In this document: in pieces, positions 1-47,049 of the stretch
Numbering within the stretch: the first letter of the stretch is position 1
How the letters are laid out: each line of letters begins with the position of its first letter
Source of the DNA: a virus
Direction: 5' to 3' (one strand)
Length of the DNA: 47,049 nt
IMG/VR virus record: IMGVR_UViG_3300048134_000195
Coordinates: 1-47,049 of that record
Program-made: the position numbers and the translations under genes
Notes under the pieces: model-generated
The model's database searches: none
What the model saw: only the letters and a program-made list of their open reading frames with translations
What the model was told of the DNA's origin: nothing

Positions 1-127
1 GACGACTCCTCGCCCGCAGCGCTTGTCGTTGACGTCCAGATGATCGAAGAGGTGGATTCCGAATTGGCAGCGACGATACTCAGGTACCACGATAAGGCCG
101 AGGAGGGCTTGCTCGGGTCGCCGACGT
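1..127. repeat. Terminal direct repeat copy 1 (127 bp, identical to 46923..47049)
   Basis: Base-by-base comparison with offset 46922 shows no mismatch. The repeat runs exactly to both window ends. Confidence 0.97.
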
Positions 128-285
128 CGACGACAGTCGACGATTACATCGAGACGCCTGGCGGTAATAAGGTCCACCCGAAGAACAAGAGCGCGTACTC
201 TGACGGTGGGTCGTATCGGAACGGTTCACTCTCGCATATGCCTGGATTCGGCGGCGACGACGAGGAGGATGATCCCGATGACTGA
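1..285 (+). CDS. 3' part of the junction-spanning gene (continuation of 45978..46922), ending ..GFGGDDEEDDPDD*
   Basis: Frame 1 is open from position 1 to TGA 283-285. It is the same frame as 45978..47049 once the 127-bp overlap is collapsed. The track shows only the internal-Met piece 40..285. Confidence 0.75.
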   Translation, partial: DDSSPAALVVDVQMIEEVDSELAATILRYHDKAEEGLLGSPTSTTVDDYIETPGGNKVHPKNKSAYSDGGSYRNGSLSHMPGFGGDDEEDDPDD

Positions 286-505
286 TACGCCCTCTGAGAA
301 GATGCCGAAACCGCTTCGTATTCAGTCAGCGCTTACCAGCACTGCCGAGGACGCCGATCTCTCGAAGCGCGAGCTCGTCGAGCGCGTTGCCCACCAGGAG
401 GAGGCTCCAGTCGAGGCTGTTCGCAACTCGCTGCACGAGCTCGTTCGTTCAGGTGAAGTGTATCTCGTCGGTGACGGCGATCAGGCGGAGGTGCGTCGGA
501 CGTGA
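278..505 (+). CDS. Small winged-helix-like protein (75 aa)
   Basis: Internal ATG 278 of track ORF 206..505, with an 8-nt overlap (atgactga) onto the upstream stop. SKRELVERV..VRNSLHELVRSGEVYLVG looks like a recognition helix plus wing. Confidence 0.6.
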   Translation: MTDTPSEKMPKPLRIQSALTSTAEDADLSKRELVERVAHQEEAPVEAVRNSLHELVRSGEVYLVGDGDQAEVRRT

Positions 506-720
506 CCACGGCAACGAGCGAGGACGAGCTGCCGGCCGCGGTGATCGATCATGCCGCGACGCCGACGCAGATCTACTGCCGGGACTGCATGCACGAGGCG
601 CTCGACTCCAGCAACCGCGAGGAGCTGTCCGTTGACCAGATCGGCGATGTCCTCATCTGCGACGGTGACGACTGCGGGGTCAACATCGCCACCACCGTGG
701 AGCGTGACCGCGATGACTGA
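502..720 (+). CDS. Cys-containing small protein (72 aa), putative zinc binding
   Basis: Track ORF with a GTG start overlapping the upstream stop (GTGA). Motifs YCRDC and ICDGDDC. Acidic composition. Confidence 0.6.
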   Translation: MTTATSEDELPAAVIDHAATPTQIYCRDCMHEALDSSNREELSVDQIGDVLICDGDDCGVNIATTVERDRDD

Positions 721-1504
721 CACCACCACCGACGAGAAAGAACAGCACCGCATCGGCACAATCAACCGCTTAGACCCACCCAAGGCAGACTGGGCGAGCC
801 AGTACGACTGGACGCGATACCGCGGCCCCCAAGCATACCCCGTCCCCGAGGACTGGGTGCTCGACGAGCCGGAGGGCAGCATCGTCGGCTGGCAGCACTT
901 CCCCGACGTCGGCGACGGCCACGCCACCGTCGACGACGTCTACGACGAGTTCGACACCGAGCATGAGACCTGGGAGGACTTCGAGGACGCCATCGAGGAG
1001 GCGCGTGGGGTGCGTGCGTTCCTGCGGAACGAGATTGTCGAGGACGGCTTCGACATGGACGTCATCCTCGAGCAGGAGTTGTCCATCGCGGGCGACACCG
1101 TGTTCCGGCGCGTCGACCCCAGCGACGCCGAGCTCTGGGCGCGCACCGCGGAAGCGCTCACGCGGTACGCCAGCGGCGAGACTGTCGCGGAGTTCGCTGA
1201 CGAGATCGGGTTCCAGAGTGGGCGGCTGCCCGAGGACCTCCAGGAGGAGCGCAAGCAGGAGCGGCGGCGCGAGGAGAACGCTGGTCTTGACGAGTTCGCT
1301 ACTGATGGCGGCCAGCCTGCGGAGTCCGGGCAGGCTCCCCATCGAGCGGACTGCGACAACCCGCTGTGCGAGCGTGGCTACGACTCGCGCGCCGGGATGG
1401 ACCACTGGTTTCAGGTCACCGAGTTCGCTCCGGACGAACTCAACGAGTGGGGGTACTGCTCGCGCGAATGCATGCTCGACCACCAGCCGGAGGTGAGCCG
1501 ATGA
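713..1504 (+). CDS. Acidic hypothetical protein (263 aa) with a C-terminal FCS-like zinc finger
   Basis: Internal ATG 713 of track ORF 551..1504, 8-nt overlap with the upstream stop. C-terminus is DCDNPLCERG..WGYCSRECMLDH. Confidence 0.65.
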   Translation: MTDTTTDEKEQHRIGTINRLDPPKADWASQYDWTRYRGPQAYPVPEDWVLDEPEGSIVGWQHFPDVGDGHATVDDVYDEFDTEHETWEDFEDAIEEARGVRAFLRNEIVEDGFDMDVILEQELSIAGDTVFRRVDPSDAELWARTAEALTRYASGETVAEFADEIGFQSGRLPEDLQEERKQERRREENAGLDEFATDGGQPAESGQAPHRADCDNPLCERGYDSRAGMDHWFQVTEFAPDELNEWGYCSRECMLDHQPEVSR

Positions 1505-2718
1505 GCCTCATCGGCACGTGCTCGGACTGTGGTGTGGGTGGCGTGAGTCTCCGGTACAAGCCCGGCGTCCCGGTCAACGAGCAGTCTCGGCCATCGGTCT
1601 GTGACCGCTGCCGGGACTTCCGTGAGGAGCAGGACACTCACTACGTCACCTGCGAGGAATGCGGCGACCGTGTCCCGTCGGAGCGTGCGAAGTCGCTTGA
1701 CGTGACCGCCGAAGACGAGTACTACCCCGAGTTCATCCACTTCTGCCCCACCTGCGGGCCGGAGGAGAACGATGACGAGCCCGAGTTAGTGACCGACGGC
1801 GGCCGTGCGGAAGAGGGACGGGGAGATAATCACGACGACGAGCGCCCCGAGGAGGTTGATGCGTTCGTCGACGCGTACGCCGACTACTGCCAGGCAGCCG
1901 ACGACAGCGTCGAGGCGTGCGAGACCGCGAACACGTACCTCTTCGACGAGTACGCAGCGAGCCACCTCACCAACCACCCCAGCCCGGACGCTCCCGATGG
2001 CCTGGAGGATCTGGCCGAGCTCCCGATTGGGTTCGATGAATCGCTCGACCCGGATACTGTCGGTCGGTACTTCGATCTGGCTGTCGCACGTCTACACAAT
2101 CGCGCCAGCACGGGCTCGTTCTACACGCCCGATACCATCGTCGAGTACATCGACAAGGAGACAATCCGCCCGAGGGTTCGCGATATCCTCGAAGAAGACG
2201 TCGGCGTCGACGTCTCCTGCGTGCCGGACTCCGACATCCCCATCGACGAACTCGCCGACGCGTGCAGTCCCGAGCAAGCCAGTGAAGCGCTCGGGGAGCT
2301 CGCATCGTGTTCGATTTGTGACCCGGCGTGTGGGAGCGGCCAGTTCCTCGTCCAGGCCGTCGACGAAGTCGCCTCAATTCGACACGCGCTCGCCGACCGG
2401 ACTGACGCCGACGTCCACCACGCGGCGCACGTCTGGGCGGCCACACACACCGTCTACGGCGTCGACCTCGTCCCCGAGACGGTGCGGATGGCGCGCCTAC
2501 GCGTCAAACTCCGCGTCATCGACGCACTTCCCGCCGGCGCTCCCCAGGAAGTCCTCGAGGAGGACCTGCCGCGGATTCGTGAGGGGCGGCATCTGGAGCA
2601 TCAGATCAAGCACGGCAACAGCCTCATCGGCATCACTGATATGGAGAAACTCGAAGACGCACTGAGCGAGGATGAACCGAGTGGGCAGACGACGCTCGCC
2701 GGAGGTGACTGGGCATGA
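1501..2718 (+). CDS. Zn-ribbon N-terminus fused to a methyltransferase-like SAM-binding half with no catalytic NPPY motif (405 aa)
   Basis: ATG 1501 overlaps the upstream stop (ATGA). Four Cys pairs (CSDC, CDRC, CEEC, CPTC). Motifs GSFYTPDTIVEYI, CDPACGSGQFLV, YGVDLVPETVRMARL and IKHGNSLIG, then the protein ends. Confidence 0.7.
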   Translation: MSLIGTCSDCGVGGVSLRYKPGVPVNEQSRPSVCDRCRDFREEQDTHYVTCEECGDRVPSERAKSLDVTAEDEYYPEFIHFCPTCGPEENDDEPELVTDGGRAEEGRGDNHDDERPEEVDAFVDAYADYCQAADDSVEACETANTYLFDEYAASHLTNHPSPDAPDGLEDLAELPIGFDESLDPDTVGRYFDLAVARLHNRASTGSFYTPDTIVEYIDKETIRPRVRDILEEDVGVDVSCVPDSDIPIDELADACSPEQASEALGELASCSICDPACGSGQFLVQAVDEVASIRHALADRTDADVHHAAHVWAATHTVYGVDLVPETVRMARLRVKLRVIDALPAGAPQEVLEEDLPRIREGRHLEHQIKHGNSLIGITDMEKLEDALSEDEPSGQTTLAGGDWA

Positions 2719-3608
2719 GCACGCCCGAGTTCACCCGGGAGGACGACGGTGAGACGCGTGCGCTGAACCGTGGGGCGTCGGCGCTCCAGGAGTTCCTCGA
2801 CGTCTTCGGCGAGGGCGGGATCACCGAGCAGGATCGCGCGCACATGCAGAAGCTCGTGGACCGCGGCGGCCACGAGAACAAAGTCTCCCGGCGGTTGTGC
2901 GCGGAGATTCGCCGGAAGCGCCACTGCGGGCAGGGCTCCCCAGATGTCGCCGAGGAGATCCCCTTCGAGATTTCGACGTCCTCGGTCGTCTACCATGCTG
3001 GGGGGCGCTGCCAGCACTACACGGACATCCCCGCGGTCACCGGGAACGGCCGCGTCACCCAAATCCTGTGTGGCGTGATGCGGCAAGCCCGCTGGCAGGG
3101 ACTTCCCCCGAAGGCGATTGCGTGGGCGGTCCCCTGCGAGATCGACCGCGGCAGCGTGAGCTACCACACGATTGGAGACTGCACGCACGAGACCGACGTG
3201 CCACCCTTCTCCCGGCGGACTGTCTCGGCGAGTGACTGCCGGGACTGGCGGGCGCGCGTCGGCGATGAGACGATGGGGGAGATCGCGCGGCGGACGCCGT
3301 GGTCGTACACGACGGTCGCGTCCCACGTTGAGGGACACTGCAACCACGACCACGAAACCGACAGCGAGTCGGAGTCGGTGTCGGCGGGTGTGGGTCGTGA
3401 GCAGTGTCGGGCGTGGCGGCGTATCGTCCGCGAGCAGCTCCGCGACCCGGAGGGGGTTGCGGAGGATGGTGGGTTCGATGAGGAGCTGGTGCGGCGGCAC
3501 GTCACGGGGGCGTGCGAGCACGGGTTCGACATCATCGAGGAGATGCCGCTTCGGTACAACGGGATGGAGTGGGTGCCGCTGGAGGATTTGCTGGGGGTGG
3601 ACGGCTGA
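2715..3608 (+). CDS. Cys/His-rich protein (297 aa) with four HxxGxCxH repeats
   Basis: Track ORF, ATGA overlap with the upstream gene. Repeats are YHAGGRCQH, YHTIGDCTH, SHVEGHCNH and RHVTGACEH. Two are preceded by CRxWR and an HTH-like stretch. Confidence 0.65.
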   Translation: MSTPEFTREDDGETRALNRGASALQEFLDVFGEGGITEQDRAHMQKLVDRGGHENKVSRRLCAEIRRKRHCGQGSPDVAEEIPFEISTSSVVYHAGGRCQHYTDIPAVTGNGRVTQILCGVMRQARWQGLPPKAIAWAVPCEIDRGSVSYHTIGDCTHETDVPPFSRRTVSASDCRDWRARVGDETMGEIARRTPWSYTTVASHVEGHCNHDHETDSESESVSAGVGREQCRAWRRIVREQLRDPEGVAEDGGFDEELVRRHVTGACEHGFDIIEEMPLRYNGMEWVPLEDLLGVDG

Positions 3609-4045
3609 TGTCCGACCCAGCAACTGACAGCGAGGACTGCGGCCGTGCAATCGTTCACGAAGTCACGAAGGGCGAGATTAGCCACGACGGCGGCGAAGTC
3701 ACCTGTCCCGCCTGCGAGTACGCGACGCCAATCCCGGACCCGAACCGGCGGCGTCTGTCCTTCGACTGTGAGCACTGCGACGCGACGCTCCGGCTCACCA
3801 TTCACGCGCTCACCGACGAGATGTTCGAGCACGACCGCGACGAGATTCGCCGTCTCCAGAACGACGTGGGGATGCTCGCCGACCGCGTGCGGAGCGAGCA
3901 CCCCGCGCTGGCTGGCTATCTCGAAGGCATCCACGAGGACCTGCGCGAAGCCGAGCGGATGCTTCTCGCGGATTGTGCCGACGCAAACAGCGACGACGGC
4001 GACAGTTGCGCCGACGCAAACCGAGGTGAGGACGGTGGCGAGTGA
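3608..4045 (+). CDS. Zn-ribbon plus coiled-coil protein (145 aa)
   Basis: Internal ATG 3608 of track ORF 3512..4045 overlapping the upstream TGA. Motifs CPAC..CEHC. Repeated peptide CADAN x2. Confidence 0.6.
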   Translation: MSDPATDSEDCGRAIVHEVTKGEISHDGGEVTCPACEYATPIPDPNRRRLSFDCEHCDATLRLTIHALTDEMFEHDRDEIRRLQNDVGMLADRVRSEHPALAGYLEGIHEDLREAERMLLADCADANSDDGDSCADANRGEDGGE

Positions 4046-4175
4046 GCAATTCGACCGCGAGACCTGCCCGAACTGCGGGACCGAGGATACGCGCCACGAC
4101 CTTGGTCAGGATGGATTTGACGAGTATCGCTGTAAAAACGGAAATTGCCGCGTGGAGGTGTTTCGGGTTGAGTGA
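4035..4175 (+). CDS. Small Zn-ribbon protein (46 aa, GTG start; alternative GTG 4026)
   Basis: Below the track size cutoff as a stand-alone ORF. It is the C-terminal piece of track ORF 3645..4175: ASEQFDRETCPNCG..YRCKNGNCRVEVFRVE*. Confidence 0.5.
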   Translation: MASEQFDRETCPNCGTEDTRHDLGQDGFDEYRCKNGNCRVEVFRVE

Positions 4176-4794
4176 TAGATACGACCGCGATGGTCCGCAG
4201 TCTCTCGGAGATGTCTCGCTGGACGCCGTTGAGGATGCGGTCTTCGAGATTCGCCAGCGCGCCGAGTTCGTCGGGTGGACGGACTACGAGCGCGAACAGC
4301 AGTACCACGCGCTCGCGGACCATCTCCTCGACGCGAAACAGGAGTGGCCGGTCGGCGTCGGTGCCGTCCTGTATGGCCTAGACGGCGACGAGGAGTCCCG
4401 CGACCTCTGGCACGTCACCGACCGATTCGCCAGCGTCGACGGCAGCACGAAGCTCGTCACGCTCTGGGATGGCACCCACACCTCGCGCCGGTACGTGCGT
4501 GCCGAGGACCTCCTCGCGGACTACACTCCCGCGGGCTGGTCGTGGCCGACCGGGAAGAAGCCGCTCTACCACCTCACGCGTGAGTGCGGTGCTGACGACC
4601 GTGCCGACCTTATGACCGACGGCGGTGGCGCGTGCTCGTCGTGCGGCGGCCAGATTATCGATGCGTACGAGCTCCCGGGCGGCGACGTGGTGCACGCTGA
4701 CGACGTCGCGTTTAGCGACGGGCCGATGGGTGTCTCCGCGATTGAGGTCTGCCGGCAGTGTGGGGCTCAGGTGGAGGTCGATGGCGATGCCTGA
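4168..4794 (+). CDS. Hypothetical protein (208 aa; TTG start in TTGAGTGA overlap, alternative ATG 4111)
   Basis: Acidic, coding-looking part of track ORF 4042..4794 begins at ..LSDRYDRDG. C-terminal CSSCGG..CRQCG. Confidence 0.55.
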   Translation: MSDRYDRDGPQSLGDVSLDAVEDAVFEIRQRAEFVGWTDYEREQQYHALADHLLDAKQEWPVGVGAVLYGLDGDEESRDLWHVTDRFASVDGSTKLVTLWDGTHTSRRYVRAEDLLADYTPAGWSWPTGKKPLYHLTRECGADDRADLMTDGGGACSSCGGQIIDAYELPGGDVVHADDVAFSDGPMGVSAIEVCRQCGAQVEVDGDA

Positions 4795-5065
4795 GAGCGT
4801 CGACACCCGGGGCGTTCCCGATAGTCTCGAGTTCCTGCCTGGTGAGGGGAGTCGCGAGAATCAGGTCTACGAGTGCCTGGGGTGTGGCGACCGCGTGATC
4901 GGGACAGGGAACGCAGTCCGGCACACGGGCTGTCCGGTCCCCGGAACGTGCCCCGTCTGTGACTCCCCACGCGGCCGCGTCGACGTCGCGACGAACGGCG
5001 GGCGGGTGGACGTCTGCGAGTGTGGGACGCCGTTCGTGGAACACATCGACGGAGGGGTGACCTAG
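4787..5065 (+). CDS. Cys-rich small protein (92 aa)
   Basis: Internal ATG (4781 or 4787) of track ORF 4625..5065, overlapping the upstream stop. Motifs CLGCGD, CPVC, CECG. Confidence 0.6.
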   Translation: MPESVDTRGVPDSLEFLPGEGSRENQVYECLGCGDRVIGTGNAVRHTGCPVPGTCPVCDSPRGRVDVATNGGRVDVCECGTPFVEHIDGGVT

Positions 5066-5066
5066 C

Positions 5067-5279
5067 GTGGACGACGTGGAGGGGTTGTCGGCGTCGGCTG
5101 TCCTCGTGCTGCAGGCTGTTCGCGAGGACGGCCCCGTTACTCGCCGAGAGTTGAACGAGGAGGTGTCGGTCGCCGACCGCACCGTCGGGAAGGCCTTGGT
5201 GCGGCTGCGCGACGAGGGCCTAGTCGAGCGCCGGCCGAACCCCGCGGATGCACGCGGGTATCTCTACGAGTCCCGGTAG
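5067..5279 (+). CDS. MarR/ArsR-like winged-helix regulator (70 aa)
   Basis: Track ORF. LSASAVLVLQAVREDGPVTRRELNEEVSVADRTVGKALVRLRDEGLVERR is a typical wHTH pattern. Confidence 0.7.
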   Translation: MDDVEGLSASAVLVLQAVREDGPVTRRELNEEVSVADRTVGKALVRLRDEGLVERRPNPADARGYLYESR

Positions 5280-5281
5280 GA

Positions 5282-5306
5282 TTTTGCCGTCAAATCGACG
5301 GCAAAA
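5282..5306 (+). terminator. Perfect 10-bp stem / 5-nt loop hairpin 3 nt after the stop of 5067..5279
   Basis: ttttgccgtc aaatc gacggcaaaa, with T/A runs on both arms. Confidence 0.5.
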
Positions 5307-5312
5307 GTACTA

Positions 5313-5322
5313 GTTAAGTAAC
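5313..5322 (+). promoter_or_regulatory. TATA-like promoter element GTTAAGTAAC (copy 1)
   Basis: AT-rich 10-mer in an intergenic region. An identical 10-mer lies at 40850..40859, about 28 nt upstream of ATG 40882. Confidence 0.5.
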
Positions 5323-5359
5323 TCCCGGGCGGTGGTTTCACGCAAGCACGCACGAGCGC

Positions 5360-6118
5360 GTGCCAGCACTTCTGGTCCTCGATCATCTCGAGGGCTACCC
5401 GATAGCCATGTCCATCGCCACCAACTCCTCAGACTACTGGCTCCGCAGTCAGACGTACGACTGCGAGCACGACCCCTGCGAGGGCGTTCGCACCCGCCGG
5501 GGGTCTGTTGAAGGGTCGTACTGTAGCCACGAATGCTACCTCCGAGCGCAAGGACAGGCGCTCCTCAACATCATCAAGCACGACCACCGCTACTGCTATA
5601 CGTGCTTCCGCCGCCTGAAAGACGTCCACCGGCCGGACGACGAGTGGCAGGGACGGAAAACGCAGCCCGTGGAGATCGCGCTCGACCAGGGCGCCGAATT
5701 CGCCTCGGGGCCCGACGGCTCGCTCGAACTGGATGCGTCCGAGTGCGTCTACCGGAAGGCAATCGACCCGGAGTCGGTCATCGGCTTCCAGCACTGGAGC
5801 GAACACGCAACCCGCGGTGAGGTCCGCGTCGAACGCCCCGACGGCGTCCCGGATGACACGCGCATGGGGCTCGTCTGTACGTGCGGGCAGACGAATCACG
5901 CGGACCGCGACGACATCATCCAGGGCGCGGACATCAAGGCCGTCGTTGAACACCTCCATGCGACACTCGAAACACTCCGCGAGGAAGGCCAACACTCTAC
6001 CCACGTGGACTTTGACGCGCTCGTCGACGTCCTGTACGCGCAGTACCAGCACGACACTGGGTATGACTTCCCGGTCGCGGTTGGCATCGCCGCTGAAGCT
6101 GGTGATCGTGATGCCTGA
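5360..6118 (+). CDS. Cys/His-rich protein with an N-terminal FCS-like zinc finger (252 aa; alternative ATG 5408)
   Basis: Track ORF (GTG start). Motifs YDCEHDPCEG..SYCSHECYLR, YCYTCF and CTCG. Confidence 0.6.
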   Translation: MPALLVLDHLEGYPIAMSIATNSSDYWLRSQTYDCEHDPCEGVRTRRGSVEGSYCSHECYLRAQGQALLNIIKHDHRYCYTCFRRLKDVHRPDDEWQGRKTQPVEIALDQGAEFASGPDGSLELDASECVYRKAIDPESVIGFQHWSEHATRGEVRVERPDGVPDDTRMGLVCTCGQTNHADRDDIIQGADIKAVVEHLHATLETLREEGQHSTHVDFDALVDVLYAQYQHDTGYDFPVAVGIAAEAGDRDA

Positions 6119-6299
6119 GCTCTCGGAGGAGACGATCGTCACCGCACGGATCGCCGGCAAGGTGGTCCCCGGCATGGTCGTCGACACGGCGGGCACCGAA
6201 GCGGCGTACGGCCCCGGCCCGGAGGATGTCCTGATCGTCGAGGTGCCGGGTGCGGGGACGTACCGCGTCCGGGAGTCCGACATCACGGCACCGACGTAG
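6111..6299 (+). CDS. Hypothetical small protein (62 aa)
   Basis: Internal ATG 6111 of track ORF 5733..6299, 8-nt overlap with the upstream stop. Sequence MPELSEETIVTARIAGKVVPG... Confidence 0.5.
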   Translation: MPELSEETIVTARIAGKVVPGMVVDTAGTEAAYGPGPEDVLIVEVPGAGTYRVRESDITAPT

Positions 6300-6324
6300 C
6301 CCAGTCCCGATGACCTGATGATAC

Positions 6325-6540
6325 CGCCCAGTGTGGGCGTCGAGGCGAGGGACTGTATCGAGCAAGGAACGTCTCCGGCTGTCGATAGGGACCAACGACG
6401 GCATACACGTCGGCCGCCCCACGTGGGGAGACTGCCTCGTGGATAACACGAGTCCTCCCCATGTGGGGGCGGCCATTTGCGTCTGTTCTCCCAGCCTCGC
6501 CCCCACCCAGGGTGGGCGTCGACGTCACGGTCGAGCGAGG
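6325..6540. repeat. Cluster of GC-rich palindromes and direct repeats in a non-coding gap
   Basis: cgcccagtgtgggcg at 6325-6339. Composite hairpin at 6412-6474. cgcccccacccagggtgggcg at 6498-6518. Direct repeat gtgggcgtcga at 6333-6343 and 6512-6522. Confidence 0.8.
6412..6474. repeat. Long composite hairpin: 19-bp outer stem (one bulge, one G-T) enclosing a 6-bp stem with a GATAA loop
   Basis: ggccgccccacgtggggag (6412-6430) pairs with ctccccatgtgggggcggcc (6455-6474). Inner stem is ctcgtg (6436-6441) with cacgag (6447-6452). Confidence 0.8.
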
Positions 6541-6607
6541 CCCTCTGAATCATGCAGTACTCGCATCGATTCGCCAGCTACCGGCGCTGTCTGGCTATGA
6601 ATGTATC

Positions 6608-6931
6608 ATGAGCACCGACTCAGTCAATCGCCCCTGGTACTGCCGGGACGACCTGGTCGACGAGTATCGTACGACGCTGACAACTGGCGGTGAGAAGTTG
6701 CCGATGCTCAAAGCCCTCAAAATCCTTCGCGCGATCATCGTCAACCTCGGTCTCCTGGCACTCTCCGGGTACGCCATCCAGCAAGGCGGCCACCCCACCG
6801 TCCTCGGGTTCGTCTCGATCATGGTGATCGGCGCGTACAACGGCCTCGAGCTTGGCGACTATCTCGCACTCGTCCAGGCGTACCAAGAAGTCCAAGCCCT
6901 CGATCCCAGCGATGGAGGCGACGACGAATGA
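6608..6931 (+). CDS. Membrane protein, two predicted TM helices (107 aa)
   Basis: Internal ATG 6608 of track ORF 6461..6931. Hydrophobic stretches ILRAIIVNLGLLALSGYAI and TVLGFVSIMVIGAYNGL. Confidence 0.6.
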   Translation: MSTDSVNRPWYCRDDLVDEYRTTLTTGGEKLPMLKALKILRAIIVNLGLLALSGYAIQQGGHPTVLGFVSIMVIGAYNGLELGDYLALVQAYQEVQALDPSDGGDDE

Positions 6932-7167
6932 CCCCCTCGCGAGTCATTCGCACCGCCGTCGCGGGCCTCGTCATCCTCGCGTTCTTCGGGACGTGGCTCG
7001 CGATGGAGTGGACGGGTCGCGAGCCCGACACGATCATCCTGCTGGGCGCTGCCGCAATCGTCCTCGGCGCCGGCTACCACCTCTGGGATAGCGCGATGGA
7101 CGAAGGGGTCGACGCGGTCAACGACCTCCAAGAGGGCGGCGACAACAGCGACGACACTGACTCATGA
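6928..7167 (+). CDS. Small membrane protein, two TM helices plus an acidic tail (79 aa)
   Basis: Track ORF with ATGA overlap. Stretches AVAGLVILAFFGTWLAMEW and IILLGAAAIVLGAGYHLW. C-terminus is DLQEGGDNSDDTDS. Confidence 0.6.
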   Translation: MTPSRVIRTAVAGLVILAFFGTWLAMEWTGREPDTIILLGAAAIVLGAGYHLWDSAMDEGVDAVNDLQEGGDNSDDTDS

Positions 7168-7847
7168 CACTCACCGAGACTGCCAGCGAGCTGGTCGCGA
7201 ACAACCTCCAGATCGCCGCGCCCCTGGTTGCACTCGCCGTATCCTGGGTGCTCTACGGCATCCTGGGGAAACGCATGCTCGGCGCCGACGACGACTACTG
7301 GCCCGTCCTCCGCAACCGGCTCCTCCCAGTCCTCCACCGCCTCGGCGCAACCAGTGGGCTCTACGCCCAGGGCAAGGTCATCGAGGACGAATTCGTCGGC
7401 ACCGTCCAGATGACCGAGGACGAGTTCGAACGCGAGCTCGAAACCGCCGGCTTCTACCGCAACCCCCTCTCCGCCGTCAAACGATCGCCGAACGGCTGGG
7501 AGAGTGACGGCTCGTGGGCCCGCCGCTACGGACGCATCGGCTGGCTCGCCGACGCCCTGCGCTCCCTGCAGATCCCGGTCGCCGGCCCGCCCGGCCGGAT
7601 GCTCGGCCGATTCCTCGCCGCAGCCGGCGACATCACGGCACGCCGCCAGACCGACGTCACCATCTTCACGCAGACCCGCGACGGGGGCACGACGATCTGG
7701 GTGTTCGCCCACGACGAACCCAACAGTCTGAACCCCGGGACTGCGTGGGCGCACTACGTCGCCAAGTCCTGGAACGCCCAGCGTGGCGTCAAGGAAGTTC
7801 GCGGCGTCCTCGAGGACCGCAACATCGACTACCAGACCGAGGTCTGA
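7164..7847 (+). CDS. N-terminally anchored membrane protein (227 aa), function unknown
   Basis: Track ORF with ATGA overlap. One hydrophobic helix, IAAPLVALAVSWVLYGIL, followed by a soluble domain. Confidence 0.65.
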   Translation: MTLTETASELVANNLQIAAPLVALAVSWVLYGILGKRMLGADDDYWPVLRNRLLPVLHRLGATSGLYAQGKVIEDEFVGTVQMTEDEFERELETAGFYRNPLSAVKRSPNGWESDGSWARRYGRIGWLADALRSLQIPVAGPPGRMLGRFLAAAGDITARRQTDVTIFTQTRDGGTTIWVFAHDEPNSLNPGTAWAHYVAKSWNAQRGVKEVRGVLEDRNIDYQTEV

Positions 7848-7850
7848 CCG

Positions 7851-8039
7851 ATGGGCTACGACTACACCTGCGACAAGTGCGACTTCGAGGGCGAAGACCC
7901 CGGGTTCCTCGCCACCTTCAACAAGCGGTCCTGGACGACAACCCCGTTCGGCGAATTCATGCAGGACCACGGCTACGAGCTCGGGGACACAATCACGCTC
8001 TGCCCCGACTGCGTCAAAGGCATCCTCACCGATGGCTGA
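7851..8039 (+). CDS. Zn-ribbon protein (62 aa)
   Basis: Track ORF with CDKC ... CPDC. Confidence 0.6.
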   Translation: MGYDYTCDKCDFEGEDPGFLATFNKRSWTTTPFGEFMQDHGYELGDTITLCPDCVKGILTDG

Positions 8040-8325
8040 CCCACGCGCCGCAGGCCGACACATCTTCTGGGAACGCCGCGACAAAGACCGCTACCGCTGC
8101 CCCGGATGCGGCCGTGGCCGCTCTGAAGTCACCGCCTTCCACGTCCACCACCTCGACGGCAACAAGGAAAACAACCGCCCCTCCAACCTCATCGCCCTCT
8201 GCGAACCCTGCCACCTCGGCGGCGAACACGACCTCGACGTCGACGACCCCCGCCTCCAACCACCCACGCCATCCTCGACGAACCCACCGAAACCCATCGT
8301 TTCACCCCCGTCTCCCGACCAGTAG
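8032..8325 (+). CDS. HNH endonuclease (97 aa)
   Basis: Internal ATG 8032 of track ORF 7783..8325, 8-nt overlap upstream. Motif CPGCGR..FHVHHLDGNKENNRPSNLIALCEPCH. Confidence 0.85.
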   Translation: MADPRAAGRHIFWERRDKDRYRCPGCGRGRSEVTAFHVHHLDGNKENNRPSNLIALCEPCHLGGEHDLDVDDPRLQPPTPSSTNPPKPIVSPPSPDQ

Positions 8326-8361
8326 ACGGCGCTCTGTTGCTGCACGAAACAACTCAACCCC

Positions 8362-8946
8362 ATGGACGTCTCCGAAGAAGATCTGATTGGCGAGCCGCTC
8401 GACCAGGTACCGGTCCAGGATTCGACCGATGAATCTTGCATGGGGCGGCGGTGGGAGCGCCGGGACGGGGAGAAGGTGTTCGTCGGGTACTGTGGGGCGT
8501 GGCCAGGCAAGGGCACGGACGACGTCGGCGAGGGCCGCTGCTCGAAACACGGTGGGGCTGGCGGTGCTCCCGAGGACAACGACAACGCCGAGGGGAACGA
8601 CGGTGGCGCGCCCGAGGACAACGACAACGCCGCCGACCACGGCGCGTACTCGGAGAAGTTCCTCGAGGGGTTCGTCGGCCCGGACGGGAAGGACCGCATC
8701 AAGGAGGGATTCGAGCTCTCGAAGACGTCCGAGGGCGCGCAGGATCAGGCGCGCTTGATGGCGCAGGTCGCCGCGGAGAAGTTCCGCCTCACCGGCGACG
8801 AGCGATTCCTCCGCCGATACGAGTCGATCTGTGACAAGGCGGGCATCTTCCCGAACGAGGAGCTGGACGTCAACCACAACGGCATCGAGGACGCGTTCAT
8901 GGGGAACCTGAAGGACTACCACGAGGATGACGATGTCGACGAGTGA
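8362..8946 (+). CDS. terS: Terminase small subunit candidate (194 aa)
   Basis: Lies directly upstream of, and overlaps, terL. Motif GRCSKHGGAGGAPEDNDNA..HGAYS. The call rests mainly on position. Confidence 0.55.
   Translation: MDVSEEDLIGEPLDQVPVQDSTDESCMGRRWERRDGEKVFVGYCGAWPGKGTDDVGEGRCSKHGGAGGAPEDNDNAEGNDGGAPEDNDNAADHGAYSEKFLEGFVGPDGKDRIKEGFELSKTSEGAQDQARLMAQVAAEKFRLTGDERFLRRYESICDKAGIFPNEELDVNHNGIEDAFMGNLKDYHEDDDVDE
8569..8632 (+). repeat. In-frame duplication inside the terS candidate: a 22-nt exact repeat with 42-nt period
   Basis: cccgaggacaacgacaacgccg at 8569-8590 and again at 8611-8632. Peptide GGAPEDNDNA occurs twice. Confidence 0.9.
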
Positions 8947-10594
8947 CCACCTCGGCCACGACCGCGGCGACGCGCATACCAGCGACGTCGACGCGCCGAA
9001 GCCCCCCGCGCACTACGCTCGCCGGGCGGACGCGGGCGACGAGACGTGGATCGAAGACGCCATCGAGGACTACCTCGGGATTCGCCTCGGCCACACCCAG
9101 CGCCGAATCTGTCGCGCCGTCGCGACCAACCACCAGGTGCTCGTCGTCTCCGCAAACTCCCTCGGGAAGTCCTACATCCTCGCCGCCATCACGATCGTCT
9201 GGCTGCTCTGCCGGTACCCCGCCGTGTCGTTCGCGACGTCAGGGACCGAGCGGAAGATGAAGCGGACGTACTGCAAGCCCGTTGAAGCACTCCACGGGGA
9301 TGGCCGCATCCCGCTCCCCGGCGAGTACAAGAGCCGGCCGGAACGCATCGAATTCGATGACGACCCCGAGCACTTCTTCGAAGCCTCCAGCCCACGGGAC
9401 GCCGGCGAGCTCGAGGGCGTCCACGCCGCGTACACGCTGGCGATCATCGAGGAGGCGGACAAGTCAGCCGTCGACGAGGACGTCATCGAGGCGATGCGGT
9501 CGCTCGCGAGCGACGACCGCGACCGCCTGATCGCCATCGCAAACCCACCCGAGGACGAGACGAACTCGATCTACCCCCTGATGGACGACCACCCGAACTG
9601 GGAGGTCATCCGCTTCTCAACGTTCGACTCCCACAACGTCCAGATCGACACCGGACGGACGTCCGGCCGGAAGATCGACGGGATCGCGGACATCTCGAAG
9701 CTCCAAGACGACTGGGTCGAGTTCAACGGCTCCGAGTGGCCCGGCTATGAGGACGCCCTCCGGATGTCCGCACCCCGAATCGACGAGGACGGCAACTACG
9801 TCTTCGTCGACGACGACACTCTCCCGCGGAACCCTGACTTCGAGGAGAACCTCTCCAAGCGCTGGTTCCGACGTCGCGCCGGCATCATGCCCCCGGCAGG
9901 CGCCAGCGTCAACCGCCCGTTCACGGTCGCCGACGTCAACTCGGCCTGGGAACGCGGCGACCTCCTCCAGGACGAACTCGACCGCGGCGACTTCGTGCTG
10001 CCGCCGGCGACCAGCTCGGGGATCGACGTCGCGCGGAGTGGCGACCAGACGGTGCTCGCGACGATCCACGAGAACGTGATGGTCATCCACTACAGCGAAC
10101 GCGGCACGAACCACACCGACCAGAGTGCTGCCCTCGAGGACATCCTCGTCGAGATGCAGCGCCACCCGATTGCAATCGACTTCATCGGCCACGGCAGCGC
10201 CGTCCACGACAACCTCCAGGAGTCACTCCCCGACGTCGGGAAGTTCGAAGCCGGCTCGACAGCGTGCCAGCCGACGGACTACCGCGACAAGTGGGCTGAG
10301 GGCATGGCACTCCTGGGAGAGTGGCTGGAGGACGGCGGCATCATCCTCGACCGGACGCTCCGGACGCAGATGCTGGCCGGCGCTCGCGAGCTCGAGTTCG
10401 AGGAGAAGTTCATCGGGAGCCGTGGCGAGGACGGCGAGAAGGTCTACACGCTCTCGTCGAAGGACGACATCAAGGATCGCCTCGACGAGGGGTCGCCGGA
10501 CTACCTCGACGCCGCGATGCAGGCGGCGTGGGCGGCCTCCGATGACACGGCGTTCGAGGACTCTGCCGGCGACAGCTGGCTGATTACTCAGTAA
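8927..10594 (+). CDS. terL: Terminase large subunit (555 aa)
   Basis: Track ORF. Walker A-like VVSANSLGKSY and Walker B-like LAIIEEAD. Size and position upstream of the portal fit. Confidence 0.85.
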   Translation: MTMSTSDHLGHDRGDAHTSDVDAPKPPAHYARRADAGDETWIEDAIEDYLGIRLGHTQRRICRAVATNHQVLVVSANSLGKSYILAAITIVWLLCRYPAVSFATSGTERKMKRTYCKPVEALHGDGRIPLPGEYKSRPERIEFDDDPEHFFEASSPRDAGELEGVHAAYTLAIIEEADKSAVDEDVIEAMRSLASDDRDRLIAIANPPEDETNSIYPLMDDHPNWEVIRFSTFDSHNVQIDTGRTSGRKIDGIADISKLQDDWVEFNGSEWPGYEDALRMSAPRIDEDGNYVFVDDDTLPRNPDFEENLSKRWFRRRAGIMPPAGASVNRPFTVADVNSAWERGDLLQDELDRGDFVLPPATSSGIDVARSGDQTVLATIHENVMVIHYSERGTNHTDQSAALEDILVEMQRHPIAIDFIGHGSAVHDNLQESLPDVGKFEAGSTACQPTDYRDKWAEGMALLGEWLEDGGIILDRTLRTQMLAGARELEFEEKFIGSRGEDGEKVYTLSSKDDIKDRLDEGSPDYLDAAMQAAWAASDDTAFEDSAGDSWLITQ

Positions 10595-10596
10595 CC

Positions 10597-12183
10597 ATGA
10601 GTCTACGCGAATCACTTCGAGACCGAGTTGAACAACTGGCTCCCGGCGACGGCGACGAGACTGCAGAACCCGATCCTCGAGGTGAACACCGTCGCGTCAC
10701 CACGACCGAACGCGACGACGAGGGCATCGTCTCCTGGGTGCTCGGCTACGCCAGCCCCAGCCCCAGCACCGACGCGGTCTCCCCCGAGCACCGAGACGCC
10801 CCCGTCACCATCGCATCGAACTGGGAGAACTACTACCAGGACTTCGCGCTCACCCGCGCCCCACTCCACCTCTTCGACGAGGCCGTCATCGAGCCCGGGT
10901 ACAAGATCCGCGTCGAAGACGCATCCGGCGAGCGCGACCGCGACATGGAGGAAGCGCTCGACCTCTGGGCGTCGAACTGCGTCATCCACGCCGGCGAACT
11001 CGGCCATGACCTCCGGAAGCTCCTCGGGTCACTCCCCTCGAAACGCCGTGGGAAAGGCACCGTCCTGATCGAGAAGGTCGGCACCAGCACCGACCCCGAC
11101 GCGATGGTCGCGCTGATGTCCCTCGACCCGTCGACGTTCAAGATGCACACCCGCCCCCGGCAGCCCATCCTCATCCAGCCCGACGACGCCGTCGACACCA
11201 ACCACCCACGAACGCCGTCGGGGAAGGCGGCCGCGTACACGCAGTACCACCAGGACGTCCCCGGGCATGGCGAGAAGGACCCGATTCACTTCGCGACGAC
11301 CGACATCCTGAAGCTGACCTACGACGCCGACGACGGCGAGGTCTGGGGGACATCGCTGTTCGACGCGATCTCCGACCGGATCGACGCGCTCCGCCAGAAG
11401 CTCAAGGACCGCGACTTCGCCATCCGCCAGACCGGCTACCCGCACCGGATCTACTCCTCGAAGAACTGGACGCAGGACGAAGCCGAAGCGTACGCGGAAG
11501 CGCACAAGGACGGCGACGTCTCCAGCGAGTACGGCCCCGAGGACGACGACGATGACCGCGGCGGGGAGAAGAACTCGTTCGCCGGGCGCGTCGACTTCGT
11601 CCCGGACGAAGTGGACGTCCAGGTCGAATCCGGGACCGTCCCGGACTTGGAGAGCGCGATCCGGGATGACGTCGAGCAGATCTTCTCGGTGATGCCGGTC
11701 GGAAAGTACCAGATTGCGTACGCCGACGACCTGAACCAGTTCGTCGTCGACCCGCAGCGCGAGCAAGACAAGGAGGCCGTCGACTCCGAACGCCAGTATC
11801 TGGAACGGAAGTTCGAGCCGATCATCAAGGAGAAAGCCGACGAGCTCGCGAACGGCGACCAGTACGATGGCACTGTCTCCCTGACGATCGAGCCACCGGA
11901 GGACGAGAACCCGCTGCGGCGGGAGAGCTTCCCGGCGGACAACCTGGAGGCGTTCGCGAACGCGTGGAAGGCGTTCAAGTCCAGCGGCGCCGAGCAGGAC
12001 CTGCCCGCTGCCGCGTTCGCAGAGTTCGCCGGGTTCGACCTCGAGGAGAAACAGCAGGAGTACGACTGGGAGGCTGACCCGCTCGAAATCGCTGACGAAG
12101 ACGACACGCAGGAAGCGATGGACGAGGTCGCCCCCGACAATACCGACGACGAGAGCGTGGGGGAGGAGGACGACACTGCATGA
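10597..12183 (+). CDS. Portal protein (528 aa)
   Basis: Track ORF. Size and position between terL and the Mu F-like gene. Acidic C-terminal tail. Confidence 0.75.
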   Translation: MSLRESLRDRVEQLAPGDGDETAEPDPRGEHRRVTTTERDDEGIVSWVLGYASPSPSTDAVSPEHRDAPVTIASNWENYYQDFALTRAPLHLFDEAVIEPGYKIRVEDASGERDRDMEEALDLWASNCVIHAGELGHDLRKLLGSLPSKRRGKGTVLIEKVGTSTDPDAMVALMSLDPSTFKMHTRPRQPILIQPDDAVDTNHPRTPSGKAAAYTQYHQDVPGHGEKDPIHFATTDILKLTYDADDGEVWGTSLFDAISDRIDALRQKLKDRDFAIRQTGYPHRIYSSKNWTQDEAEAYAEAHKDGDVSSEYGPEDDDDDRGGEKNSFAGRVDFVPDEVDVQVESGTVPDLESAIRDDVEQIFSVMPVGKYQIAYADDLNQFVVDPQREQDKEAVDSERQYLERKFEPIIKEKADELANGDQYDGTVSLTIEPPEDENPLRRESFPADNLEAFANAWKAFKSSGAEQDLPAAAFAEFAGFDLEEKQQEYDWEADPLEIADEDDTQEAMDEVAPDNTDDESVGEEDDTA

Positions 12184-13304
12184 GCGCGACACCCGCCTCC
12201 GACGACGCCGGCCTCTGGGACACCATCAGTGGGCCGTCCACCGTCGACGAGCTCGGCGAGCAGTTAGCGGCCGGCGCCGAACAGCTCCAGGACACCGAGC
12301 ACGCCCACCCGACGAAGTCCGGGGGCGGGCACGCGAACGACCCGTCGAAGACCACGACCGTCCAGCGGAAGTACGCCCAGCGACTCCGCGGGCGCTTCGC
12401 GAACATCCGCGCGGAGATCCGCCGCGGCATCGCTGACCGCGACGTCCTCGGCCTCCAGGACGACGATGACGGCGAGGGCACGTCGCTGGCGGACCTCCTC
12501 GCCGCCGACGACGCCCCTGGTGATGTTCGCGAGCGGTTCGTCGAACTGCTCGCCACGCAAGAGTACGGTGCCGCTGGGGATCTCGTTGAGCAGCTGGCGT
12601 CGGACTTCGACCCCGAGGACCTCGTCACCCGGGACTTCGAGTTCGACCAGCTGGCGCGCAAGCACGAGGAGTTCATGTCGTGGCTGCGCACCCAACAGGA
12701 AGCGGGCGTCCTCGACGTGATCTCCCGGAACGGCAACACGTACGTGCGGTCGGCGTACGAGCGCGGAGTTCGGAACGCGAACAACTGGATGGACGCCGAC
12801 GACGTCGACGAAGACGTCGCGGCTGCCCTCCGGCAGCCCATCCACCAGGACCGCCTGTCTCTCCTCTACGAGCGGAACTTCGAGGCACTCCAGGGCATCA
12901 CCCAGGACGTCTCGCGAGAGATCTCCCGGGAGCTCGCGGAGGGGCTGGCCGAGGGCGTCAACCCGGACGAGATGGCGCGCCGACTCACCGGCCGCGTCGA
13001 CGCAATCGGTCGGACGCGCGCGACGACGCTCGCCCGGACGGAGATCTTGTACTCGCACAACGAGGCGACCATCAGCCAGTACGAGCGCGTGCTCGGGTCG
13101 GACATCGACGTCGAGATTCAGGCGGAGGTCTCGACGGCTGGTGACCGGCACGTCTGTGACATCTGTGAGCCCTGGGACGGCCGCACACTCCCCCTCGATG
13201 AGGCTCGCAGCGACGGGCCGCCGTTCCACCCGAGATGCCGGTGCATCGTCCGGCCGAAGACGCCGACGTCGTCTCAGACGGCGTCGACGCCGGCAGCATC
13301 CTGA
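12180..13304 (+). CDS. Head morphogenesis protein, SPP1 gp7 / Mu F family (374 aa)
   Basis: Track ORF with ATGA overlap. C-terminal signature DRHVCDICEPWDGRTLPLDEA..PPFHPRCRCIVRP. Confidence 0.8.
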   Translation: MSATPASDDAGLWDTISGPSTVDELGEQLAAGAEQLQDTEHAHPTKSGGGHANDPSKTTTVQRKYAQRLRGRFANIRAEIRRGIADRDVLGLQDDDDGEGTSLADLLAADDAPGDVRERFVELLATQEYGAAGDLVEQLASDFDPEDLVTRDFEFDQLARKHEEFMSWLRTQQEAGVLDVISRNGNTYVRSAYERGVRNANNWMDADDVDEDVAAALRQPIHQDRLSLLYERNFEALQGITQDVSREISRELAEGLAEGVNPDEMARRLTGRVDAIGRTRATTLARTEILYSHNEATISQYERVLGSDIDVEIQAEVSTAGDRHVCDICEPWDGRTLPLDEARSDGPPFHPRCRCIVRPKTPTSSQTASTPAAS

Positions 13305-13410
13305 CCGGCGCGACGGACCACGGCCACCGCCTGTCGGACTTCTTCTCACGACGCTGGGTCGAGGAGAGCCGGGTTCAACTCCCGGAGGCGGCCTGCAGGA
13401 ATGACCTGAC

Positions 13411-15018
13411 ATGACCACTCCCCACGACGAAAAGCACGCCGAGACACTCGCTGGTGGCGTCGCCTCATTCGACGAGGACGACGACAAGGACCGACAGGTC
13501 CGAATCGTCCCGCTTGGAGAGGGCGACACCACTCGCGGTGGCTCGGGCAAAGAGACGTACTGGGACCGGGAAATCCTGAAGGAGGGCGTCGAAAGCGGCG
13601 CGTTCGACGATGCGAAACTCCTCAAGGGACGTCCCGGCGAGGGCCACAAGGACATGCTCGAGCAGGCGGACCCTGACGAAATCGCCGGGTCCGCCGGCAC
13701 GTTCGAGTACGAAGACGGCGTCGGGCCAGTCTCCGAGAACGCCGAGGTCCTCGACGACCACCTGGCCGACCTCGTCGACGCCGGCCTCGTCGAAGTCAGC
13801 CCCGACATGTGGCGCGTCCTCGGCGACTACGACGAGGAACTCGGCGCCTACCGCGTCGAGGAGATCCTCGACGTCCCCTACATCACCATCCTTGACCGTG
13901 GCGCGTCAGCGGGCGCGTCCATCGAGCCAGCCGACGCCGGCACCGAGGCGCTCGCCGGCTTCGCTAGCTGGCACGACCGCGTCGACGAACTCGCGGAAAC
14001 ACTGGGTGTGCCATCCGAGCAGGTCCAGGAGGAGATCGACGCTGGTCGCGACGTCGAGGTGTCCGTCGAGCAGCTCTCCCGGATGTTCACGCTCCGGTTC
14101 AACGCGTACGGGGAGATGTTTGGTGACGAGTTCCTCGACGAAGCGGTGGCGGGCCTCGAAGCGATCGAGGGCATCTCCGCGACGCGCAGTCAGGACAACG
14201 ACAACCCCGAACTCATCGCTGTCGTCGACCGCGAGGCGGTCGCGTCGCTCGACGAACTGAACGACGAGATCGTCACCGCCCTCCAGGACACTCCGTTCGA
14301 GGTCCACGACGACTACGACTGGATCGAGGACGTCGCCTGGGAGGGCCTTGCTGGCGACATCGAGGATCGAGTAGTGAACGAGCGGGCGGAATCCCGTGTG
14401 GACTCCGGCACCGGGCAGTCCGGTACCAGCGGTACTTCAACTCAGAACATGGCAGACCCCGACGACCTTCAGGAGCAGCTTGCTGAGGTCCGGTCCGAGC
14501 GAGACAGTCTCGCCGACGAGACCGACGACCTCGAAGAGCAGCTCTCCGAGAAAGAGGAAACGATCGACGAATACGAGGAGCGCATCGAGCAGCTCGAGGA
14601 CGAAGTCGACCCGCTCGTCGAGATGCTCGCTGAACTGGCGGCCGAGGACTCGCCGCTCCAGGCCGAGCAGCTCGCCGAACGCTTCGACCCGAGCGAGCTC
14701 GTCGAATCGCTGGCGCTCGACGCCGGCTGGACCGAAGAGGACGACGAGGACCCAGTCGACATCGTTCGCGAGCAGCTCGCTGGCTCGCCCAACCCTCGCG
14801 GCGAGAGCGACCCCGAGGGCACGCCCGGCGACGGCCCCGGCGAGGAAGCACTCGAGCACGCCGAGCAGCTCGCCGGCGAAGTGATGACGGCGTCCGACAC
14901 GCTCGCTGCTGACGACTCGAACTACGAGTACCTCAAGCAGGAGTACGACGTCGACGCCACGGAGTACGACAACGTCGAACAGCTCCGCGCGGCCGTCCGC
15001 GACAGTGGGGGTGACTGA
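13411..15018 (+). CDS. Scaffolding / prohead-protease-like protein with an acidic coiled coil (535 aa)
   Basis: Track ORF positioned before the decoration and capsid genes. Heptad-like LQEQLAEVRSERDSLADETDDLEEQLSEKEETIDEYEERIEQLEDE. Confidence 0.55.
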   Translation: MTTPHDEKHAETLAGGVASFDEDDDKDRQVRIVPLGEGDTTRGGSGKETYWDREILKEGVESGAFDDAKLLKGRPGEGHKDMLEQADPDEIAGSAGTFEYEDGVGPVSENAEVLDDHLADLVDAGLVEVSPDMWRVLGDYDEELGAYRVEEILDVPYITILDRGASAGASIEPADAGTEALAGFASWHDRVDELAETLGVPSEQVQEEIDAGRDVEVSVEQLSRMFTLRFNAYGEMFGDEFLDEAVAGLEAIEGISATRSQDNDNPELIAVVDREAVASLDELNDEIVTALQDTPFEVHDDYDWIEDVAWEGLAGDIEDRVVNERAESRVDSGTGQSGTSGTSTQNMADPDDLQEQLAEVRSERDSLADETDDLEEQLSEKEETIDEYEERIEQLEDEVDPLVEMLAELAAEDSPLQAEQLAERFDPSELVESLALDAGWTEEDDEDPVDIVREQLAGSPNPRGESDPEGTPGDGPGEEALEHAEQLAGEVMTASDTLAADDSNYEYLKQEYDVDATEYDNVEQLRAAVRDSGGD

Positions 15019-15020
15019 CG

Positions 15021-15473
15021 ATGGTGCAAGGAGACCTCCGCCTCGCCGACCCCGGCCAGGACCTCGACGTCGACGTCATCGCGGACCCCGACGGCACGGT
15101 CGCTGACCGTGGTGACCCCGTCGAGATTGCCGGTGAGGCCAACGGGCGGACGCAAGTCCAGCTCGTCACAACCCCGGGCGACGGCATCGGCTCCCTCAAG
15201 AGCGCGCCCGCCGTCGACGACGGAGACTACGCGGCCGGCGAGGTCGCAGGGAAGGGCACCGCGCTCGCGCAGGGCCCGGTCGACTGGTATGCGGACGCCT
15301 CCGGTGGCGCCGTGTCGCCGGGCGACCTCGTCGTGCTGACGGGGACGGGTGTTCGCGCCTACGACTCCGCCGGCGGCGACACGCCCGACATGATTCTCGG
15401 CCGTGTCTTCGCGACCGGGACTCGCGCCAGCGCTGAAACTGCGAACAAGGTGGCTGTGCTGCGCCACCACTAA
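15021..15473 (+). CDS. Head decoration / DUF2190-like protein (150 aa)
   Basis: Track ORF, a small Gly/Asp-rich protein immediately upstream of the major capsid gene. Confidence 0.5.
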   Translation: MVQGDLRLADPGQDLDVDVIADPDGTVADRGDPVEIAGEANGRTQVQLVTTPGDGIGSLKSAPAVDDGDYAAGEVAGKGTALAQGPVDWYADASGGAVSPGDLVVLTGTGVRAYDSAGGDTPDMILGRVFATGTRASAETANKVAVLRHH

Positions 15474-15486
15474 CTACTGACTGAAC

Positions 15487-16626
15487 ATGGCACGACTTAG
15501 CTTCAAGAAGGCCGGTCTACTCTCGCCGAAGACGCTGCGCGAGGAGATCGTTCAAGACATCGACCAGATGGATGAGATTCAGGGTGAGAACGTCGCCAGC
15601 GCGAACAGCGAGTTCGCTGCTGTCGACCTCGACGCCCCTGAAGAGAACTACTTCCAGATCGGCGGCGCCGTCGCCCCGATGCGTGAAGTCGACCGTGCGG
15701 CCGAATCCCCGATCGGCACGCTCGGCGACATCAACCAGAAGGACATCACGACCTACTCGTTCAAGGAGAAGCTCGCACCCGAGAAGGAGACGGACGCGAA
15801 GCTCAACAGCGAGCGCGAAATCCTCTCGCTGTACCGCTGGGGCGCGAACCAGCTCCGCGCATCGCTGTTCCTCACGCGCGAGCAGGTCACCTGGCGCGGC
15901 ACCGGAAGCGTCGACGGGTTCATCGGCCAGGACGGCCAGACGCCCCACGGGGACATCCCGGTCGACAACGTCATCGACCCGGACAACGCGTACAGCGACC
16001 GCGCGAACTCGACGCCGTACCAGAACTTCTCGTACGCCTCGTACCTGCTGAACGAGGCCGACCAGACGTTCATGAACTCCCAGGTCACCAGCGACGCGGT
16101 CGGATACGTGTCGCCGAGCGCCTGGCACGACATCAAGAACAACGACGACATGAAGGCCCGGTTCTCCGGCGTCGAAGTGCGTGGCCTGAGCGGCAGTCAG
16201 GTCCGCCGCCTCGTCGACGAGGAGATCCCGGAGATCCGCATGGTCAAGGTCAAGCTCCCCCGGCAGGACGCCAACGGAAACTACCTCGACGAAGCCGGCA
16301 ACATCGTCGAGGACGTCGACAACGCGGCGATGGACAACGTCCTCGAGCCGTACGACCCCGCCGCGGGCGAGCAGGTGCGGAACATCGTCATCGGGCGGCC
16401 CGGCCCGGGGTCGGCGTTCCTCCCGTGGTTCGGCGAGAACATGGGCGCGTTCGACGAGCCGGACGCGCCGTCGACGGACGGCGGGTTCGCTGTCGACGAG
16501 AATCGTGGCTTCGGGACGCAGACGTGGATCGGGGACGACCCGGCCGTCACCTGGCTGAAGGGCTTCCAGGACATCGGCTTCCACCTGATGCTCCCCGAGC
16601 AGTGGGTCGTCATCCGGGACATCTGA
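15487..16626 (+). CDS. Major capsid protein (379 aa)
   Basis: Track ORF. Size and position after scaffold and decoration genes. No catalytic motifs. Confidence 0.75.
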   Translation: MARLSFKKAGLLSPKTLREEIVQDIDQMDEIQGENVASANSEFAAVDLDAPEENYFQIGGAVAPMREVDRAAESPIGTLGDINQKDITTYSFKEKLAPEKETDAKLNSEREILSLYRWGANQLRASLFLTREQVTWRGTGSVDGFIGQDGQTPHGDIPVDNVIDPDNAYSDRANSTPYQNFSYASYLLNEADQTFMNSQVTSDAVGYVSPSAWHDIKNNDDMKARFSGVEVRGLSGSQVRRLVDEEIPEIRMVKVKLPRQDANGNYLDEAGNIVEDVDNAAMDNVLEPYDPAAGEQVRNIVIGRPGPGSAFLPWFGENMGAFDEPDAPSTDGGFAVDENRGFGTQTWIGDDPAVTWLKGFQDIGFHLMLPEQWVVIRDI

Positions 16627-16634
16627 GGTGACCG

Positions 16635-17063
16635 ATGACTGAACTCAAGTGGACTCGCGACTCGACGTTCCACGACGGCGGTCGGAACTTCCGAGCTCGC
16701 GGCCCCGGCGTCTACGACGTCCCCGAGGAGGCAGTCGAGGAGTACCTCGACCACCGCTCCGGCGCGTGGGAACACGTCGACGAAGACGACACCGACACCG
16801 AGCAGTCGGCGAACGATGCTGGCTCCGAGGACTCCAACGCCAGCGACGACGGCGACACCGAGACCACCAGTGAGCCCGAGGGCGAGGGCGGAGCACTTCC
16901 GTTCAACCCCGAGGAGCACACGATTGCAGAGATCGAGGAGCGCATCGCGGACATCGACGACGTCGAGACCGTGCGTGCGCTCAAGAACCTCGAGGAAGAG
17001 CAGCAGGACCGGTCCGGCGCGACCGACGCGTTCGACGACCGCCTGACGGAACTCGAGGAGTAA
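16635..17063 (+). CDS. Acidic hypothetical head-module protein (142 aa)
   Basis: Track ORF, strongly D/E-rich. Confidence 0.5.
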   Translation: MTELKWTRDSTFHDGGRNFRARGPGVYDVPEEAVEEYLDHRSGAWEHVDEDDTDTEQSANDAGSEDSNASDDGDTETTSEPEGEGGALPFNPEEHTIAEIEERIADIDDVETVRALKNLEEEQQDRSGATDAFDDRLTELEE

Positions 17064-17066
17064 CGC

Positions 17067-17453
17067 ATGAACGGGCTCGCCGACGCCGACTCACGGACGT
17101 CCTACGAGGCGGTCACCAGTGGGGGGTTCCACACCGAACTCTCCAAGGGCGAAGTCCGCGAGTACATGGACGACGCGAACATGGAAGTCGACGACCGCCT
17201 GAAGAACCGCGGCCTCTCGGACCGCCGGCTCGCGAAGATCGAACGCGAACTCACCCGTCACTTCATCAAGTTCCTCGTCGACGACGAGCGCCAAGTCCAG
17301 TCCGAGGACATCGGCCCGGTCTCCTTCGACTACGCTGGCGCGCTCTCAGCGGAGGGCTTGAAAGCGACGACGCACGGCCAGCAAGCAGTCGAGTACGACA
17401 CGACCGACACGCTCGGCCCCGACGGCGGGGACTTCTGGTCGGTGACCGCATGA
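17067..17453 (+). CDS. Head-tail connector/adaptor candidate (128 aa)
   Basis: Track ORF. Called by position only. Confidence 0.45.
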   Translation: MNGLADADSRTSYEAVTSGGFHTELSKGEVREYMDDANMEVDDRLKNRGLSDRRLAKIERELTRHFIKFLVDDERQVQSEDIGPVSFDYAGALSAEGLKATTHGQQAVEYDTTDTLGPDGGDFWSVTA

Positions 17454-17833
17454 GCGCGTTCGCTGCTCGCCGGGCGCTCCGCCGCGCCGGCGTCGACGTC
17501 GAGCTCCACAACTTCGAGCAAGCGGCCGAAGACGACTCCCGGGGAGCGCCCTGGACGCAGACCGCTGGCTCACCCCACTCGATTCTCGCAATTCCGGACC
17601 CCGGCGGGAAGTCAATCTCCTACGGGACGTTCGGCGTCGAGGTCGATGCCGACCAAGTGTACCTCGTCGACGCCAGCCTCGTCGGTGACGGCCTTCGCGA
17701 TGGCGGCGGTGAAGGTGCCTCGGTCATCGTCCAGGACGGAGCGTCGTACCGCGTCATCGATGCGGATCGCTCCCAGGGCCACGGCTTCGCTGTCCTCGAA
17801 TGCGAACGTGACGAGGAGGCTACCCTGTCATGA
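17450..17833 (+). CDS. Head closure / head-tail joining candidate (127 aa)
   Basis: Track ORF with ATGA overlap. Called by position only. Confidence 0.45.
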   Translation: MSAFAARRALRRAGVDVELHNFEQAAEDDSRGAPWTQTAGSPHSILAIPDPGGKSISYGTFGVEVDADQVYLVDASLVGDGLRDGGGEGASVIVQDGASYRVIDADRSQGHGFAVLECERDEEATLS

Positions 17834-18114
17834 TCGAGAACTACGAAGATCTGAACCGAGACCAGACTGTCGACGCCGTCGCCCAGTTCAGCGGCGAGCG
17901 CCTCGCCGCGTTCATCGAGTACGAGCGCGAGCACAAGAACCGGAAGACGGTCATCGAGCCGCTCGAACGCCAGCTGCTCGACGTCCGGCCAGCCGATGGC
18001 CGGCAAGCCGTCGCTGGTGTCTGGTGGGACGACCCGACCAATCCCCAGACAGTGCGGCGGACGCGGCGTGTCGAGCAAGCCATCGACGCTGGTGAACTCG
18101 AGGTCGTCCGCTGA
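17830..18114 (+). CDS. Hypothetical neck-module protein (94 aa)
   Basis: Track ORF with ATGA overlap. Confidence 0.45.
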   Translation: MIENYEDLNRDQTVDAVAQFSGERLAAFIEYEREHKNRKTVIEPLERQLLDVRPADGRQAVAGVWWDDPTNPQTVRRTRRVEQAIDAGELEVVR

Positions 18115-18548
18115 TGGAGGACGAGAACAACTTCGATGAGGCCCGAGAGGCCGTCCAGGACGGGCTGGAAGAGGGGCTCGTTGAGCTGCACACGGACACG
18201 CTCAACACACTCGACAAGAACATGCGGCAGGGTAAAGACGCGCTCGGGAACTCGTGGGCGCCCCTCGAAGCATCGACTGTGGCGTCGAAAGGCCACAGTA
18301 CGCCCTTGATCGAGACGTCGACGCTGCGGAGCGACCTGCAGGCGACGTCGCAGGTCTACCCGTCGCGTCTAACTGCCGTTATCGGCTCCACGCTGGACTA
18401 CCTCGTCCACCACGAATTCGGCGCGCCAGCGGCCGGCATCCCGCCGCGGCCGATTCTCGCACCGGCAGCGCGCTACGCTGAAAAGCGTGCTCCCGACGTC
18501 ATCGGCAGCGAGATCGACGCACGCCTCGACCAGGCGGAGGTCGACTGA
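18114..18548 (+). CDS. HK97 gp10 / Mu G-like virion morphogenesis (tail completion) protein (144 aa)
   Basis: Track ORF. Pattern GNSWAPLEASTV..PLIETSTLRSDLQ..VIGSTLDYLVHHEFG..GIPPRPIL. Confidence 0.65.
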   Translation: MEDENNFDEAREAVQDGLEEGLVELHTDTLNTLDKNMRQGKDALGNSWAPLEASTVASKGHSTPLIETSTLRSDLQATSQVYPSRLTAVIGSTLDYLVHHEFGAPAAGIPPRPILAPAARYAEKRAPDVIGSEIDARLDQAEVD

Positions 18549-18552
18549 ACTG

Positions 18553-19155
18553 ATGCTCACCACAGCCGAGGAAGATCGCCTCGAGGACCTTCTCCCGCTC
18601 ACCGCGGTCGAGGTCGCGTACGAGGGCGCCGCCTACCAGTACGACATCGCGCCGTGGTGGTGGGGCGGGGATGCTGTTGGCGATGACGCCAGCACCCCGC
18701 CGGCGTACCCGGCGCTGGCGCTCCAGTTCGAGACGCAGAACCAGCCCGAGACCGCGCGCCAGCCGGCGAACGACCTGCAGTCCATCGACAACCCAGCCAA
18801 CGAGCCCGGGTTGACCGAGACACACGTGGAGGAGGTGAGCGACGACCTCTCGATGATGGTCGTCGTCGAGACCACCCACGACGAGAACGGCGTACCGCCC
18901 CAGGTCCGATGCTCGCAACTCACGCGACAGCTGTGGCGGTTCGTCCAGTTCGACCTCGATGACGTCCTGAACACGCCGGGGGAGAACGGTGAGCGACCGA
19001 TGCGGTCAGAGATCACCAGCTCCCCAACGCCGACGCGCGTCCAGCGCACGCTGCAGGCCGAGTGGTCGGTCCGCCTGCATCACGCCGAGACGCAGGACGT
19101 CGAGGTCGAGACCGCGGCTGGCGCGGAGTACAGTACTGAACAGACCGACAACTGA
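18553..19155 (+). CDS. Tail terminator / neck candidate (200 aa)
   Basis: Internal ATG 18553 of track ORF 18487..19155, 4 nt after the upstream stop. Called by position only. Confidence 0.4.
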   Translation: MLTTAEEDRLEDLLPLTAVEVAYEGAAYQYDIAPWWWGGDAVGDDASTPPAYPALALQFETQNQPETARQPANDLQSIDNPANEPGLTETHVEEVSDDLSMMVVVETTHDENGVPPQVRCSQLTRQLWRFVQFDLDDVLNTPGENGERPMRSEITSSPTPTRVQRTLQAEWSVRLHHAETQDVEVETAAGAEYSTEQTDN

Positions 19156-19174
19156 CCGTTCACAGACACCATAG

Positions 19175-20470
19175 ATGACAGTTTCACCCGTTGAGATTGA
19201 CGTTTCGGCAGAGACCGGAGCGCTCCCCCAGGAGACCTTCACCGACGTCGCCGTCGTCGGCACCGCAACCGCGGCGCCGGCTGGCGCGGCGTTCGGTGAG
19301 GTCAACCGATACCAGAGTGCTTCTGAAGTAGCAGCCGACTACGGTGACGGCAGCGACGTCCACGTGGCGTCCCAGGCCGTCGAGGAGATGGGCGCGGACG
19401 CGTGGTACGTCCTCGTCCTCGAACAGACCGAGGTCGTCGACGAAGCCGTCGACGACGGTACGACCGTCGCGAACACGCCCATCCACGGCGACGCCGGCGT
19501 CACCGCCGACGCTCGCGACGTCGTCTACTCGACCGAAGACCCCGTCAGCCAACCCGACACTGGAGAAGTCGCAGTGAACACGGCGACCGGCGAGGTCGTC
19601 ACCGACGACGGCACCGCCGCGACGTTGACGTACTCGTACGTCGACTGGAGCGGCCTCGAGGAACTCGAGTACCGTGGAGTGAACCGCGCACACCTCGCGG
19701 ACACGCGCGCTGGCCGCGAGCACATCGGCGACTACGACGAGTTCGTCTCCTGGGCTTCATCGGCCCAGATTGGTGTGCCGCTCGCGATCAAGAACCCGAG
19801 CACGTTCCCTAGCGATGAGGAGGGAATGGCCGTCGCGCATGAGGTCGCCGGCTACGTCCCTGGCGGGAACGTCCTCGGCGTCGTCGCGAAGACGAGCGCC
19901 GACGTCGGCGCAACCATCCTCGGGCAGCTCGCCGTCAACGAAGCGTGGTTCGACCCGTACTTCGACAACGATGGCTACCCGTTCGCCATCGACTCGATTC
20001 CGGGCCGCCTCGTCGGCGACCCGGGGACAACCGGGACGTTCGTCGGCGGTGACGCTGACGGAAACGGCCCGGTGAACGTCGTCATCTCCGTCGACGGCGT
20101 GAACGTGCTCTGGCGGAGCGTGTCGACTGCTGGTGCGGGTAGCTCCTACCAGTACTTCGACGTCCAGATGACGGAGTACTTCGCGGTCTCCGTGATCGAG
20201 AACACGCTGACATCGCTCGAACTCGAGCAGGACCGCATCCCGTTCACCGGCGACGGCCAGTCGATGATCGAGGGCGCGATCGTCGATGCGCTCGCGGACT
20301 ACACGGGCGGCCCGGACGACCCGTTCGCGGAGACGGACATCCACGTGCCCGAGCCCGAGGACCTCTCTGAGGACGACCGCGCGAATCGGAACTGGACGGG
20401 CATCAAGCTCGACTATCGGCTCACCGGGAGCGCGCAGACGTTCAGCGTCGAGATGACGCTGAGCGCCTAA
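19175..20470 (+). CDS. Contractile tail sheath protein (431 aa)
   Basis: Track ORF. Size and order: sheath, tube, chaperone, tape measure. Confidence 0.7.
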   Translation: MTVSPVEIDVSAETGALPQETFTDVAVVGTATAAPAGAAFGEVNRYQSASEVAADYGDGSDVHVASQAVEEMGADAWYVLVLEQTEVVDEAVDDGTTVANTPIHGDAGVTADARDVVYSTEDPVSQPDTGEVAVNTATGEVVTDDGTAATLTYSYVDWSGLEELEYRGVNRAHLADTRAGREHIGDYDEFVSWASSAQIGVPLAIKNPSTFPSDEEGMAVAHEVAGYVPGGNVLGVVAKTSADVGATILGQLAVNEAWFDPYFDNDGYPFAIDSIPGRLVGDPGTTGTFVGGDADGNGPVNVVISVDGVNVLWRSVSTAGAGSSYQYFDVQMTEYFAVSVIENTLTSLELEQDRIPFTGDGQSMIEGAIVDALADYTGGPDDPFAETDIHVPEPEDLSEDDRANRNWTGIKLDYRLTGSAQTFSVEMTLSA

Positions 20471-20502
20471 CACCACACCACGCAGGACTCCTTCCCGCAT
20501 TC

Positions 20503-20898
20503 ATGCCTCAGTACGACAAGGACGAGGTTACGATCCTCGTCGACGGCGAACGAGTTGCACAGCTGAAGAACTTCGACCCGCCCGAGGAGAGCTACAGTCG
20601 GAGCTACGACGACACCGTCGGCGACGACGACAACGTCCTCCTCAACAGCACCGACCCCGAGCTCGAAGGCGAGCTCGAAGTCTCCCCGACCTCCAGCACC
20701 ATCCCGTCGATCAATGCGCTGTTGAAGAGCGGCGAGCAGGTGCCGATTACGGTCCGGTTCCCGTCGGGCGACGTCCGGCAGAACGAGACGTACACCGGCG
20801 TGGTGTTCACGGACAAGTCGTTCGCGAACAGCTTCGACGACGACCCCGAGTCGCCGCCGAACCGCACGTACACGTTCATCGCCGACGACATCCAGTAA
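20503..20898 (+). CDS. Tail tube protein (131 aa)
   Basis: Track ORF. Size and position. Confidence 0.65.
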   Translation: MPQYDKDEVTILVDGERVAQLKNFDPPEESYSRSYDDTVGDDDNVLLNSTDPELEGELEVSPTSSTIPSINALLKSGEQVPITVRFPSGDVRQNETYTGVVFTDKSFANSFDDDPESPPNRTYTFIADDIQ

Positions 20899-20901
20899 CC
20901 C

Positions 20902-21249
20902 ATGCCCGAGGACATCGACATCCAAGACCTCGAAGAGCAGGACTGGACGCTCGGCGGCGACGACCACCAGGAAGTCATCGAGTTCGGCGGCATGGAGTTC
21001 CTCGTCCAGGACCCCGACGACGATGACGTCCTGAACATGATGGCTGGCGGCGGTGGCGGCGAGCCATCCCAGCGCATGTTCGAGCTCGTACAGTCCGCAA
21101 TCGTCGCACCCGAGATGACGCTCGAACGCTGGCAGGACATGCGGACAGCCCAACGCGTCGGGCTCGCGATGCGCGTCTCGGAAGCAATCGGGCTGAACGA
21201 CATGATGGATTTTCCCGACGATGGAGCCAGTCTGCCGACGGAAAGCTGA
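20902..21249 (+). CDS. Tail assembly chaperone, short form (115 aa)
   Basis: Track ORF, acidic, immediately upstream of the tape measure gene. Confidence 0.6.
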   Translation: MPEDIDIQDLEEQDWTLGGDDHQEVIEFGGMEFLVQDPDDDDVLNMMAGGGGGEPSQRMFELVQSAIVAPEMTLERWQDMRTAQRVGLAMRVSEAIGLNDMMDFPDDGASLPTES

Positions 21250-21425
21250 CCACGAAGATTCACAAGGTCACCGGCGAGCCGCTTGAAGACGTCGCGCGGT
21301 GGCCGTGGCAGAAGAAGGTGTTCTACGGCGAAGCCTACGCCGCCCTCGAGGAAGACAAGGACGAAGCGGCACCCGACCTCGACGAACTCCTCGACCAGAT
21401 CGACCAACCGACTCCCTCGCACTAA
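21210..21425 (+). CDS. -1 frame extension of the chaperone (G-T type fusion), with no ATG of its own
   Basis: The -1 frame is open across the stop of 20902..21249. It reads ..TTKIHKVTGEPLEDVARWPWQKKVFYGEAYAALEEDKDEAAPDLDELLDQIDQPTPSH* and ends at TAA 21423-21425, 3 nt before the tape measure ATG. Confidence 0.5.
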   Translation, partial: FSRRWSQSADGKLTTKIHKVTGEPLEDVARWPWQKKVFYGEAYAALEEDKDEAAPDLDELLDQIDQPTPSH

Positions 21426-21428
21426 CCC

Positions 21429-23969
21429 ATGTTTACCGGAAACGTCCGACGTATCGCCACCGTCCTCACGGCTGAGGACAACGCCAGCGGTACGCTCGAC
21501 GATGTCGAACAGCAAGGCGATCAAGCGTCGGACTCGATGAACAACGCCGAGGAGAGCGCGCTCTCCCTCGGGGAAGCCCTCGGCGTCTCTGCCGGTGCAA
21601 CGGCCGCGCTCGCCGGGTCGCTCGCGATGCTCACCCAGCAGCACGGCCGGACCGAACAGACGTTCGCCCGGCTGCAGACCGTCGCCGGCGCGACCGACGA
21701 GCAGATGGAGAAGATGCAGTCCACGGCCATGCAGATCGGGATCGACCTCCCGATCTCCATGCGGCAGGCCGCGAGTGCGATGGAGCAACTGTCGTTCGCC
21801 GGCTACGAAGCCCAGGAGGTCGTCTCCGCCGTCGCCGGCGTCGCCGACATCGCCGTGGCGTCCAGCCTCAACATGGGGCAGGCCGCGCGCACAACCGCGT
21901 CCGCGCTCCGGATGTTCGGCCTAGAAGCCGAGCAAACCGGCACGGTGACGTCCGCGATGGCCGCGACATTCTCGAACAGCGCCACGACAATCAACGAGAT
22001 CAGTAAGGCCCTCGAGTACGTCGGCTCGACCGCGTCAACAGCGGGCATCTCCCTCCAGGAGGTCGCCGCTGCTGTCGGTGTGCTCTCCGACCGCGGGATT
22101 CGCGCCTCACGCGCCGGTACCGCGCTGAACATGACCCTCCAGCGCATCATCTCCGGGTCTGGACAGGCGTCCAGCGCGCTCTCACAGATCGGCGTGTCCA
22201 TGGACGACCTCACGAACAAGCAGGGCCAACTCCGCGACCTCGCCGCCGTCCTCGGCACGCTCCAGTCGGGGATGAGCGAGCTGGAGAGCAACACCGAACG
22301 AATGCGTGTCGCGACCGAGCTTGCCGGGACGGAGGGCGCGCGCGCACTCCTCCCGCTGCTGGACTCCGCCGACGAGCTCAACGAGAAGCTCGGCGACACC
22401 TTCCGCTCGGAAATCAAGACGTCCATCGGTGAGCTTTCCCAGCTGAGTGGCGAGGAACTCCAGGGCGTGTCCGACTCGCTCGGGTTCGAAGTCGACCAGA
22501 ACATGGGAACGCGAGAGTTGGTGACTGGGCTGCGGGAGCTCAGCGAGCAAGGCGAGAGCACTGAGGAGATTGCTCAACGCCTCCAGGTCGGCCTGAATAT
22601 CTCCGCGGGTGCCGCGAGAGCGTTCGCGAGCGACGTCTCGGACACGAGCACGTCGGTCGAGGCACTCACTGAGGGGATTGGTGGGGCGACAACGGCGGCG
22701 GAGATCGCGGCGTCACAGATGAATACGACCGCGGGGATGGTGCAGTTCATGCGGTCGAGCTTCGACGCGATGACGTACTCGATCTACACCGGTGCTGGCC
22801 CTGCGATCACGTGGTTCAACGGGAAGCTGGCAGCGGGGATCAACGTGATCAACAACAACGAGCAGGCCGCGAAGATGCTCGGCGCAGGCCTCGCCGGCCT
22901 CACTGGCGCGGTTGGCCTCTTGACGCTCGCCCTCGGCGCCGCATGGGTCCAGACCGTCGGCCTTGCTTGGGCTCAGCGGACGCTCCAAGGGTCGTTCATC
23001 GCCTCGATAGCATCGACGTACGCACAAGCCGGTGCGCTCGGAGTGCTCTCAGGAGCAGTCGGAACCGCAACGGCCGCGGTTGGCGCGCTGTGGACCGCGC
23101 TCGGTCCTATCGGCTGGGTGGTCCTCGGCATCACAGCGGCGTTCGCTGGACTGGTCGCACTCTGGAAGACCGACTTCCTCGGCGCCGGCGAGGAAGCAGG
23201 AGCTGTCCTGGGGTTCTTCAGCGAGAAAGCCGGCCAAGCGTGGAACATCCTCACACAACTGGTCGGCATCATCTACGAACTCGGACGCATCGGCGCCATC
23301 CTCACTGGACTGGCGCTTCTCGCTCCCTTCGCCGCGCTCCTGAAACTCCCGGGCGCAATCCAGAAGATCGCGCCACAGGCGAAACAGGCCGCGATGAACA
23401 TCCCCTCGATGATCGTCGACGGCCTCGACAGCCTCGGTCCAGCGAAGTACGCACTCCCCGTCCTCGGACCACTCCTCGCGGCCCACGACATGATCACGAA
23501 CCCCGACCGCTGGATCGACGCCGGCCGCGGGCTCGTCGACGCGTTCGTCTCTGGCATCACCGACCGGGGCGACCTCGTCCCGGACGCCGTCTCCGGCATC
23601 GTGTCCGACGCGCGCGAGTACTTGCCGTTCTCGGACGCGAAGCGCGGCCCGCTCTCGAACCTCTCCGGGTCCGGCGCGGCGCTGGTGCAGACCATCGCGA
23701 GTGGCGTGCAGTCCGAGGACACTACCATCGCGAACGCGCTGACGAACGTGATGTCCGCGACGCCTCTCGGGCAGGCTGCTGGCGCGGTGTCGAATGCAGT
23801 TAGCGGCCAGTCCTCGAGTGGAGGTCAGACGTTCGACGTCACGATTACGAACGATATCACGGTCGAAGGTGGGGATGGTTCGACGGAGAGTTCGGTCGAG
23901 CAGGCGGCTGAGACAGGGACGTCGACGGCGCTGGAGGAGTTCTTCCGGCGGGTCGCGCGAGAAACGTGA
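21429..23969 (+). CDS. Tail tape measure protein (846 aa)
   Basis: Track ORF. Long Ala/Gly/Leu-rich protein with hydrophobic segments, in the canonical position. Confidence 0.85.
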   Translation: MFTGNVRRIATVLTAEDNASGTLDDVEQQGDQASDSMNNAEESALSLGEALGVSAGATAALAGSLAMLTQQHGRTEQTFARLQTVAGATDEQMEKMQSTAMQIGIDLPISMRQAASAMEQLSFAGYEAQEVVSAVAGVADIAVASSLNMGQAARTTASALRMFGLEAEQTGTVTSAMAATFSNSATTINEISKALEYVGSTASTAGISLQEVAAAVGVLSDRGIRASRAGTALNMTLQRIISGSGQASSALSQIGVSMDDLTNKQGQLRDLAAVLGTLQSGMSELESNTERMRVATELAGTEGARALLPLLDSADELNEKLGDTFRSEIKTSIGELSQLSGEELQGVSDSLGFEVDQNMGTRELVTGLRELSEQGESTEEIAQRLQVGLNISAGAARAFASDVSDTSTSVEALTEGIGGATTAAEIAASQMNTTAGMVQFMRSSFDAMTYSIYTGAGPAITWFNGKLAAGINVINNNEQAAKMLGAGLAGLTGAVGLLTLALGAAWVQTVGLAWAQRTLQGSFIASIASTYAQAGALGVLSGAVGTATAAVGALWTALGPIGWVVLGITAAFAGLVALWKTDFLGAGEEAGAVLGFFSEKAGQAWNILTQLVGIIYELGRIGAILTGLALLAPFAALLKLPGAIQKIAPQAKQAAMNIPSMIVDGLDSLGPAKYALPVLGPLLAAHDMITNPDRWIDAGRGLVDAFVSGITDRGDLVPDAVSGIVSDAREYLPFSDAKRGPLSNLSGSGAALVQTIASGVQSEDTTIANALTNVMSATPLGQAAGAVSNAVSGQSSSGGQTFDVTITNDITVEGGDGSTESSVEQAAETGTSTALEEFFRRVARET

Positions 23970-23970
23970 C

Positions 23971-24198
23971 TTACTCGGCCAACTTCTTGAGGAGCTCGTT
24001 CTGTCGCTCCATGAGGTCGTTTTGTGCTTCGAGACGTGCGAGAATTCCTGCCAGTAGTGCGCTCTGCACGCTGGCCTGTGCAGTCTGACTCGCGGACTGC
24101 TCTTTCCCGTACTGAACAGTCACTGTTCCTTCCTCTTGATCAACCTCGATTTGCTCGTGGTTGATCTCCTCGGTGGCCCACTCGTCGAAAAGTCCCAT
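23971..24198 (-). CDS. Antisense-oriented small coiled-coil protein (75 aa) inside the tail module
   Basis: Internal Met of track ORF 23971..24348 (-): MGLFDEWATEEINHEQ..LEAQNDLMERQNELLKKLAE. G+C is visibly lower. An AT-rich promoter-like stretch lies upstream. Confidence 0.55.
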   Translation of the reverse strand: MGLFDEWATEEINHEQIEVDQEEGTVTVQYGKEQSASQTAQASVQSALLAGILARLEAQNDLMERQNELLKKLAE

Positions 24199-24232
24199 AT
24201 CTGCTACGACTCCCACGGATGCAAAAAGAATT
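24199..24232. promoter_or_regulatory. AT-rich divergent promoter region between 23971..24198 (-) and 24233..24784 (+)
   Basis: atctgctacgactcccacggatgcaaaaagaatt. The aaaaagaatt run is about 24-33 nt upstream of the minus-strand ATG. Confidence 0.4.
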
Positions 24233-24784
24233 ATGCCACGCATAGACAGGATCGGCGAGTCGCCGACCGTCGTCACAATCGGTGACCTCGTCCTCCCAAC
24301 GACCACGGCAACGGACAGCGGCGGTTGGAACAGTCCCTCGAAACGCACCGAGGAAGGCTACGATTACGACTCCTACATCCGCCCCGAACCCGTCGAGGTA
24401 TCGCTCGAAGCCTGGGTGCCCGTCGAGGACTACAACAAACTGAAATCACTCCGGCAGAGCGGCGAACCGTTCCCCGCGTCCATCGGCAAGCAAGCGTCCT
24501 TCGCGAAGGCGAAACTCGAAGCGCTCGACGTCGCCAACGAGCAAGGCCAGTCCTCGCACTACAAGGTCTCACTCACGATCAGGGAGCTCCGCGAAGCCAG
24601 CATCGAGACCGCGGAGATCTCCATCGAGACCGAGTCCGGGTCCTCGATGGGGTCATCCGCCACCACAAGCGAACCCTCGGTCGCCCAGTCTGAGGAGAGC
24701 GACGGCGGCCAGGTTGAGGACGAAACCGGTGGCATCGCCGGGACGCTCGCGGGCATCCGGCAGTCCCTCTCGGGGGTCCTCTAA
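24233..24784 (+). CDS. Post-tape-measure tail/baseplate protein (183 aa)
   Basis: Internal ATG 24233 of track ORF 24161..24784. Called by position. Confidence 0.55.
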   Translation: MPRIDRIGESPTVVTIGDLVLPTTTATDSGGWNSPSKRTEEGYDYDSYIRPEPVEVSLEAWVPVEDYNKLKSLRQSGEPFPASIGKQASFAKAKLEALDVANEQGQSSHYKVSLTIRELREASIETAEISIETESGSSMGSSATTSEPSVAQSEESDGGQVEDETGGIAGTLAGIRQSLSGVL

Positions 24785-24786
24785 CC

Positions 24787-25125
24787 ATGGAGCAAATTCC
24801 GCTCCCCGTGGACCGAGCGCGAGCGAAGCGCCCGATCCACGTCGAGTTCACGCCGTCGTCGTTCCCCGGCCAGCGCTTCGCCGTTCGCTTCAACTGGAAC
24901 TCCATCTCCGGCCACTGGACAATCGAAATCGAACACCTCCGCCGCAACTTCACAGTCACAAAGTCGATGGCAACGCCGTACCGCCCGTACTCATACCTCC
25001 CATACCTCGTGTTCGTGCTCGCGGACACCGCCGGCGAAGTCACCAAAGTGACGCCAACGAACCTGGGGGACGAAGTGAAACTCTGGGTGCTCCCCGGCCC
25101 CTCGGGCCAACAGGAGGACGAGTAG
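24787..25125 (+). CDS. Hypothetical tail/baseplate protein (112 aa)
   Basis: Track ORF. Confidence 0.5.
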   Translation: MEQIPLPVDRARAKRPIHVEFTPSSFPGQRFAVRFNWNSISGHWTIEIEHLRRNFTVTKSMATPYRPYSYLPYLVFVLADTAGEVTKVTPTNLGDEVKLWVLPGPSGQQEDE

Positions 25126-25968
25126 ATGGTCTGGGGGCAGCATCGAAGCGTCGACGCCGGCGCGGTCACCCTCGACGGCCTCGACCTCGACATCACGGTA
25201 CGCAAGCCGAAAGACGACCCGCTGGAGTTCTCGATCACCACGTGGAATCTCACCGAGGAGAGCTGGCAGCGTATCAGCGACGGCGACCTCTGCCGCATCG
25301 AACTCGGCTGGACCGACGGCCCGACCGAGACCGTCATCATCGGCGAGATCGACACACGCGACCGGTCCGCCGACCGCGGCGACATCTCCTACAAGCTTGC
25401 TGGCGTCGACCAGACGGAAGCCGTGACGAAGGCGAAGCCGTACGACTCCTGGGGGCAGAAAGCGTGGCTGAACAAACGCCCCGACCAGATCGTCGATGCG
25501 ATGGCGAGCGAAGTCGGCCTTTCCGTCCAGACAACGCGGGCTGGCAGCCCGATTCAGGGCATGTGGTCGATATCGCCCGACAAGACCCTCAGCGGGAACC
25601 TCGACGACCTCCTCCAAATCGCCGCGGAGAAGACCGACGTCGAGTGGGAGTGGTTCGCCGGCCGCGGCCAGATCTACTTCCTCCCACGCAACCAGGGCAC
25701 GCAGGACGCGCCCGAGTTGAGCTACGACGGGCTCCTCCTCTCACTGGGCGCGAAATCGGATACGAGCGACGACACCGAGGGCCAGCTGAAGTTCGAGGCG
25801 ATGCTCGAGCCACGCATCGCGAAGGGCGCAACCGTGTACGTCAACACGAACTCCTACAAGGGCCCGTACCGCGTCAGCGACTACGAATTCAAGTCCTCGA
25901 CGGACTCCGGTGACCACCTCGTCCGCGGCACACTCACGCCGATCGACGCGGACTACTCCGTCGAATAA
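25126..25968 (+). CDS. Baseplate hub-like protein (gpD / XkdQ-like, 280 aa)
   Basis: Track ORF. Size and position upstream of the V-like spike gene. Confidence 0.5.
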   Translation: MVWGQHRSVDAGAVTLDGLDLDITVRKPKDDPLEFSITTWNLTEESWQRISDGDLCRIELGWTDGPTETVIIGEIDTRDRSADRGDISYKLAGVDQTEAVTKAKPYDSWGQKAWLNKRPDQIVDAMASEVGLSVQTTRAGSPIQGMWSISPDKTLSGNLDDLLQIAAEKTDVEWEWFAGRGQIYFLPRNQGTQDAPELSYDGLLLSLGAKSDTSDDTEGQLKFEAMLEPRIAKGATVYVNTNSYKGPYRVSDYEFKSSTDSGDHLVRGTLTPIDADYSVE

Positions 25969-26003
25969 CCCGCCAGCCAACCGCGGCCAGCCTGCTTCTG
26001 AGC

Positions 26004-26147
26004 ATGAGTGCCTGGGAACAATCCACAGTCAACTGCACGAGCACCGACTGCGACGGGACAGCCGTCGCGAAGACCAACCCGTGGGGGGAAGTCACCCACT
26101 ACGAATGCCCGCAGTGTAACTGCACGATCGACCGGGAGGACGTCTGA
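26004..26147 (+). CDS. Small Zn-ribbon protein (47 aa) inside the baseplate module
   Basis: Not in the track (below 60 aa). MSAWEQSTVNCTSTDCDG..YECPQCNCTIDREDV*. Its stop overlaps the next ATG (ATGA at 26145-26149). Confidence 0.5.
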   Translation: MSAWEQSTVNCTSTDCDGTAVAKTNPWGEVTHYECPQCNCTIDREDV

Positions 26148-26782
26148 TGCCCGGATTCGTCCAGATTCTCCGCGAGTTCGTCCAAGCGGAAATCCACGGC
26201 ATCTACACGATGACGTTCGTCCGCGTTGAGGAAGTCAACGATGGCCGGCGGGCCGTGGTGAGCTTGAAGAGTGACTCGGACATCCTCATCGACAACGTCC
26301 CCATCGCCTCACCGTTCGCGAGGGGTGGCGCGGGCATGATCACGCCGGTCGCCCGAGGTGACGAAGGATTCGTCCTGCACGCTCAGGAGCCGCTCGACGA
26401 CCAGATCCAGGAGCGCGGCGAGCAGCCCGCGGGCAGCGACCTGCGCTTCCAGCTCGAGGACGCCGTCCTCCTGCCCCTGGTGTGGCTCGACGAGGACGAC
26501 GTCCCCAACCACGAAACCGGCGAGTTCCAAGTCGCCATCCAGGAGGACGGCTCCGTGCTCCGGATGCTGCCCGATGGGCGCGTCCGCGTCGAGCACGCCT
26601 CGGGGAAGGTCATCGCGATGGATGCGGACGGCTCCGTCACGCTCGGTGACGAGGCGGCCGCAGCAGCCGTCCTCAACGCCGACGCCGAACTCGAGTACAA
26701 GGACACCCAGCCCGACGGCTCGACGACGACGAAGACCGTCGACGTCGTTGATCCGGGGACGTCCGACGTCGACGCCTCCTAA
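26147..26782 (+). CDS. Baseplate spike / assembly protein V-like (211 aa)
   Basis: Track ORF. N-terminal OB-like segment ..VRVEEVNDGRRAVVSLKSD..IDNVPIASPFA. Gene order fits. Confidence 0.6.
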   Translation: MPGFVQILREFVQAEIHGIYTMTFVRVEEVNDGRRAVVSLKSDSDILIDNVPIASPFARGGAGMITPVARGDEGFVLHAQEPLDDQIQERGEQPAGSDLRFQLEDAVLLPLVWLDEDDVPNHETGEFQVAIQEDGSVLRMLPDGRVRVEHASGKVIAMDADGSVTLGDEAAAAAVLNADAELEYKDTQPDGSTTTKTVDVVDPGTSDVDAS

Positions 26783-26797
26783 CCCACTCGTGATTGC

Positions 26798-27154
26798 ATG
26801 AAATACAAGCGTACCTTAGCGACGAATCCAGACGGCACGTTCCGCCGTGAAAACGGCTCACTCGTCTGGATCGACGGGGAAGCGGCAGTCAAACAAGAAC
26901 TCGAAAACACGCTGAAGACCGTTCGCGGCGAGGACGAGTTCGACGACGAGCACGGCCTCGACATCTTCGAAGCGACCGGCGCAGCGCCGCCGATCGTCGA
27001 GCGCGAAATTCGGACGGCGTTGCTGCAGGATGACCGCGTCGACGAGGTCACCGACGTCGTCATCGCGGACCCCGGTGGGAACCGGGAGACCGAGGTTGAG
27101 GTGTCGGTGGCGCTCGTTGATGGTGTCGGCCTCAGCCTCTCAGAGACGCTTTAA
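26798..27154 (+). CDS. Baseplate wedge protein, gpW / gp25-like (118 aa)
   Basis: Track ORF. AAVKQELENTLKTVRGEDEFDDEHGLDIFE matches the gp25-like pattern. Confidence 0.65.
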   Translation: MKYKRTLATNPDGTFRRENGSLVWIDGEAAVKQELENTLKTVRGEDEFDDEHGLDIFEATGAAPPIVEREIRTALLQDDRVDEVTDVVIADPGGNRETEVEVSVALVDGVGLSLSETL

Positions 27155-27162
27155 CTACACGT

Positions 27163-28434
27163 ATGAGTGATTCAGACTTCGGCATTCAGGACGACGGATC
27201 GTTCCAGCGAAAGCACGTCGACGACATCCGCAGCGACCAACACCAGAACTTCAAGAACGAGGTTGGCGAGGACGTCGAACTCCGAGAGTCATCGCCACAG
27301 CAGCAACTACTCGACGCGAACGCAATCGAAATCGCACGGCTGTGGGAGGCCGTCGAGTCGATGTACTACGCGTCGTTCTTCGAGGATTCGTTCGGCGAGC
27401 AACTGGACAAGCAGCTGGCGCTGGCCGGGTTCAGTCGTATCCCGGCGCGGTCCGCGACCGGCGAGGTCGTCTTCTCCCGTGGTGATGCGGCGCCGGACGA
27501 CATCACAATCCCGTCGGGGACGGTGGTGACGACGCCGCGGACGGAGACGATGCCAGCCATCCCCTTCGAGACCACCGAGGGCGTCATCCTCGCACAGGGG
27601 GCGACGGAGGTGACGGCGCCGGTGGAGGCGTTGAAGCCGTGGAAGACGGACCTGAACGAGGAGTTGCTGGGCGAGGAGACGAACGTCGGCGCGAACACCA
27701 TCACGAAGTTCGACAGCCCCGTCGCCGGCGTCGACGCCGTGACGAACCCCGACCCGACCGGCGACGAATCTCTCGGGTACGTCAGCGGCCGTAACCGCGA
27801 GACGGACGCCGAGTTCAAACTCCGCTACCAGAACTCCCTCGCCGGCGGAGGGTCGGCGACACTCCAGGCTGTCCGTGCGGGCGTGTTCAACGCCAGCGAC
27901 GAGATTCGGTCGGTCGGCGTCGAGGAAGTCCGCGACCCCAACACGGGCTACGGCGTGCGGGTGACGGTGCTCGCGCCGGGCGTCCCCGCGGACACGGTCG
28001 CGCAAGCCATCGTCGATTCCCGTGCTGGCGGCCTCGAATCCTTCGGGGCTGAATCGGGAACTGGCACGCTCGATGACGGCACGGAGAAGACCGAGTCGTT
28101 CGACCGCGCCAGCGAGGTCACGGTCTACGTCGAGGCGAGCCTGACGACGTCCGAGACGTTCCCCGAGGATGGCGAGCAGCGCATCACTGACCGCCTCACG
28201 CGGTACATCGGCGGGACCGCGTCGGATGGCATCGCGTATCCGGGCCTCGAAATCGGCGAGGACGTCATTTACGATCAGGTGTTCCGGCGCGTGATGGAGG
28301 TCCAGGGCGTAATCATGGCGGACGTCCAGATCGGGACGGACCCAGCGGCGCTTGGTGAGAGCAACGTCGCGATCAACGAGGGGCAGGCGGCGATGACCGG
28401 CACGAGCGAGGTGACGATCAGTGTTGTCGAATGA
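27163..28434 (+). CDS. Baseplate J-like protein (423 aa)
   Basis: Track ORF. ATGEVVFSRG..DITIPSGTVVTT. Size and order fit. Confidence 0.7.
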   Translation: MSDSDFGIQDDGSFQRKHVDDIRSDQHQNFKNEVGEDVELRESSPQQQLLDANAIEIARLWEAVESMYYASFFEDSFGEQLDKQLALAGFSRIPARSATGEVVFSRGDAAPDDITIPSGTVVTTPRTETMPAIPFETTEGVILAQGATEVTAPVEALKPWKTDLNEELLGEETNVGANTITKFDSPVAGVDAVTNPDPTGDESLGYVSGRNRETDAEFKLRYQNSLAGGGSATLQAVRAGVFNASDEIRSVGVEEVRDPNTGYGVRVTVLAPGVPADTVAQAIVDSRAGGLESFGAESGTGTLDDGTEKTESFDRASEVTVYVEASLTTSETFPEDGEQRITDRLTRYIGGTASDGIAYPGLEIGEDVIYDQVFRRVMEVQGVIMADVQIGTDPAALGESNVAINEGQAAMTGTSEVTISVVE

Positions 28435-29050
28435 TGAGTCGCCACGGGAGCGCCTGGAGGCGTCGATCAACTCGCCGTACGATACGGACGGCGTGGTGTG
28501 GAACGCGCTGCTGGCGGCGTGCGCCAGCGAGTACGCGGAACTGGAGACGGCGCTGCGGGCGGTGCTGGCAGCGAAGTCCGTCACGAGTGCGTCCGGCCAG
28601 CAGCTCGACCAACTCGCGACGATCTTCGAGCTCGAGCGGCGGACAGGCGAGCCGGACGCGAAGTTCCGGCTGCGCATTCAGACGGCGCTGCGGCGACTCA
28701 TCTCCTCGGGGACCATCGACGAGATTCGGGAGACAATCGCGGTGCTGTTGGAGACGTCGCAGTCGGAGGTACTCGTCGACGAGCCGTACGACGTCGAGCC
28801 GGCGCGCGTAGACTTGGGAATTTGGGTGTCCGAACTCTCGGATGCCGGGTTCACGCTCGACGAGTTCGCGGACATCGCGAACGATCTGACGGCGGGCGGT
28901 GTCGGCGTGGCGGTGTTCGCTCGCGGGACGTTCCAGTTCACGAGCGAGAACTCGACGGTCAATAGCGACCGTGGGTTTGCGGAGTTGAACAGCGACAACA
29001 CGGGCCCCGTTGAGGGGACTGGCGGTACGTGGCCGAAGATCCTGCGGTAA
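28421..29050 (+). CDS. Baseplate/tail protein I-like (Mu gp48-like, 209 aa)
   Basis: Track ORF (GTG start, 14-nt overlap with J). Position after J. Confidence 0.55.
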   Translation: MLSNDESPRERLEASINSPYDTDGVVWNALLAACASEYAELETALRAVLAAKSVTSASGQQLDQLATIFELERRTGEPDAKFRLRIQTALRRLISSGTIDEIRETIAVLLETSQSEVLVDEPYDVEPARVDLGIWVSELSDAGFTLDEFADIANDLTAGGVGVAVFARGTFQFTSENSTVNSDRGFAELNSDNTGPVEGTGGTWPKILR

Positions 29051-29060
29051 CTCACAATTC

Positions 29061-29831
29061 ATGGTGGATAAAAATAGTCGCACCTGGGGAGACTCGGGTA
29101 CAGAACCGGCAGCTGGTGAAGAGGTCATCTCGGGCGGAGCAGAGTACCCCGCGGACTGGATGAACTGGGCGATGTGGGCGATGACGACCGACATCGACGC
29201 GCTCGTCAGCGTCGTCGGGTCGCTCGAAGCCGTCAACGGCGTCACCGAAGTGCGGTATGAGGCGCTGGCGGACCGGCCAGCGGCGGGGCAGGCGGGCCGG
29301 TTCAGCATTCTTTCGGACGAGCAGCGCGTGACTATCGACGATGGACAGCAGTGGGTGACGGTCGGTGCGCACTCCCACGACGACCTCACGGACATCTCGG
29401 AGGGCGACCATCGGTCGGCCGAGCAGGTCCGGGATCTCGCCGGCGGCATGGCGGGGACCGCGCTCGCGCACGACGATGCGAATGACGCGCTGAACGTGGT
29501 TCAGGAGGACGTCGAGGATTGGGTTGCTGGCCTTGTGGCTGGGAAGTCAAATATCTCGGTGACGTACGACGACGGGAACGATGCGTTGTACGTTGATACG
29601 TCGGCGTTGAACGAGGAGGAGGTTGAGGATGCGATTGCTGGGCTGCTGTCCTCGAGTGATAACGTGGGGTGGAACTACGACGACGCAGGGGACACGTTGA
29701 CGGTGTCGCTGTCGGGCCCGATTACGGGCGTGCAGATTGGGACGGACGCCACACGGGCGGACGTGTTCGCGGATTCTGCAGATGCGAACTCAGTTAGCAC
29801 AGATGAGATCGTTCTCGAGGATACGCTATGA
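29061..29831 (+). CDS. Tail fibre protein, conserved proximal part with three internal repeats (256 aa)
   Basis: ATG 29061 lies inside track ORF 29010..29831, and the upstream gene ends at 29050. Repeats are HDDANDALNV, YDDGNDALYV and YDDAGDTLTV. Confidence 0.6.
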   Translation: MVDKNSRTWGDSGTEPAAGEEVISGGAEYPADWMNWAMWAMTTDIDALVSVVGSLEAVNGVTEVRYEALADRPAAGQAGRFSILSDEQRVTIDDGQQWVTVGAHSHDDLTDISEGDHRSAEQVRDLAGGMAGTALAHDDANDALNVVQEDVEDWVAGLVAGKSNISVTYDDGNDALYVDTSALNEEEVEDAIAGLLSSSDNVGWNYDDAGDTLTVSLSGPITGVQIGTDATRADVFADSADANSVSTDEIVLEDTL

Positions 29832-29845
29832 TAACAACACCGCTG

Positions 29846-29851
29846 TTTATA
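29846..29851 (+). promoter_or_regulatory. TTTATA box about 25 nt upstream of ATG 29875
   Basis: gctgtttatacgtgg lies in the 43-nt gap after the tail fibre stop. The spacing fits a leaderless archaeal transcript. Confidence 0.45.
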
Positions 29852-29874
29852 CGTGGCCTAGATGATGATTGGGC

Positions 29875-30135
29875 ATGCGACCGCCGGCCAAACTATCCCG
29901 ACGACAGTTACTGGCCACCGCAACTGCGTCCCTGGCCCCAATTACAGGCTGTTCCAGAAACGGCAGTTCGCCGACATCGGCAGAGACGCCAACTGACTCG
30001 GCTGATACCCTCGTTATCGAGACAAAGGAGACTCACACAGCAACTGGAGAGCAGTCCTACACAGCAGTCGAATGGCATGACGAAGGAGCCCTCGTCGTGG
30101 AGCAGAGCGGAAGTTTAGAACTTACTGAGCAATAA
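29875..30135 (+). CDS. Secreted Tat lipoprotein (86 aa precursor)
   Basis: MRPPAKLSRRQLLATATASLAPITGC has a twin-arginine motif, a hydrophobic core and a lipobox ITG/C. The track lists 29869..30135 with a TTG start. Confidence 0.65.
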   Translation: MRPPAKLSRRQLLATATASLAPITGCSRNGSSPTSAETPTDSADTLVIETKETHTATGEQSYTAVEWHDEGALVVEQSGSLELTEQ

Positions 30136-30136
30136 C

Positions 30137-31267
30137 ATGGCTAAGATTAAACTCATCAACGAGAACGGCGTCATCAAAGGTATCGACCCAGAAACGGGTG
30201 AAGAGGTTCCGGTGGAGTTCGAGGACCTAGAGACTCAATCGGTAAGTACAGAGGAAGCACTAATCGGGAAAACCAATCCCTATCAATACGTCTCCGAGAG
30301 CCACACCACAGTTACTGTTCCCGGAGATTACGATACAATCCAAGAAGCAATCGACGACTGTCCGAAGAATCTCCGCCACGAGTACGTCATTGACGTTGAT
30401 AACGGGGCTTACGACGAGGACTTGGTATTCAGAGGCATCGCGAATCAAGGATATACGGGTGCGGAGGCATCGACCGGCGGGATTGGCACTGATGGAGAAC
30501 ACGGGATCATCCAGATAGTGGGCGACACTACAACGCCATCGAACGTCAAAATAAATTCGGTGACGGCGATCGGATGCACGGGCGTCCAAGCGCCCACCTT
30601 ATGGGGCGTGGAACTCAACGGCGCAAGCCCGCATGTTGACGAGGACACGACCGCGGTCTTCTCAGGGTGTCAACAAGCGTTTCTCGGGGATTGTAACTTC
30701 CGAGGAGGTGCAAATAAAGCGGTTACTGCATATGGCGGCAACCTCCATGTTCGCAATATGGATGTTGGGGCTGATAACTACGATATCGCGCTATATGCAA
30801 AGCGACAGGCCGCAATCCACGAGCGTAACACTTCAGGATCCGTGACGGATAGAGGATACGTCGCCTCTGACGCTTCTTCAATCCATTCTCAGCATGATAG
30901 TAACATTAGTTCTCCCAATCGCAAATATGACCCGGTGAGTGGCTCCTATACGGTTATAGGGCCGCAGGGAATCAACTTCCAAAATGTCCAACTTCTCGGG
31001 GATGCAGGTGGACTAGAAATAAACGACAGGGTGGGGAGTGTCCCGTTCATTCTCCGAGACCTAGAGAACGGTGTGGAACGGTTCCGTGCCGAAGGCAAGG
31101 GGTACGGCAACTCCCACATTGAAAACCTGTCGGGACAGACTGGCGACTTCGACGGGCAGGTGCGGCTTGATGATGGTTCTAACACTCCACACCGAGGCGT
31201 TGAATGTGTCTGGGACGATGTGAATGGTGTTTGGGTTGACCAGACGGACGGCAGTACCTTCACCTAA
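30137..31267 (+). CDS. Right-handed beta-helix (pectate-lyase-like) protein, probable receptor-binding tailspike or depolymerase (376 aa)
   Basis: Track ORF. Repetitive G/N/T/V-rich short-strand pattern (VTAIGCTGVQ, FSGCQQAFLGDCNFRGGANKAVTAYGGNLHVRNMDVG). About 47-50% G+C. Confidence 0.6.
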   Translation: MAKIKLINENGVIKGIDPETGEEVPVEFEDLETQSVSTEEALIGKTNPYQYVSESHTTVTVPGDYDTIQEAIDDCPKNLRHEYVIDVDNGAYDEDLVFRGIANQGYTGAEASTGGIGTDGEHGIIQIVGDTTTPSNVKINSVTAIGCTGVQAPTLWGVELNGASPHVDEDTTAVFSGCQQAFLGDCNFRGGANKAVTAYGGNLHVRNMDVGADNYDIALYAKRQAAIHERNTSGSVTDRGYVASDASSIHSQHDSNISSPNRKYDPVSGSYTVIGPQGINFQNVQLLGDAGGLEINDRVGSVPFILRDLENGVERFRAEGKGYGNSHIENLSGQTGDFDGQVRLDDGSNTPHRGVECVWDDVNGVWVDQTDGSTFT

Positions 31268-31335
31268 TCAGTCCTGATTCTCTTTTAGCGGGTGTCTCAC
31301 CGCCAGCATCCTGAAAGAAACACCCGGCGCCGAGG

Positions 31336-32175
31336 TTAGTGCCGGAGTTGCTGGAGGGCGTCCTCCAGGCGCTCCGGACTCTCCTCGATGTACGCAATCG
31401 CCGTGCTGAACTGACTCCACCCGAATAGGGCTTTCAAATCCATCGCCGAGAGACCACGGGCGGCGTAGTAGCTGGCGGCCGTCGCCCGCAGCGCGTGCGG
31501 GTAGATCTCGTCGACGTCGACGGACTCGGTCTGCCGAGCCATCCGGTCGACGCGCCGGTTCACGACACCACGAGACGCTTCGAATTCATCGTAGTGCGTG
31601 AAGTAGTCCTCAACGGCGAGCGCTGCCCGCGTACTGGCTTCCGCGTACGGGATCTTCCTCGCAGCGTTCACCGTCTTCGGCGACCACATCTGCGCGTAGA
31701 ATGGCTCCGCGTCGACGAATAACTCGTAGACGTGGCCGCCGGGCTCGAGGACGTCGTGCCGCCCCAGGCTCTGGTAGTGGTCGTCGAGCGTGTTTGCCGT
31801 GCGGATGTCCGCCATCTGCTCGGCGGCACCACGGCAGTGCCCACAGATGTCTCGCGTTCGCCCGTCGGTACAGGGTTCGTGTTTCGGGATTTCGATGCGT
31901 TCGTCCTCCCAGTTGACCCAGTCCGCTTTCATGTGCGCGACCTCACCAGGTCGCATGCCGAGGCGGCCGCACGCGAAGAGGACGAGCCGGCACTCCCGAG
32001 CGAAGTAATCATCGTCCATCCGGTAGGTCGCCTGCACCATCTGCTCGAACTGGCGTTCGGTGATGGCGTCCTCCTTGGTGTGACGGACGGCATCGTCGCT
32101 TGCCCAGTCCTTTCCGTGGTCGTCGCCGGTGACGGGCTTACGGCCACGCGGCCGCTGCTGGTCCGACGAGCTCAC
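31336..32175 (-). CDS. int: Tyrosine recombinase / integrase (279 aa) with a Cys-containing insertion
   Basis: Track ORF. Motifs GMRPGE (Arg), HALRATAASY (HxxR) and GWSQFSTAIAYI (Tyr). Insertion is CTDGRTRDICGHC. Confidence 0.85.
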   Translation of the reverse strand: MSSSDQQRPRGRKPVTGDDHGKDWASDDAVRHTKEDAITERQFEQMVQATYRMDDDYFARECRLVLFACGRLGMRPGEVAHMKADWVNWEDERIEIPKHEPCTDGRTRDICGHCRGAAEQMADIRTANTLDDHYQSLGRHDVLEPGGHVYELFVDAEPFYAQMWSPKTVNAARKIPYAEASTRAALAVEDYFTHYDEFEASRGVVNRRVDRMARQTESVDVDEIYPHALRATAASYYAARGLSAMDLKALFGWSQFSTAIAYIEESPERLEDALQQLRH

Positions 32176-32831
32176 GGCTCGCCCGCCTCCATGATCGCTT
32201 CCAGGTATGCGAGGACGTCCGCGACCTCGCCGAGCAGCGGCAGCGGCTCGAGTGTCGACGCGCGCCCCAGCGTCCGGTAGTCGACGAGTCCAGCAGCATC
32301 CAGCCGCGGGACGTGTGTTTCGTGGAGCGCGACGTAGAGACTCTTGACGGCCTCTGTTCCGGGCCGGGTGTCGTGTGTTCTGAGGGTGCCGGTGTCGATG
32401 CCGTGCGCGAGCTCGGGCGTGGTGACGAAGCCGCGTTCGTCGACGTCGGGCTGCCAGTCGTCGAGGACGCGGATGGCAGCGCGCCGCCGGTCGTTCGCGA
32501 GGACGTCCAGGAGCTCGTCGAGCGTGATCTCGAGGCGGGCGCTGTCGGGCGTAGGTGGCCGGCGGCCACTGCCATCAGCGACAGCACTCCCAGTGCCGTC
32601 AGCCGTGGTTTGGTGGACGTAGACGTGCTGGAGGCCGGCGTCGGCGGTGATCTCGCCGCGATCCTCGAGGCGCTGCAGGAGCGCCTGGAGGTGGCTGCGG
32701 GTGATGCTGAATCGGAGTGCGAGCCCCTCGATGGTGGCCGGGTCGTCGAGCCAGTCGAGGTACTCAAGGACTTGCTGTGGGGTTGGTTCGCTAGCGTTAC
32801 CACTCTCTACTGGTATGTTTTCGTGGTCCAT
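32172..32831 (-). CDS. wHTH DNA-binding protein (219 aa)
   Basis: Track ORF with ATGA overlap onto int. LEYLDWLDDPATIEGLALRFSITRSHLQALLQRLEDRGEI and a second HTH-like half. Confidence 0.6.
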   Translation of the reverse strand: MDHENIPVESGNASEPTPQQVLEYLDWLDDPATIEGLALRFSITRSHLQALLQRLEDRGEITADAGLQHVYVHQTTADGTGSAVADGSGRRPPTPDSARLEITLDELLDVLANDRRRAAIRVLDDWQPDVDERGFVTTPELAHGIDTGTLRTHDTRPGTEAVKSLYVALHETHVPRLDAAGLVDYRTLGRASTLEPLPLLGEVADVLAYLEAIMEAGEP

Positions 32832-32945
32832 GCTGGACTGAGGAGCCGGCGCTGAGCGGGCGACCCGCTACTTACGCACTCTTTCTCGAACTCCTCACTC
32901 CACCCGGAGGATACAAACAGACCCCAGCACCACTATTCTCCGCCG

Positions 32946-33950
32946 TCAGTCTGCGGCGTCGCTGCGATGCCAGCCCCACGCAATCGGGGCGGCCATCGCG
33001 ACCGTCGCGACCGGCAGCATCGTCGACGCGCCCAGACTCGGGACGGACCCCGCGATGCCAGCAGCTGCCAGCCCCACAACAGCCCCATACTTCCCCGCCT
33101 TCACTGCCGTCTTCGACTCCGCAGGCGTGAACCGGCCAATCGTTCGGTCACCATTCTCGACGTCCTGGACGTCGTCAGCGAGCGTTTCCACGCGGGCGGC
33201 CATCTGGTCAGCGCCGAGCGCGGACAGCTCTGCAGCGGCGCCCATCGGCGTCGAGGAACTGATCTTTGCGTAGACGTCGTCGGCCGGTGTGGTGTCGGTA
33301 TCCCAGTTGGCACCGTCGAGGAGATCGGCGTCGGCGAAGTCCTGGATGATTTGGTCGTCCGAGGAGATTGCAAGATAGTTTTTCATCGTCGCGTAGTCTT
33401 CCCAGCCGCCGACGGCCATGACGGTCTCCATATTCATGTCGTGGCGGACGAGACAGTTGGTGGCAAAGTATCGGCGGAGGTCGTGTGGCGAGAAGTAGCG
33501 CTCGTAGTCGACGTCGCCTGTTTGTTCGGTGACGAGCGTCCCGATTTTATACGCCCAGTCGTTCATCGTTCTCGAACTGATGCCGACGAGCGGTTCGTCA
33601 TCGGGGATGTGTGTTTCTTCGCGGATTGTTTCGATGCAGTCGATGGTTGCTCGAGTGAGTGGGACTTTGCGATATTTTCCGTTTTCTGTTTTGCCGGTGG
33701 TGTCTTTCCCCCAGACTTCTGCGAATTTGATGTCGGTGTCGAGGTTGGTGTTGACGATGTCGTTGTAGGTGAGGTCGACCATGCCGTCCTTGCGGAGGCC
33801 GCGGCCGCCGAGGCGGGCGAAGAGTTCGGCTTGTTTTGGGTGGCCGTGAATCGAGATTGTTGATGCGATGTCGACGATGAGTTCGAATTCTTCTTGGGTG
33901 GGGAAGAGCGCAGCTTCGTCTTCGTTTTCGAGTTGGCGTTTAGTGGCCAT
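32946..33950 (-). CDS. Second tyrosine recombinase (334 aa) with a ~130-aa C-terminal extension ending in two hydrophobic segments
   Basis: Track ORF. Motifs GGRGLRKDG, HDLRRYFATN and GGWEDYATMKNYL. Tail contains YGAVVGLAAAGIAGSVPSLG and STMLPVATVAMAAPIAWGW. Confidence 0.75.
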   Translation of the reverse strand: MATKRQLENEDEAALFPTQEEFELIVDIASTISIHGHPKQAELFARLGGRGLRKDGMVDLTYNDIVNTNLDTDIKFAEVWGKDTTGKTENGKYRKVPLTRATIDCIETIREETHIPDDEPLVGISSRTMNDWAYKIGTLVTEQTGDVDYERYFSPHDLRRYFATNCLVRHDMNMETVMAVGGWEDYATMKNYLAISSDDQIIQDFADADLLDGANWDTDTTPADDVYAKISSSTPMGAAAELSALGADQMAARVETLADDVQDVENGDRTIGRFTPAESKTAVKAGKYGAVVGLAAAGIAGSVPSLGASTMLPVATVAMAAPIAWGWHRSDAAD

Positions 33951-34022
33951 GGTGTATCCTCGTGTTTTTGTCTGTCTGTTGACTGTTGTGCATGGGTGTG
34001 GTAACGGACGCGTGATTTATAA

Positions 34023-34100
34023 GTCTATTTCGAAAATTCAGACTTCCTCGCTAACCCCGTACTCAGAAACCCTACGTTACTCATAAACCCCTTCCCCAAA
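34023..34100. repeat. Near-palindrome aagtct-atttcgaaaatt-cagactt followed by three AACCC(C)-containing tandem units
   Basis: aagtctatttcgaaaattcagactt at 34021-34045. aaccccgtactcag / aaaccctacgttactcat / aaaccccttcccc at 34053-34095. Confidence 0.6.
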
Positions 34101-34185
34101 CAATCCAGACACATCAAGAAAACACACAACACTACGCACGCGTCCAGTAAACGTATCCACCCCACCAACCAACCAACCTACGACC

Positions 34186-34434
34186 ATGCCCTCGACCAGC
34201 ACCGAAGACCGCATCCTCAGAACAGTCGACGCCCAGACCAGCCCCGCCCAGCCCGACACCGTCCGCCCGGGGACGATCGTGCTGACGCTCGCCGGCAACG
34301 GCTCGATGAACCCCGGCGACGTCCGCCAGGGGATGCAGTCGGCTGTCGACGCCGGTCGACTCGAGCACACCGAGGAGGGGCGTCTTCGCGTTGCGGATGG
34401 CGTCGACGTGCCGGTCCCGGGGAAACCCGCGTGA
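34186..34434 (+). CDS. Hypothetical small protein (82 aa)
   Basis: Track ORF. Acidic/neutral composition, and the only plausible frame in this gap. Confidence 0.45.
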   Translation: MPSTSTEDRILRTVDAQTSPAQPDTVRPGTIVLTLAGNGSMNPGDVRQGMQSAVDAGRLEHTEEGRLRVADGVDVPVPGKPA

Positions 34435-34535
34435 GTAGATAAGGAAATTAATCTCGCCACGCAGCACTATTTTCCCCGGTTCCCGTGATTCCATCCGCTT
34501 CGACGACTCACACCCGTGGTTTGTGCGTCGAGGAA

Positions 34536-34582
34536 CCCGGTTTTCGAGACGTTATCCCTGGGGTCGCACCACGAAAACCGGG
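34536..34582. repeat. 11-bp perfect inverted repeat (cccggttttcg / cgaaaaccggg) with a 25-nt spacer
   Basis: Read directly. It lies in the 254-bp non-coding gap downstream of the par operon. Confidence 0.7.
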
Positions 34583-34688
34583 CCCCACACAGGGAGTAAA
34601 CCGTATACTGCGATAGGAAGTCAGTCTGCAGTTGCCCGGACGGCGCTGCCTCTACCTTCGGAACCTCTCTGGGTGCGATCAGTAAACC

Positions 34689-35081
34689 TCACTCAATCGC
34701 GTAGCCCCATCCCCGCAGGACCTCCGCAATCTCGTCGTCGTGCTCGAGGCCGACCAGCAGCGCAGCCTCGCGCAAGTCCGCCTTCTTCACAGACTCGCCG
34801 AGCAACTGCTCGACGTCACTCTTCCCGGCGCGTTCAGCGTCCACAGTATCGGCTTGTAGATGGAGTTGCACCGTCTTCTCACGCCCGTCCGTAATGCTAT
34901 TTCGGCGATGAATCCATGGCAGCCGCGTCGTCGTGTCACCGCCAGCATCCTGCACCGACCCACCCGTCGACTCAGGAGTCTGGTCGCGGTCGACGTCGCG
35001 ACGATCGTCGGCGTCCTCTTCCTCCTCAAAACTATCATCATCCCAGTCGTCGTCCGCAGCGCCGCTCTTGAATCCAGCCAT
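34689..35081 (-). CDS. Acidic protein with a C-terminal RHH-like domain, ParG-like partner of ParA (130 aa)
   Basis: Track ORF with ATGA overlap onto parA. C-terminus is ..LPWIHRRNS..VQLHLQ..ADLREAALLVGLEH..LRGWGYAIE. Confidence 0.55.
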   Translation of the reverse strand: MAGFKSGAADDDWDDDSFEEEEDADDRRDVDRDQTPESTGGSVQDAGGDTTTRLPWIHRRNSITDGREKTVQLHLQADTVDAERAGKSDVEQLLGESVKKADLREAALLVGLEHDDEIAEVLRGWGYAIE

Positions 35082-35968
35082 CAGGCGGTCACCTCGGTTT
35101 CATCCTCGTCGTCGAGCGCACCGGGCTCAGGCGGGGATGGTGCCTCAATCCCGCCAACGCGCTCGATGAACCGCGCGATTTCGTCGAACTGCGCGAGCGT
35201 ATCCACTTCGTAGTCCCGGCGCCGGTCGCGGTGTTCACGAACGTACTGATACGCCGAGCACTGTTGCCGCCAGCACCCCTCCAGCAGGGCCGTCCGGTCC
35301 CCGATCACCGCGGGGACGTCGTACGGGATCTCCTTGAGGAGGTCCTGCTGATCGCTCGTTCCCTTGACCCCGACGGGGACGGCGCCGAGGACACCGACGT
35401 CGATGTTCAATTCGTCCGCGAAGTTCCGCGCGAGGTCCTCCAGCCCCTCAACTGCTGCTTGTCCTTTCGCGCTCGGTTCGACTGGGAGGAGGAGGTTTCG
35501 CGTGGCGTAGATCGCGTTGTAGAGGTGTGCCCCCTCCGTTGCGGGCGGGTCGACGATGACGACGTCGTACTCGCTGGGGACGTCGGCTTCTTGGAGGACG
35601 CGCCGGAGCTGGGCGTGGACGTTGTATGCTTCGCCGAAGTCCTCTGCTTTCTGCTTCTCGCGGCGGAGGTGGTCTTCGAGGTCCGACAGCGCGTTGTGCT
35701 CGGGGACAATGTCGACGCCCTCGGCGGTCCGAATGAGGTCGTGGAACGGACCGCGTGGTGAGTCGACCATGTGGCGGACGATGTTGTCGGCTGAGGAGTT
35801 CTCGCGGTCGTCGTCGACGTCGAAGAGGCGGCTGAGGTTTCCGTCCTGGGGGTCGAGCGGAACCACGAGGACGTCGAGGCCGGCTCGGCGATGCGCGACG
35901 GCGAGGTTCGCAGTAAGCGTCGTTTTGCCGACGCCACCTGCCTCCGAGTACACGGTGTACGCGAGCAT
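35081..35968 (-). CDS. parA: ParA/Soj-type partition ATPase (295 aa)
   Basis: Track ORF. Deviant Walker A VYSEAGGVGKTTLTANLA and Walker B-like YDVVIVDPPA. Confidence 0.85.
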   Translation of the reverse strand: MLAYTVYSEAGGVGKTTLTANLAVAHRRAGLDVLVVPLDPQDGNLSRLFDVDDDRENSSADNIVRHMVDSPRGPFHDLIRTAEGVDIVPEHNALSDLEDHLRREKQKAEDFGEAYNVHAQLRRVLQEADVPSEYDVVIVDPPATEGAHLYNAIYATRNLLLPVEPSAKGQAAVEGLEDLARNFADELNIDVGVLGAVPVGVKGTSDQQDLLKEIPYDVPAVIGDRTALLEGCWRQQCSAYQYVREHRDRRRDYEVDTLAQFDEIARFIERVGGIEAPSPPEPGALDDEDETEVTA

Positions 35969-36003
35969 AGTCGTAGCTGTGTCTCTGAGGTAATGAATCT
36001 ACG

Positions 36004-36019
36004 TCAGACACTTGTCTGA
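36004..36019. promoter_or_regulatory. Palindromic operator candidate TCAGACA-CT-TGTCTGA upstream of parA
   Basis: 7-bp arms about 35-50 nt upstream of the parA ATG (35968). Contains CACTTGTCT, which is also at 37957-37965. Confidence 0.45.
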
Positions 36020-36074
36020 GAACGATAGATGAGTGAGATATCTTAGTAAGAAGTCTATCTAAGACGCCTAAGAT

Positions 36075-36854
36075 TCAATTCTGAGACTCTGATTCTGGCT
36101 GGTATCCCCACTGAACAAGCTGATCTACGACAAGTCCGGGACGTTCTATTGCCGCGAGGATGGCAGCTTCCCGAAGATCTGCGCGATAAACATCTTCATT
36201 CAGTTGGGTTTCGATCTGGTTCTGGAATTCCACGAATTTGCGCGCGGTTTCGTCTTGGAGGTGCAGTTGCTTCGTGACACTCCGATCCGTGACAGGGGAC
36301 TCACGCTGATAGATCCAAGGGAGTGAGACGTCTTCGGTGGTCGTCTCGTGTTTGTCATCTGGGTCGCCCGTCGCGTAGCTGACGAGTTCCTCCCAGTGTT
36401 CGGTAAGGCCAGTCAGGCCGATCCGGCTGAGATTTCCATCGATTACATCAAAGCTAAACTCGCCAGTGGCGTGAGTGGTGGCGCCGATGACGGGGCCGTA
36501 TCCAGATGCGTTGTCAAGTAGCGACTCGTTTTCGTCGAACAGATAGTCCGCAGCGACAAGGATTGGGTGGCAGTCTGCAGCTGCGTAGTCTCGGAGTTGC
36601 GATGCCGCTCCGATGGAGTCCGCGAGCGTCGTCTTCACCTCGAACGCGTATTTCGCAGAGGGCTCAACGCTGAACTCGTTTTCTTTCATCAGCATTACGT
36701 CGGCTCGGCGCTCCCTGCCGTCGACGGTGACCGGCTTCTCTTCGTGGACAACGACGTCGGTCGCACTATCCTGGAACTGGTTGGTGTACTCGCTAAGCGT
36801 ATGCAGAAGTGCTCGTTTCAGGACGTCGTGGTCCATTGTATCGAGGTCACCCAT
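36075..36854 (-). CDS. PD-(D/E)xK-like nuclease domain fused to a C-terminal RHH-like domain (259 aa)
   Basis: Track ORF. Candidate catalytic residues in RRADVMLM and YAFEVKT. The C-terminal ~75 aa are alignable with the C-terminus of 34689..35081. Confidence 0.55.
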   Translation of the reverse strand: MGDLDTMDHDVLKRALLHTLSEYTNQFQDSATDVVVHEEKPVTVDGRERRADVMLMKENEFSVEPSAKYAFEVKTTLADSIGAASQLRDYAAADCHPILVAADYLFDENESLLDNASGYGPVIGATTHATGEFSFDVIDGNLSRIGLTGLTEHWEELVSYATGDPDDKHETTTEDVSLPWIYQRESPVTDRSVTKQLHLQDETARKFVEFQNQIETQLNEDVYRADLREAAILAAIERPGLVVDQLVQWGYQPESESQN

Positions 36855-37470
36855 CGAGGAGTTCCTCCCGCGCCTCCTGGACGCGCTGGTACTCGGCCTC
36901 GTCCCCGCCCTGGTCGGGATGCGTCTCCTTCACGCGCTCCCGATACGCCGCCCGAATCTTCTCGGGACTGGCGTCGCGATCGACACCGAGGATAGTGTGG
37001 GCGGGGGGCTCGCCGGCGACGACTGCGTCGGTGTCCCCGTCGGCAGGTGGGAGGCGTGCGTTTGCGAACTCTGACTCTCCGGTCGCGACGGGACGATTCT
37101 CCATCCGGCGCTTCTCACGAAGGTACAGTCCGGCCTGCCGGACATTATCGCGGAGCCGGGTGTGAGTGTCGCAGGCGACGGCGTAGTCGGCGTCGTCCAT
37201 TCGCCAGCGCAGCACGAACCCAGGGTCATCTGGGTTCGCACGGGCGTATGGTCGCTGGTCGGTTTTGCGCTGCTGGGCGTCGAACTCGTAGCGGTATCTG
37301 TCCGCGCCGATGCGCTCGAGCTCCTTCTCCAAGTCGTCGAAGGCGTCCGAGAGAGACACCGAGAAATTGTTGTTCGGTTCTCGGTGCTCTGCGCTCGTTC
37401 GGTCAAAGCCGGCTGGCCAGTCGATACGCGAGTTCGAACGGGTAGATGAGGTCGTTGAGTTACTCGCCAT
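36847..37470 (-). CDS. J-domain (DnaJ-like) protein (207 aa)
   Basis: Internal ATG 37470 of track ORF 36847..37578. C-terminal ILGVDRDASPEKIRAAYRERVKETHPDQGGDEAEYQRVQEAREELL contains the HPD motif. Confidence 0.8.
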   Translation of the reverse strand: MASNSTTSSTRSNSRIDWPAGFDRTSAEHREPNNNFSVSLSDAFDDLEKELERIGADRYRYEFDAQQRKTDQRPYARANPDDPGFVLRWRMDDADYAVACDTHTRLRDNVRQAGLYLREKRRMENRPVATGESEFANARLPPADGDTDAVVAGEPPAHTILGVDRDASPEKIRAAYRERVKETHPDQGGDEAEYQRVQEAREELLDG

Positions 37471-37945
37471 CGAGGATCTCCTCCATGCGGTCGAGGGCGT
37501 CCTCGAGGTTGTCTCGGTTGAGGTTCTTCTCCGCACGCTGGGCGTCCGCGAGCGCGTCCCGCAGCTCATCAACGTCAATGCTCTGTGATTCGGCTTCGTG
37601 GAGTTCGCGTTCGAGGCGTTGCTTTTCGACGCGGAGCTCTTCGAGCTCGTCGCGTGCCTGCTCGAGTTTGTGCTCGAGCGCGTCGGCGTCGGCGTCGTCG
37701 GTGGTGCCGAGGTCGAGGCGGTCGCGTTGTTCGCTGGGGATGTTCTCGGGTTGGAGTTCGTAGACGCCGCGGCCGACGTTGGTGACGTAGTCGGCGCTCT
37801 CCATCTGTTGGAGGCGTTGGGTGATCCACTGGCGTGAGACGTCGAGTTGTTCGGCGAGGTTTGAGGGGACGTTGCGGCCGGTGGCGAGCGTTTCGAGGAT
37901 GCGCTCGTCGATGTCTTTCAGCTCGTGTGCCATTTGCTGGTGCAT
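37460..37945 (-). CDS. wHTH plus coiled-coil protein, repressor-like (161 aa)
   Basis: Track ORF. ERILETLATGRNVPSNLAEQLDVSRQWITQRLQQMESADYV is followed by heptad-rich LEQARDELEELRVEKQRLERELHEAE. Confidence 0.7.
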   Translation of the reverse strand: MHQQMAHELKDIDERILETLATGRNVPSNLAEQLDVSRQWITQRLQQMESADYVTNVGRGVYELQPENIPSEQRDRLDLGTTDDADADALEHKLEQARDELEELRVEKQRLERELHEAESQSIDVDELRDALADAQRAEKNLNRDNLEDALDRMEEILDGE

Positions 37946-38132
37946 GGATTCATCGCCACTTGTCTATTGTCATCGACACCGTAAATAGTTGACCACTGTC
38001 CGGTACAATACACTTGACAACAGTAAACTATAAGGGCATACGGCGTGTACCCTGAAGTAGAGCCCGAGGGACGCCACACGAGAGAAAGTGGCCGCGTGCC
38101 ATAACACGCGACCTCGGGTCACCGAACGACCC
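37946..38132. promoter_or_regulatory. Divergent promoter/operator (switch-like) region between the minus-strand island and the rightward early operon
   Basis: Low-G+C gap. TATA-like taaatag (37982-37988) and actataag (38027-38034). CACTTGTC-type motifs at 37957, 37993 and 38011. Confidence 0.55.
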
Positions 38133-38582
38133 ATGAGCACCAAAACACCCGACACCCAAGACGATTCCGACCAAACCCTCAACGGGGAAACCGACGCCTA
38201 CGTCATCCCCCACGAGTGGCTGCAGAACGCACCGACCGCCACCATCACCAACGGCGAGACCGAATACTACGCCGTCCTCTACACCGTCGAACGCAACGTC
38301 ACCAACGACGAAGACGTCCTCGCCGGCCGCAAGCAGGGCCGCGCCGAAGAGTGGACCATTCACGCACTCTACGTCCGCGCGGACGGCCAGCGCGCCGTCG
38401 AGTACCCCTACGACGCTCGCGTCATCGACACCGGCACGGGTCTCGACGTCACCCCGCGTGACTTCCAAGCGACCGTCGCCGTCGACGGCGAGATCGTCAC
38501 GCCCCACAGCGCCCCCCAATCCCAGCTAGTCGTCGAAGCGCTCGACGCACTACACGACATCCAAATCGAGGCCGACGCCTAA
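38133..38582 (+). CDS. Hypothetical early protein (149 aa; alternative GTG 38088)
   Basis: Track ORF 38088..38582. ATG 38133 gives MSTKTPDTQDD.... Confidence 0.55.
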   Translation: MSTKTPDTQDDSDQTLNGETDAYVIPHEWLQNAPTATITNGETEYYAVLYTVERNVTNDEDVLAGRKQGRAEEWTIHALYVRADGQRAVEYPYDARVIDTGTGLDVTPRDFQATVAVDGEIVTPHSAPQSQLVVEALDALHDIQIEADA

Positions 38583-39055
38583 TGCGGGGACACGACATCC
38601 ACGGTCGCGGCGCGCGCCGCATCCGCAGCGACCACCGCCAGACCGCCATCGACGAGTTCCATCACCGCATCCTCCGTGATGGCGTCCACGACGACATCGT
38701 CGAAGACGCCCAACTCGCCCACCTCGAAGACGCCATCGCGAAGCTCGAGGACACGCGCGACCGGCGCCGGAGAGAACTTGAGACTGACGCCGATCCTGCA
38801 CAGGCAGTCGTCGACGCGATCGAGGACCTGCAGGAGACGGCACGCGAGCGCGTCATGGAAGTCTGCGCTATGCGAGCGCGGATTGTCCTCGTCGACGGCG
38901 ACGTCTGGGTCCAGGAGGGCTACGAGGACGAGGCCGACGTCGAGGCGGCGAAGCGGGAGGCCGCGACGTGGCTGGTCGCGAACGACGATGTGACGAAGCG
39001 GACGTTCGGCGGAATGGACGAGGCAGTCTCCGAGGAGGTCGATGCCAGTGAGTGA
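38582..39055 (+). CDS. Hypothetical early protein (157 aa)
   Basis: Track ORF. TAATG overlap: the ATG shares one base with the upstream TAA. Confidence 0.55.
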   Translation: MRGHDIHGRGARRIRSDHRQTAIDEFHHRILRDGVHDDIVEDAQLAHLEDAIAKLEDTRDRRRRELETDADPAQAVVDAIEDLQETARERVMEVCAMRARIVLVDGDVWVQEGYEDEADVEAAKREAATWLVANDDVTKRTFGGMDEAVSEEVDASE

Positions 39056-39266
39056 TCACGAGACCGGCAGCCCCCAGAGTCGTCTCGCCGGCGTGCGCAA
39101 GCAGCTGCGGCTTGCCCTCCAGGACGTCGACGACCCCACGGCAGCAGCACGCATCCAAGACGCGCGCCGAGCAGCCCGCCGCGCCAGCGACGAACTCGCA
39201 TCTGTCCCGATTATGGTCGATCCTATTCCCGTGGACACGTCCGAATCCGAGGAGGTCGAGGAGTGA
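39042..39266 (+). CDS. Hypothetical small protein (74 aa)
   Basis: Track ORF. Confidence 0.5.
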   Translation: MPVSDHETGSPQSRLAGVRKQLRLALQDVDDPTAAARIQDARRAARRASDELASVPIMVDPIPVDTSESEEVEE

Positions 39267-39412
39267 TGTCGCGCTGGAGTACTGACCCGGATGAGCTCGG
39301 CGCGGAGATCGCGTACGCGCTCCACGAAGGCATCGACGTCATCGAGCACCTGAAGCGTAAGCATCAGGCCGAGGGCTGGAACGGACCCAGCAACGACGGT
39401 GGTCGAGCGTGA
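39266..39412 (+). CDS. Hypothetical small protein (48 aa)
   Basis: Not in the track. ATGA overlap upstream and GTGA overlap downstream. MSRWSTDPDELGAEIAYALHEGIDVIEHLKRKHQAEGW... Confidence 0.45.
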   Translation: MSRWSTDPDELGAEIAYALHEGIDVIEHLKRKHQAEGWNGPSNDGGRA

Positions 39413-39654
39413 AGAACGTCTTCGATCCCGACACAGAGTTCATCATCGAACCGTCCCAGACGCCAGTTTCGGAGGATGGCTACAAGATTGGCGAGCCGAA
39501 ATACATCGAGTGCGCGCACTGCAGTGCGCGTGAGTTGCTGACCGAGGAGCCATCCCCCGGTGTGGACGAGCTCCAGCACGACCTGGATTGCCCGCAGCGC
39601 TTCGCTCGGACGCCGTGGTGGCGCGACTACTTCCTCCATAACGCCAGCGACTAA
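39409..39654 (+). CDS. Hypothetical small protein (81 aa) with CAHC...C..H
   Basis: Track ORF (GTG start). Confidence 0.5.
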   Translation: MKNVFDPDTEFIIEPSQTPVSEDGYKIGEPKYIECAHCSARELLTEEPSPGVDELQHDLDCPQRFARTPWWRDYFLHNASD

Positions 39655-39686
39655 CCTCCTCGGCTGCCGGTAGTCTTCCTCCAGTC

Positions 39687-39728
39687 TTAACCAACACGCG
39701 ACCGGATAGCAGTGGCTGTGTTGGTTAA
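39687..39728. repeat. 11-bp perfect inverted repeat ttaaccaacac / gtgttggttaa with a 20-nt spacer
   Basis: Read directly. It lies upstream of orc1/cdc6 and is followed by a T5 run (39744-39748). Confidence 0.7.
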
Positions 39729-39741
39729 ATCGTGGGCGGTC

Positions 39742-39762
39742 TGTTTTTCCGAAATAACCCCC
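39742..39762 (+). promoter_or_regulatory. ORB-like element tgtttttccgaaataaccccc (copy 1, upstream of orc1/cdc6)
   Basis: TTTCCGAAA dyad-like core plus a C5 (G-string on the other strand). 16 of 21 positions match the copy at 40825..40845. Confidence 0.4.
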
Positions 39763-39796
39763 AGTAGTTATCCCCGCGCCCACCCGACCACGAGGT

Positions 39797-40816
39797 ATGT
39801 ACGCTCGGTATCACGTCTTCGATGAAGGCTGGGTGCCCGAGGACCTCCATGCCCGCAACGGCGAGCTGCAAGCGCTCGCCGACGCCCTCGACGACCTCGC
39901 GCGTGGGTCCCGTGCGCCTAACCCCGTCCTCCTCAGCGGGCCGCCCGGCGCCGGGAAAACCGCGTCATCCCGGTACGTCCTCGACGATCTCGAAGACTCC
40001 ACGACAGTCCACACGGCGTTAGTCGACGCCTGGACGAACCACAAGCCCTACCAGACGTACGGCGCGCTCCTCCAGGAGCTCGGGAAGGCTGGCGTCGTCC
40101 AACCCCAGACCCCGCACAGCGCCCTCCGTGATCGTGTCCGCGACGCCACCCCAGACGGCGGCGTCGTTGTCGTGCTTGACGAGGCCGACCAGCTTGACGA
40201 CCCACAGATCCTGCGTGACCTCGACGCGATGGCTGGTGTTGCGGTGGTCGCAATCGTCAACGACGAGGCCGGGTTCCGCGACCGGCTCGACCGCAAATCC
40301 GCCGGCGTCGAGTTCCGCGAGTCAGTCCCGTTCGGCCCCTACAGTGAGGGAGAGTTAGTGGATATCCTGCAGCCGCGTGCAAGCCGTGGGCTGCGCCTGG
40401 GGTACCGGCGGACGAACGCCCTCGAGGCAGTTGCCGCGCGCGCCAACGGGAACGCACGGGTTGCCATCCAGGGGCTGCGGGCAGCTGCCGAGCACGCGCA
40501 CGAGTCGAATCGTAGCGAGATCCGCATCTGGGACGTCGAGGCTGGGATTGATACGGCGGTCGAGCAGATCCGCCGGAAGACCCGGTCGCGGTTGCAGCGC
40601 CACGAACGCGTCGTCCTGGAGGTGGTTGAGGATCTTGAGCCGGCGCGGAAAAGCGCGGTCTACGAGGAGTACGCGAATCGGGTTGGGGAGGAGGCGCGGA
40701 GTCAGCGCCGTGTTGAGGATTATCTCTCGAAGTTGACGTCGTATAATCTGCTTGTGGCTGAGGGGGAGACGCGCGCTCGTCGATACGCGGTTGCTGGCGA
40801 GGCGGCGACGGCGTAA
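39797..40816 (+). CDS. orc1: Orc1/Cdc6 replication initiator (339 aa)
   Basis: Track ORF. Walker A LLSGPPGAGKTASS, Walker B VVVLDEADQL and a C-terminal winged helix. Confidence 0.9.
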   Translation: MYARYHVFDEGWVPEDLHARNGELQALADALDDLARGSRAPNPVLLSGPPGAGKTASSRYVLDDLEDSTTVHTALVDAWTNHKPYQTYGALLQELGKAGVVQPQTPHSALRDRVRDATPDGGVVVVLDEADQLDDPQILRDLDAMAGVAVVAIVNDEAGFRDRLDRKSAGVEFRESVPFGPYSEGELVDILQPRASRGLRLGYRRTNALEAVAARANGNARVAIQGLRAAAEHAHESNRSEIRIWDVEAGIDTAVEQIRRKTRSRLQRHERVVLEVVEDLEPARKSAVYEEYANRVGEEARSQRRVEDYLSKLTSYNLLVAEGETRARRYAVAGEAATA

Positions 40817-40824
40817 CACCAGGG

Positions 40825-40845
40825 TGTTTTCTCGAAATTTCTCCC
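40825..40845 (+). promoter_or_regulatory. ORB-like element tgttttctcgaaatttctccc (copy 2, downstream of orc1/cdc6)
   Basis: Same orientation as copy 1, 16/21 identity. Confidence 0.4.
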
Positions 40846-40849
40846 TTCG

Positions 40850-40859
40850 GTTAAGTAAC
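40850..40859 (+). promoter_or_regulatory. TATA-like promoter element GTTAAGTAAC (copy 2)
   Basis: Identical to 5313..5322 and centred about 28 nt upstream of ATG 40882. Confidence 0.5.
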
Positions 40860-40881
40860 CAGTCCTCGTCGGTAGTCGTGT

Positions 40882-41109
40882 ATGCCGACACTTGAGACGC
40901 GAGCCGGCGAGGTGTCAGTGACCGAGCTGCGGTCGGTCGAGCGCGGCGGCCGTGTGGCTGTCGAGCAGGGCAGCCGGAAGTGGCACGTCGACGTCCTCGA
41001 ATCTGGGGAAGTACAGTTGGTGGCGTCCTGGGAGAATGGAGAGTTAGCGGACGTCGAGTTGCCCGGGGCGGTCAAGGAGCGGCTCGGGGAGTACGCAACG
41101 AGGGTCTGA
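40882..41109 (+). CDS. Hypothetical small protein (75 aa)
   Basis: Track ORF. Confidence 0.5.
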   Translation: MPTLETRAGEVSVTELRSVERGGRVAVEQGSRKWHVDVLESGEVQLVASWENGELADVELPGAVKERLGEYATRV

Positions 41110-41121
41110 TGATGGGGTTAG

Positions 41122-41292
41122 CTACTCGCCGTCGTCCTCGTCGTAGGCCTCGTGGTAGGGCGTCTTCGTCTTGTAGCCGCAGCTCGGGCAAGTTGCCTTC
41201 CAGCTGTCGCCGGTGTAGTTCCAGGTGTGGCCGCAGCGGCCACACTCAACCTCGACGTCTTCGGATTCCTCGTCTGGGGAGTCGTCGGTCAT
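41122..41292 (-). CDS. Zn-ribbon protein (56 aa), paralogue of 41414..41575
   Basis: Not in the track. MTDDSPDEESEDVEVECGRCGHTWNYTGDSWKATCPSCGYKTKTPYHEAYDEDDGE*. Confidence 0.65.
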   Translation of the reverse strand: MTDDSPDEESEDVEVECGRCGHTWNYTGDSWKATCPSCGYKTKTPYHEAYDEDDGE

Positions 41293-41304
41293 GGCTACCA
41301 AATG

Positions 41305-41424
41305 CTACCACCACCACTAACTTAAGGGTCACCCCATGCAGAGGCGGATGTGCGGATTCTACTACTACTACCACCACCACATTTATATCACGACACACCC
41401 ATGAACAGTATAGGTGGTAGTAGT
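41305..41424. promoter_or_regulatory. Operator-like repeats between the divergent Zn-ribbon genes
   Basis: Identical 13-mer ctaccaccaccac at 41305-41317 and 41368-41380. 12-bp perfect inverted repeat actactaccacc (41364-41375) / ggtggtagtagt (41413-41424) brackets tttatat (41382-41388). Confidence 0.65.
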
Positions 41425-41575
41425 GGCGGAAAACACAAATCAAACACCTTCAGAAACGATCGAAGTCACCTGTCAAAACTGCGGGTACGAGTGGACGTAC
41501 TCCGGAGATCTCCAGATGGTGACCTGTCCGAGTTGCCAGCGGAAAACTCCGGCAGAACCTGACGACGAAGAATAG
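41414..41575 (+). CDS. Zn-ribbon protein (53 aa, GTG start; alternative GTG 41423), paralogue of 41122..41292
   Basis: Not in the track. ..AENTNQTPSETIEVTCQNCGYEWTYSGDLQMVTCPSCQRKTPAEPDDEE*. Shares C-x2-CG[YH]-x-W-x-Y[ST]GD-x5-TCPSC with the paralogue. Confidence 0.6.
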   Translation: MVVVAENTNQTPSETIEVTCQNCGYEWTYSGDLQMVTCPSCQRKTPAEPDDEE

Positions 41576-41689
41576 CCGCCCCTTTCGCACACCCACGAAC
41601 CCGGCTCCTGGCAGAGTAGAGGTTCGCGGGCGTGCGGGGGTGGCGTCGGTGTACCGTACGCGATCAAGCAGCGATACAGATCCGAAGCC

Positions 41690-41875
41690 ATGCTAAATAA
41701 GCAACTCACGGAAGATAACGATTCTGGCACCGCCCGAGCAGCATCAACACTCAAACAAGACACGAGCGCGCCGTTCACCTGCACCCGCGACGACTGTCCT
41801 GCAGTCCTCCCAACCGAGGGCGCACGCCGTAGTCACATAGAACGCGACCACGACGACACGGAGCGTGATGCGTGA
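41690..41875 (+). CDS. C2H2 zinc-finger protein (61 aa)
   Basis: Track ORF. FTCTRDDCPAVLPTEGARRSHIERDH fits C-x4-C-x12-H-x4-H. Confidence 0.65.
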   Translation: MLNKQLTEDNDSGTARAASTLKQDTSAPFTCTRDDCPAVLPTEGARRSHIERDHDDTERDA

Positions 41876-42024
41876 TGTCGGATAGTGAGGCGTTCCGCGA
41901 TCAGGTGAACTCCGCGCTGGAAGCTGCCGTCGCCGGCGACCGCGACCTCGACGACATCGAAACCGTCCTCCAGGACGGCTTGGACCGCGTGCAGGAGATC
42001 CGCGCCATCCGGGGTGAGAACTGA
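41875..42024 (+). CDS. Hypothetical small protein (49 aa)
   Basis: Not in the track. ATGA overlaps at both ends. MSDSEAFRDQVNSALEAAVAGDRDLDDIETVLQDGLDRVQEIRAIRGEN*. Confidence 0.5.
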   Translation: MSDSEAFRDQVNSALEAAVAGDRDLDDIETVLQDGLDRVQEIRAIRGEN

Positions 42025-42365
42025 TGTTCGCCGACGAGCACTACCCCGAAACCGAGGACGATGCGATGCGCGCAGACGGCGCCGGCGAAACGCACGTGGA
42101 CGCGCAACGAGGCCTCTGGATCCCACCCCAGTACCGGGACTTCGACACCCAGCTTGTCATCCGCACCCCGCGGACGACGATCCAGCACTACAGCGACGGC
42201 ACCGACGCCTACTACGGGATGGTTACCGAGGCGGACTTCGGCCCTGTCGAGGAGTTCCAGGATCCGAAGAATCCCGAGCTCGCACCACGCCAGGTCTCAT
42301 TCAAGCCCCAGGGCGAACCAGCGGACACACTCTCCGTCGAGATCCCCGCGGAGGTCGATGCCTGA
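42024..42365 (+). CDS. Hypothetical protein (113 aa)
   Basis: Track ORF, acidic. Confidence 0.55.
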   Translation: MFADEHYPETEDDAMRADGAGETHVDAQRGLWIPPQYRDFDTQLVIRTPRTTIQHYSDGTDAYYGMVTEADFGPVEEFQDPKNPELAPRQVSFKPQGEPADTLSVEIPAEVDA

Positions 42366-42634
42366 TGCAGTTCCGCTACCAGGTCGTCTGCGAGGACTGC
42401 GGCGTCATCGAGGCCGACACTAGCGACGACGGCCTCTACGATAAGGCGACCGCGCATCGGCGCGCTGGCTTCCACGAGGGAAGCCGCGACCACTCCGTCC
42501 GCGTGGAGGTCGCCCGCGAGACCAACGAGTACCGCTGCCCCGTCTGCCAGACGAAGTGCGTCGGCGAACGGGAGCGCGACGGACACGCGAAGACGGAGCC
42601 GGGCGTTCAGCCGAGCTCCTTCGTGAGGGTGTGA
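42365..42634 (+). CDS. Zn-binding small protein (89 aa)
   Basis: Internal ATG 42365 of track ORF 42014..42634 (ATGA overlap). Motifs CEDCG ... CPVCQTKC. Confidence 0.55.
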   Translation: MQFRYQVVCEDCGVIEADTSDDGLYDKATAHRRAGFHEGSRDHSVRVEVARETNEYRCPVCQTKCVGERERDGHAKTEPGVQPSSFVRV

Positions 42635-42636
42635 CC

Positions 42637-42987
42637 ATGTCGGAAAACACTACTGAGCAAGAGAGCACGAAGCAGGACACGGCGAATCGGAAGCATCTGT
42701 ACCTCATCACGGAAGCGGAAGATGAGGACAAAGTCGGCTGCATCAAGATAACCGACTCGCGTCTCTCGCGTGCCGAGAAGAACCGCGAGACGCCGTACCA
42801 CAAGCTCGACGAGGACGCGGGCGATTTCTACATCGCCGGCAAGCAGGTTTCGATGGGGTACGTCGACTTCGACGACGAAGACGACTTCGAGGAGAACATC
42901 GAGACCGAGCTTAAGCGGAAGATGAGCGAGATCGACGAGCGGCACTTAGAGAAGGCTGGTCACGACACCGAGGAGGTGCTCGCCTGA
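42637..42987 (+). CDS. Hypothetical acidic protein (116 aa)
   Basis: Internal ATG 42637 of track ORF 42556..42987. Confidence 0.55.
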   Translation: MSENTTEQESTKQDTANRKHLYLITEAEDEDKVGCIKITDSRLSRAEKNRETPYHKLDEDAGDFYIAGKQVSMGYVDFDDEDDFEENIETELKRKMSEIDERHLEKAGHDTEEVLA

Positions 42988-43556
42988 TGTCGGACCAGCA
43001 CACCGTCATCGAAGTCGAGTGCCTCGAAGACGGCTGCGAGGCGCTGGAAGAGGTCACGCATCTCGGACACGCTCGGACCGACCGGCAGACCGAGATCGTC
43101 CTCGACGCGCACCTCGAAGCGGCACGCCTTCACGAGGAGGAAGCCGGCCACGAGTTCAACGTCAGCGTGGACACCGGCACGCCGAGCGAGATGGAGGCGC
43201 TCTACGAGGACCTGACCGGCGAGCGCCTCGTCGCGGACGGCGGTACTGAGCAAGAGAGTGCGGGTGGTCAGCAGAGTGACCCTGTCCTATCGACGCTCGA
43301 CGAGCTGGACCGACTCGACAAAAGCCACGACCCGACCGTGGCGATCTTCGACGGTCACGAAGCCCGGCCGGTCATCGCAAAAGTCGGCGACGACCTCCGA
43401 ATGCTGTCGAGTTGGGTCCTCTACGCGAGGGAAGTCAGCATCGAGGACATTCGGGAGACGTGGGACGAGCACGGCGTGCCGCGCACGGTCTCGTTGTCGA
43501 CTCAGTCAGACCGCTTCGACGCGTCCGACTTCCGGGAGGTGGCTGACCTTGAGTAA
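42987..43556 (+). CDS. Hypothetical protein (189 aa)
   Basis: Track ORF with ATGA overlap. Confidence 0.55.
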   Translation: MSDQHTVIEVECLEDGCEALEEVTHLGHARTDRQTEIVLDAHLEAARLHEEEAGHEFNVSVDTGTPSEMEALYEDLTGERLVADGGTEQESAGGQQSDPVLSTLDELDRLDKSHDPTVAIFDGHEARPVIAKVGDDLRMLSSWVLYAREVSIEDIRETWDEHGVPRTVSLSTQSDRFDASDFREVADLE

Positions 43557-43761
43557 CTCAGATGCTGCTGTCGAGCAGGATCCAGACGGCGCACTCGCGG
43601 TCGAGCGGGAAGGCGAAGCGGTTGTCGTCGTCATCGAAGAGGATGGCGAGGAGGACCGCTACTACATCGAACCAGAGACGGCCACCGCCGTCGCGATGTG
43701 GCTCAACCAAGCCGCCGCTGAAGCGAAACAGTTCGCGCAACAGCACGGAGGCGATCTGTGA
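43549..43761 (+). CDS. Hypothetical acidic protein (70 aa) with a TTG start in a TTGAGTAA overlap
   Basis: Coding-looking C-terminal part of track ORF 43258..43761 (SNSDAAVEQDPDGALAVEREGEAVVVVIEEDGEEDRYYIEPE..). No ATG or GTG is available after the upstream gene body. Confidence 0.45.
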   Translation: MSNSDAAVEQDPDGALAVEREGEAVVVVIEEDGEEDRYYIEPETATAVAMWLNQAAAEAKQFAQQHGGDL

Positions 43762-44000
43762 TGCCGAGGGAAGTATCAACGGGTAACATCGACCGGTACG
43801 GTCGTGGGTACCACGCACTCGGCATTCAAGAGTGCCCACACTGTAACCGGGCGACGGAACGCGTCACGCTGAAACTCCCGTCATCCGGCGCGAAGGCACG
43901 GAAGTGCCCGTGGTGTTCTCGCTCGCTGCTATCGCGCTACCTGCATCGCGTGAAAAGCCGACTCCAGCGTATCCGAGCGCGAATCAGAGGTGGGTCGTAA
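43761..44000 (+). CDS. Basic Zn-ribbon protein (79 aa)
   Basis: Track ORF 43758..44000, with ATG 43761 overlapping the upstream TGA. Motifs CPHC ... CPWC. Confidence 0.55.
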   Translation: MPREVSTGNIDRYGRGYHALGIQECPHCNRATERVTLKLPSSGAKARKCPWCSRSLLSRYLHRVKSRLQRIRARIRGGS

Positions 44001-44449
44001 TGTCGGATACAGTCTCTCCCGAGATGAAGGAGTTCATCCGGAACTCCCCACCAGCGTGGGCGCTGGCGAGCCACCTCAAGGACGCCTACCAACTCCCCGA
44101 ATCGGAATGGGGGCAAGTCCTCAAATTCCAGTGGAGCGACGAGGGCTCCACGTGGACAGTGCGGTGCAACGGCTCCGGCAGCCTGAAAATGTGGGCTGGG
44201 GCGCCGATATCCGACCAGTTCCCGGACCCGGCTGCCATCGAAGTCCCTGCCGGCTGCCACCTCATCACCGTCGACAACGAGGCCGTCCTCCTCGCGAAGC
44301 CCGACGGCAACGAGTTCTATTGTGACCGTGACGCGACCAGGGTCTGGGAGGAAGCCGCCATCCGCGCGATGCACGCCCACTGCCTCGAGCAAGGCGACGA
44401 CCTCCCGGACGTCGAGGAATTCCTCCAGGAAACGGAGGTGCTCGACTGA
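44000..44449 (+). CDS. Hypothetical protein (149 aa)
   Basis: Internal ATG 44000 of track ORF 43904..44449, sharing one base with the upstream TAA. Confidence 0.55.
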   Translation: MSDTVSPEMKEFIRNSPPAWALASHLKDAYQLPESEWGQVLKFQWSDEGSTWTVRCNGSGSLKMWAGAPISDQFPDPAAIEVPAGCHLITVDNEAVLLAKPDGNEFYCDRDATRVWEEAAIRAMHAHCLEQGDDLPDVEEFLQETEVLD

Positions 44450-44697
44450 TGTCCGCCGAGACAGAGCGGACCGAGATCTGCCCGGACTGCGGATCACCCC
44501 AGATTCGGAATCGTGTCGTCCGCGGGCACGTTCCGACCGACTCGAAAGCACAGTACCGCTGCAACGACTGCAGCACCCGCTTCGACGACCCCGACACTCG
44601 GCCCGCCGAGAACCACGGCATCCCTGGCGCCGGCTCCCAACTCGGCGGCACGCTCGCCGCGATGGACGCCAGCGACCTCCAAGGAGGTGCCGACTGA
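44449..44697 (+). CDS. Zn-ribbon protein (82 aa)
   Basis: Track ORF. Motifs CPDCG ... CNDCS. Confidence 0.55.
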   Translation: MSAETERTEICPDCGSPQIRNRVVRGHVPTDSKAQYRCNDCSTRFDDPDTRPAENHGIPGAGSQLGGTLAAMDASDLQGGAD

Positions 44698-44993
44698 TGC
44701 CGGATCTCGCCGAGCACCACTACCCACCAAACAGTACCGACGCTGGGGTCGCCCCGGACGTCGAGGACTTCCGAGAGCAGGTCCGAGAATACTGCCGCTA
44801 CCGCCGCGACGAGCAGGGGAACGCGTACGTCACCGCGACGAAGGTCACCCGTGAGTTCGACGTCACGCCCCAGAAGGCGGGCGCCGCACTCGCGAAACTC
44901 ACGGAAGCGGGCGCGCTCTCCACGTGGAAGGACGACGCGCGCCGGACGACCTACCGCATCACGCTCGACGACACGGGTGGTCGCGATGAGTGA
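44697..44993 (+). CDS. wHTH-like small protein (98 aa)
   Basis: Internal ATG 44697 of track ORF 44322..44993 (ATGA overlap). VTATKVTREFDVTPQKAGAALAKLTEAGALSTW. Confidence 0.55.
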   Translation: MPDLAEHHYPPNSTDAGVAPDVEDFREQVREYCRYRRDEQGNAYVTATKVTREFDVTPQKAGAALAKLTEAGALSTWKDDARRTTYRITLDDTGGRDE

Positions 44994-45240
44994 GTACGGC
45001 CGCCCCACCGCAACCAGCGGGGACCGTCCCTCGAATCCGGACATCAAGGACCGCATCGGCGAGGATCCCGCGCGCTACCTCGTCGACCCGGACATGACGA
45101 CGTGGAGCCGTATCCGCGGCATCAACAGCGAGGACGTGCTCGAGGCGTGGCTCAGTGTCGAGGAAGACCTCGGCCCACGCCGCAAGGTCATCAAGCGCCT
45201 GAACAAGCGCCGCCGCGAGCTCCAGGAGGCGGATTCGTGA
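44986..45240 (+). CDS. Hypothetical protein (84 aa)
   Basis: Internal ATG 44986 of track ORF 44851..45240. ATGAGTGA overlap. Confidence 0.5.
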   Translation: MSEYGRPTATSGDRPSNPDIKDRIGEDPARYLVDPDMTTWSRIRGINSEDVLEAWLSVEEDLGPRRKVIKRLNKRRRELQEADS

Positions 45241-45401
45241 TGGCCCAACCCAGCGACCCGAACAGCCTCCCGGACTCGCTTGCGGAGTTCAAGCAGATGG
45301 CGATCGTCAAGGACTGCACCGCCTGTGGCGAGGAGACGCGGCTGCGCTTCCTCGAGGACGGCGAGTGCCCGGGCTGCAGGTACGGGGGCGATGCCGCATG
45401 A
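45240..45401 (+). CDS. Zn-ribbon protein (53 aa)
   Basis: Internal ATG 45240 of track ORF 45102..45401. Motifs CTACG ... CPGC. Confidence 0.5.
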   Translation: MAQPSDPNSLPDSLAEFKQMAIVKDCTACGEETRLRFLEDGECPGCRYGGDAA

Positions 45402-45985
45402 CGGGCGTCAGACGAACCGTCGGTCGGACGCGAACCTTCAAAGGGACGGCCAGCAAACAGGCAATCAGCAAGACACAGCAGGCACTACGAGAACACAACG
45501 GACCGCAGAAGCCGGGGCGTCCCACCGCCCCGCAGGACCAGAACTCGTCCACTGCTTCTGCGCCGAGGGACTTAGCATTTGCCCCTTCGACCAGCCCCAG
45601 CTCTATCCCTCGCGACGTCCTCGGGCGTCAGTCCACCCCCACCAGCGCAGCCAGCTGCATGCACGACTACACGATCGAGATCGACGACGTCGAACCGGAC
45701 GATGAGCCAGTCGACCACCACGACCCACTCCGAGAATTTTTTTCTTTGAAAGCCCACCCCACCACGCCATCTCTCCCCCACGGCGAGAATGAGAACAGCA
45801 CGGAGAGCGGTTGTTGTAGCGGTCTGGCTGTGCTGTGCTGTCTGAACAGTACGAAGTACTGGGGTGGGGGTACGCGTACCCCCACCCCTGTCTCCCACCA
45901 TGTTGGTGTGAGTGGTGGTGGTTCCAGCCACCGCCTCACACCATCTTGGTGGGAGCAGGCTCGTGGGGTGGTCGCCGATGTATGA
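45398..45985 (+). CDS. Questionable ORF (195 aa): a basic, low-complexity N-half whose 3' ~250 nt coincide with heavily structured DNA
   Basis: Internal ATG 45398 of track ORF 45365..45985 (ATGA overlap). There is no in-frame stop before 45985. The distal part reads like translated repeats (..CCSGLAVLCCLNSTKYWGGGTRTPTPVSHHVGVSGGGSS..). Confidence 0.35.
   Translation: MTGVRRTVGRTRTFKGTASKQAISKTQQALREHNGPQKPGRPTAPQDQNSSTASAPRDLAFAPSTSPSSIPRDVLGRQSTPTSAASCMHDYTIEIDDVEPDDEPVDHHDPLREFFSLKAHPTTPSLPHGENENSTESGCCSGLAVLCCLNSTKYWGGGTRTPTPVSHHVGVSGGGSSHRLTPSWWEQARGVVADV
45734..45751. repeat. 18-bp AT-rich inverted repeat, left arm (gaatttttttctttgaaa)
   Basis: Perfect reverse complement of 46193..46210. 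Confidence 0.95.
45827..45841. repeat. Tandem pentamer (GCTGT)x3
   Basis: gctgtgctgtgctgt read directly. Confidence 0.9.
45861..45888. repeat. 28-bp perfect palindrome ggggtgggggtacgcgtacccccacccc
   Basis: The sequence equals its own reverse complement. The centre is ACGCGT. Confidence 0.97.
45893..45954. repeat. Nested hairpin: 8-bp + 8-bp perfect stems plus an imperfect inner stem
   Basis: tcccacca (45893-45900) pairs with tggtggga (45947-45954). ggtgtgag (45905-45912) pairs with ctcacacc (45935-45942). Inner stem is tggtggtgg with ccaccgc. Confidence 0.85.
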
Positions 45986-47049
45986 CCACACTCCTCTCGA
46001 CTGGCTCGTCCCGTCCGATGAGTGGGACCGGTTCTGCCGCTTCGTCGAGGGAGAGGACGGGAGTCTCGACGGCTATCTCGGCGATGCAGCGGAACAGGCG
46101 ATGGCCGAGTACGCTCATGTCGACGAGTACGCCGGCATCGAGGAGCGGGTCGACAAGCTCGTCACGGCTGCCGGTCGCCGTCCCGAGGACGGTTTCAAAG
46201 AAAAAAATTCGGGGTTGCTGGAGGACTGGGCAGACGCGGACAAGACTCGCGTCACCGTCAAAGTCGAGCGTGAAGTGAAGGCGAAGTTCCGCGAAGTCGC
46301 GAGTGACAGCGACCACGCGTTCGGCGTGGAATTCGCGCGCGCCATTCGCACGTACCGCGACGGCGGTCGTCGCGACCGTGTCGAACGGAAGCTCGACCGC
46401 ATCCTTGACGACGCCGAACGCCTCCTCAGCGACCTGCAGCCCGACGACGAGGAGACCGAGGGTTCCTCAGAGTCGCTGTCGTTGGCGGAGCGGAAGACCA
46501 TCGCCGTCTGCGACGAGCTCGGCGAGCAGTTCACCGATGACGAACTGGTCGACGCCATCGAGCGTGTCGCCGAGGTCTCCAGCGAACCCTCGATCGAGAA
46601 GTACCGCGGGCTGGTCGTTGACCGACTCGGGATGGAGCGTCACCCAGGCGAACCGCATCTGTGGGTTCCCCATGATGTCGTGGACCAGCTCGCACCTGGC
46701 CAGCCTCGCGTAATCCGGCAGTCAGTCGAACGCCTCGATCGCGAGGAACGCGTTCGCCGCGTTCAACTGGCAGTCGGTCGTGCTGCCGCTGAACGCGACT
46801 CTGACATCGTCCGCGTGCAGACACCCGTAATTCAGGAAGAAGTCCTCGGCGGCGAAGTCACGCGGTCGAGCACGTTGAGTCTGATGCGCGCGGCGCAGTT
46901 GTCCGCGGGCATCGAGGTTGATGACGACTCCTCGCCCGCAGCGCTTGTCGTTGACGTCCAGATGATCGAAGAGGTGGATTCCGAATTGGCAGCGACGATA
47001 CTCAGGTACCACGATAAGGCCGAGGAGGGCTTGCTCGGGTCGCCGACGT
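45978..47049 (+). CDS. 5' part of the junction-spanning gene (409 aa in total on the circular map: 45978..46922 then 1..285)
   Basis: Manual codon-by-codon reading shows ATG 45978 and no stop up to the window end. The frame continues at position 1. It is absent from the ORF track because it has no stop in the window. Contains an RHH-like KTRVTVKVEREVKAKFREV segment. Confidence 0.75.
   Translation, partial: MYDHTPLDWLVPSDEWDRFCRFVEGEDGSLDGYLGDAAEQAMAEYAHVDEYAGIEERVDKLVTAAGRRPEDGFKEKNSGLLEDWADADKTRVTVKVEREVKAKFREVASDSDHAFGVEFARAIRTYRDGGRRDRVERKLDRILDDAERLLSDLQPDDEETEGSSESLSLAERKTIAVCDELGEQFTDDELVDAIERVAEVSSEPSIEKYRGLVVDRLGMERHPGEPHLWVPHDVVDQLAPGQPRVIRQSVERLDREERVRRVQLAVGRAAAERDSDIVRVQTPVIQEEVLGGEVTRSSTLSLMRAAQLSAGIEVDDDSSPAALVVDVQMIEEVDSELAATILRYHDKAEEGLLGSPT
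46193..46210. repeat. 18-bp AT-rich inverted repeat, right arm (tttcaaagaaaaaaattc), inside the junction-spanning gene
   Basis: Perfect reverse complement of 45734..45751. Encodes ..GFKEKNSG... Confidence 0.95.
46923..47049. repeat. Terminal direct repeat copy 2 (127 bp, identical to 1..127)
   Basis: Same comparison. The preceding bases ..gaggttgat have no counterpart because the window starts at the repeat. Confidence 0.97.

Follow-up and report, generated by a model that had tools for sequence, protein, structure and literature searches.

A mirror-image pair of T-run elements around the leader and first codons of a putative regulator gene in a ChaoS9-like haloarchaeal virus

Several temperate viruses use cis-antisense control: phiH has T_ant against T1, lambda has PR/PRE and OOP, and 186 has the convergent pR/pL. 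In all three, a key regulator situated at a developmental boundary has signals placed face to face over its 5' end. In fimS, in flgB/cwpV of Clostridioides difficile and in the promoter invertons of Bacteroides, regulatory DNA is flanked by short perfect inverted repeats whose identity is maintained. The origin of lambda is situated in gene O, its AT patch falling in the linker of the O protein. The intergenic termination motif of Haloferax volcanii is a T-stretch with termination at C, and T5C reaches 95% in vivo; in coding sequence, in the sense orientation, such a motif should be rare and harmful (PMC7237163). The haloarchaeal core promoter consists of a BRE, CGAAA, and a TATA element, TTWT, and antisense start sites are frequent in haloarchaea, Hfx. 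volcanii having 1244 of them, with levels inverse to those of the sense transcripts (PMC4983044).

The locus described here resembles the terminators and promoters of Hfx. volcanii in that both arms of an inverted repeat contain T7C after a CGAAA-like block. It differs from them in that the two elements are perfect inverted copies of each other, separated by 441 nt and with co-evolving flanks, and in that one of them is imposed on coding sequence via rare codons. There is no description of paired terminator/promoter elements of this kind among the Hfx. volcanii signals compared. With phiH, lambda and 186 it shares the face-to-face arrangement over the 5' end of a regulator-like gene, an antisense RNA that covers the leader and the first few codons being predicted in our case, but those viruses are not known to have the sequence-identical mirror signals, symmetric about the start codon, found here.

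The window, that is, the whole analysed stretch of 47,049 nucleotides, is a circular ChaoS9-like temperate haloarchaeal tailed virus. Its TerL is 74% identical to that of ChaoS9, and the virus family is identified only via TerL; the 409-aa gene discussed below is absent from ChaoS9 itself. The ends of the window are a 127-bp overlap, and the gene spanning the junction resumes after it. The cassette is situated at the boundary between the block containing orc1 and the block leading toward terS, terL and portal, the orc1/cdc6 gene itself (39797–40816) being 5 kb from the arms. On a 16.7-kb Halomarina plasmid the cassette directly precedes terS and terL. The two tyrosine recombinases mentioned in the preliminary description are indeed encoded, approximately 13 kb from the arms; an invertible tail-fibre module was looked for near them and not found. 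Among the window ORFs scanned there is no TFB or TBP gene. The tRNA scan found none, the scan for sigma-70 promoters and hairpin terminators gave nothing relevant, and the Rfam search of positions 44800–47049 yielded no match at the gathering score, with two sub-threshold chance matches only.

Table 1. Features of the cassette and of the gene that it heads (positions in the window)
Feature	Position	Strand	Comment
Conserved non-coding block, nested stems	45485..45660	+	upstream of left arm
CCGAGAA + TTTTTTT + C: BRE-like purine block, T7 run, final C	45730..45744 (T7C 45737–45744)	+	faces rightward (inward)
Left arm, GAATTTTTTTCTTTGAAA	45734..45751	.	244–227 nt before ATG
Small hairpin CAGTAC-GAA-GTACTG	45847..45861	+	adjoins G-string
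28-bp perfect palindrome GGGGTGGGGGTACG/CGTACCCCCACCCC	45861..45888	.	back-to-back G-strings
Long nested palindrome, arms CTCCCACCATGTTGGTGTGAG / CTCACACCATCTTGGTGGGAG	45892..45955	.	arms surround inner hairpin
Shine-Dalgarno-like GGGGTGG (GGAGGTGA in relatives)	45965..45971	+	6–9 nt before ATG
409-aa gene, first part	45978..47049	+	ORF, ATG at 45978
Right arm, TTTCAAAGAAAAAAATTC	46193..46210	.	inside 409-aa gene, codons 72–78, GFKEKNS
Right T7C	46200..46207	-	mirror twin of left T7C, faces leftward (inward); plus strand G + A7
409-aa gene, last part	128..285	+	after 127-bp assembly overlap

The arms had been described as exact reverse complements with a 28-bp palindrome and a nested hairpin between them, and both statements hold: the arms are 100% complementary over 18 nt with a spacer of 441 nt, and the two palindromes were found again. 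No other spaced perfect inverted repeat of the window is as long. At the base composition of the window the expected number of perfect 18-nt inverted pairs is 0.064 window-wide and 0.0014 within 500 nt, and that of extra copies of the AT-rich arm word is 1e-8. Only the two arms match the arm word in the window, with up to three mismatches allowed, and 100 dinucleotide shuffles gave no match. The arms contain the only A/T homopolymer runs of at least 6 in 47 kb and melt more easily than any other DNA of the genome. Read as the reverse complement, the right arm with its upstream block is CCCCGAA-TTTTTTT. Past the arms, the similarity of the left and right sides is not above background (0.49 vs 0.47 for shuffled sequence), and RNAduplex energies of the arm flanks are uninformative in this GC-rich sequence.

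The outer flanks, ..CTCCGA on the left and GGGGTT.. on the right, differ, which confirms that there is no target-site duplication. A MITE or IS element was rejected on this ground, and also because there is one pair per genome, at the same place in all relatives, and the segment carries the conserved N-terminus of the 409-aa gene. The ORF holding the left arm (45365/45398–45985), whose tail was considered doubtful earlier, is not credible: it fails the GC3/acidity filter and no gene is called there in relatives.

The arms thus bracket the palindrome-rich leader and codons 1–72 of the 409-aa gene, the right arm extending from the third base of codon 72 to codon 78, that is, within the gene, as was noted before. 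The gene product matches phrog_29021 (6.8e-108), a family of unknown function, and has no match in sequence searches of Pfam, NCBIfam or PDB. Neither the region nor the 409-aa protein had a near-identical match in the phage collection, at the DNA or the protein level; a profile search added 15 clusters, all without a name. Foldseek yields only weak winged-helix matches. In the AlphaFold model (mean pLDDT 76) the predicted domains are two RHH-like units (residues 4–46 and 89–127), a long helix and two winged-helix-like domains, so that a DNA-binding protein with several domains is predicted. The right arm falls in a linker with pLDDT below 50, residues 71–78.

The codons of this linker are unusual. 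Given the amino acids KEKN, the probability of AAA GAA AAA AAT is 8e-4 under the window's own codon usage, so that the arm is written in rare codons. Synonymous codon identity among relatives is 0.75 in the right arm, 0.59 in codons 2–71 and 0.48 in the rest of the gene; the raised values in the arm and in codons 2–71 are compatible with a nucleic-acid function that overlaps the coding sequence within the bracket. A slippery heptamer, A AAA AAT, occurs in the correct frame in the right arm of the window, reminiscent of the programmed -1 frameshift sites of Sulfolobus fucA1 and of IS1 (A6C). Programmed -1 frameshifting or slippage at the A-run was rejected, however, since the alternative-frame extensions (-1 and +1) vary from 0 to 337 codons among relatives with no conserved product, several relatives are without the heptamer, and the upstream arm would be left unaccounted for.

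Relatives from at least seven genera retain the bracket, with the two sides about -240 and +225 from the ATG, its carriers being haloarchaeal viruses, proviruses and plasmids. It is carried, for example, by Haloarcula marismortui ATCC 43049 (on pNG100), Haloferax mucosum ATCC BAA-1512, Haloferax elongans ATCC BAA-1513 and the Halobacterium salinarum strains of GCA_030250265 and GCA_030250185. The left arm of the relatives occupies a stretch from about -255 to -217, nearly all of them have +224 as the first position of the A-run, and the midpoint between the arms falls within about 8 nt of the ATG. At least 13 lineages have a perfect pair of 13–19 nt (in two, only 11–12 nt), the sequences differing among lineages. 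As the pairs are perfect though their sequences differ, the arms covary. In the T-run-anchored comparison of same-locus with cross-locus arms, identity is 0.64 for the former and 0.40 for the latter, and none of 5000 permutations reached the observed value. This test was used instead of pair counting in a whole-segment MAFFT alignment, which suffered from register shifts, a +1 slide scoring better. Arms that are not conserved had been named as grounds for rejecting a functional repeat; they are in fact kept and covary across genera, and thus the functional relevance of the repeat is borne out.

The T-run is present on both sides in 20 of the 20 lineages examined, is conserved across proteins 35–45% identical, and persists in loci where the flanks no longer match (L287, L288, L289, L291, L292 and L007). 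Nearly all left T-runs follow a GAGAA-like block, also in loci whose right arm does not mirror it; the blocks seen before the T-run in relatives are GAGAGAA-, CGAGAAAA- and CAGAA-TTTTATTTT. The matched stretch stays at about 14–19 nt while its boundaries shift, extending from the T-run by 0–5 nt in the 5' direction and by 0–11 nt in the 3' direction. Mismatches between the arms show no clear G.U preference (two are G.U-compatible on the plus strand, six on the minus strand, and three are transversions). At the protein level, the linker sequence K-E-K-N/K-S is conserved. Covarying arms, rare linker codons and raised synonymous conservation are three independent signs that point to selection on nucleotides. 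Scans of viral and metagenome contigs with the arm word and with the gapped two-arm pattern returned almost only AT-rich noise, the GC-rich contigs among the matches listed being L006 and L009, both known before.

The hairpins between the left arm and the gene change in sequence and not in structure. The 28-bp palindrome is retained in relatives as GGGxGGGGG..CCCCCxCCCC, a hairpin of unrelated sequence replaces the small hairpin next to it, and the near-invariant CCCCC(A/T)CCCCTG(C/T)CTC precedes the long nested palindrome. In the consensus of the long nested hairpin, 11 of the 17 pairs show compensatory changes; G.U (7) and A.C (6) combinations in the central hairpin are about equally frequent, that is, there is no strand bias. 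Many relatives have a GAG(A/G)GT-like motif 26–33 nt past the left T-run; a transcript of a haloarchaeal core promoter would begin about 22–27 nt downstream. The Shine-Dalgarno-like element matches the anti-Shine-Dalgarno sequence of haloarchaeal 16S 3' ends, and the presence of this element before the ATG, in the form GGAGGTGA 7–9 nt upstream of it, implies a leadered mRNA. The conserved block upstream of the left arm is possibly a non-coding RNA or a 3' UTR, for which the left T7C would be the terminus.

Our preferred explanation, to which we assign a probability of about 0.4, is that the arms are twin inward-facing terminator/promoter elements providing insulation and sense/antisense control. 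Both arms agree with the oligo-T terminator motif, a T-stretch of at least five on the non-template strand ending at C, and both fit the BRE/TATA pattern, a TTWT-type run after a CGAAA-like block. The left arm follows a co-directional unit in the window (genes to 45401), in pNG100 and in L286, where it lies 18 nt past the stop codon; in L005 and L285 the upstream gene is divergent. From the left arm to the ATG no relative has a further AT-rich element, and in L005 the left arm is the sole one in the 332-nt gap to the divergent gene. Against the proposal stand the other likely promoters of the genome, which have mixed A/T TATA boxes (TATAAG, TTAAG, TATTTA) and not T7, and the absence, downstream of the right arm, of minus-strand genes as sources of incoming antisense transcription.

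From these motifs we infer terminator and promoter activities of the arms and an antisense RNA. The arms would then be a mirror-image pair of inward-facing signals in a conserved control cassette heading a viral regulator gene. Transcription running in from the block upstream would end at the left arm, be it from orc1/cdc6, other early genes or the upstream non-coding RNA, and this arm would supply the only TATA-like element for the leader of the 409-aa gene, about 210 nt long, palindrome-rich and bearing the Shine-Dalgarno-like element. The right arm would be the same signal on the opposite strand, accommodated via rare codons where the protein has a flexible linker; antisense transcription over the first 66–72 codons and the leader would be stopped, and probably started as well, by this arm. 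The outcome would be a 441-bp zone closed to polymerases from outside, in which competition between sense and antisense transcription may gate the regulator and the downstream block toward terS, terL and portal.

A role in termination and promotion alone needs no identity in the 4–11 nt beside the T-runs, and this is an argument against the proposed transcription signals. The flanks of the two T-runs may owe their identity to a shared co-evolving binding factor, possibly the product of the gene itself. On the other hand, the constant length of 14–19 nt with shifting boundaries looks more like selection on base pairing or on recombinational identity. Since arm identity is under selection and transcription signals do not account for it, we keep three alternatives: inversion, an RNA helix formed over a long range, and a pair of operators.

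In the case of inversion, a recombinase would cross over in the arms and flip the 441 bp, separating the leader and codons 1–72 from the gene body (ON/OFF). In its geometry the locus is like an inverton, with perfect inverted repeats of 14–19 nt around a few hundred base pairs containing a regulatory region and a gene start, arm identity is held though the sequence differs by lineage, as recombination would need, the window encodes two tyrosine recombinases, and ChaoS9, phiH1 and phiCh1 have invertible tail-fibre modules (PMC6471424). However, unlike fimS, flgB/cwpV and the Bacteroides invertons, the locus has been seen in one orientation: the N-terminal 72 codons are collinear with the gene body in 28 of 28 distinct loci and 38 of 38 protein clusters, and the inverted state occurs in none of either, all these being assembled sequences, many of them from lysogens or plasmids. 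A run-level Logan contig (L003) crosses both arms unbroken, contig scans with words of arm plus inner flank diagnostic of either orientation found nothing new, and the N-terminal fragment of about 100 aa expected as a product was not found in the protein collection. A further difference is that no recombinase is adjacent or appears obligatory, although a host enzyme could act on the arms. In the window the recombinase genes do not adjoin the locus, and the Halomarina plasmid keeps a perfect 18-nt pair without an annotated recombinase. Moreover, the segment comprises 72 codons of an intact conserved gene, and the T-run arms are kept across genera; recombination leaves unaccounted for the survival of the T-run where arm identity is lost, at 35–45% protein identity. 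The suggested in-frame fusion to GTG codons after inversion does exist in the window, and the alternative N-terminus is also open in L001, L005 and L023 (in the latter, over 72 codons with a start), but it is not conserved, the frame closing within 14–26 codons in six relatives (L006, L008, L009, L011, L015 and L024). The switch proposed earlier, whether ON/OFF or swapping N-termini, is thus unsupported, and we consider inversion unlikely.

Twin operators are likewise an unlikely solution, although they are compatible with terminator/promoter elements. Here both arms would bind one specific protein, for instance the RHH/winged-helix product of the 409-aa gene, with looping of the 441 bp, autoregulation and co-evolving sites. 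The predicted multi-domain DNA-binding nature of that product agrees with this, as do the central palindromes, which covary without strand bias in the manner of protein-bound dyads, and identical inverted sites a few hundred base pairs apart are typical of looping regulators. Yet the position of the match shifts with respect to the T-run, the two sites and the protein would have to co-evolve three ways, and an invariant T-run at 35–40% protein identity suggests a generic rather than a specific reader. Regulator binding sites, one of the earlier suggestions, may be present and would be compatible with our preferred explanation.

If the U-rich left arm paired with the A-rich right arm in RNA, closing a domain of about 440 nt with the leader hairpins, the Shine-Dalgarno-like element, the AUG and the first 72 codons in it, the helix could control translation or processing. 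Shifting boundaries of a helix of about 14–19 bp are the classical signature of a paired stem, the interior hairpins behave similarly, and folding gives an arm pairing probability of about 1 on either strand when both arms are in one RNA. The difficulty is that T7C should end most transcripts before both arms are included, given the 95% seen for T5C (PMC7237163), and that a left arm acting as a TATA box would be outside the mRNA. Besides, neither the arm mismatches nor the central hairpin favour G.U, and pairing alone does not explain A/T runs in rare codons. Such a helix seems rather improbable. We give as little credence to a broader variant, in which selection acts on arm complementarity as such: the U7 and A7 arms would pair as RNA or single-stranded DNA and clamp the domain, in which the leader with its structures, ribosome-binding site and start codon are followed by the codons for the first DNA-binding domain of a viral master regulator, while the runs double as outward-guarding terminators. 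If true, late expression in archaeal viruses would be entered through a long-range gate of a new kind, half of it encoded in a protein linker.

A second (lytic) origin, also proposed before, is a weak candidate and highly improbable. The central G-strings and dyads would be initiator sites and the arms unwinding elements, partly inside the initiator gene, as lambda ori is in gene O. The similarity to lambda consists of an AT-rich element in the flexible linker of a DNA-binding protein beside palindromes resembling binding sites; the differences are that the AT patches here are far shorter and form an inverted pair with one member outside the gene, and that an Orc1-type initiator is encoded elsewhere, 5 kb away. 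Units of dyad and G-string, such as CTCACACCA..TGGTGGGAG-N9-GGGGTGG, resemble haloarchaeal ORBs, for which the euryarchaeal consensus is GTTCCAGTGGAAAC-AAA----GGGGG with the G-string typical of halophiles (PMC1868953; PMC3528665), and the easy melting of the arms would suit unwinding. However, characterised haloarchaeal unwinding elements have about 100 bp of A/T-rich DNA (PMC1868953) as against patches of 18 bp, just 8 or 22 GC-rich nt separate the inverted ORB-like units, the GC skew does not turn at the arms, and the Orc-type origin of pNG100 is predicted adjacent to cdc6 and not at the homologue of the 409-aa gene (PMC3528665).

Very little of the gene regulation of temperate archaeal tailed viruses has been mapped. 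The cassette is compact, about 480 bp, and occurs in the haloarchaeal genera mentioned above at the boundary of orc1/replication-type and virion genes. If the T7C pair consists of terminator/promoters, it offers a testable model of how late expression may be insulated and timed by sense/antisense competition, and it would be an example of a transcription signal shaping the sequence of a protein linker. Among the carriers are the cultured type strains Haloarcula marismortui, Haloferax mucosum and Haloferax elongans.

The arms of the inverted repeat, GAATTTTTTTCTTTGAAA on the left and its exact reverse complement on the right, are 441 nt apart, as the preliminary description had it, and form the longest spaced perfect inverted repeat of the window. 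The window composition predicts 0.064 perfect inverted pairs of 18 nt in total and 0.0014 if the spacing is limited to 500 nt, and the expectation for a further copy of the AT-rich arm word is 1e-8; no third copy is found in the window with up to three mismatches allowed (0 in 100 dinucleotide shuffles). Homopolymers of A or T of at least 6 nt are confined, in all 47 kb, to the two arms. The right arm is indeed situated inside the 409-aa gene. The ORF whose doubtful tail was said to hold the left arm is not credible, and relatives have no called gene at that place. A MITE is ruled out by the single copy, the fixed position and the absence of a target-site duplication, the last having been the original argument against it.

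The window represents a temperate tailed virus of haloarchaea. Its TerL shares 74% identity with the homolog in Halobacterium virus ChaoS9, and the terS, portal and Mu-F-like head protein genes follow. The window begins and ends with the same 127 bases, either an overlap from circular assembly or a terminal repeat, hence the record is taken as a circular assembly; the 409-aa gene crosses this junction. About 580 nt of non-coding DNA lie upstream of the gene, which heads a long plus-strand block leading to the packaging and head genes; on a 16.7-kb Halomarina plasmid its homolog is immediately upstream of terS and terL. The product belongs to phrog_29021, a family of unknown function that is nameless in every source, and Pfam, NCBIfam and PDB searches yield no relative. 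The AlphaFold model (mean pLDDT 76) features two ribbon-helix-helix-like units (residues 4–46 and 89–127), a long helix and two winged-helix-like domains, the latter fold giving only weak Foldseek matches. The pLDDT is below 50 in residues 71–78, exactly at the right arm. The homolog is directly followed by a TFB (TFIIB-type) gene in one metagenomic relative and adjoins a ParA-type ATPase in three others, accompanied in two of these by a DUF7970 protein.

Coordinates of the features in the window and in related loci
Feature	Sequence	Position	Strand	Remark
Left arm	window	45734–45751		
Right arm	window	46193–46210		codons 72–78 (G-F-K-E-K-N-S) of the 409-aa gene
409-aa gene	window	ATG 45978; resumes at 128–285	plus	
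Identical ends	window	1–127 and 46923–47049		
Non-coding block	window	45485–45660		
Counterpart of the block	Halobacterium salinarum contig (L001)	2520–2690		
Long nested palindrome	window	45892–45955		17 consensus pairs
TerL	window	8927–10594		
Low-GC patch	window	30000–31300		GC 0.52
ORF in the patch	window	30137–31267		
Tyrosine recombinase 1	window	31336–32175	minus	
Tyrosine recombinase 2	window	32946–33950	minus	
Most AT-rich stretch	window	33996–34058		
ParA	window	35081–35968	minus	
Orc1/Cdc6	window	39797–40816		
AT-rich gap	window	41300–41445		two copies of CTACCACCACCAC
TFB gene	metagenomic relative L287	2688–3614		
ParA-type ATPase	relative L005	4360–5139		
ParA-type ATPase	relative L286	2771–3754		
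ParA-type ATPase	relative L293	3710–4152		
Decaying cassette	Haloferax gibbonsii plasmid pHG4 (L294)	2164–2620		both arms and leader present

We assembled 28 distinct loci from protein-collection homologs (34–80% identity) and IMG/VR; they include GTDB genomes (Haloferax mucosum, Hfx. elongans, Halopenitus, Haladaptatus, Haloarcula amylolytica, Halomarina, Natronococcus and others) and plasmids, e.g. pNG100 of Haloarcula marismortui. All loci that have both the upstream DNA and a K-E-K linker carry a T-rich run around −240 and an A-rich run from +224. A perfect inverted pair of 13–19 nt is kept in at least 13 lineages, its sequence varying among them; the pair is strictly perfect over just 11–12 nt in loci L005 and L015. 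The arms are conserved in relatives. The arm is AGAATTTTTTTCTTTGAAA in Hbt. salinarum, again at exactly 441 nt, GAGAATTTTTTTCTTCGC in L009, TTTTTTTCCTTTC in L293, ACTTTTTTTGTTTGTGTG in L023, where the right arm encodes H-K-Q-K-K, and ATTTTATTTTTTCGCTG in pNG100, where it encodes S-E-K-I-K. The right/left pairs are TGGATGGAAACAAAAAA / TTTTTTGTTTCCATCCA in L285 and CTAAAAAATAAAAAAG / CTTTTTTATTTTTTAG in L286.

When the arms were anchored on the T-run and the ten bases after it compared, the identity was 64% between arms of one locus and 40% across loci, the same-locus value being reached in none of 5000 permutations. Hence the arms truly covary. The matched length is steady, near 14–19 nt, although its boundaries shift among lineages, and the midpoint of the pair lies at most about 8 nt from the ATG in all lineages. 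In six loci (L287, L288, L289, L291, L292 and L007) the flanks are mismatched, and the T-run and A-run are still kept. In the pHG4 copy the A-run has grown to A9, about 39 nt of the N-terminal coding part are lost and the gene is truncated; this copy shows that the homopolymer is prone to slippage after loss of selection.

The right arm is spelled in rare codons. Given K-E-K-N and the window's own codon usage, the probability of AAA GAA AAA AAT is 8e-4, and the relatives use the same rare codons. Relatives share synonymous codons at an identity of 0.75 in the arm, 0.59 in codons 2–71 and 0.48 in the remaining gene. Thus a DNA or RNA signal, rather than a protein need, seems to account for the conserved K-E-K-N/K-S of this low-confidence linker. 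Within the leading part, codons 1–54 (45978–46140) have synonymous identity 0.6–0.69 against about 0.48 deeper in the gene, and it drops to about 0.40–0.44 in codons 55–71, immediately before the arm. Frameshifting at A AAA AAT was rejected, as the alternative-frame products are not conserved.

Both arms contain seven T followed by C, facing inward: CCGAGAA-TTTTTTT on the left and, as reverse complement, CCCCGAA-TTTTTTT on the right. The GAGAA-like block ahead of the left T-run is kept even where the right arm has no mirror copy. Intergenic terminators of Haloferax volcanii have a T-stretch as their motif, and transcripts end at a C; T5C terminates 95% of transcripts in vivo, and the authors remark that a GC-rich coding region can hardly accommodate such a run (PMC7237163). 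The haloarchaeal core promoter has the BRE CGAAA followed by the TATA pattern TTWT, and antisense start sites are frequent, their levels being inverse to those of sense transcripts (PMC4983044). Based on these patterns, we tentatively consider the arms twin inward-facing terminator/promoter elements (probability about 0.4). The left arm would end transcription arriving from the upstream block or an upstream ncRNA and also supply the TATA element of a leadered mRNA. The right arm, the same signal on the opposite strand, would end, and probably also start, antisense transcription over the leader and the first 66–72 codons. The terminator/promoter reading would explain the uniqueness of the runs in the genome, their outlasting flank decay, the rare-codon spelling and the synonymous constraint inside the bracket. 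It does not explain the matching of 4–11 bases beside each run or the steady 14–19 nt match with moving boundaries. Other likely promoters of this virus have mixed A/T boxes, not T7.

The segment between the arms has an ordered structure. A motif like GAG(A/G)GT is observed 26–33 nt past the left T-run in many relatives, followed first by GC hairpins (one or two) and then by a small hairpin whose sequence is lineage-specific. Next are a palindrome of back-to-back G-strings, which in the window is a perfect 28-mer, and the near-invariant CCCCC(A/T)CCCCTGCCTCACA, more conserved than the protein. In the long nested palindrome that comes after it, compensatory changes affect 11 of the 17 pairs; G.U exceptions are as frequent as A.C exceptions, hence no strand bias. 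Its constituent palindromes CTCACAxCA-NNN-TGxTGTGAG pair better with each other, as a long hairpin, than internally, also in relatives. The SD-like GGAGGTGA/GGGGTGG located 6–9 nt upstream of the ATG implies that the mRNA has a leader. None of the relatives has another AT-rich element between the left arm and the ATG; in L005, with its divergent upstream gene, the left arm is the sole such element of the entire 332-nt gap. The upstream non-coding block contains nested stems GCAGAAGC..GCTTCTGC around GGGGCG-TCCCAC-CGCCCC and is about 90% identical to its Halobacterium salinarum counterpart, the adjacent protein being just 66% identical; in relatives, canonical TATA-like words occur 300–340 nt upstream of the left arm. 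The block may represent an ncRNA of about 300 nt or, alternatively, a long 3' UTR, which would end at the left T7C.

The covariation with sliding boundaries is most naturally read as a long-range RNA helix between the arms, and when an RNA containing both is folded, their pairing probability is near 1. However, T7C should halt most transcripts spanning them and the G.U signature is absent, making such a helix improbable. Slightly better, though still unlikely, is recombination between the arms flipping the 441-nt segment, for which the geometry fits and arm identity is what would be needed. The ON/OFF switch proposed initially finds no inverted example: the N-terminus is collinear with the gene body in 28/28 loci and 38/38 protein clusters, and the protein collection contains no N-terminal fragment product; a rare flipped subpopulation may nevertheless exist among raw reads. 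The proposed in-frame fusion after inversion holds for the window, L001, L005 and L023 (in L023 the frame is open for 72 codons, with a start codon), but six other lineages close it within 14–26 codons. Moreover, a Halomarina plasmid without an annotated recombinase keeps a perfect 18-nt pair, and the recombinases are not accompanied by an invertible tail-fibre module.

Regulator binding at the arms, compatible with the terminator/promoter reading, is, as a separate explanation, about as unlikely as inversion. The suggestion of a second origin fares worst. The central dyad and G-string units resemble haloarchaeal ORBs (PMC1868953, PMC3528665), but unwinding elements characterised elsewhere span about 100 bp, 8–22 GC-rich nt separate the ORB-like units, orc1 is 5 kb distant and the pNG100 origin was predicted adjoining its cdc6; we consider this very improbable.

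We found no description of the arm cassette, and the ChaoS9 paper mentions neither inverted repeats nor antisense control. Each part is a signal of a known kind, and the apparent novelty lies in their combination, a mirror-image pair symmetric about the start codon, with one half in a coding linker and co-evolving flanks. The cassette is open to testing in cultured strains.

Elsewhere in the window, the AT-rich gap about 500 nt beyond orc1/cdc6 also has a 29-nt imperfect inverted repeat around a TTTATAT box and is a candidate origin or divergent promoter region. The low-GC patch with its ORF adjoins both tyrosine recombinase genes, and the most AT-rich stretch of the genome is just upstream of the integrase start; acquired DNA and an attP region are possible explanations.

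Follow-up and report, generated by a model that had tools for sequence, protein, structure and literature searches.

A covarying palindrome module at the start of the P0001 gene in haloarchaeal viruses and plasmids, with candidate sites for the P0001 protein

Introduction

The start codon of the gene encoding protein P0001 lies in the middle of a control module of about 480 bp, with a T-rich inverted arm at either end (45734-45751 and 46193-46210). We analyzed this module in a circular haloarchaeal tailed-virus/plasmid genome of 46.9 kb, represented by a contig of 47,049 nt with a 127-nt end overlap (the window). That the module belongs in cis to the P0001 gene is strongly supported by the comparison of related sequences. 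We propose, with a confidence somewhat short of even, that its palindromes are sites for the P0001 protein, which would serve autoregulation and possibly an origin of the non-Orc1 type. The order of the module is arm L, variable hairpins, the palindrome H3, the compound hairpin O1-centre-O2, a Shine-Dalgarno sequence, the start codon, the region encoding the first DNA-binding motif, and arm R. The individual features are as follows.

45473-45647, plus strand: element A, located before the module; non-coding, conserved, and structured
45734-45751, plus strand: arm L, GAATTTTTTTCTTTGAAA, the left inverted repeat, a perfect 18-nt match to 46193-46210
45827-45841, plus strand: (GCTGT)x3, which in the variable leader part would form the 3' side of a predicted, lineage-specific hairpin
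45861-45888, no strand assigned: H3, the G-string palindrome GGGGTGGGGGTACGCGTACCCCCACCCC, perfect with 14 + 14 nt
45892-45955, no strand assigned: compound hairpin (H4), CTCCCACCA-TGT-TGGTGTGAG / TGGTGGTGGTTCCAGCCACCGC / CTCACACCA-TCT-TGGTGGGAG
45892-45912, no strand assigned: O1, a 21-bp palindromic unit, CTCCCACCA-TGT-TGGTGTGAG, with the half-sites A1 and A2
45913-45934, no strand assigned: central palindrome or hairpin, TGGTGGTGGTT-CCAG-CCACCGC, near-invariant on its 5' side
45935-45955, no strand assigned: O2, the second 21-bp unit, CTCACACCA-TCT-TGGTGGGAG, with the half-sites A3 and A4
45965-45973, plus strand: Shine-Dalgarno-like sequence GGGGTGGTC, which in relatives reads GGAGGTGATC; the distance to the ATG is 4 nt
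45978-47049, continuing at window positions 128-285 of the circular contig with its 127-nt end overlap, plus strand: P0001 gene, 409 aa
46193-46210, minus strand: arm R, the same 18-mer as arm L, within P0001 codons 72-78 (FKEKNS)

Results

The module accompanies P0001 homologues in viruses and plasmids

H3 and the compound hairpin were found once per replicon at a minimum of 13 related loci, each time directly upstream of a P0001 homologue. A covariance model of the element, built from 10 loci, identified exactly one copy per locus that always ended at the start codon of the P0001 homologue. Outside the model set, it matched Haloferax gibbonsii pHG4 with 71 bits, a Halomarina plasmid with 80 bits, and Haloarcula marismortui pNG100 with 58 bits. 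In pHG4, the module is intact and the neighboring P0001-type gene is truncated. The carriers are proviruses, virus-like plasmids, and plasmids of Halobacterium, Haloarcula, Haloferax, and Halomarina. In the viral contexts, the P0001-type gene is located upstream of HNH and terminase genes, and the module is also present beside parA in plasmid contexts that lack packaging genes. The order module-P0001-parA was found at the loci L007, L254, and L258; the parA of the window itself (35081-35968) is encoded on the opposite strand and does not follow P0001. The window also encodes an Orc1/Cdc6 protein (cdc6, 39797-40816) and a tyrosine recombinase. L262 is a complete 16.7-kb plasmid that possesses the module and P0001, and its possibly incomplete gene annotation (PLSDB gene table) lists no Orc1/cdc6 or Rep and no recombinase.

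Neither the region nor P0001 had a match in DNA and protein searches of the phage collection, and a related-locus search with P0001 alone found nothing in viral or genome contigs. A 16-mer pattern was too unspecific and gave only chance matches in unrelated organisms when viral and genome contigs were scanned; a longer gapped pattern found one true locus (L253) together with two chance matches in metagenomes and no match in viral contigs. The papers on ChaoS9 and PhiH1 contain no description of an element of this kind. A tRNA scan of the window found none, and the GC skew of the window tracks the direction of transcription and is uninformative on an origin.

H3 and the compound hairpin

With its stem of 14 bp, compared to 10 bp for the next-best perfect hairpins, H3 is by far the longest perfect palindrome of the window. 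An exhaustive scan (stem of at least 9, loop of at most 8) detected 10 perfect hairpins in the window, and the mean of shuffled sequences was 3. From base composition, simple arithmetic yields an expectation of about 6e-4 perfect 28-bp palindromes in 47 kb, which bears out the view of a preliminary description of this DNA that H3 is beyond chance. The positions given there for H3 and for (GCTGT)x3 were correct as well; the latter repeat is retained only in the closest relatives, L003 and L004. The general form of H3, GGGG(T/A)GGGGG-N(about 8)-CCCCC(A/T)CCCC, is kept in 12 of 13 loci, and a T:A pair is swapped to A:T on both sides among the loci. The center varies freely and is non-palindromic in 8 of 11 relatives. 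A recurrence of the H3 arm at 6500-6508 had also been claimed, and CCCCCACCC is indeed present at this position, but the 9-mer match is not significant and the covariance model of the element has no match there, so that the suggested link to a palindrome cluster at 6.5 kb is not supported.

The compound hairpin had been described as a nested hairpin at 45893-45954 with two 8-bp stems and an imperfect third one, ending 23 nt before the ATG at 45978. The hairpin is real and is located just upstream of the gene, but it is one base longer on each side (45892-45955), and we count 22 nt from its 3' end to the ATG. The same sequence can equally be described as two copies of one 21-bp palindrome, O1 and O2, that flank a third palindrome. 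The centers of O1 and O2 are 43 bp apart, and the core of the sites is CCA-N3-TGG. There are exactly two copies of the 21-bp unit CTCMCACCANNNTGGTGKGAG in the window, one and the other within the hairpin, compared to an expectation of 0.04. This description had been overlooked, as had the covarying T-rich arms and the Shine-Dalgarno sequence.

The 9-nt half-sites exist in several versions (CTCACACCA, CTCACATCA, CTCCCTGTA, TACCCTGCA, and CTTCCTCCA), and the four half-sites of a locus change in concert; all four differ together in L002, L009, L256, and L262. In L262, the center has also changed on both sides to TAGTAGTAGT-GGAG-CTACTAC, with the dyad kept. Across 45892-45955, not a single indel was found in 10 aligned loci, loops included.

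T-rich arms and flanking elements

The 18-nt inverted repeat formed by arms L and R is perfect over a distance of 441 bp, with 0 such repeats expected by chance, and no other T/A run of 6 or more is present in the window. The midpoint of the two arms is the P0001 start codon. In six lineages, the arms covary: their mutual identity is kept while the sequence differs between lineages, and the peptide encoded by arm R changes with it. Arm L is preceded by a BRE-like CGAGAA, and the first hairpin begins 34-40 nt past the start of the arm-L T-run (six loci, read from the sequence). Arm L is a likely candidate for the BRE/TATA promoter of the sense transcript, and arm R is a candidate for an antisense promoter or for a second binding or unwinding site. 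We rejected the idea that the module is an eroded large palindrome, as its antidiagonal complementarity of 0.20-0.33 corresponds to chance. A mirrored minus-strand gene as the reason for the arms was also rejected, as the minus-strand ORFs are rich in W, P, and R and not conserved.

The Shine-Dalgarno columns GG.GGTG.TC are kept in 12 of 13 loci, with a distance of 4-8 nt to the start codon, and we take GGGGTGGTC to be complementary to the 3' end of the haloarchaeal 16S rRNA. The type of H3 (T or A) fits the type of the Shine-Dalgarno sequence in only about 6 of 11 loci, which means that their covariation is inconsistent. An upstream ORF (45660-45985) overlaps the P0001 ATG by 8 nt, and the same layout is found in L007 and L258. 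As it is absent in L003 and L253, we discarded translational coupling with this ORF.

Element A, whose membership in the module is uncertain, is possibly a small RNA or a 3' UTR. It matches unannotated DNA from five Halobacterium plasmids with 85% identity, and the downstream protein of these plasmids is only 25% identical. Its stem GCAGAAGC/GCTTCTGC encloses CGGGGCG/CGCCCCG, and other complementary sequences substitute for it in L253 and L257. The RNA fold of element A has a z-score of -2.8, and the Rfam search found no match for it.

P0001 has a predicted architecture of the DNA-binding type

The predicted structure of P0001 (AlphaFold/AF2, pLDDT 76) shows a beta-alpha-alpha arrangement twice, followed by two winged-helix units. 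On the basis of this model, P0001 appears to be a DNA-binding-type protein with two ribbon-helix-helix-like and two winged-helix-like parts. The sequence-based matches to RHH_1/Arc are weak, and Pfam RHH_1 matches only 2 of 21 family members (E = 0.008). The Foldseek neighbors are winged-helix and ribbon-helix-helix proteins, all with E > 0.005. P0001 matches phrog_29021, which is listed as of unknown function, and searches of Pfam, NCBIfam, PDB sequences, and Foldseek (PDB, BFVD) gave no significant family. The Foldseek searches also gave no significant match to a Rep protein, with RepE/Pi-type chains absent from the top 50 structural neighbors, and the predicted model contains no recombinase-like fold.

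Arm R falls within the disordered linker after the first ribbon-helix-helix motif, whose residues 73-79 have a pLDDT <50 in the model. The arm-R motif is absent from the full-length paralogue P0013, which has no module of its own. The synonymous codon identity of the P0001 gene is 0.77-0.86 in the first 24-48 codons, compared to about 0.3-0.6 later. There are 24 homologue clusters among 5.8 billion, none of which has a swapped or missing N-terminus, and no correlation was evident between the half-site type and the N-terminal beta-strand of P0001.

Discussion

DNA sites or a structured leader RNA

In general terms, the preliminary description had proposed that the region is a functional cis element with dyad symmetry and a connection to the gene downstream. 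This proposal is strongly supported: in at least 13 loci, the region is conserved and covaries, with the dyad symmetry kept by compensatory change. Compensatory double changes affect 18 of 36 pairs. Nested pairing reaches 91.4%, which none of 500 shuffles equaled and which compares to 37-47% in slid controls; pairing as two local palindromes reaches 91.7%. With the 18 half-site pairs, the values are 94.4% for nested and 91.5% for local pairing, and in five lineages nested pairing is better than local pairing. As the half-sites change in concert, the local-palindrome model fits as well as the nested hairpin.

The RNA fold of 45820-45980 has a predicted energy of -97.3 kcal/mol (z = -6.95), and none of 200 shuffled sequences was as stable. 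A fold of about 108 nt with -57 to -82 kcal/mol was obtained for every family locus, except for the distant L001, where it was weaker (-43). Between the plus and minus strands, the fold energies differ by no more than about 2-4 kcal/mol in 10 of 11 loci and by 9 in the distant L001. In 8 of 11 loci, the plus strand has a slight advantage of 2-4 kcal/mol, with G·U counts of 19 versus 11. In the nested arms of H4, 8 G·U cells compare to 5 A·C cells, and in H3 3 G·U cells compare to 5 A·C cells, all of which are small and non-independent counts. As the half-sites change together, indels are absent, both strands fold about equally well, and no clear G·U excess is seen in these small counts, we favor double-stranded protein-bound sites over a strand-specific RNA. 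We infer that H3, O1, the central palindrome, and O2, as the core of the conserved module, form a row of four dyad-symmetric double-stranded sites that would act as DNA.

The alternative that survives best, which we regard as possible but less probable, is a structured 5' leader RNA of about 200 nt, in which the stable hairpins H1-H4 before the Shine-Dalgarno sequence would control mRNA stability or translation, possibly with an antisense partner. Transcription would start about 25 nt past the T-run of arm L, the four interchangeable arms of the compound hairpin would allow the RNA to alternate between one long hairpin and three small ones, and the C-rich 3' arm of H3 could be an anti-Shine-Dalgarno sequence. 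Arm R, as an identical promoter, would drive an antisense RNA that covers the start codon, comparable to T1/Tant of the Halobacterium virus phiH, for which antisense RNA and inversely oriented promoters are documented (PMC6210493, citing Stolt & Zillig 1993, 1994). Besides the high stability of the fold and the slight preference for the plus strand, this alternative is favored by the BRE-like GAGAA and T-run of arm L, with the first hairpin 34-40 nt later, by the raised synonymous codon identity at the gene start, and by compensatory changes in every helix, including the apex in L262.

Several aspects weaken the DNA-site reading. The strong and conserved Shine-Dalgarno sequence implies that the hairpins are transcribed, the sites lie about 85-190 nt downstream of the only plausible promoter, which is odd for an archaeal repressor and natural for a leader RNA, and the better nested pairing in five lineages as well as the compensated change of the L262 center are as in a real hairpin. 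On the other hand, the putative leader RNA shows no clear wobble preference, it has no indels even in its loops, and no single RNA fold demands the concerted change of four arms. An Rfam 15 search of 44500-47049 gave only two sub-threshold chance matches and none at gathering score. The poor agreement between the types of H3 and the Shine-Dalgarno sequence also argues against it, and no U-run follows any of the hairpins. The only T-runs are the arms, and H4 is followed by GCAGGCTCGTGGGG instead of a T-run, by which an intrinsic terminator was rejected.

Proposed autoregulation and a possible origin

According to the explanation that we prefer, P0001 would bind the palindromes as a symmetric oligomer and thereby control its own expression. 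The same nucleoprotein complex, together with the two symmetric T-rich arms, may serve as a replication origin, in a mode that would resemble lambda ori/O, P1 oriR-repA-parAB, or the SV40 core origin rather than Orc1/ORB. The context is origin-like because of the order module-P0001-parA, the Orc1- and Rep-free annotation of L262, the lack of ORB repeats beside cdc6, and the fact that the only A/T tracts are symmetric about the start codon. The full version of this idea, which we consider doubtful at present, would be a new virus and plasmid origin of archaea with P0001 as a new non-Orc1 initiator family that binds the central palindromes, and with the arms as symmetric points of unwinding or of leading-strand initiation; outward leading strands would have the T-rich strand as their template. 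An initiator role of P0001 is weakened by the Orc1/Cdc6 of the window, which could itself be the initiator. The preferred explanation as a whole is weakened by pHG4, which keeps the module beside a truncated gene, by the lack of a Rep fold match, and by the lack of a correlation between half-sites and the beta-strand.

A plain transcriptional operator, consisting of repressor sites for P0001 or another regulator with no replication role and with arms that are unrelated promoter or terminator signals, seems unlikely to us. A gene that has ribbon-helix-helix-like motifs and is preceded by palindromes of 21-28 bp does represent a classic autoregulation layout, and the lineage-specific half-sites resemble immunity specificities. 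However, such an operator leaves the covariation of the arms in six lineages and their midpoint at the start codon unexplained, its sites would be far downstream of the only A/T-rich promoter candidate, and four to six different palindromes exceed the usual complexity of operators.

It is very unlikely that the module is a canonical archaeal Orc1/Cdc6 origin, with the palindromes or arms as ORB elements for the viral Cdc6. G-strings as in H1 and H3 are typical of haloarchaeal ORBs (PMC1868953, PMC3528665), the arms are inverted, and cdc6 has no ORB repeats at its side. However, the consensus GTTCCAGTGGAAAC is absent from the module, and its four matches in the window (up to 3 mismatches) are all elsewhere, with 2.8 expected. 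The O sites have a CCA-N3-TGG instead of a CCA-N1-TGG core, and several genes and a distance of 5 kb separate the module from cdc6. There is also no A/T-rich DUE of 50-100 bp but only two 18-bp A/T tracts and a GC-rich interior, cdc6 is missing within 2.5-3 kb at several loci, and none is annotated on the 16.7-kb plasmid.

The functions that had been suggested for the region in the preliminary description included operator- or origin-type protein binding and a structured leader, both of which are viable, as well as recombinase and terminase sites, which found no support. We give hardly any weight to a packaging (cos/pac) or telomere-resolution site. The viral-context position upstream of HNH and terminase genes would suit packaging, and the perfect palindrome with its ACGCGT center recalls telO of N15. 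However, the module is also found in non-viral plasmid contexts beside parA without packaging genes, a resolution site would need the palindromic center that most relatives lack, P0001 has no recombinase-like (protelomerase) fold in the predicted model, and the contig assembles as a circle through the palindrome region. Least probable of all is an invertible DNA switch with the arms as crossover sites, at which a recombinase would flip the 441-bp segment (leader and first 72 codons): the perfect inverted repeats about 440 bp apart, their mutual identity despite the sequence change between lineages, and the tyrosine recombinase of the window would fit, but all of the at least 13 loci have a single orientation, no homologue cluster has an exchanged N-terminus, the inverted state yields no sensible reading frame, and most loci have no recombinase within 2.5-3 kb, with none annotated on L262.

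Significance and comparison with known systems

To our knowledge, hardly any control or replication region of a haloarchaeal tailed virus or plasmid has been mapped apart from phiH and phiCh1, and Orc1/ORB is the only well-defined type of archaeal origin. The analysis defines a compact, recognizable cis module and its partner gene family for elements of Halobacterium, Haloarcula, Haloferax, and Halomarina. Its mutable parts (four half-sites, the central hairpin, and two arms) and culturable hosts, such as Haloarcula marismortui ATCC 43049 with pNG100 (module at about 24.9-25.4 kb), Haloferax gibbonsii ARA6 with pHG4, and the Halobacterium salinarum strains of GCA_030250265 and GCA_030250185, make the question of operator, origin, or RNA switch directly testable. 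As an origin, the module would represent a second initiator/origin system for archaeal mobile elements and would offer a new backbone for haloarchaeal vectors; as a convergent-promoter or leader switch, it would be a rare dissectable archaeal control element of the lysis/lysogeny type.

Known operators of ribbon-helix-helix repressors are those of Arc and Mnt of P22, CopG of pMV158, omega of pSM19035, and ParR/parC of R1. Like them, the module has short sites, dyad or repeated, directly in front of the gene of the (putative) binder, several such sites, which are bound cooperatively in the known systems, and lineage-specific site sequences. It differs in that it has four to six different, longer (21-28 bp), and GC-rich palindromes about 100-200 nt downstream of the likely promoter, and in that P0001 is a protein of 409 aa with four DNA-binding-type units whose binding is predicted.

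Origins that overlap the initiator gene or its promoter are known from lambda (ori in gene O), P1 (oriR-repA-parAB), and SV40, whose core origin consists of a 27-bp palindrome with four pentanucleotides and an A/T tract. As in these cases, the element is unique in the replicon and has symmetric putative initiator sites beside A/T tracts. As in lambda O, one A/T tract is in the linker-coding part of the putative initiator gene, and the gene order with parA at three loci is as in P1. In contrast to these origins, the module has inverted repeats and no direct-repeat iterons, its A/T tracts have only 18 bp and are 110-240 bp away from the sites, and P0001 has no detectable similarity to known initiators.

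The ssiA and ssiB sites at oriV of RSF1010 are hairpin-forming signals of about 40 nt for the plasmid primase. They resemble the arms in being two identical, inverted sequences on opposite strands beside initiator-binding repeats, but here the arms do not fold and a primase gene is lacking. With haloarchaeal ORB/G-string origins, the module has inverted repeats, G-strings, and a long intergenic region in common, and it differs by the lack of the ORB consensus and of a long DUE and by its position away from orc1/cdc6.

The Halobacterium virus phiH has an early lytic transcript T1, an antisense transcript Tant, and inversely oriented promoters, according to the source cited above. Common to phiH and the module would be convergent transcription or antisense RNA that covers the 5' end of a regulatory transcript; for the module, such transcripts are predicted. 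The two show no similarity in sequence or proteins, and phiH is not reported to possess an identical promoter pair or a palindrome array.

Results

The genome carrying the palindromes has a G+C content of 65%, and its encoded proteins are acidic. Its gene content includes a portal protein 56% identical to the counterpart of Halobacterium virus ChaoS9, a tape-measure protein, a tyrosine integrase, ParA, and Orc1/Cdc6; the large-terminase match was weak and below threshold. As positions 1-127 are identical to the last 127 bases (46923-47049), the window closes into a circle of 46,922 bp, and the palindrome region is therefore not close to a physical end. The gene of the 409-aa protein P0001, which lies downstream of the palindromes, crosses the window end and terminates at position 285.

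Every feature reported in the preliminary description was found where it had been placed. The 28-bp palindrome (H3) has arms of 14 bp, and the runner-up among the perfect hairpins of the window has 10-bp stems. When folded as RNA, 45820-45980 gave a z-score of -6.95. The region is organized as follows:

45734-45751, plus strand: T-rich arm L, GAATTTTTTTCTTTGAAA
45861-45888: H3, G-string palindrome
45892-45955: H4, compound hairpin of 64 nt
45978: ATG of the P0001 gene
46193-46210, minus strand: arm R, exact reverse complement of GAATTTTTTTCTTTGAAA, within P0001 codons 72-78

H4 is more than a nested hairpin: a 21-bp palindrome occurs twice (O1 and O2, centres 43 bp apart) around a third palindrome. 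The 9-mer said to recur at 6500-6508 is indeed present there, but a meaningful link did not hold up, as the match is not significant and the covariance model of the element matches nothing else in the window. A second cluster of strong dyads lies around it at 6411-6520, in another intergenic region, with GGCCGCCCCACGTGGGGAG...CTCCCCATGTGGGGGCGGCC enclosing a smaller hairpin and a further dyad CGCCCCCACCC-A-GGGTGGGCG; by the covariance model, it is unrelated to the module.

Conservation of the layout

Beyond its own cluster, P0001 has 23 homologue clusters (34-82% identity), and we compared their contigs together with one metagenome match and annotated plasmids. All family loci having upstream sequence share the same layout directly 5' of the start codon: H3, 3-4 nt, the 64-nt H4, about 10 nt, the Shine-Dalgarno-like (SD) stretch GGAGGTGATC, and the start codon. 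These are the Halobacterium salinarum contigs L003-L005, the contigs L006, L007, L008, L009, L253, L254/255, L256, L257, and L258, and the plasmids pHG4 of Haloferax gibbonsii (L002), a 16.7-kb Halomarina plasmid (L262), and pNG100 of Haloarcula marismortui (L263). A covariance model trained on 10 loci recovered a single copy per locus, and the three plasmids, which had been left out of training, scored 71 (L002), 80 (L262), and 58 bits (L263).

P0001 matched only phrog_29021 (unknown function), with no match in Pfam, NCBIfam, or PDB sequences. Its AlphaFold model (pLDDT 76.5) has beta-alpha-alpha motifs at residues 4-45 and 89-127, followed by a long helix and then a pair of winged-helix-like units. 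Structure comparison gave winged-helix and ribbon-helix-helix proteins as neighbours, with non-significant E-values, and RHH_1 was weakly matched by 2 of 21 family members.

T-rich arms

Arms L and R contain the only T/A runs of at least 6 in the whole genome, and the arm pair was found in all family members, 416-445 bp apart. In six lineages, the arm sequence differs between lineages (GAATTTTTTTCTTTGAAA; CTTTTTTATTTTTTAG; TTTTTTGTTTCCATCCA; ACTTTTTTTGTTTGTGTG; ATTTTATTTTTTCGCTG; GAGAA-T7/9-CTTC), yet both arms of each are identical over 16-19 nt. The arm-R peptide, located in the sole disordered linker of the P0001 model, differs in step with the arm sequence (FKEKNS, LKNKKG, WKQKTS, HKQKKS, SEKIKS), and the arm-R motif is absent from a full-length paralogue having no module of its own. 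Arm identity is thus kept while the peptide varies, which, together with the paralogue, indicates that selection acts on nucleotides. In 8 of 12 loci, the midpoint between the arms lies 0.5-2.5 nt 5' of the start codon; in three others, the distance is 6-8 nt. This centring is kept although the left half is non-coding with differing hairpin content. The interior itself is not a palindrome.

A BRE-like GAGAA precedes arm L, and the first hairpin starts 34-40 nt past the T-run, which is compatible with arm L being a candidate BRE/TATA promoter with a 5'-proximal hairpin. Symmetry would make arm R a candidate promoter of an antisense RNA. In P0001 codons 1 to 24-48 (window 45978-46120), identical amino acids share the codon in 77-86%, and in later codons in about 30-60% (four pairwise comparisons), a hint that the coding sequence may be overlapped by some nucleotide-level constraint, such as an antisense RNA or DNA sites.

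A distant relative on the H. salinarum plasmid pKBTZ01_38 (L001), whose downstream protein is just 25% identical, has a perfect 14-nt inverted repeat at 4268-4281 and 4715-4728, 433 bp apart. Its right arm lies in the same linker as arm R, the purine-rich strand is on the left, unlike in the family loci, and its upstream hairpins have TTCCA-GTG-TGGAA, like a mini-ORB with a wider spacer.

Co-variation and the nature of the sites

The covariation analysis in homologous loci that had been proposed as a check did reveal compensatory changes. RNAalifold predicted 36 pairs, 18 of which had double compensatory changes, such as GGGGTGGGGG/CCCCCACCCC to GGGAGGGGG/CCCCCTCCC and CTCCCACCA/TGGTGGGAG to CTCACACCA/TGGTGTGAG. 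In the Halomarina plasmid, the H4 centre TGGTGGTGGTT..CCACC, elsewhere invariant, is replaced by TAGTAGTAGT..CTACTAC. In the nested fold of H4, 91.4% of cells were paired (0 of 500 shuffles as high; slid controls 37-47%), and an alternative fold of two local hairpins had equal support (91.7%; 0 of 500 shuffles). At the 18 half-site positions, nested pairing gave 213 Watson-Crick pairs, 8 G·U, and 13 mismatches, and local pairing 207, 7, and 20, respectively.

Between lineages, the four half-sites (the 9-nt arms of O1 and O2) change in concert, which four sites for one protein would demand and no single RNA fold would, arguing for double-stranded DNA sites. Across 10 loci, the stretch from H3 to the SD is free of indels, even in its loops; plus and minus strands fold almost equally well; G·U makes up only about 3-4% of pairs, and G·U cells are no more frequent than A·C cells. 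Together, these features favour selection on double-stranded dyads and repeated recognition sites. The palindromes would accordingly be putative DNA sites through which P0001 autoregulates its own gene; we favour this reading tentatively, at somewhat under even chances, and about half of that weight falls on versions that include an origin function.

A structured leader RNA, with or without an antisense partner, is a less probable but serious alternative. From their position between the sole promoter-like element and a strong SD, the hairpins are predicted to be certainly transcribed, and nested pairing beats local pairing in five lineages; the numbers are small and the loci are kin. These points keep the RNA reading alive beside the concerted half-site changes. 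An operator without any replication role is improbable, and would have the arms explained by something unrelated. A packaging (terminase) site, as had been suggested, or a telomere site fails on context and on the H3 centre, which is non-palindromic in most relatives. Orientation and recombinase evidence speak against an invertible DNA switch, and a canonical ORB origin failed three defining tests (PMC1868953, PMC3528665).

Genomic contexts and neighbouring elements

In proviruses, the P0001 gene marks the boundary between an early/regulatory block and an HNH/terminase/structural block, and parA follows the P0001 homologue in three loci. The module is 3 kb away from an orc1/cdc6 gene on pNG100, and on pHG4 it is intact next to a truncated gene. 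In L009 (1788-3685), it precedes a truncated 161-aa paralogue with the two ribbon-helix-helix motifs only; the full-length paralogue that follows it (P0013) has its own SD and neither the module nor the K-rich linker motif. The complete Halomarina plasmid has module and gene with no Orc1, Rep, or recombinase annotated. Besides having head and terminase genes, this plasmid (NZ_CP100460.1) encodes a relaxase and a type IV coupling protein; 1.1 kb of non-coding DNA (2445-3577) precedes its P0001 homologue, with numerous GGACG/GAGCGGAGCGAGGACGGACG repeats 5' of the module.

In L256, an intron-containing tRNA (2503-2656; Rfam tRNA 42.5 bits, not called by ARAGORN) lies 180 nt 5' of arm L, so that module and gene there form the outermost part of an element probably integrated at a tRNA gene. 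The short intergenic region immediately 5' of the window's Orc1/Cdc6 gene has an 11-bp inverted repeat, TTAACCAACAC...GTGTTGGTTAA, at 39687-39728 and no ORB-like repeats.

About 90 nt 5' of arm L lies a conserved structured non-coding stretch, Element A (45473-45647), also present at L001 4001-4174 and in L003, L253, L257, and L007. Halobacterium plasmids with far more diverged flanking genes match it at 85% identity, and in distant loci its stems are swapped for other complementary sequences. Its RNA fold has a z of -2.8, and Rfam gave no match. Element A could be a candidate small RNA ending at the arm-L T-run. A reading frame at 45660-45985, starting with an acidic peptide (MHDYTIEIDDVEPDDEPVD...), spans arm L and all hairpins and ends 8 nt past the P0001 start at ATGTATGA. 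At the acidic start, the differences from L003 are codon-like substitutions and indels of 3 nt; the long form occurs in L007 and L258, not in L003 or L253.

Discussion

The palindrome and hairpin feature is, by comparison of related loci, real and conserved, and belongs to an undescribed cis module and gene family found in mobile elements of haloarchaea. As a kind, a control or origin region built of palindromes ahead of a DNA-binding gene is familiar, and lambda, P1, SV40, RSF1010, and ribbon-helix-helix operators are analogies rather than memberships. Unfamiliar are the co-evolving T-rich arms centred on the start codon and the four-arm palindrome design.
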